DNA from: a bacterium
GTDB taxonomy: Bacteria > Krumholzibacteriota > Krumholzibacteriia > G020349025
Length of the DNA stretch: 19,427 bases
Assembly (NCBI GenBank): GCA_031362565.1
Contig: JANLSU010000008.1
Span: 1 to 19,427, forward strand
Direction: 5' to 3'
The position numbers and the translations under genes are program-made. The first letter of the stretch is position 1, and each line of letters begins with the position of its first letter. Shown here piece by piece: positions 1 through 19,427 of this stretch. The notes under the pieces were generated by a model. The model did no database searches, had not been told where the DNA came from, and was given only the letters and a program-made list of their open reading frames with translations.

Positions 1-2192
1 TGCAGGAGCAACTGTGCGGCGGCATCCGTTTGCCCGACTTGGGTGCGCAACTCGGCGACGCGGAGCGTCAATTCCTCCGCGGCATCGGTGCCGGGTTCAC
101 AGGCCAGCGCGGCTTCATAGAGCGGCAGCGCTTCCCACGGCGCCCGTTGGGATTCATAGTTGCGCGCTTCGCGCAAGAAACACTCACGGCTTTCTGGCGT
201 CGATTCCGCGGCTGCCAACCGATGGTGCGCCTCGGCCGGTGTGCCGGCGACCGCCGCCGCAATCGCCCGGTGATGGCGTCCGGCGGTCGGTTGCGGACAG
301 CGTTCGGCGCAAGCTTCGCGCACCAGGTCATGGGCGAAGCGGTACATTTCGCCGTCCGTTGCCAAGAGCCCGCTGCGCACACCGCGTTCGAGCGCCTCGT
401 GCGTCGCCCCCTCGTCCAGGTCGAGAACGCGCGCCAGCACGCCCGGCGGAGTGCCGGAAGGGAAGAGCGCCAGCACCTCGTACGCGATCCGGTCGGCATC
501 GCGCACCGCGGCTAGATGTTCCGAAAGGATCGCATCGGCCATGCGCGGTACGAGCCGGCGTTCGGCCTGCGGCGCGACCTCCCAGCCGTGCGCTTGACGC
601 CGCAGTTGTCCGGTGAGCGCCATGTGCTGGGCCGCTTCGTGGACAAAGAACGGATGCCCGCGCGTCAAATCGTGAATGCGCCGCGCCACGAGATCGATGG
701 CCGCGCCGTCGCCGAAGAGCCGGCGCACGAGTGCGGAGACATCGTCGGCGCTCAGCTCGTGCAGGCCGACCGTCTGCACGGCGCCGCCGCTATGGCGCAG
801 CGCTTCGAGCCCTTGCACGAGATCGTCGCCCTCTTCGGCGGCGGTTGCAGCACCGGTGCGGCTGCCGACGAGCCAGAGGATGCCCTGATCGCGGGCGTTG
901 GCCGCCATGAATCGCACCAAGGCCCGCGACGCGTGATCGAGCCGTTGGGCCGAGTCGATCACCAGGACGTGCGGCACTTCGCGCGCCAGATCACCGAGAT
1001 CGGCGAGCGCATGGGCGTGGGCGTTCAGCACCCCTTCATCCCCCACGGCGGCCGTGAGCGCGCGCGGCCAATCTGCGAGCCGCGTCGCCACCGGGACGAG
1101 CGGCGCCGGCAAGCCCGGCGCCCAGCGCCGGTAGAGCGTCGCGAGTTCCTCGACGAGCGCCAGCGGCCGCCGGGCCGCCGGCGCGTCGATGCGCCAGGTC
1201 GGAATGCCGCCGGCTGCCGCTTGCGCTGCCGCTTGATCGAGAAGCGCCGTCTTGCCGATGCCGGGTGGCCCGGAGACATACACGAAGCCGCCGCGGCCGC
1301 GCTGCAAATCCGCGAGTGCCGCTCGCACCACCGCCAACTCGCGCCGGCGGCCGACGAAAGGCGGCGGCACTGCGGGGGCGGGGGCCGGCACGCGGTCGAA
1401 CGTCGCGCTCCACGCCTGCAAGAACTCCCAAGCAGTCGTATAGCGCGCCGCCGGTTCGGGCGCCAAGAGACGCCGCAGCAACCGCACCCAGGGCTCCGCA
1501 ATGCCGTTCAATTCCGCCTCGAGGTCGCCGGCCAAAATGCGCGCCGTCGTGGCGTCCGGTGACTCCTGCACGTAGGGCGCCCGTCCGGCAAGCAGCTCGA
1601 ACAACACCGCGCCCAAAGCGTAGAGGTCCTCGCGCCGATCGGCGCGCGCTTCCGGGGCGCGCAAGCGCTCGGGTGGCATGTAGGCGAGAGTGCCGAAGGC
1701 GGTTTCGCGCCGCGGCCCGCTGACGCGCCGCACGAGTCCAAAATCCGTCAGTTTGAATCGCTCACCGACTCGAAAGACGTTCGAGGGTTTCAAGTCCGAA
1801 TGCACGAGACCGTTGGCGTGCAAGTAATCGAGGGCGCGCGCCACTTGCTCGACGAACGCATGCGGATCGACGCCCTCGCGCGCGCTGCCGAGATCGCGGC
1901 CCTCGAGCAGTTCCATCGTGTAGAAGGGCGCGCCATCGGCACGTCCGAAATCGAAGACTTCGACGATGACCGGATGGCGGAGCGCGCGGAGCGTACGGAA
2001 CTCGCTCCGCAGCCCTTCTTCGAATTCAGGGTCGGTGCGGTCCGAACGCAGGAGTTTGAGGGCCACAGGGCGTTCGTAGAGCAAGTCGAAGGCGGCATGA
2101 ACGGCCCCCGCACCGCCTTGTCCGAGCAAGCGCTCGACACGAAAGCGATGCGCAACGATGCCGCCCGAATCCACGCGATCGCGCTGGAGCAT
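1..2192 (-). CDS. Ser/Thr protein kinase fused to AAA_16/STAND-type ATPase and TPR-like helices (3' end beyond left edge)
   Basis: Manual translation from ATG 2192 (GGAGG just upstream): MLQRDRVDSGGIVAHRFRVERLLGQGGAGAVHAAFDLLYERPVALKLL, then HSDLKPSN, DFG, GTLAYMPPE, DLYALG; then FVGRRRELA, Walker A GPPGIGKT (~1248-1271), Walker B-like VLVIDSAQRLD, GHPFF, YRFAHDLVREA. Not in the ORF track because no stop lies in the window; the plus-strand ORFs here are its antisense shadows. Confidence 0.93.
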   Translation of the reverse strand, partial: MLQRDRVDSGGIVAHRFRVERLLGQGGAGAVHAAFDLLYERPVALKLLRSDRTDPEFEEGLRSEFRTLRALRHPVIVEVFDFGRADGAPFYTMELLEGRDLGSAREGVDPHAFVEQVARALDYLHANGLVHSDLKPSNVFRVGERFKLTDFGLVRRVSGPRRETAFGTLAYMPPERLRAPEARADRREDLYALGAVLFELLAGRAPYVQESPDATTARILAGDLEAELNGIAEPWVRLLRRLLAPEPAARYTTAWEFLQAWSATFDRVPAPAPAVPPPFVGRRRELAVVRAALADLQRGRGGFVYVSGPPGIGKTALLDQAAAQAAAGGIPTWRIDAPAARRPLALVEELATLYRRWAPGLPAPLVPVATRLADWPRALTAAVGDEGVLNAHAHALADLGDLAREVPHVLVIDSAQRLDHASRALVRFMAANARDQGILWLVGSRTGAATAAEEGDDLVQGLEALRHSGGAVQTVGLHELSADDVSALVRRLFGDGAAIDLVARRIHDLTRGHPFFVHEAAQHMALTGQLRRQAHGWEVAPQAERRLVPRMADAILSEHLAAVRDADRIAYEVLALFPSGTPPGVLARVLDLDEGATHEALERGVRSGLLATDGEMYRFAHDLVREACAERCPQPTAGRHHRAIAAAVAGTPAEAHHRLAAAESTPESRECFLREARNYESQRAPWEALPLYEAALACEPGTDAAEELTLRVAELRTQVGQTDAAAQLLL

Positions 2193-2242
2193 GCGCCTCC
2201 ATGCCGGTCGAAGTGGAGCGTGCGCCTGCCTCGCGACGTTCC

Positions 2243-2267
2243 AAATCTATTGAGGTGCAATAGTTTA
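2243..2267. promoter_or_regulatory. AT-rich palindromic protein-binding site (CTATTG-N5-CAATAG; IHF-core-like CAA-N4-TTA)
   Basis: AAATCTATTG-AGGTG-CAATAGTTTA in the divergent intergenic region; stands out against the GC-rich background. Confidence 0.45.
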
Positions 2268-2324
2268 GCTCCAGAAGGCCGGCCTGGTCAAGTGGCCCGC
2301 GACAGCCGCGTTCCACGCAAGTCC

Positions 2325-2340
2325 GGGCACGGATCTTGTT
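2325..2340 (+). promoter_or_regulatory. putative sigma54 (-24/-12) promoter for the fad cluster
   Basis: GGGCACGGATCTTGTT versus consensus TGGCACG-N4-TTGC(A/T); correct spacing, GT instead of GC at -12; 46 nt upstream of the thiolase ATG. Confidence 0.4.
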
Positions 2341-2386
2341 TGCTCGCAATCGATTCGGACGACGGATCCGCAGTGGGGGGACGCGC

Positions 2387-3673
2387 ATGCCTGGACAACC
2401 GCAAGTCGCCGTGGTGGCGGGAGTGCGAACGCCTTTCGTGCGTTCGGGCACCCGCTTCCGCGACCTGTCCGCCGTGCGCCTGGGCGAAGTCGTCGTCTCG
2501 GAACTGGTGCAACGCGCCGGACTCGATCCGGAACTCGTCGACGAAGTGATTCTCGGCAACATCGCGCAGCCCGCCGATGCCACCAACGTCGCACGCGTGG
2601 TGGCGCTCCGGGCTGGAATTCCGATCGATCGTCCCGCCTATACGGTGCAACGCAATTGCGCTTCGGGCATGCAAGCGATCACCAACGGCGCCGAAGCGAT
2701 TCTATGCGGCCGCGCCGAAGTCGTGATTGCCGGCGGCACCGAATCGATGAGCGCTATTCCGCTGCTCTTCCCACCGGCCATGAGCGACTGGCTGGCGGGT
2801 TTCGTTCGTGCCAAGACCGTGGTCCAGCGCTTGAGCGCCGTCGGTCGATTCCGCGCCGCGTATCTCAAGCCGCGCATCGCCCTCGAAATGGGCCTGACCG
2901 ACGCGTACGCGGGCATCAACATGGGACAAACCGCCGAGGTGCTGGCGCGCGAGTTCGGGATTCGCCGCCGCGACCAGGATGCCTACGCGGTCGAGAGCCA
3001 CCGGCGCGCCGTGCAGGCCCGGCCGCACTTACGCGACGAAATCGTGCCGACGCCGACCGCCGACTTTACGGCGCTTCTGCAAGACGACTTTGGACCGCGC
3101 GAGGATGCCTCGGTCGACCGCTTGGCGAAGATGCGGCCGTACTTCGACCGCCGTTCGGGCACCGTCACCATCGGCAACTCGTGTCCGATCACCGACGGTG
3201 CCGCCGCCGTGCTGCTCATGAGCGTCGATGCAGCGCGCCGCTACGGGTTCGAACCGCTCGGGGTATTGCGGAACTGGTCCTATGCGGGACTCGAACCCGA
3301 GCGCATGGGGCTCGGTCCCGCCTACGCGACCGCCCGGGTGCTCAAGCAGTCCGGCGCCGCGTGGCGCGACATTCAACTCGTGGAATTGAACGAAGCATTC
3401 GCGGCCCAAGTGCTCGCGAACCAGCGGGCGTTCGAGTCCGGTGTCGAAGCGGCGCCCGGCCGCACGCCTCTTGCACCCATCGGAGCGATCGACCCCGAAC
3501 GGCTGAACGTCAACGGCGGCGCGATCGCCTTGGGACATCCAGTCGGCGCATCGGGCGCGCGGCTCGTGGTGACGCTCTTGAACGAGATGCGGCGCCGCGA
3601 CTGCACGCTGGGGCTTGCGACCTTGTGTATCGGCGGCGGGCAGGGGGCGGCGCTCCTCTTCGATCGCAACTAG
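2387..3673 (+). CDS. fadI: acetyl-CoA C-acyltransferase (3-ketoacyl-CoA thiolase), FadI-type beta subunit
   Basis: GVRTPF, catalytic Cys in [31 protein letters not shown] 2387 follows GGGGGG. Sits directly upstream of a fadJ-like gene. Confidence 0.9.
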
Positions 3674-3708
3674 GCAACCGCATCGAGGAGCGCAACGTGG
3701 GAGGACCG

Positions 3709-5919
<2,211 letters not shown>

Positions 5920-5935
5920 AGAAACAGGCATTGCC

Positions 5936-6895
5936 ATGATGGGTCGCGTGCGCCATGGTGGCCGCCGTCCTCGGACGGCTCTTGTTTTGGGCTCCGGCGG
6001 GATCAAAACCGTCTGCCATATCGGACTTTTCAAAGTACTGCGGCGTCAGGGCATCCCGATCGACCTCGTGGTGGGTTCGAGCGGCGGCGCGCTCTTCGGC
6101 GCTGCCTATGCGCTCGGCACCGACCCCGACGTCCTCGAGCAGGCCGTGCGCCGTTACTGGCGCCGCGAACTCTTCCGCGACTACGGCTACAGCTCGATGC
6201 TCAAGATGCTGTCGCCGCGCCTGTTCCACTTCGACGAAAATTTCGGCATTCTAAAAGGTGAATCGGTACGCCGGCTCTTGAGCCGATTGCTTGGGCGGGT
6301 CCGTTTCGAGGACCTCGAGACCAAGCTCCTGGTCGTGGCGACCGACCTGCAAACCGGCGACGCGACGGTGCTGCGCGACGGACTGCTGTCGGAAGCCATC
6401 CGCGCCAGCATTGCGATTCCGATTCTCCTGCCGCCGTATCGCGTCAACGGCCGGTGGCTGCTGGATGGAGCGGTGAGTTCGCCGCTGCCCATCGAGCATG
6501 CGATCGCCGAGGGCGCCGAAGTCATCATCGCGATGGGTTTTCCTTCGGCCTTGCACCCGCGCATCGACGGGCCGCTAAGGCTCGTGACCCAGCTCATGCG
6601 CATCGCCGGCAATCGCCTGTACCGGGCTGAACTCGCCTATCATGCGCGCAACCCGGCCATCGAGGTCGTGAACATCGAAGTGCAGTGCAATGCCAACATC
6701 GGCATTCGCGACGTGCACGAGATTCCGACCCTCGTCGCCATGGGCGAAGAGGCCGCCGAACGCGCCCTGCCTGATATCCGGCGCACGCTGGCGGAGTTTC
6801 ACACGACTCGCAACCGCACCAAGCGGCGCATTCGCATTTCGATGCGGCGCGCTCTGCGCACCGCGGTGACGGATTTGCCCGAGTACGGTTCGTAG
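5936..6895 (+). CDS. patatin-like phospholipase (RssA/NTE-like)
   Basis: ALVLGSGGIK oxyanion loop, VVGSSGGA nucleophile (GxSxG), ASIAIP, LLDGA catalytic Asp motif. Start at ATG 5936 or 5939. Confidence 0.9.
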   Translation: MMGRVRHGGRRPRTALVLGSGGIKTVCHIGLFKVLRRQGIPIDLVVGSSGGALFGAAYALGTDPDVLEQAVRRYWRRELFRDYGYSSMLKMLSPRLFHFDENFGILKGESVRRLLSRLLGRVRFEDLETKLLVVATDLQTGDATVLRDGLLSEAIRASIAIPILLPPYRVNGRWLLDGAVSSPLPIEHAIAEGAEVIIAMGFPSALHPRIDGPLRLVTQLMRIAGNRLYRAELAYHARNPAIEVVNIEVQCNANIGIRDVHEIPTLVAMGEEAAERALPDIRRTLAEFHTTRNRTKRRIRISMRRALRTAVTDLPEYGS

Positions 6896-6969
6896 GCGGG
6901 GAGGGGCGCGTTCGTATGGGGCGGGCGCGTCGGGGGTCATCCGCATTACGGTCGAGGTGAGGCAGCACC

Positions 6970-7878
6970 ATGCACGAGCATTCCATCGAACGCCCACAGG
7001 ATTGGTGGCATCGCCTCACGGCGTGGTTGCGCGAGGCCACGAGTTCGCTCGTGCGGCGCAACGACACGCCGCTTGCACTGCCGACTTCGGCCACACTTGC
7101 CGCCCAGCGCGCGGCGCGCGCCGAGGCCGAGCGCCGCTATGTATTCCACATGCAGGGCCGGCGCATCGGCTGTCTGCTCGTGCACGGCCTCACCTCCACG
7201 CCGCAGAGCGTGCGGGCGCTGGGTGAAGCGTTCGCGGCGCGCGGTATCGACGTCGAATCGGTGCTGCTCCCCGGCCACGGCACGAGCCCCGAGGATCTCG
7301 AGACGACGTCCTGGGAACAGTGGTACGAAGTCGTCCGCGGCGGGCTCGACCGCTTGCGGCCGAGGTGCGACCGCATGTTCGTGTGCGGCCAGTCGATGGG
7401 CGGTGCGTTGGCGCTCCGCGCCGCGGCCCGCGAGCCCTTGGACGGGGTCATCACATTGGCCGGGTTCGTGTATCTCAAGGATTGGCGGCTGCGATTCCTG
7501 CCGGCAATGAAGCACTTCACGCATTGGCGCAAGTGCATCGGCAACGACATCGCCGATACGTCGCGCCGCGATGAAGTCTGTTACGACCGCATCGCGCTCT
7601 CGACCGTCGAGCAACTCGTGTCGCTTGGCCAGGCGGTGCGCAGCGATCTCCCCAAGATCGAGGTGCCGGCACTCGTCATCCAATCGCGCGTCGACCACGT
7701 CGTGCCGCCCGAGACGGCCGACCTCATCTACGACACGATTGCCTCCACCGACCGCGAGTTGGTGCGGCTCGAGAACTCCTACCACGTCATCTCGATGGAC
7801 TTCGACTTCGACATCGTCGTCGAACGGAGCGTCCGCTTCATGCGCCGCGTCGCCTACGCGGAACAGCGGGCGCGCTGA
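6970..7878 (+). CDS. alpha/beta hydrolase, carboxylesterase / monoacylglycerol lipase (YvaK-like)
   Basis: LLVHGLTSTP, LPGHGT, GQSMGG (Ser), DHVV (Asp), NSYHVIS (His); GAGG upstream of ATG. Confidence 0.9.
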   Translation: MHEHSIERPQDWWHRLTAWLREATSSLVRRNDTPLALPTSATLAAQRAARAEAERRYVFHMQGRRIGCLLVHGLTSTPQSVRALGEAFAARGIDVESVLLPGHGTSPEDLETTSWEQWYEVVRGGLDRLRPRCDRMFVCGQSMGGALALRAAAREPLDGVITLAGFVYLKDWRLRFLPAMKHFTHWRKCIGNDIADTSRRDEVCYDRIALSTVEQLVSLGQAVRSDLPKIEVPALVIQSRVDHVVPPETADLIYDTIASTDRELVRLENSYHVISMDFDFDIVVERSVRFMRRVAYAEQRAR

Positions 7879-7894
7879 AACGGGCGGGGGCCAA

Positions 7895-7917
7895 GCCGTC
7901 ACCGCCCGCCGAGTCCG
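7895..7917 (+). repeat. 23-bp direct repeat, copy 1 (GCCGTCACCGCCCGCCGAGTCCG)
   Basis: Identical to 9956-9978; 16 bp after the esterase stop codon. Confidence 0.9.
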
Positions 7918-7986
7918 ATGGGCCTGGTGGCAGGTTCTTCTTTCCCCGCGATCGCGGCGTGTATAGAGTCGCCTGGGGAGCGGTCT

Positions 7987-9375
7987 ATGGCACCTGGGCG
8001 GGAATTCGGGCACGGCGAGCGGCAACGACGGGACGTTCGAAGGCGAACCTCGTCGCGGTCGATTCTGAAATGCCTGACGACTGCACTGCCGGTGATTGTT
8101 CTGGTGTTTGCGAGTGCGGTTCGGGGGCAAACCACGACCGGGATCGTGCGTTGGACCGACGCGCCCTATCCACAAGGCACAACCCACGTCGCCATCGAAG
8201 TTGTCGACCCTGACCGCGACTTGCAACCCGGAGCTCCCGATCAGGTCCTCGTACACGCAGAGAGCCCGTCCGATACACCGGAACCGCTCGTCCTGACCGA
8301 GACGGGTGCGCACACGGGAATATTCCGCGGGTCCATCCCATTGGACACCGTGGCTTTGGGCCAGGGCCCCGGCGTACAGGACGGCCGGGTGCAAGGCAGG
8401 ATCGGCGACTCGCTGACGGCCCGCTACATCGATCCCACCGACGATTTTGGCAATCCCAAGGTTCTGACTCAACAAGTTCTGCTCGCCGGTCTCGAGGGGC
8501 GGCTCCCGCGAGTTCTCAGCATGGCGTCGAGTCCTTACGTCGTTACCGCGGATGTGGAAGTCGCCGGCGGTGACACGCTCCACATCGAACCAGGTGTCGA
8601 GATTCGCTTCCTGCCTCGGCGGTGCATGCGCGTTCTTGATCGAGGCTCCTTCATCGCGCCGGGCACTCCGGAGAACGAAATCCACTTCGTAGCGCATCAG
8701 TCCGGCCCCGCATCTCACTGGGGATGCCTTTCGTTCCTCGAAGACAACTTCGACAGCCTGCCTGTTGCACTGCACCATGTCATCTTCGAGGGTGGCGGCA
8801 ATGGACAAACCGCGTCTCTCTTGGCCGAGAGGCCCCTGTCTTTGTACGACTGCGCCGTGCGTTCGTCGTCGTCCGCTGGAGTACTGAGCTACAACGCGGC
8901 GCTCTACCTCCGGAATGTCGACCTCATTGGCAATCAGGAGGATGGGATCCAGTCGGACCGCAGTCTCGATTGGCGCGGTGGACGAGTCGAAAGCAACGGC
9001 GGGAGCGGGATCCACGTCGGCGGCGCCGGATCCCTGCCACTGGCAACCATCGACTCGGTGCTCGTGCAAGGTAACGGTCTAGATGGCATTTCCGATCACA
9101 CGGAGAGTCCCTTGGCCCACGTCGTCGTCCGCCACTGTACGGTCAAGAACAACGGCGGCCATGGGGTGTACAAGACATCGGAACCCAGTGGGGCATTGTC
9201 GGTGACCGAGTGCCAACTGCAAGACAATAATTCGGGCTACGATCTGTACAACGATTCGACGAATGATGTGCTCGCGCAGTACAACGACTGGGGTCCGGCG
9301 ACGACATCAGAGATGAACACTGGACCCAACCCGCGGAACATCGCGCGGATCTTCGATGTGAATGACGATCCCAGC
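7987..9375 (+). pseudogene. N-terminal part of a secreted Ig-like + right-handed parallel beta-helix surface protein (truncated, fused in frame to the next fragment; the open frame continues to 10173)
   Basis: GGGGAG then ATG 7987; signal peptide (CLTTALPVIVLVFASAVRG-Q); VVDPDRD...LTETGAHTGIFRGSI...GDSLTARYID Ig-like module; SPYVVTADVEV...IEPGVEIRF and repeated N..DGI/N.G.GI beta-helix rungs; ends at YNDWG...IFDVNDDPS. Confidence 0.65.
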
Positions 9376-9825
9376 ACCGCTGCACTCGAGGCGACTGGGC
9401 GTTCGTTGGGCGCTTTGATGACGGCGGCCGCGGCGGTTGGATTCTCCGGCGTGGTTCTCGTCGCCCAAGATGACAGGATCCTGTTGCGCCAGGCCTACGG
9501 GCTCGCAGATCGCAGCACCCGCACCCCGGTTACCGTCGAAATGCCATTCGACATTGGTTCGATTACGAAGCAATTCACCGCCGCGGCGATTCTGCGCCTC
9601 GAAATGCAAGGCAAGCTCGACGTTCAGCAGCCGATCTCCACCTATCTGGACAGCGTGCCGGCCGACAAGGCCGGGATCACGCTGCATCATGTCTTGACTC
9701 ACACCGCCGGATTTCCCGAGTACTCGGGGGACGACTATGCCGCGGCGACTCGCGACCCCACCGTGAAGAATATCCTCGCGACCCCGATCGAGTCGAAGCC
9801 GGGATCGGCATTCGAGTACTCGAAC
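9376..9825 (+). pseudogene. fragment of a beta-lactamase class C / serine hydrolase family protein
   Basis: GFSGVVLVA, AYGLAD, FDIGSITKQFTA (SxxK at 9559-9570), LTHTAG, PGSAFEYSN (YxN at 9817-9825). Similarity stops right after YSN; there is no H/K-T/S-G motif, and the rest of the frame (to 10173) reads antisense into the next gene. Confidence 0.75.
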
Positions 9826-9955
9826 CCCACTCGCGCCGACATCGGCAACAACCTTCGTCGGCTTTCACCTGGGCATCGCGCGGCCGGTCCAGGTGACTTT
9901 TTCGCCGGCGGCTCCCGGTCCCGTCGCCACACTGCAGATCTCCTGCGGCGGCCCT

Positions 9956-9978
9956 GCCGTCACCGCCCGCCGAGTCCG
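9956..9978 (+). repeat. 23-bp direct repeat, copy 2
   Basis: Identical to 7895-7917; 47 bp beyond the stop codon of the minus-strand ATP-grasp gene. Confidence 0.9.
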
Positions 9979-10025
9979 GTAGGCTGGAGCGGCGTTCGCG
10001 CGGCGTTGAGTCATTCCGGGGTCAG

Positions 10026-12011
10026 TCAACGCGTGAACCTTGCCGCGAGCTTGATCGCACGGCCGCGGCCGCTCTTGATGAAGCGGAAGAGTGCGCGCAG
10101 CCAAGGAGAATGTCGCGGCGCATCGGATTCCGGAGCGACACCGATGAGTTGGACCGTGTTGGCGTCGAGATAACGAGCCCGCGCGACTTCGATCACGCGG
10201 CCGAGGATCTGACTATGCGAATACCCAGCGCGCGCGCCGGCCTTCGCGAACGATCCGCTCTCGTCGAGGATTCCGACGGTGTTGATCTCGATGACATAGG
10301 CCTGACCCAGCTCCGAAATTCGAAAATCGATGCGCGCGTAGTCGCGGCAGCCGCATGTCCGAAAGGTGGTCCGAGCGTAGGCACGGATCCGCTCGGCCAA
10401 CGCTGCATCGATCCGCGCCGGGCACGTCTTCTTGTTGGCCGTGCGGTCGAATTCCACGAGGGGCAGGCACTCGATGGGATCGTTACCGAGCAAGGCCACC
10501 ATGACCTGCCGCCCGGCAATGTACTCCTCCACGAGGACCTCCTGCCGGTACTTCCGCTTCACTGTCTTGACCGTGTCCTTGAGCTGCTGTGGGTCGCGGA
10601 CGATGTGCGAACCGTACCGCCATTCATGGCGTGGCTTGACGATCAACGGAAACTCGAGTCCTTCGATTTCATCGCGCGAACGTGCCATGAGATGGAACCC
10701 TGGCGTCGGAACTCCCGCTTGCTGGAGAAGCGTCTTGGCAACGACCTTGTCGGAAATGACTGCGTGGCCGTTCGGAGTCGGTCCGGCGTAAGCAATGCCC
10801 GCCATTTCGAGCATTGCAGGCACGTGGGTGTAGCGGCCGTTGCCCTGAATACCGTGCGCGAGGTTGAGAACGATTCCGCCGGGGTGGCCGGTCCGGGGGT
10901 TGGGCGGCACGAATTGGTTCAACTCGTTCAGAAGCGACATATCGCCTTCGAGGACCTTGACCGTGTGCCCGCCCGCCCGCAGGCTGTTGACGATTCTCTG
11001 CACCGAATGGCGCGCCAACCGGGCCGGCGTCGGTTGCCCGAGACGGGCGATCGTGCCGGTACCCATGGAATTGCGGACGACCGCGACGCGGTACGCGCCC
11101 TTGTTCGAGAGCAGCTCGGGAAGCGCCATGCCGGCCATCTTCGAGTCCCAATCCTGGAACAGCTGGAAATCCATGAATTCCGCGATGAGGACGATTGCGA
11201 CGAGTTGCGTCAGAAGAATCTCGGGGAACTGCAGGGCGGTTTCGAGGACCGCCGGCACCTTGGTCAGCAGGACCATCAGGACAGCCAGGATGATCGTTGT
11301 GGCCGCACGCCATGAGGCGGAGAGCAGGCTATCTTTATTCAATGTGTTGACGATGCCCTCGGCGAGCATTCCCAGGACGATAACTGGGAAATACGCCACG
11401 CCCCAGAGGACCTCCGACCGGACCCAAGGCCCGGCCAGGAGGGCCGTCACCATGGTGATTGCGACGATGGACAGAATGACCGAGACCCGCGCGTAGTACG
11501 GCAGTCGGAACTTCTTGAGCCACGGCCGCACGAGTGACACCGTGACGACCACGACCGCGATCAAGAAGAGGCTCGGAAGAATGCCAACTTGGTGGAAACC
11601 GACGGCGACCAAGATCGACCGAAAGCCGAGCACGCGAATCCCGCACGTCAGTCGAGCGAGCACGATCAGCATTGCATAGGAAGGGACGAGCAGCAAATAC
11701 AAGATGTGCGATCGCTGCCCAGCGGGAACCGAAGCGAGCGAGAACGTTTCGTTGAGCGCACCGCCGAGCCTGCGAAGCGCGTCGAGACCGGGCATATTCC
11801 ACCCGAGGCTCTCGATGCCGGGAAGTGCAGTGGCCCGGATGATCATGGTGACGAACGGGAGCGCACCAAGAACGAGCAACCATCGCAGCGTTCGGCGCGG
11901 GATGTGACCCTTGGGGCGCAGTCGAAATCTCGACGCCTTCGGATTCGGCCGGGGCGCGGCGGCGACCGGGGGAGTGTCGCGGACGCGCAAGTTCTCGATG
12001 CGCGCGCTCAC
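10026..12011 (-). CDS. fusion of a 7TM domain (7TM_transglut-like) and a D-Ala-D-Ala-ligase-like ATP-grasp domain
   Basis: Membrane part (~11150-11890): FSLASVP..Q..ILYLLLVP...LARLTCGIRVLG, YARVSVILSIV, YFPVIVLGMLAE, FPEILL. ATP-grasp part (~10170-11100): VLNLAHG, VPAMLEMAGIAY, DKVVAK...GVPTP, FPLIVKP, VLVEEYIAGR, CPA, RDYARIDFR, VIEINT. GTGA overlap with the upstream HlyD gene. Confidence 0.85.
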   Translation of the reverse strand: MSARIENLRVRDTPPVAAAPRPNPKASRFRLRPKGHIPRRTLRWLLVLGALPFVTMIIRATALPGIESLGWNMPGLDALRRLGGALNETFSLASVPAGQRSHILYLLLVPSYAMLIVLARLTCGIRVLGFRSILVAVGFHQVGILPSLFLIAVVVVTVSLVRPWLKKFRLPYYARVSVILSIVAITMVTALLAGPWVRSEVLWGVAYFPVIVLGMLAEGIVNTLNKDSLLSASWRAATTIILAVLMVLLTKVPAVLETALQFPEILLTQLVAIVLIAEFMDFQLFQDWDSKMAGMALPELLSNKGAYRVAVVRNSMGTGTIARLGQPTPARLARHSVQRIVNSLRAGGHTVKVLEGDMSLLNELNQFVPPNPRTGHPGGIVLNLAHGIQGNGRYTHVPAMLEMAGIAYAGPTPNGHAVISDKVVAKTLLQQAGVPTPGFHLMARSRDEIEGLEFPLIVKPRHEWRYGSHIVRDPQQLKDTVKTVKRKYRQEVLVEEYIAGRQVMVALLGNDPIECLPLVEFDRTANKKTCPARIDAALAERIRAYARTTFRTCGCRDYARIDFRISELGQAYVIEINTVGILDESGSFAKAGARAGYSHSQILGRVIEVARARYLDANTVQLIGVAPESDAPRHSPWLRALFRFIKSGRGRAIKLAARFTR

Positions 12012-13165
12012 TTCTTCCGAATCCCGACCACAGCCGAGAGCCCCGGAAACAGACCCTGCAGATCTTCGAGCCGGATCCGGACACAGACCACCGGTGCGGA
12101 TCGCATCCGCTCGCTGCGCGGTTGGGGGACGGACGACTCCGGGAGCTCGTAGTCGGTCGAAACGCCGATCGTCTCCACGACGCCGGCGAAGATCCGGCCG
12201 GGGAACGGTTTGACCGTGACTCGCGCCGCGCTTCCAACCTCCATGTTCGCCAAGTCGTTTTCATTGATCCACGCCTCCACCCACAACCGCTTACCGAGCC
12301 AAAGGGAGGCAACCGGTTGTCCGAGCGTGACGGAGCCGCCGGGTTCGGCGATCCGGCGGATGACCCAGCCATCCTCCGGGGCGCGAATCAGAGTGGCCCG
12401 GAGGTCGGCTTCGGCGAGTTGGAGCTCGGCGCGGTAGGCGGCGATTTCGGCCTCGAGAACGACGATGTGCTGCTCGCGAATCGACAGTCCTTGCGACTCC
12501 ACTTCAGCCAACTCGTGCGCTGCTTCGGCAGCTCGTTGGTCCGCCTTGGCTGTCGCACCCTCGGCATTGGCGCTGCGGCGGTTCGTATCGGCGCTTCGCA
12601 ACTCCTCCGAAGGAACGACCCCGGCCTTCGTGAGCGTTTGTGCCAGGGTGTATCGTTCGCCGGCATCTTGAACGTGAGTTTGAGCGGCGTCGGCTTGGGC
12701 CTTGGCCGCCGCGACGCGGGCAGATGCCTCCGAGACCAGGCTCGAAAAGCGCCGCCCTTCGTGCGCGATCGACAGGCGCTCGACCTCGAGCGCCAGAGTC
12801 GCCCGCTGGACCTGAGATTTAGCTTGTTCGACTCGGGCCTTCAATTGATCGTCCTGGAGGCGGACGAGAACTTGCCCGGCTTTGACTTGTTGCCCCGCAT
12901 CGACCTCGACCGCGGTTACGACCCCGCTGAGCTGAACGCCCACGTCGGCGACGTAACCCTTTACGATCGCGTTGTTCGACACCACGTAGCCGGCGCGAAA
13001 GCGCGCCCACAAGGCAACGGGCACGACGACCGCCACAATCGCGCCCCCGATGACCACCCGCAGCGCGATCCGCCGCCTCCGGCGCGACCAGCGCCGCTTG
13101 GGAACCGGTTGGGGCTCTGAAGTCGGGATGGTCTTGAGCCTCGAGCGGCGCGCGGTATCACTCAT
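12008..13165 (-). CDS. HlyD/EmrA-family membrane fusion (periplasmic adaptor) protein
   Basis: Basic N-terminus plus one TM helix (IALRVVIGGAIVAVVVPVALWA); lipoyl halves SGVVTAVEVDAGQQVKAGQVLVRL and IRAPEDGWV; long coiled coil; WVEAWINE, GLFPGLSAVV. Confidence 0.93.
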   Translation of the reverse strand: MSDTARRSRLKTIPTSEPQPVPKRRWSRRRRRIALRVVIGGAIVAVVVPVALWARFRAGYVVSNNAIVKGYVADVGVQLSGVVTAVEVDAGQQVKAGQVLVRLQDDQLKARVEQAKSQVQRATLALEVERLSIAHEGRRFSSLVSEASARVAAAKAQADAAQTHVQDAGERYTLAQTLTKAGVVPSEELRSADTNRRSANAEGATAKADQRAAEAAHELAEVESQGLSIREQHIVVLEAEIAAYRAELQLAEADLRATLIRAPEDGWVIRRIAEPGGSVTLGQPVASLWLGKRLWVEAWINENDLANMEVGSAARVTVKPFPGRIFAGVVETIGVSTDYELPESSVPQPRSERMRSAPVVCVRIRLEDLQGLFPGLSAVVGIRKK

Positions 13166-14073
13166 CGCTTACCTCCATCCTGGAATAGCGCTTTGAACAC
13201 CCGGTCACCGAGCTGTCCATCTTCCATGAATTGGCGGAACGAGTGGGCGATTCCGGGGACGTGCTCGAACGTGATCTGCGGCTCGATGTGCAATGCGTTG
13301 GCCGTGTTCCGCATCGCCACAGTCCAGTTTCGCGCCCGATCGAGACGCGTCACACCTTGCTGCCGATCGACCTGCGCATTCCGCCGCATGTTTCGGCTCG
13401 TCGTGTCCGCCTCGCCGACGAATACGGCAATCGGCACTTGCAGGAATCGGGACGGGTCGAATGTCACACCCGAGAGCCCTTTGGGACGCGTGCCGTACGG
13501 ATAGTCCGTTCCCGGATCCGGGAACGTGTACCAACCGGCCGACGTGACGGCCGCGCGTGCGACGCGCTCCGGATGTGCCATTGTGTACCGGTGCGCGAAT
13601 TGCGCGCCGCCGGAGAATCCAAACAGGTAGATTTTGGTCGCAGCTGCACCGGTCAGGGACGCGACTTCCTCGACGATCGATTCGAGCCCGTCGTCCGAGC
13701 GCCGTCCGTGCTTGGCGCGGCCGAGCCGTTGAAAGTCATCGAAGTCTCCCGCCGGGAAGAACGGCGCCAGGAGAACCACGCCGGATGTTTCGGCATATGG
13801 AGATAACAGGCGCGCATGCTCCTCCGCGTTCCGGGACGTCCCGTGAACGGCAACGAAGATGCGTGCACCTTGGCCGCCGTGCCGAGGAACGTAGACGTAG
13901 TAGTGTTGTCCGGAGTCCGCGCGCACGGAGCGCAGCAGGACCTGGCCCACGGGGAGGGTAGCGACGGCAGCGGTATCCGCCGGTGAAGACACCGTCGAAT
14001 TCGCCGCCGCCCAGGTCACCGGTGCGAAGCCGAGAGCGCAACACGCGAGTCTGATCGAGATCTTCCAGAACAC
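13162..14073 (-). CDS. alpha/beta hydrolase (esterase/PHB-depolymerase-like), probably exported
   Basis: YYVYVP, VAVHGTSRN, GFSGGAQFAHRY (Ser), VGEAD (Asp), GIAHSF (His). Start uncertain: GTG 14073 (AGGTG upstream) gives a signal-peptide-like N-terminus; ATG 14175 is an alternative. ATGA overlap with HlyD. Confidence 0.82.
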   Translation of the reverse strand: MFWKISIRLACCALGFAPVTWAAANSTVSSPADTAAVATLPVGQVLLRSVRADSGQHYYVYVPRHGGQGARIFVAVHGTSRNAEEHARLLSPYAETSGVVLLAPFFPAGDFDDFQRLGRAKHGRRSDDGLESIVEEVASLTGAAATKIYLFGFSGGAQFAHRYTMAHPERVARAAVTSAGWYTFPDPGTDYPYGTRPKGLSGVTFDPSRFLQVPIAVFVGEADTTSRNMRRNAQVDRQQGVTRLDRARNWTVAMRNTANALHIEPQITFEHVPGIAHSFRQFMEDGQLGDRVFKALFQDGGKR

Positions 14074-14161
14074 GCGGACGCACCTGCCGGTCGACCGACG
14101 TGCCGCCGCAGATGCCTGGGTCCGGGGATCCGTGTGCGGCCGGGGGAGCAGGACCACGAGA

Positions 14162-15031
14162 CTACGGATTACCATTGCCACCATTCGGAGCCGGAGCGCT
14201 CGGCCCGCCAAATAGCGCTTCGAAGGCCCGGCCACCGAGTTGATGATCCGCTGCAAGGCTCTTGAAAGAGTGGCTACCGCCGTCGATTTCCCGGAGGGAG
14301 ACGAGCGGATGGAAGCGATAGGCGTCCGCCGCGGCGCGCATCGACGCAACCCAATTTCGGGCTCTCTCGACTCGGGTTACGCCCTGGGCGTCCGCCCGTT
14401 TGGTTCGGCGCATGCCCGCCGTGGTCGTATCCTCGGAACCCACGAAGACCGTGGTCGGAACACGCAGGAACTCTTCAGGGTCGAACCGCACGCCGCGCAG
14501 GCGCGAAGTCGGCCGGATCCCGTACGGGAATCGGTCGCGAGCGTTCGGAAACGTATACCAACCAGCCGAGACGATGACAGCCCGCGCGACCCGCGACGGG
14601 TACGCCATCAGGTAGCGGTGCGCGAATTGAGCGCCACCGGAGTGCCCAAACAAGTGGATCTGTTGTGTCACCACGCCCGTCAACCACATGACTTCTTCGA
14701 TGATCGCGTTGAGCGCGAGGTCGGAACGGGCACCCCGCCCCTGGAATCCGAGCCGTTGGTAGTCGGGATGCTGTTCCTTCGCGAAGTGCGGAGCGACGAG
14801 GACGACGCCGAGCGCCTCTGCATACGGCGCGAAGCGCTTGACGAGGTCACGAGGATTCCGCGAAATCCCGTGTACGAGCACACACAGTGGCGCATCGCGG
14901 CTATCCAATCGCGGAACATACACCAGGTACTCTTGCGCTGGATCGGTGCGAAGCACGCGGCGCAATACCGTTTGCTTCGCCAGCGGCCCACCGACCTTCG
15001 GCGTCGGCTGACCAATTCGTGCCGTTTCCAT
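14162..15031 (-). CDS. alpha/beta hydrolase, paralog of the downstream gene, probably cytoplasmic
   Basis: YLVYVP, VLVHGISRN, GHSGGAQFAHRY, VGSED, GGSHSF. ATG 15031 follows AAGGGGAG; alternative GTG 15046 overlaps the upstream stop (GTGA). Confidence 0.87.
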   Translation of the reverse strand: METARIGQPTPKVGGPLAKQTVLRRVLRTDPAQEYLVYVPRLDSRDAPLCVLVHGISRNPRDLVKRFAPYAEALGVVLVAPHFAKEQHPDYQRLGFQGRGARSDLALNAIIEEVMWLTGVVTQQIHLFGHSGGAQFAHRYLMAYPSRVARAVIVSAGWYTFPNARDRFPYGIRPTSRLRGVRFDPEEFLRVPTTVFVGSEDTTTAGMRRTKRADAQGVTRVERARNWVASMRAAADAYRFHPLVSLREIDGGSHSFKSLAADHQLGGRAFEALFGGPSAPAPNGGNGNP

Positions 15032-15042
15032 GGACTCCCCTT

Positions 15043-16284
15043 TCACGACCGCGGTTCGCTCCCGTTGACGATCGCACCGTCGCTCGCTCGACTGGGATAC
15101 GAAGCGTGCGAGGACCCTGGCGAGTCGCCGTTACTGTTGTTCCCTTCATGTCGCCCTGACGGAACGATGTTGTCGTCGACGGCCGCACCCTGCGTCTGGT
15201 TTAGGATCTTCATCGCGATGCCCGCTCGCGAAAGATCCTCGCGATTGTATGCCGGTAGTCCGGTCGCCCGCCGTGCCTCTTCGGATTGCAATGGTGATGC
15301 GGTCAGCACTCCTCCGAATGCGACAACGGGCAGGCCCGCGTCACGCAGGAAGTGGTAACCCGCCACGGCGCCCATTGCGTCGCCGGCGGTGAACAGAAGA
15401 ACGCTCACGGCGGCCTTGAAAACCGGGGACGAAAGCAAGGCGGCCGTCTCCTGTTGCAGCACGCCGTCGGCGACCTCGAGCACGATCGCGTCAACGCTGG
15501 CCTTGGTCAGGTAGGCGATGAGCATTTTGAACGTCGACTCGATTTGGCTCTGCGGCACCAAATACGTCGACACCAGGCCGGCATCGGTGAAATCGAGAAC
15601 CGGATAGGCGCCGGCATCGCGTAGGAGCCACGTGTCGCCGCCCGCCCCAGTGCCCGTAACTTTCGCGTAGCCAACGCGGAGCCCGGCGCGGGTCAACCCT
15701 TTAGTCAGGTAGGCAGCGGTCTGGGTCTTCCCCGAGTCCATGCCGGTTCCGACCACGGCGACGGTCGCCGGGTACGCCCCTGTTTGCTGGTCGGGGACTT
15801 GAAGAGCGTAGTCACGGATATTGACCGGTGTGCCAGCTGTGTCCGCGAGCAACCCGATCGGTGTGATCTGAGTTGGTCCCTTGGTGATCTTCGCATGCCA
15901 CGACCGCGCCTTGGCGGCAACTCCGCCGCTCGCGACGAGATGACACGGGCCGAGCGTTTCCGGAACGATCGCCTCGAATTGATTCGCAGCGTAGCGGTTC
16001 CCATAGACCACGACGATCTCGTCGCCTTCGAAGAGGTGTACACGTCGACCGTCCGCGAGTTGCAGACCGGTGTGATTCCGGATCACGTCAACGCGCGCCA
16101 GGAGCAATTGTCCGGCTTCAGGCTTACTTGCTTCCTTGATGATCGAGAAGATCGCGCTGTGCGGCACTCTGCGTGTCGTGTGCGCCCAGGCTGCACGGCG
16201 GAGCCGGGTCATTTCCGACCGCAGGCCACGACCGGTGTGCAGGTCACTTGTCGCGCGCTGCTCAGTGGATCCGGGATCCAACAT
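15043..16284 (-). CDS. DUF1611-like P-loop NTPase (BioD/SIMIBI-like)
   Basis: GNRYAANQFEA, LVASGGVA N-terminal region; P-loop VVGTGMDSGKT; AKVTGTGAGGD, DFTDAGLVSTY, VLEVADGVLQQET. ATG 16284 follows GAGGGAGGG; alternative ATG 16212. Confidence 0.82.
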   Translation of the reverse strand: MLDPGSTEQRATSDLHTGRGLRSEMTRLRRAAWAHTTRRVPHSAIFSIIKEASKPEAGQLLLARVDVIRNHTGLQLADGRRVHLFEGDEIVVVYGNRYAANQFEAIVPETLGPCHLVASGGVAAKARSWHAKITKGPTQITPIGLLADTAGTPVNIRDYALQVPDQQTGAYPATVAVVGTGMDSGKTQTAAYLTKGLTRAGLRVGYAKVTGTGAGGDTWLLRDAGAYPVLDFTDAGLVSTYLVPQSQIESTFKMLIAYLTKASVDAIVLEVADGVLQQETAALLSSPVFKAAVSVLLFTAGDAMGAVAGYHFLRDAGLPVVAFGGVLTASPLQSEEARRATGLPAYNREDLSRAGIAMKILNQTQGAAVDDNIVPSGRHEGNNSNGDSPGSSHASYPSRASDGAIVNGSEPRS

Positions 16285-16377
16285 CCGAAACCGCCCTCCC
16301 TCGGGACGTCGCTCGCCCGCAGTTCCGCTCCGGGTTGCGCGACAGTGGTGTTGCAACGAACAACGCGCGACAGGAAT

Positions 16378-16487
16378 TGCCAACAGCGCGCCGTGTGCAC
16401 CTTCGGGTTGACCCCCGACCAAAGGGCCCATGAAGAATAGCTATACCATCGTTAAGAATGGGTAATCGCTCAACAAACAACGCGTTA
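16378..16487 (-). promoter_or_regulatory. AT-rich promoter region of the DUF1611 operon with sigma54-like and IHF-like elements
   Basis: Minus strand CGGCGCGCTGTTGGCA (16393-16378; GG-N10-GC) and TGGTATAGCTATTCTT (16448-16433; lacks the -12 GC). Plus strand AAACAACGCGTTA (16475-16487) is one mismatch from the IHF consensus WATCAA-N4-TTR. Confidence 0.3.
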
Positions 16488-16638
16488 CAGGCGTTTCTCG
16501 ATTGGGTGGTTGAACCCATTTTTGCCGACGCAGCGGTGCAATGAGCGCCGCCCTTCGGCCACGCCGGCGGCGTCCCGGCCGACGCCCGGCCACGGTCCAA
16601 GAGCCGTGCGGCGCATTCTGTTGAAGGTGGTTGGCGTT

Positions 16639-17556
16639 TCAGGTTTCCCAAATCGCGGTCTCGAACCGGCCACTCGAATCGGCAGCGCCGCGGTACATGC
16701 CGGCACTGTTGAAGACGAGAGCGATCTCGCCGCTCTTCGAAACCGCGATGAGCCCGCCGTCGCCGGGCTGAAGCTTGCCGTCGATCACTCCGTGCGCCGC
16801 GTCCGCGAGCGGCATGGCCCGATACTCGACGAGGGCCGCGACATCGCGGGCCACAGTATTCCGGATGAACTGTTCGCCCCGGCCGGTGCACGAAACCGCG
16901 CAGTTGCGGTCGTTCGCGTAAGTTCCCGCGCCAATGATCGGCGAGTCGCCGACCCGGCCCCAACGTTTGTTGGTCACGCCCCCGGTGGACGTGGCGGCGG
17001 CGAGATGTCCGTGCGTGTCGAGCGCCACGCAGCCGACGGTTCCGAGTTCCTCCGCGAGTAACGTTCTTTGCCATTTATTTCGGCGCCGGCGTGTGTCGAA
17101 CCAACGGTTGTCGACAACCGGCACGCCCTGGGACCGGGCAAAAGAGTGGGCGCCGGGACCGGCAAGGAACACATGAGTCGATTTCTCCATCACCAGGCGC
17201 GCCAGGCTAATTGGATTCCGCACGGTTCGTACGCCTGCCACGGCGCCGCACTCGAGCGTCGCGCCGTTCATGATCGCGGCATCCAGCTCGTGCTTTCCGC
17301 TGTGCGTGTAGACGGCACCTTTGCCCGCGTTGAACAGCTTGTCGTCTTCGAGGGCCCGGACTACGGCTTCGACGGCGTCGAGGCTCGTGCCGCGTTTCGC
17401 GAGAATCGTGCGGCCCAGTTCAAGCGCGCGTTGGAGCGACGTTCGGTACGCGTCCGCCCGCGTCGGTTTCATGTCCTTGGAAATGTGCCCGGCGCCGCCA
17501 TGCAAGGCGAGCGCCCAGAGCGGGCGCGGCACGCCGCGTGCGGATTTCGGAACCAC
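16639..17556 (-). CDS. iaaA: isoaspartyl peptidase / plant-type L-asparaginase (Ntn hydrolase)
   Basis: LALHGGAG, LEDDKLFNAGKGAV, ELDAAIM, autocleavage site G-TVGCVALD, ATSTGG, RVGDSPIIGAG, SCTGRGE. GTG 17556 follows GGAGG; the longer N-terminus in the ORF track is spurious. Confidence 0.93.
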   Translation of the reverse strand: MVPKSARGVPRPLWALALHGGAGHISKDMKPTRADAYRTSLQRALELGRTILAKRGTSLDAVEAVVRALEDDKLFNAGKGAVYTHSGKHELDAAIMNGATLECGAVAGVRTVRNPISLARLVMEKSTHVFLAGPGAHSFARSQGVPVVDNRWFDTRRRRNKWQRTLLAEELGTVGCVALDTHGHLAAATSTGGVTNKRWGRVGDSPIIGAGTYANDRNCAVSCTGRGEQFIRNTVARDVAALVEYRAMPLADAAHGVIDGKLQPGDGGLIAVSKSGEIALVFNSAGMYRGAADSSGRFETAIWET

Positions 17557-17589
17557 TGCAGCCTCCGAAAGACGTCGACCAACGAGCGT

Positions 17590-17598
17590 ACCATAGCA
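17590..17598 (-). promoter_or_regulatory. putative extended -10 element for iaaA
   Basis: TGCTATGGT (TG-n-TAnnnT) about 34 nt upstream of the GTG start; no convincing -35. Confidence 0.25.
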
Positions 17599-17802
17599 GA
17601 GGAGGCGGGCGATGACTCGAGGGTGTGCGGCATCATCATTGGCTGACGCCGTGCTGACCTGCACCAATGCGCCATGGCACACGAAGCCTGGCCGCGAGGC
17701 TACCGAGGCAGTGTTTCGAGCAAGTCCAGCAACGGCCAGAACTCTGTCGCGCCGCGGTTGAGCCGGCGCGGACCGAGAAAGATCGCAATCCGGCGCAGGG
17801 GT

Positions 17803-18010
17803 GGCAACGACGGGCGGTTCGACGGCGAACCTCGTCGCTATCCAACCGACGGCTGCGGTAATCCGAGGATTCTTACGCAGCAGGTCCTGCTCGCGGGTCT
17901 CGAGGGGCCGCTCCCCCGAGTGAAGACAACTTCGACAGCCCGCTCGTAGCACTGTCTTGAGCTACAACGCTGCTCTCTACTCGGAATGTCGACCTGGTTG
18001 GGAATCAGGA
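17803..18010 (+). pseudogene. telescoped relic of a paralog of the beta-helix gene at 7987-9375
   Basis: Four collinear blocks match 8021-8056, 8431-8514, 8740-8758 and 8881-8939, with the intervening sequence deleted and a 2-nt frameshift in the last block. Confidence 0.88.
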
Positions 18011-19427
18011 CAGCTGGTCCAACCCATACCGCCGCACCAGCGCCGCAAACCGCGGATCGCTCCGGATGGGATCCAACCGCGGGTGCACCCGCAGGAAGAT
18101 CAACCCGGTCGCGCCCTCATCCATCGCGGTATCGAGCCAGCGGAACGCGTCGTCGACGTCGCCCAGGCTGGCATGCACCGCGGCGATACCCCACGCCGAC
18201 ACGACGCGCTGTGAGCGGGCGGCGGTGAGTTCGGTGAGCATGCGCCGTGCGGCGTCGACGTTGCCACTGCTCGCCTCGAGATGCGCCAGGCCGAAGGATG
18301 GCCCCGCGACGGCGCCGGCCAACCGGCGGCCTTCCTCGTACTCGGCGCGGGACTCGTCGAAGTTGCCGAGTGCTTCCAACGAGCGCGCGAGATCGGTGTG
18401 CGCGCCGTCGAAGCGGGGGTCGAGCCGGATCGCCTTGCGGTAGTAGCCGGCGGACTTCTCGTATTCGCGCGCATAGTAGTAAGCGTCGCCGACCGCCGTA
18501 TGCAGGATCATCGACAGAGGATCGAGGCTCACGGACTTGAGCATCGCCTCCTGGGCCTCGGCGTGACGCTCGGTACAGTAGTAGATGCGTCCGAGCACGT
18601 GATACGCTGGCGTGAGCCCGGGATTCAGTTCGATCGCCTTCTGCAGCGACCGGATTGCCCCCGGCAGATCGCGTTCGAACGCTTGAACGCCGCCCAGCAC
18701 CGAGTAGGCGTCGGCCAGCGAGTCGTCCAGTTCGAGAGCCTTCATCGCGGCGGCGCGCGCTTGCGCGCACGCTTCGGCAGGCGGCGCCATGCCGCGCGCG
18801 GCGCGTGTGTAGTGGCACTCGGCCACGCCGGCCCACGCCGGCGCGTACATCGGATCGAGTTCGAGGGCGCGCTGGAAATACCGCAGGCTCAAATCGATGG
18901 CTTCCGGCGAACTCGCGGCCACTGTGTGCTGGCCCTTGAGGTATTCCAAGTGCGCTGCCGGGTTCACCTCTTGCTGCCGGGCGAGACGTTGCGCCTCGCC
19001 GGGCGTGACGCGAATGGCGATCTCCTTCGCAACAGCGCCCGCGACTTCACTCTGCAGGGTCAGGATGTCCTCGAGATCGCGGTCGTAGCGATCGCTCCAC
19101 AACATCTCGTCTTGCCGGGCGGAAACGAGCTGCACGCTGATGCGGACTCGGTTGCCGACGAGGAGTGCCGAGCCTTCGATGATGGCGTCGACATTCAACT
19201 CGCTCGCGATCTCGGGCAGCGCCCGATGGACGCCTTTGTATTTCATGGCGCTGGTGCGCGAGATGACACGCAAATGCCGCAGGCGCGCCAAGTCGGAGAT
19301 CAGCGCTTCGGTCATGCCGTCCGCGAAGTACTCCTGGGCCGGGTCGCGCGACAGGTTGTCGAGCGGCAGAACGGCAAGCGAACGGATGACGCCCGGTTCG
19401 GTGACGGCGCTTTCGCGCTGCCCACCG
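18005..19427 (-). CDS. TolB-N-like + TPR repeat protein (C-terminal part; 5' end beyond right edge; such modules usually follow a kinase, cyclase or winged-helix domain)
   Basis: Frame open to the edge: IRSLAVLPLDNLSRDPAQEYFADGMTEALISDLA, VISRTSAMKYK, VDAIIEGS, WSDRYDR, TPRs (ALELDP, AIELNP, AIRLDP), terminal DPIRSDPRFAALVRRYGL. Confidence 0.92.
   Translation of the reverse strand, partial: GGQRESAVTEPGVIRSLAVLPLDNLSRDPAQEYFADGMTEALISDLARLRHLRVISRTSAMKYKGVHRALPEIASELNVDAIIEGSALLVGNRVRISVQLVSARQDEMLWSDRYDRDLEDILTLQSEVAGAVAKEIAIRVTPGEAQRLARQQEVNPAAHLEYLKGQHTVAASSPEAIDLSLRYFQRALELDPMYAPAWAGVAECHYTRAARGMAPPAEACAQARAAAMKALELDDSLADAYSVLGGVQAFERDLPGAIRSLQKAIELNPGLTPAYHVLGRIYYCTERHAEAQEAMLKSVSLDPLSMILHTAVGDAYYYAREYEKSAGYYRKAIRLDPRFDGAHTDLARSLEALGNFDESRAEYEEGRRLAGAVAGPSFGLAHLEASSGNVDAARRMLTELTAARSQRVVSAWGIAAVHASLGDVDDAFRWLDTAMDEGATGLIFLRVHPRLDPIRSDPRFAALVRRYGLDQLS

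Follow-up and report, generated by a model that had tools for sequence, protein, structure and literature searches.

One of the closest described counterparts of the locus analyzed here is the RloB/RloC/RloA system of Pseudomonas aeruginosa. Genetic analysis places the three proteins in one process, RloA is reported to cleave polyglutamate, and a triple rloA protease mutant is relieved of its defects by mutations in rloB and rloC (bioRxiv 10.1101/2025.03.18.643919). Cells are harmed by the lack of the secreted protease only as long as rloB and rloC are intact, and in this sense the genetics point outward (bioRxiv 10.1101/2025.03.18.643919). NCBIfam lists its model NF052267 under the name "osmotic stress tolerance membrane protein RloB". 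Poly(aspartic acid) is degraded by PahZ1 enzymes (PMC13017698, PMC4456602); in the passages that a term search of the former brought up, the terms natural substrate, operon, neighbor and cyanophycin are absent. Cyanophycin itself is described as an isopeptide polymer with an Asp backbone that is built through ATP-grasp chemistry and broken down to beta-Asp dipeptides.

The window examined in this study, a stretch of 19,427 nucleotides from a member of the Krumholzibacteriota, carries a cassette of five minus-strand genes, P0005, P0004, P0003, P0002 and P0001, the last of which encodes a 7TM membrane domain fused to a Ddl-like ATP-grasp domain. The reading we favor, while giving it slightly less than an even chance, is that this fusion forms the inner-membrane core of a five-gene envelope system of the RloB/RloC type, whose task would be to export an Asp-rich isopeptide polymer and to trim it. 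What can be said about function comes mostly from the conserved partners, namely the P-loop protein, the PahZ1-like hydrolases and the HlyD adaptor.

The fusion gene (P0001, nt 10026-12011, minus strand) encodes 661 aa and begins with a GTG. Its product opens with an Arg/Lys-rich tail (aa 1-42, nt 11886-12011, 11 Lys and Arg residues) of low pLDDT that is assigned to the cytoplasm. A first TM helix, placed by the structure model and topology (aa 43-63, nt 11823-11885), leads into a loop of 37 aa assigned to the periplasm (aa 64-100, nt 11712-11822) and then into the 7TM block (aa 101-281, nt 11169-11711), which is delimited by PF14402 and the structure model. After a linker of low model confidence (aa 282-305, nt 11097-11168) comes the ATP-grasp domain (aa 306-617, nt 10161-11096), recognized as Ddl-like by profile, alignment and fold; the protein ends in a basic tail with a low-confidence predicted helix (aa 618-661, nt 10029-10160), in which the gene overlaps the 3' tail of a converging plus-strand ORF. 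The single helix, the short loop (estimated at about 30 aa), the multi-TM block with 7TM_transglut-like motifs and the Ddl-like domain had all been read from the DNA in the first-pass annotation, and they do share a single frame. The ATP-grasp domain lies on the cytoplasmic side by a positive-inside count, as that annotation had anticipated.

PF14402, a Pfam family that reportedly goes back to Iyer et al. 2009, matches aa 89-286 (nt 11154-11747) with 63.2 bits against a gathering cut-off of 25, and the match recurs in a whole-genome profile search. Invariant residues of the 7TM block include R120, R131, R162, E218, E264 and D281 (P0001 numbering). The 37-aa loop occupies the position that the inactive transglutaminase holds in RloB-type proteins; a Pfam search of P0001 gave no transglutaminase family match at E <= 0.01, whereas the genuine RloB-like proteins P0258 and P0262 do match PF14400. 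The RloB model NF052267 is not among the best 25 of the 53 NCBIfam families that match P0001. The relatives L008 and P0182 reach 48 and 79 bits with this model, over the 7TM part only and against a cut-off of 900 bits. A fold search with the whole of P0001 returned ATP-grasp proteins as its top matches throughout and hence is silent on the fold of the TM block.

The fusion is real and widespread, and the suspicion that it might be an assembly artefact can be laid to rest: it has at least 273 homologues, all 120 of those listed have the PF14402+PF07478 architecture, and the fusion occurs in 52 species genomes. The architecture had been called unusual; it is not rare at these numbers, though it is uncharacterised, and our literature search found no description of the fusion or of its cassette. 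Nor is the absence of a transglutaminase the peculiarity it was taken for, 7TM_transglut domains of this kind being common among the top matches. The nearest non-fused relatives are stand-alone 7TM proteins of about 270 aa, and a separate Ddl-like ATP-grasp gene directly follows the stand-alone 7TM gene in 71 of 80 loci. These split relatives share 30-49% identity with the fusion in the TM part and 40-53% in the ATP-grasp part. The adjacency of separate 7TM and homologous ATP-grasp genes confirms the Rosetta-stone link that had been proposed from the fusion alone.

The split operons, which are uncharacterised and come from metagenome loci L056-L135, have the order GGT, stand-alone 7TM, Ddl-like ATP-grasp, two-component system, with a GGT cluster beside the split pair in 43/80 loci (2 tested). 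A KamA-type radical SAM enzyme is fused to the split ATP-grasp enzyme or encoded beside it (3 loci tested), and the occurrence of an aminomutase-type enzyme in these operons suggests a beta-amino-acid substrate. Genes for HlyD, a PahZ1-like hydrolase or the P-loop protein were matched in none of the 80 split loci.

The C-terminal half of P0001 has the three-subdomain ATP-grasp fold, and its nearest matches in sequence and fold are D-Ala-D-Ala ligases. One could thus envision a cell-wall function, with the Ddl-like domain acting at the membrane in the synthesis or sensing of D-Ala-D-Ala. However, P0001 falls below every NCBIfam Ddl cut-off, and far below (121.3 bits against 243 for NF002378 and 116.7 against 245.65 for TIGR01205), its omega loop is deleted, the same genome holds another Ddl-sized match elsewhere (G000:C87), and no murein genes are present in the cassette; we regard this function as extremely improbable. 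P0001 retains seven catalytic positions (K422, K459, E495, R560, D562, E575 and N577), which we take to be the ATP/Mg ligands equivalent to K97, K144, E180, R255, D257, E270 and N272 of DdlB. The Ser-rich loop is missing, P0001 reading KPRHEWRYGS where DdlB has KPSREGSSVG and the split enzymes displayed have KPRHESTSYG. The omega loop, which carries specificity residues of Ddl enzymes and presumably the Lys-Tyr pair K215/Y216 that has a role in E. coli DdlB, appears as a gap in the alignment of P0001 to 1iov/1iow and measures 11 aa, as against 29 aa in lid-bearing relatives.

Comparison within the family places these losses in a series. Both loops are kept in 55/55 split enzymes and in seven basal fusions, and the seven catalytic positions show no change in 54 of the 55 split enzymes or in any of the seven lid-bearing fusions. 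Among the lid-less fusions they are kept in 6/113, P0001 being one of the six (13/120 for fusions overall), while the remaining 107 have lost at least one; the closest listed relative, P0010 (71% identity), has H at the position of N577. The 7TM domain is more conserved than the ATP-grasp domain in 110 of 119 comparisons, and what conservation the latter shows among relatives resides in the fold, not at the metal ligands. Judged from these alignments, the Ddl-like domain is a descendant of an active ligase type still found in split pairs and basal fusions, and in the clade of P0001 it appears to be shedding the elements needed for catalysis. P0001 itself, with all seven catalytic positions present, may still be an enzyme, and we put the chance of residual ligase activity at roughly one in three.

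These findings bear directly on the function first proposed for the fusion, a self-sufficient synthase-translocase whose Ddl-like domain would polymerise an amino acid with ATP and whose 7TM block would export the growing chain in the manner of PgsB/PgsC. The full set of catalytic positions in P0001 is in keeping with this proposal, as are the canonical ligases that stand beside, or are fused to, the same 7TM domain in split and basal relatives. So is the situation in genome G031, where HlyD and the fusion stand as a two-gene module and neither a P-loop nor a PahZ1-like gene was found. Yet P0001 is devoid of the two loops that every split enzyme keeps, its NCBIfam Ddl score is half the cut-off (121 against 243), its closest listed relative has replaced one of the seven residues, and 107 of the 113 lid-less members are short of one or more. 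The loss of both lids, together with the drift of catalytic residues in the clade, makes a one-chain synthase doubtful. As to the translocase half of the original proposal, the overlap with the HlyD gene fits an export role of the membrane part; for the whole chain acting as synthase and translocase we see a low probability.

The conserved cassette consists of a BioD/DUF1611-like P-loop protein, one or two PahZ1-like hydrolases, an HlyD adaptor and the fusion. The HlyD gene lies directly upstream of the fusion in 49/52 loci; in the other three the fusion sits at the edge of its contig. A PahZ1-like gene occurs in 44/52 loci and the P-loop gene in 40/52, and most of the others are contigs that end early. 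ORF picking was crude in GC-rich loci, and antisense pseudo-clusters (3, 9 and 10) were left out. In the window, consecutive genes overlap by 4 nt at the junctions P0005/P0004, P0003/P0002 and P0002/P0001. Further upstream on the same strand, at least 207 nt from the cassette, lies P0006 (nt 16639-17952), identified by profiles as an Asparaginase_2/beta-aspartyl (isoaspartyl) peptidase homologue; we rejected it as a part of the conserved system, as it adjoins the cassette in 0/52 loci. We also considered whether loss of the lids is strictly coupled to acquisition of the P-loop gene. This idea has been weakened, with one clean genome (G031) in its favor and G032 set against it, the latter having a lid-bearing fusion at a contig edge and a P-loop/hydrolase pair, with no HlyD match beside the pair, on another contig.

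P0002 (nt 12008-13165, minus strand, 385 aa) is by its profiles an HlyD/EmrA-type periplasmic adaptor with an N-terminal membrane anchor, scoring above the cut-offs of PF16576 (56.3 bits against 30), PF13437 (48.9 against 22.2) and TIGR01730 (103.6 against 94.9); the HlyD-family models matched belong to systems for efflux and secretion. No gene for an outer-membrane partner lies in the window. P0003 (nt 13162-14349, minus strand), PahZ1-like serine hydrolase B by PDB sequence match, probably starts at an ATG at nt 14184 or 14175, or at a GTG at nt 14073, and has, by eye, a hydrophobic export-signal-like stretch ending in AAA|NS. P0004 (nt 14162-15046, minus strand, 294 aa), PahZ1-like serine hydrolase A, has by eye no signal peptide. 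For both proteins the best PDB match is poly(aspartic acid) hydrolase-1 (E 2.1e-24 and 3.8e-18, respectively), with the "putative PHB depolymerase" LpqC next at a nearly equal E-value. The alignment of P0003 with PahZ1 covers nearly the whole chain and conserves Ser, Asp, His (IAHS) and the substrate-positioning Arg, and that of P0004 includes Ser, Asp and Arg and stops before the His; the motifs aligned are G-F-S-G-G and G-H-S-G-G, the Asp of GxxDT and the Arg of GVTRxxR. The roles of these residues, a Ser-Asp-His triad and an Arg that positions the substrate, are as given in the PahZ1 study (PMC13017698). P0003 and P0004 look like putative PahZ1-like poly(aspartate) hydrolases.

Enzymes of this type also invite the opposite view, a catabolic system in which secreted PahZ1-like hydrolases cut an external polyaspartate- or cyanophycin-like polymer and the 7TM block takes up the fragments. 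Degradation of poly(aspartic acid) is the known activity of PahZ1 enzymes (PMC13017698, PMC4456602), and the window has a gene for a beta-aspartyl peptidase upstream of the cassette. We nonetheless find uptake distinctly improbable: the HlyD adaptors match models of efflux and secretion, one hydrolase copy is, by eye, devoid of an export signal, and the Rlo genetics point outward (bioRxiv 10.1101/2025.03.18.643919).

P0005 (nt 15043-16431, minus strand; conserved part from near nt 16212) combines an N-terminal beta domain with what appears to be a BioD/DUF1611/MobB-like SIMIBI P-loop domain. Its profile matches, to MobB and BioD only, are weak, an Atlas search led only to clusters named "hypothetical" and "DUF1611", and a comparison with PDB sequences gave no match at E <= 1. 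The fold matches of P0005 include SIMIBI ATPases associated with transport and secretion (BcsQ, Get3 and SRP GTPases), and one could picture it as the ATPase that drives an efflux machine of the tripartite type. The fusion would then be an exporter only, its ATP-grasp domain serving as a cytoplasmic receptor or gate for a substrate made elsewhere, such as cyanophycin-derived beta-Asp peptides or another acidic metabolite, and the hydrolases would act on exported material or on an external polymer. The tight coupling of the HlyD adaptor to the fusion agrees with this scheme, as does an ATP-grasp domain conserved in fold and not in metal ligands. Against it, the P-loop sequence type and best matches of P0005 are BioD/DUF1611-like, no known transporter family is among the Pfam matches of the TM block, and no separate synthase is conserved across the loci; we judge the scheme unlikely. 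A complex prediction for P0005 and the ATP-grasp part (aa 300-625) gave a score of 0.00, which counts neither for nor against.

Cyanophycin genes are frequent neighbors of the cassette, yet in only a minority of loci. In a cluster of 7 loci (2 tested), the gene immediately downstream of the fusion encodes a cyanophycinase that scores above the NCBIfam cut-off. Truncated cyanophycin-synthetase homologues are near the cassette in a cluster of 13 loci, of which 3 tested positive and 1 gave no Pfam match. There is no CphA or CphB in the window, and a search of its genome with Cyanophycin_syn gave no match, but control genomes were equally blank and the search is uninformative.

Under the favored reading, an Asp-based isopeptide polyanion, cyanophycin-related or resembling poly-beta-aspartate, would be made or bound at the cytoplasmic face and pass through the 7TM block, for which the genomic context suggests a conduit role. 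The membrane-anchored HlyD adaptor would carry it across the periplasm, and the PahZ1-like hydrolases, one apparently exported and the other apparently cytoplasmic, would trim or recycle it; in the window, the upstream beta-aspartyl peptidase could complete the breakdown. With its lids lost and constraint at the catalytic positions relaxed, the degenerate Ddl-like domain is more likely to act in substrate or nucleotide binding, gating or docking than as a polymerase. The best candidate for the ATP-using step, be it ligation or the energising of export, would be the BioD/DUF1611-like P0005. The Asp-polymer idea leans on the likeness to PahZ1, with LpqC nearly equal as a PDB match. A bolder version, which we consider a long shot, has the cassette as a synthesis and secretion machine for a natural Asp-based exopolymer (poly-beta-aspartate-like or an exported relative of cyanophycin), in which the P-loop protein has taken over amide-bond formation, the Ddl-like ligase lives on as a pseudo-enzyme that gates the 7TM exporter and PahZ1-type enzymes are the dedicated depolymerases. 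If true, a natural exopolymer would be the target of enzymes that have so far been known only for degrading a man-made one. PahZ1 enzymes are of interest to industry, and the cassette points to a setting in nature for them and offers concrete, testable product candidates in isopeptide polymers of the Asp or Glu type. It also provides a clean evolutionary series from an enzyme domain to what would be a non-catalytic part of a transporter: the 7TM and ATP-grasp core is fused in a large clade, where the ligase decays and the membrane part stays conserved.

How does the cassette compare with known systems? The parallel with PgsB/PgsC (CapB/CapC) drawn in the first-pass annotation is conceptual, both pairing an ATP-dependent ligase with a small membrane component that extrudes a polyanionic amino-acid polymer; PgsB is a Mur-ligase-type enzyme, not an ATP-grasp protein, and P0001 has no Pfam match to a PgsC/CapC-type family at E <= 0.01. 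Compared with Ddl enzymes proper, P0001 scores below cut-offs, is without the omega and Ser-rich loops and is tethered to a membrane domain. PahZ1 (PDB 6ve6, 9o7u) is the best PDB relative of P0003 and P0004, but the characterised enzymes came to light through their breakdown of a synthetic polymer. The likeness to cyanophycin metabolism lies in the CphB and truncated CphA homologues that flank the cassette in several genomes and in the beta-aspartyl peptidase that flanks it in the window; in contrast, the fusion has neither the N nor the M domain of CphA, and the known role of cyanophycin is storage inside the cell, whereas the cassette carries an export adaptor. Both halves of the fusion have their closest relatives in the split operons, which keep the gene order and include an exported amidase for acidic amino-acid bonds (GGT), but have two genes in place of one and a fully canonical ligase with both lids (54/55).

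The system of the same broad kind would be RloB/RloC/RloA of Pseudomonas, with an ATP-grasp-type cytoplasmic module, a PF14402 7TM protein and a secreted acidic-(iso)peptide hydrolase that would handle the product outside. Across these systems the PF14402 7TM domain is repeatedly accompanied by an ATP-grasp module and by an exported hydrolase of acidic (iso)peptide bonds, which is a retropepsin, a GGT or a PahZ1-like enzyme. The cassette shares with Rlo the 7TM domain, a cytoplasmic ATP-grasp component and an exported hydrolase for acidic peptides. It differs in that the transglutaminase domain is absent from P0001, the ATP-grasp domain is Ddl-like, fused and degenerating where that of Rlo is RimK-like, and the hydrolase is of the alpha/beta-fold PahZ1 type where Rlo has a retropepsin; to this common plan the cassette adds an HlyD adaptor and a P-loop protein.

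The fusion gene occupies positions 10026..12011 of the minus strand and encodes P0001, a protein of 661 aa with no internal stop. Pfam places a 7TM_transglut domain (PF14402) at aa 89-286 (E 3.5e-17; 63.2 bits against a cut-off of 25) and a Dala_Dala_lig_C domain (PF07478) at aa 429-608 (E 2.8e-23), with no match to a transglutaminase family anywhere in the protein. The NCBIfam Ddl models cover aa 336-611 but reach 121 bits against a cut-off of 243. In an AF2 model built from 37 homologues (pLDDT 78.4, pTM 0.56), a helix at 39-60 gives way to a short non-membrane stretch, the seven hydrophobic helices end at residue 279, and a poorly predicted linker separates them from the alpha/beta domain (304-617). 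Because of the distribution of Lys and Arg, of which a hand segmentation assigns 21 to cytoplasmic and 5 to periplasmic stretches, the N terminus and the ATP-grasp domain would both face the cytoplasm, with the 37-aa loop (64-100) in the periplasm, an assignment made by hand rule, not by a topology program. The count agrees with the first-pass annotation, which had expected the ATP-grasp domain on this side.

All 120 homologues listed combine PF14402 with PF07478 (44-71% identity, about 560-1060 aa, many assemblies), and contigs from three public runs cover the domain junction with no indels and no joints; a single piece covers all of 10600-11700, and its run may be the one from which the window itself was derived. 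The shared architecture and the intact junction dispose of an assembly artefact. Nor is the architecture unusual, as had been claimed: at least 273 homologues, drawn from 8000 scored candidates, were found at E <= 1e-3, and a scan of one genome per species gave 52 fusion loci in many bacterial groups, including Acidobacteriota (among them 'Acidobacteria bacterium Mor1'), Chromatocurvus halotolerans DSM 23344, Nitrosomonas and Thiobacillus MAGs, Halieaceae, Eisenbacteria, Limnocylindria, Planctomycetota and Myxococcota. Only 2 of 30 relatives of the window's genome, both of the same family, carry a full-length orthologue, and the cassette is therefore patchy, in the manner of accessory genes.

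The absence of a transglutaminase had likewise been thought exceptional and turned out to be common. Searching 1.84 billion representatives with P0001 aa 30-300 returned 517 matches at E <= 1e-3, of which 139 reached <= 1e-10 and 52 reached <= 1e-30. Pfam analysis of 136 of the 148 newly returned top matches distinguished fusions resembling P0001 (in several long ones the Ddl match can no longer be detected at 1e-6), many 7TM proteins that stand alone, at about 250-340 aa, and, at the weak end only, RloB-like proteins that do carry a transglutaminase domain (P0253, P0258, P0262). One PKD-7TM protein and one GGT-fragment-7TM protein were also present; the latter, P0234 (325 aa), joins a match to the C-terminal end of gamma-glutamyltranspeptidase to a 7TM_transglut block in one chain; it could be an artefact of gene calling or another GGT-7TM fusion.

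An alignment of 25 stand-alone 7TM proteins identified 80 metagenome loci in which the 7TM gene is separate. In 71 of them an ATP-grasp gene, 40-53% identical to P0001 aa 301-625, follows directly, which bears out the proposed Rosetta-stone link; of the remaining nine contigs, most break off no more than a few hundred bases from the 7TM gene. The HlyD, PahZ1-like and P-loop proteins of the window have no match in any of the 80. A KamA-family radical SAM enzyme, an aminomutase homologue, follows, or is fused to, the ATP-grasp gene in the three loci tested, a gamma-glutamyltransferase gene precedes in 43/80 loci (as a cluster; two members tested), and a two-component system often closes the operon. 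The full order reads GGT, 7TM, ATP-grasp/KamA, response regulator, histidine kinase (L056-L135; for instance L072 2536-9478). This composition suggests a beta-amino-acid peptide that is exported and processed.

The split enzymes also provide a measure of the state of the ligase domain. Seven positions, which align with K97, K144, E180, R255, D257, E270 and N272 of E. coli DdlB, read K-K-E-R-D-E-N in 54 of 55 split enzymes. We take these DdlB residues to be ATP/Mg ligands; as read from the alignment, the invariance is an internal benchmark independent of those roles. The split enzymes displayed have the Ser/Thr-rich loop KPRHESTSYG and, except in L084, a long omega loop with a DKYHK motif. Among the 120 members listed, the seven fusions that bear these lids all keep the seven positions, as do 6 of the 113 that lack the long omega loop, P0001 among them. 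Over the same 120, E270 is replaced by Gly in 38, D257 by Asn in 20 and R255 by Val or Leu in 25, and Asn stands at position 272 in only 14. Two of the 45 species-genome loci with the region covered are canonical (L008, L031), both with lids. In a tree of the domain (FastTree, LG+gamma, 184 sequences) rooted on 20 split enzymes, the latter form one clade, nine lid-bearing fusions are the first branch and all lid-less fusions are its sister; the neighbour of P0001, P0010, has His at the N272 position. Measured against P0001, 110/119 members conserve the 7TM block better than the ATP-grasp domain (median 57.6% vs 50.0%); for the split systems it is the ligase columns that are the more conserved, with 0.74 vs 0.51 for the 7TM, values from different sequence sets and only roughly comparable. 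To judge from these alignments, the window's clade has a ligase domain in decay. Because some non-catalytic motifs remain invariant in a 37-sequence alignment (e.g. C-R-D-Y-A, G-N and C-P), the domain is retained, though apparently not for Mg-ATP chemistry.

The minus-strand cassette runs in the order P0005 (P-loop protein, 15043-16431), P0004 and P0003 (PahZ1-like alpha/beta hydrolases, 14162-15046 and 13162-14349), P0002 (HlyD/EmrA-type periplasmic adaptor by Pfam and NCBIfam, 12008-13165) and P0001, with 4-nt overlaps at the P0005/P0004, P0003/P0002 and P0002/P0001 junctions. By eye, P0002 starts with a membrane anchor, and P0003 has, after its likely start, a hydrophobic stretch ending AAA|NS that P0004 lacks. 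These two hydrolases are paralogous, and in the PDB they come closest to the two poly(aspartic acid) hydrolases-1 of solved structure, 9o7u (E 2.1e-24 for P0003, 3.8e-18 for P0004) and 6ve6 (6.5e-23 and 6.4e-18), followed by LpqC, a 'putative PHB depolymerase'. The nucleophile box (GFSGG, GHSGG), the Asp and the Arg align in both; the His aligns for P0003, and the P0004 alignment stops before it. A study of PahZ1 homologues (PMC13017698) describes this Arg as substrate-positioning. A gap of at least 207 nt separates the cassette from two further minus-strand genes upstream, first an Asparaginase_2/beta-aspartyl-peptidase homologue and then a TPR protein.

The plus-strand genes to the left (thiolase, FadB-like enzyme, patatin, alpha/beta hydrolase and a beta-helix/beta-lactamase-family ORF) converge on the 3' end of the fusion and look unrelated to it. 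Those at 2336-7878 form a run of lipid-metabolism type, unrelated to the cassette (thiolase, enoyl-CoA hydratase/3-hydroxyacyl-CoA dehydrogenase, patatin-like phospholipase, S33-type alpha/beta hydrolase). The ORF at 7918-10173 combines a right-handed beta-helix region with a beta-lactamase-family match limited to profile positions 15-148 of 329; beyond about aa 640 it is Arg-rich and of low complexity, and it overlaps the 3' end of the fusion by 148 nt. No continuation of the beta-lactamase-family domain was found in the other plus-strand frames, and the gene is probably truncated or frameshifted, or has an earlier true stop. On the minus strand, 3-2192 encodes a Ser/Thr protein kinase domain joined to an AAA_16/STAND-type NTPase and runs past the window's left end.

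When the window's proteins were compared by tblastn with the 52 fusion loci, the HlyD adaptor was found directly upstream of the fusion in 49 (in the three exceptions the fusion lies at a contig edge), a PahZ1-like hydrolase in 44 (two matches in 23 of these) and the P-loop protein in 40, most misses being short contigs. In most loci no partner is conserved better than the P-loop protein (47-67% identity; 37-38% in three loci). The beta-aspartyl peptidase, the TPR protein and the beta-helix ORF matched none of the 52 and are specific to the window.

Recurrent neighbours were sought by clustering crude ORFs of the 52 loci and testing example members. A cyanophycinase cluster lies directly downstream of the fusion in seven loci (2/2 tested above the TIGR02069 cut-off), and 14 ORFs in 13 loci form a cluster of truncated cyanophycin-synthetase homologues; the three members tested this way match NF010623 at E <= 1e-143, all below cut-off (two over about the first 720 of 871 positions, the third about 590), and a fourth has no Pfam match. 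YheC/D-type ATP-grasp and PGA_cap clusters occur in nine and eight loci (one tested of each). An Asp/Asn beta-hydroxylase-family cluster is directly downstream in 11 loci (one tested), of the L034-L052 group (Halieaceae and relatives; e.g. L037 11776-12399), whose fusions have the most degenerate ATP-grasp patterns, such as RRERDRL and QMARESR. Several loci have a downstream lamin-tail-domain protein (e.g. L011 11548-13428 and L025 11910-13526; two tested), and the weaker second PahZ1-like matches coincide with its position, in several other loci as well. In P0126, P0149 and P0188 the fusion itself has a lamin-tail domain (LTD) at its C-terminal end. In L012-L016 and L030, among several Gammaproteobacteria and Deltaproteobacteria MAGs, a second polymer-type set (YheC/D-like ATP-grasp, alpha/beta hydrolase without Pfam match, PGA_cap, truncated cyanophycin synthetase) lies 4-7 kb upstream of the cassette.

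What we say of function beyond homology and gene order is inference. Taken with the recurrent neighbours, the hydrolases suggest an aspartate-based isopeptide polymer. Cyanophycin has a backbone of Asp whose side chains bear Arg, and it is broken down via beta-Asp-Arg dipeptides. The bond could be formed by the residual ATP-grasp domain of P0001, since its ligands are intact, by the BioD/DUF1611-like P-loop protein, or by enzymes encoded elsewhere. Of two genomes with lid-bearing fusions, G031 lacks both the P-loop gene and the PahZ1-like gene but G032 has the pair, on a different contig, so that a simple replacement story is not established.

In the literature searched we found no description of the fusion itself, of the cassette of PahZ1-like hydrolases, P-loop protein and HlyD adaptor, of the split GGT/KamA form or of the ligase-domain decay. 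Each part belongs to a known family, and systems of this kind (RloB/RloC-like) already have a name. According to bioRxiv 10.1101/2025.03.18.643919, the RloA retropepsin of P. aeruginosa cleaves polyglutamate, and mutating rloB or rloC relieves the defects of cells from which all three RloA proteases are missing. The simplest reading is that the ATP-grasp and 7TM proteins would deliver something to the envelope, where cutting would be needed; the HlyD adaptor, added in the window's clade, suggests passage beyond the inner membrane. On this reading, three operon kinds each pair a PF14402 membrane domain and an ATP-grasp protein with an exported hydrolase for acidic (iso)peptide bonds, and they differ in this hydrolase: the RloA retropepsin in P. 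aeruginosa, GGT in the split operons and a PahZ1-like enzyme beside the fusion.

Follow-up and report, generated by a model that had tools for sequence, protein, structure and literature searches.

A conserved operon of PahZ1-family hydrolases, a BioD-like P-loop protein and export components as a candidate source of a bacterial beta-linked aspartate polymer

What might a bacterium make, and move across its membrane, with a set of genes that we could match to no named pathway? The question is raised by the minus strand of a 19,427-nucleotide stretch of bacterial DNA (GCA_031362565.1 JANLSU010000008.1:1-19427; hereafter the window), for which a first-pass annotation had proposed an undescribed system for the synthesis, export and turnover of an amide or peptide polymer. 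All five co-oriented ORFs were located as claimed (Table 1), and the 4-bp overlaps described at 13162-13165 and 12008-12011 were both seen in the sequence. A third overlap, at 15043-15046, holds if hydrolase 1 starts at GTG, but the ATG at 15031 looks likelier because a purine-rich, RBS-like stretch precedes it, leaving a gap of 11 bp. Between the two hydrolase genes there is an overlap of 14 or 23 bp. The start of the P-loop gene at 16284 has a strong RBS and agrees with the N-terminus of a relative, and with this start the 354 bp reported between the iaaA stop and the operon are confirmed. Scanning for promoters and terminators gave no promoters, and terminators at chance level. The sequencing runs listed included none of RNA. 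Among the suggested domain families, 7TM_transglut, Dala_Dala_lig_C and HlyD were matched in HMM searches, while DUF1611 was not (17.3 bits against a cut-off of 25).

Table 1 Features of the operon and its neighbour, with predicted roles.
Feature	Coordinates	Strand	Predicted role and remarks
SIMIBI-class P-loop protein, 413 aa	15043..16284	-	Proposed ATP-dependent beta-aspartyl (amide) ligase, catalytic core; beta-rich N-domain plus BioD/DUF1611-like domain
PahZ1-family serine hydrolase 1	14162..15031 (start 15046 if GTG)	-	Cytoplasmic, without signal peptide
PahZ1-family serine hydrolase 2	13162..14175 (alternative start 14184)	-	Signal-peptide-like N-terminus, exported
HlyD/EmrA-type periplasmic adaptor	12008..13165	-	Single N-terminal membrane helix; Pfam and NCBIfam
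7TM_transglut (RloB-like) fused to Ddl-fold ATP-grasp	10026..12011	-	Proposed inner-membrane export component plus pseudo-ligase domain
IaaA-like isoaspartyl peptidase/asparaginase	16639..17556	-	Neighbour, at most accessory; Asparaginase_2

The five-gene operon is real and is conserved beyond chance. Genes for the P-loop protein, hydrolase, HlyD adaptor and 7TM/ATP-grasp protein occur together in 79 of 141 related loci, in identical order in 77 of the 79, and in 54 of the 58 loci whose upstream sequence reaches 5.5 kb or more (56 of which have the HlyD gene), though near-duplicates among the loci mean that these are not independent. The set spans at least six phyla, a count that excludes two loci labelled Bifidobacterium (L046 and L060) because a search centred on one of them gave the same genomes as a Pseudomonadota search. 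In one locus (L090) the P-loop and hydrolase genes form a single ORF, which contains an internal start-like stretch and was not counted as a fusion. The set recurs in unrelated genomes, and the annotators' view that it resembles no recognised pathway agrees with our literature search, in which no description of the operon was found; most subscription papers, including most of the early PahZ1 papers, fell outside this search, and supplements were searched for PMC13759103 only. The gene set has at most one family in common with any known system, and its product has to be deduced.

The two hydrolases, which match Pfam Abhydrolase_1 weakly, are on sequence grounds PahZ1-family poly(aspartic acid) hydrolases in which the triad and the beta-bond arginine are intact. 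A profile of the hydrolases matched PahZ1 with E-values of 1.8e-48 and 6.6e-46, with the next family reaching only 2e-4. The best PDB matches of hydrolase 1 were likewise PahZ1 structures (9o7u, E 3.7e-18; 6ve6, E 6.1e-18), and hydrolase 2 matched 9o7u (E 1.6e-24). Alignment, mapped onto 6ve6 and 9o7u, places the Ser-Asp-His triad at S131/D201/H254. The PahZ1 residues S157, D225 and R246 (KT-1), whose roles have been described (PMC13017698), correspond to S131, D201 and R220 in hydrolase 1, and R220, the equivalent of the PahZ1-specific R246, is invariant in 33 of 33 alignment rows. Hydrolase 2, a paralog with 52% identity to hydrolase 1, also has the triad and arginines, and a hydrophobic leader at its N-terminus. 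The same division is seen across loci: the hydrolase 1 class is intact in 72/75 cases and has a hydrophobic N-terminus in none (0/75), while exported downstream copies are intact in 49/51 and often carry a lamin-tail domain, a pattern that fits an extracellular polymer. PahZ1 splits beta-Asp but not alpha-Asp bonds, requires trimers as a minimum and can polymerise diethyl aspartate (PMC4456602). This family identification strengthens the isopeptide idea of the first-pass annotation. However, the hydrolase profile gives a score similar to that of PahZ1 for LpqC (E 3.8e-46), a protein with an annotation as putative PHB depolymerase, so an ester or another acidic substrate is conceivable. The Sphingomonas KT-1 (6ve6) and Pedobacter KP-2 (9o7u) enzymes, by far the best solved relatives, share the alpha/beta fold, triad and substrate-positioning arginine with the operon hydrolases; those enzymes act in the periplasm, where they degrade a synthetic polymer, whereas here two paralogs with predicted activity, one of them cytoplasmic, share an operon with export parts and an enzyme of ligase fold.

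Across the loci, the P-loop protein is the one shared candidate for an enzyme that forms bonds. The C-domain of its structure model (pLDDT 87.6) matched TM0796/DUF1611 (2g0t; Z 16.5, rmsd 3.2, 171 aligned residues) and BioD (Z 16.2, tied), followed by 2obn (Z 14.8) and the D-glutamate N-acetyltransferase DgcN (7xrj; Z 13.6). The SIMIBI P-loop fold is thus common to the protein, DgcN/DUF1611 and BioD, but the matches to those structures did not include its beta-rich N-domain, its Pfam P-loop matches are all weak, with the one to DUF1611 below the cut-off, and no NCBIfam family was matched at E 1e-4. The protein aligns with BioD around the P-loop and the second lysine, and R80, K186, T187, K208, D217, D231, D234, E270 and D273, invariant in 69 of 69, are predicted to be BioD-type ATP/Mg residues. 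The protein falls in a well-supported clade of its own, linked to export genes, and in six genome loci and three plasmids the same gene occurs together with that of an ABC exporter. More distant homologs (28-30%), with full-length alignment to the protein, sit among argC/argB/argG/argF'/argR in four loci at the argA position, the arrangement reported for a predicted N-succinylglutamate synthase, an alternative ArgA (GapMind 2026, PMC13759103). By this operon context, and by a likeness to DgcN shared with the Steroidobacter protein, the P-loop protein may be said to resemble that synthase, itself an unconfirmed prediction. Succinate is aspartate minus the amino group. Unlike DgcN, BioD and the alternative ArgA, the window's gene stands outside any biotin, D-Glu or arginine operon. 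DgcN, the sole characterised fold relative, is an acetyltransferase according to its PDB title; enzymes of this kind use acyl-CoA; for this reason, ATP-dependent ligation by the P-loop protein is something we infer.

The operon had also been credited with a second working ligase, the fused ATP-grasp domain, and this part of the proposal is not supported. The fusion protein matches 7TM_transglut (63 bits, cut-off 25) and Dala_Dala_lig_C (83 bits) in Pfam, and its ATP-grasp domain superposes on the Ddl fold (Z 31.8, rmsd 2.1, 287 residues) and keeps seven of seven residues that we take to be the ATP- and metal-binding residues of Ddl-type enzymes. Compared with intact homologs, its phosphate-binding serines are replaced and approximately 18 omega-loop residues are deleted. 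Degeneracy is family-wide: all seven residues are kept in only 9 of 200 ATP-grasp family members and just three in 117 of 200, with the closest relatives of the window's domain scoring five or six. Both catalytic loops are absent in 53/53 scorable ATP-grasps linked to a P-loop gene and present in 4/4 loci without one, a pattern in keeping with ligation having passed to the P-loop enzyme. This comparison is not a statistical test because the tree shows a single event of loop loss; the window's protein branches near the intact group. The fused domain is thus, to judge from its residues, a decaying pseudo-ligase. A housekeeping Ddl or Van-type ligase was rejected, as the domain scores 121 bits against the curated D-Ala-D-Ala ligase cut-off of 243 and its loops are lost; a separate Ddl-like gene is present elsewhere in the same genome (contig C87).

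Of the export parts, the HlyD gene matches Pfam HlyD_D23/HlyD_3 and, below the cut-off, TIGR00998 (EmrA-like) as its best NCBIfam family, with the membrane helix at residues 33-51; no ABC, RND or MFS partner was found within the window's operon. For the 7TM part, an Atlas search gave no usable match and a PDB sequence search only non-significant ones. Its comparison with CapC by hhalign scored 20.7 (E 0.015, probability 2.9%), with 15 shuffles scoring 9-13 and the reversed sequence 12.6, and shallower profiles gave no signal. Like the poly-gamma-glutamate system, which we take to be composed of CapBCADE/PgsBCA, the operon is proposed to work through an ATP-dependent isopeptide ligase, a membrane partner and a depolymerase, and CapA-like genes occasionally neighbour related loci. 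In contrast to that system, CapB and CapC are absent from the operon, and a search for CapC (PF14102) in the window's genome was negative (0/1) with a positive control.

Amide-polymer synthesis, export and trimming is still what the operon reads best as. With a probability of roughly 45%, we propose that it produces a beta-linked oligo- or polyamide rich in aspartate, either natural poly(beta-aspartate) or a close relative, and that this product is exported by the operon's own proteins. From gene linkage, family identities, residue conservation and loss, and the signal-peptide pattern, all directly observed, we infer product and activities as follows. The P-loop enzyme would activate the beta-carboxyl of Asp with ATP in the manner of BioD and couple it to the acidic amino acid that follows, at its amino group, while the cytoplasmic PahZ1 would edit or recycle chains, or polymerise activated units via its serine. 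The 7TM domain may act as the inner-membrane partner of HlyD, with a TolC-type channel encoded elsewhere, and the fused ATP-grasp, a possible leftover of an ancestral ligase, may now serve as scaffold or chain-binding gate; the exported PahZ1 would then trim or release the chain. Our searches found no natural poly(beta-Asp) in the literature, and the proposed product is therefore unprecedented; nor did they find a description of an HlyD adaptor with a 7TM partner or of a polymer ligase of BioD/DUF1611 fold. A fuller version, which we regard as somewhat doubtful, is that a BioD-fold ligase has displaced an ancestral ATP-grasp ligase now in mid-decay, and that natural poly(beta-aspartate), the natural PahZ1 substrate, is exported through a new adaptor-7TM channel.

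To our knowledge, the sole known role of PahZ1 enzymes is to degrade poly-aspartate, a man-made polymer. Poly(beta-aspartate) is an industrial biodegradable polyanion currently made thermally, and the operon is a direct, testable candidate for both the natural PahZ1 substrate and a biological route to this material. If the proposal is true, a new bacterial amino-acid polymer would stand beside poly-gamma-glutamate, epsilon-polylysine and cyanophycin, with a polymer ligase of BioD/DUF1611 fold and an HlyD adaptor that functions through a 7TM partner. It would also assign a function to the 7TM_transglut family, including Pseudomonas RloB, and document the replacement of one ligase by another.

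Other products would also account for parts of this gene set. The operon could yield a small molecule, with the P-loop enzyme N-acylating an acidic amino acid or making a short beta-aspartyl peptide, the hydrolases editing this product, and either HlyD/7TM or an ABC exporter plus an anion porin releasing it. The closest functional relatives of the P-loop protein make monomeric N-acyl glutamates, the HlyD adaptor is EmrA-like, two of the ABC-variant loci have a phosphate-type porin, and a distant homolog lies within a phosphonate cluster. However, the need of PahZ1 for at least trimers and the retention of intact, often lamin-tailed exported copies fit a polymer outside the cell better, and we consider a small molecule unlikely. 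Envelope or secreted proteins could instead be modified, through beta-aspartylation of, or isoaspartate formation in, acidic tracts, a modification that PahZ1 would erase, comparable to the polyglutamylation suggested for rloABC. In Pseudomonas aeruginosa, rloABC combines a 7TM protein (RloB), an ATP-grasp (RloC) and a secreted polyglutamate peptidase (RloA; PMC12239564), and shares with the operon the 7TM_transglut family and an overall plan in which a ligase in the cytoplasm and a membrane protein are combined with a secreted hydrolase of acidic peptides. Neighbours of the P-loop gene in 5 of 16 additional loci also include exported proteins that carry long Asp/Glu tracts. Such proteins occur in only two of the scanned 7TM-type loci (L066 and L136), though, and the window's operon encodes no long Asp/Glu tracts, which makes this reading improbable. 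The operon further differs from rloABC in its Ddl-like, fused and degenerate ATP-grasp in place of a RimK-like one, its serine hydrolases in place of a retropepsin, and its additional HlyD and P-loop proteins; Pfam and NCBIfam searches of the operon proteins found no inactive transglutaminase domain, RimK-like ligase or retropepsin.

There is a slim chance that the ATP-grasp is still an active ligase in the window's lineage, with the P-loop protein supplying or capping its substrate. The complete set of Ddl-type residues, the good superposition and the branch near the intact group agree with this, against which stand the missing phosphate and omega loops and the residue losses in close relatives and in the family at large. 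It is similarly very unlikely that the locus serves salvage or detoxification, degrading environmental or damage-derived isoaspartyl peptides, with substrates or by-products transported by the membrane proteins. Two predicted active hydrolases would suit that role, as would the adjoining iaaA, which also lies beside the P-loop gene in three other loci (L083, L190 and L196), but HlyD adaptors and ABC partners are exporter types, breakdown needs no invariant ligase-fold enzyme, and no conserved uptake system was found in the loci.

Turning back to a beta-linked aspartate polymer, cyanophycin metabolism (CphA, CphB and IaaA) has similar beta-aspartyl chemistry. Accessory genes centre on aspartate and isopeptides: of 36 loci, CphA-like genes are seen in 12, Asp beta-hydroxylase-like in 11, CapA-like in 5 and cyanophycinase in 2. 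Cyanophycin is stored as granules in the cytoplasm, and its system has no export parts. The cyanophycin genes stand outside the core operon, and tblastn with one query each found neither CphA nor CphB (cyanophycin synthetase and cyanophycinase) in the window's genome at E 1e-5; CphA-like, YheCD, CapA and Asp-hydroxylase homologs were likewise not found there. The membership of iaaA, which had been proposed for the operon, was abandoned: of 49 loci that extend 8 kb or more upstream, 1 has the gene, on the opposite strand in that case, and the window's copy is a recent paralog. It scores 279 bits against NF007589 (cut-off 567) and is 80% identical to a gene on contig C34, where the copy has a leader that the window's copy lacks.

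Five minus-strand genes occupy the positions given by the first-pass annotation in the window, which is the complete contig C48 of its genome (G000), and iaaA ends 354 bp upstream of them, as also stated there. The two firm 4-bp overlaps between adjacent genes are real, whereas the third requires a GTG start for hydrolase 1 that looks less likely than the ATG at 15031.

Genes of the operon in the window
Gene	Coordinates	Strand
P-loop protein	16284-15043	minus
Hydrolase 1	15031 or 15046-14162	minus
Hydrolase 2	14175 or 14184-13162	minus
HlyD	13165-12008	minus
7TM_transglut/Ddl-like fusion	12011-10026	minus

Alignment of 47 fusion proteins led to 61 genome and 80 metagenome loci, near-duplicates included. 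All four gene types were present in 79 of these 141 related loci, with the window's gene order in 77, and most loci without the full set were short contigs; where at least 5.5 kb of upstream sequence was available, P-loop, hydrolase and HlyD genes occurred together in 54/58 loci. Record labels spanned Krumholzibacteriota, Pseudomonadota, Myxococcota, Acidobacteriota, Eisenbacteria and Chloroflexota, bearing out recurrence in unrelated genomes. The distribution is rare and patchy, with P-loop matches (distant types counted) in 5/201 genomes of the same phylum and in 4/401 and 11/401 of two further samples. In a relative (G001), an internal deletion (L176:7022-7850) has left only the first half of the P-loop gene, now running into the end of the 7TM gene, and since nothing else of the operon is kept and the flanks are syntenic with a relative still carrying it, the operon was lost as a block. 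The system is real and conserved, with a predicted product, and no description of it was found in the accessible literature (subscription papers being mostly outside this coverage), in line with its earlier designation as undescribed.

A 33-sequence hydrolase profile matched two solved poly(aspartic acid) hydrolase-1 (PahZ1) proteins and LpqC at E values of 1e-48 to 1e-45 (next match 2e-4), and both window hydrolases matched PahZ1 individually in single-sequence searches. PahZ1 is reported to cut beta-Asp and not alpha-Asp bonds, to require trimers and to be capable of polymerising diethyl aspartate (PMC4456602), and its R246 is reported to discriminate beta from alpha bonds (PMC13017698). PahZ1 residues S157, D225 and R246 align with S131, D201 and R220 of the operon hydrolases, where D201 and R220 are invariant and S131 nearly so. 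Residues and leaders define three classes: copies directly after the P-loop gene (intact in 72/75, hydrophobic leader in none), downstream copies (intact in 49/51, leader in 41, often with a lamin-tail domain) and HlyD-fused copies (full residue set in 0/13). The window encodes one cytoplasmic and one leader-bearing hydrolase.

The ATP-grasp domain of the fusion has a Ddl fold in structure comparison and is the less conserved part of the protein (42% identity to the window fusion versus 55% for the 7TM part). All seven scored Ddl-type positions, which we take to be the ATP and metal residues of Ddl, are kept in 9 of 200 distinct fusions, and three are kept in 117. Both the serine phosphate loop and the omega loop are present in eight of the nine and gone from the remaining one, the window fusion. 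Fusions linked to a P-loop gene were loopless in 53/53 scorable loci, and the four long loci without a P-loop gene (L022, near-duplicate L105, L070 and L075) were all intact. Because the two forms separate on a single branch in a quick tree of 39 rows, with housekeeping Ddl grouping with the intact fusions and the window fusion placed close to them, a single loop loss followed by progressive decay is indicated. This suggests that catalysis was handed over from the ATP-grasp domain to the P-loop enzyme, resting on one event rather than on statistics, and that the window domain may be an intermediate. One Thiohalocapsa assembly provides a natural comparison pair, with HlyD and an intact fusion but no P-loop gene on one contig (L022) and, on another (L062), the complete operon including its P-loop gene, where the fusion is degenerate and an Asp-hydroxylase-like gene is also present.

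The P-loop protein has a confident structure model, comprising a beta-rich N-domain and a C-domain resembling DUF1611 proteins, BioD and DgcN, and its P-loop motif and second lysine align with BioD. Residues K186, T187, K208, D217, E270 and four others are invariant in 69/69 P-loop proteins and presumably correspond to BioD functional residues. Fifteen further P-loop loci contained an ABC exporter (6), an arginine operon (4), a hydrolase and S8 protease (2), an M20 peptidase (2) or iaaA (1), with no 7TM fusion among the matches listed around them. Three annotated plasmids pair the P-loop gene with an ABC exporter, two having an annotated alpha/beta hydrolase just upstream. Distant homologs lie within arginine operons as argR-P-argC-argB (L173:7089-10739), argG-P-argC-argF'-argE (L175:5252-11717) and, in two 31%-GC genomes, P-argC-argB (L197:8148-11027, L198:6277-9153); they align with the operon protein across both domains, and the invariant residues are conserved in them. 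GapMind 2026 offers the unconfirmed prediction that a distant DgcN homolog in arginine operons is an N-succinylglutamate synthase (PMC13759103). As the arginine-operon homologs share BioD-type ATP/Mg residues, this alternative ArgA may use ATP rather than acyl-CoA. On a Priestia megaterium plasmid (L161:4793-13481), a phosphonate-type cluster contains a 27%-identical homolog together with a PEP-mutase-family gene, a carbamoyltransferase and two ATP-grasp genes.

Succinate is aspartate minus its amino group, so an amino-acid-succinylating family would be well placed to activate the aspartate beta-carboxyl, and as PahZ1 cleaves beta-Asp bonds, we infer beta-linked oligo- or poly-aspartate to be the product that the P-loop enzyme assembles through this activation. 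The cytoplasmic PahZ1 would edit or extend the chain, the 7TM domain and HlyD would export it via a TolC-type channel encoded elsewhere (the genome has 26 OEP domain matches), and the exported PahZ1 would trim or release it; in other lineages, ABC exporters would take over the export step. We place the probability that the operon makes, exports and trims such a product at roughly 0.45.

Counting against poly-aspartate, literature searches found no natural poly(beta-Asp), LpqC scores like PahZ1 in the profile search, DgcN is an acetyltransferase, and the window ATP-grasp domain retains seven intact residues. A small N-acyl or beta-aspartyl product is a less probable alternative, and modification of proteins is considerably less so. 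The seven residues favour an active ATP-grasp ligase, as first proposed; the missing loops and the largely degenerate family argue against it, making it improbable, and a salvage system is given the same low weight.

Among known systems, rloABC of Pseudomonas aeruginosa has the 7TM family and a ligase-membrane-peptidase logic in common with the operon, but no further part (PMC12239564); a Shewanella homolog is reported to affect vesicle output (PMC12096838). The Cap/Pgs system may be a functional analogue, compared by role without demonstrated homology. CapC occurred in 58/151 genomes of the same phylum and in 0/5 searched from the window's family, and five genomes of another phylum (L234-L243) encode 1000-1200-residue frames with two CapC domains. 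Intact ligase relatives are separate genes alongside 7TM, gamma-glutamyltransferase and KamA-family aminomutase genes, an arrangement like a polymer-capsule layout. Among such split relatives (L069-L075, L011-L015), those in Planctomycetota/Verrucomicrobiota carry a KamA-family radical SAM gene, a gamma-glutamyltransferase, a separate 7TM gene and an intact Ddl-like ligase; own-class ligase relatives are fused to an M20 peptidase or lie beside a glutamate 2,3-aminomutase-like gene (595 bits versus a cut-off of 650). The split 7TM/Ddl-like relatives are a candidate beta-amino-acid polymer system.

Accessory neighbours in 36 long-flank loci were CphA-like (12), Asp-hydroxylase-like (11), YheCD ATP-grasp (8), CapA-like (5) and cyanophycinase (2) genes, consistent with an aspartate polymer; because a homolog search found none of them in the window's genome, they cannot be the essential ligase. 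Long Asp/Glu tracts occur in exported proteins or S8 proteases next to the P-loop gene (L172, L192-L195, L066, L136), several of these loci also carrying an ECF sigma factor or two-component pair. The gene iaaA, first suggested as an operon member, is at most accessory: it was present in 1/49 loci whose upstream flank reaches 8 kb or more, there on the opposite strand, and the window copy, which shares 80% identity with a gene on contig C34, lacks the leader of that gene. In L190 and L196, which are ABC-type or distant loci, an asparaginase-family gene is a neighbour of the P-loop gene.

The flanks of the window operon appear rearranged, and iaaA adjoins scrambled repeats of a different gene. 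Scrambled beta-helix gene fragments, 79-92% identical, lie upstream of iaaA (17800-18010), and a 40-bp repeat (7884-7923, 9945-9984) flanks a beta-helix/serine-hydrolase ORF (7918-10173) whose hydrolase match ends at residue 638. Unrelated neighbours (3-2192, 2336-7878, 18005-19427) include a patatin, an esterase, a TPR protein truncated by the contig end and, as judged by sequence, a probable kinase/ATPase regulator, thiolase and fatty-acid oxidation gene.
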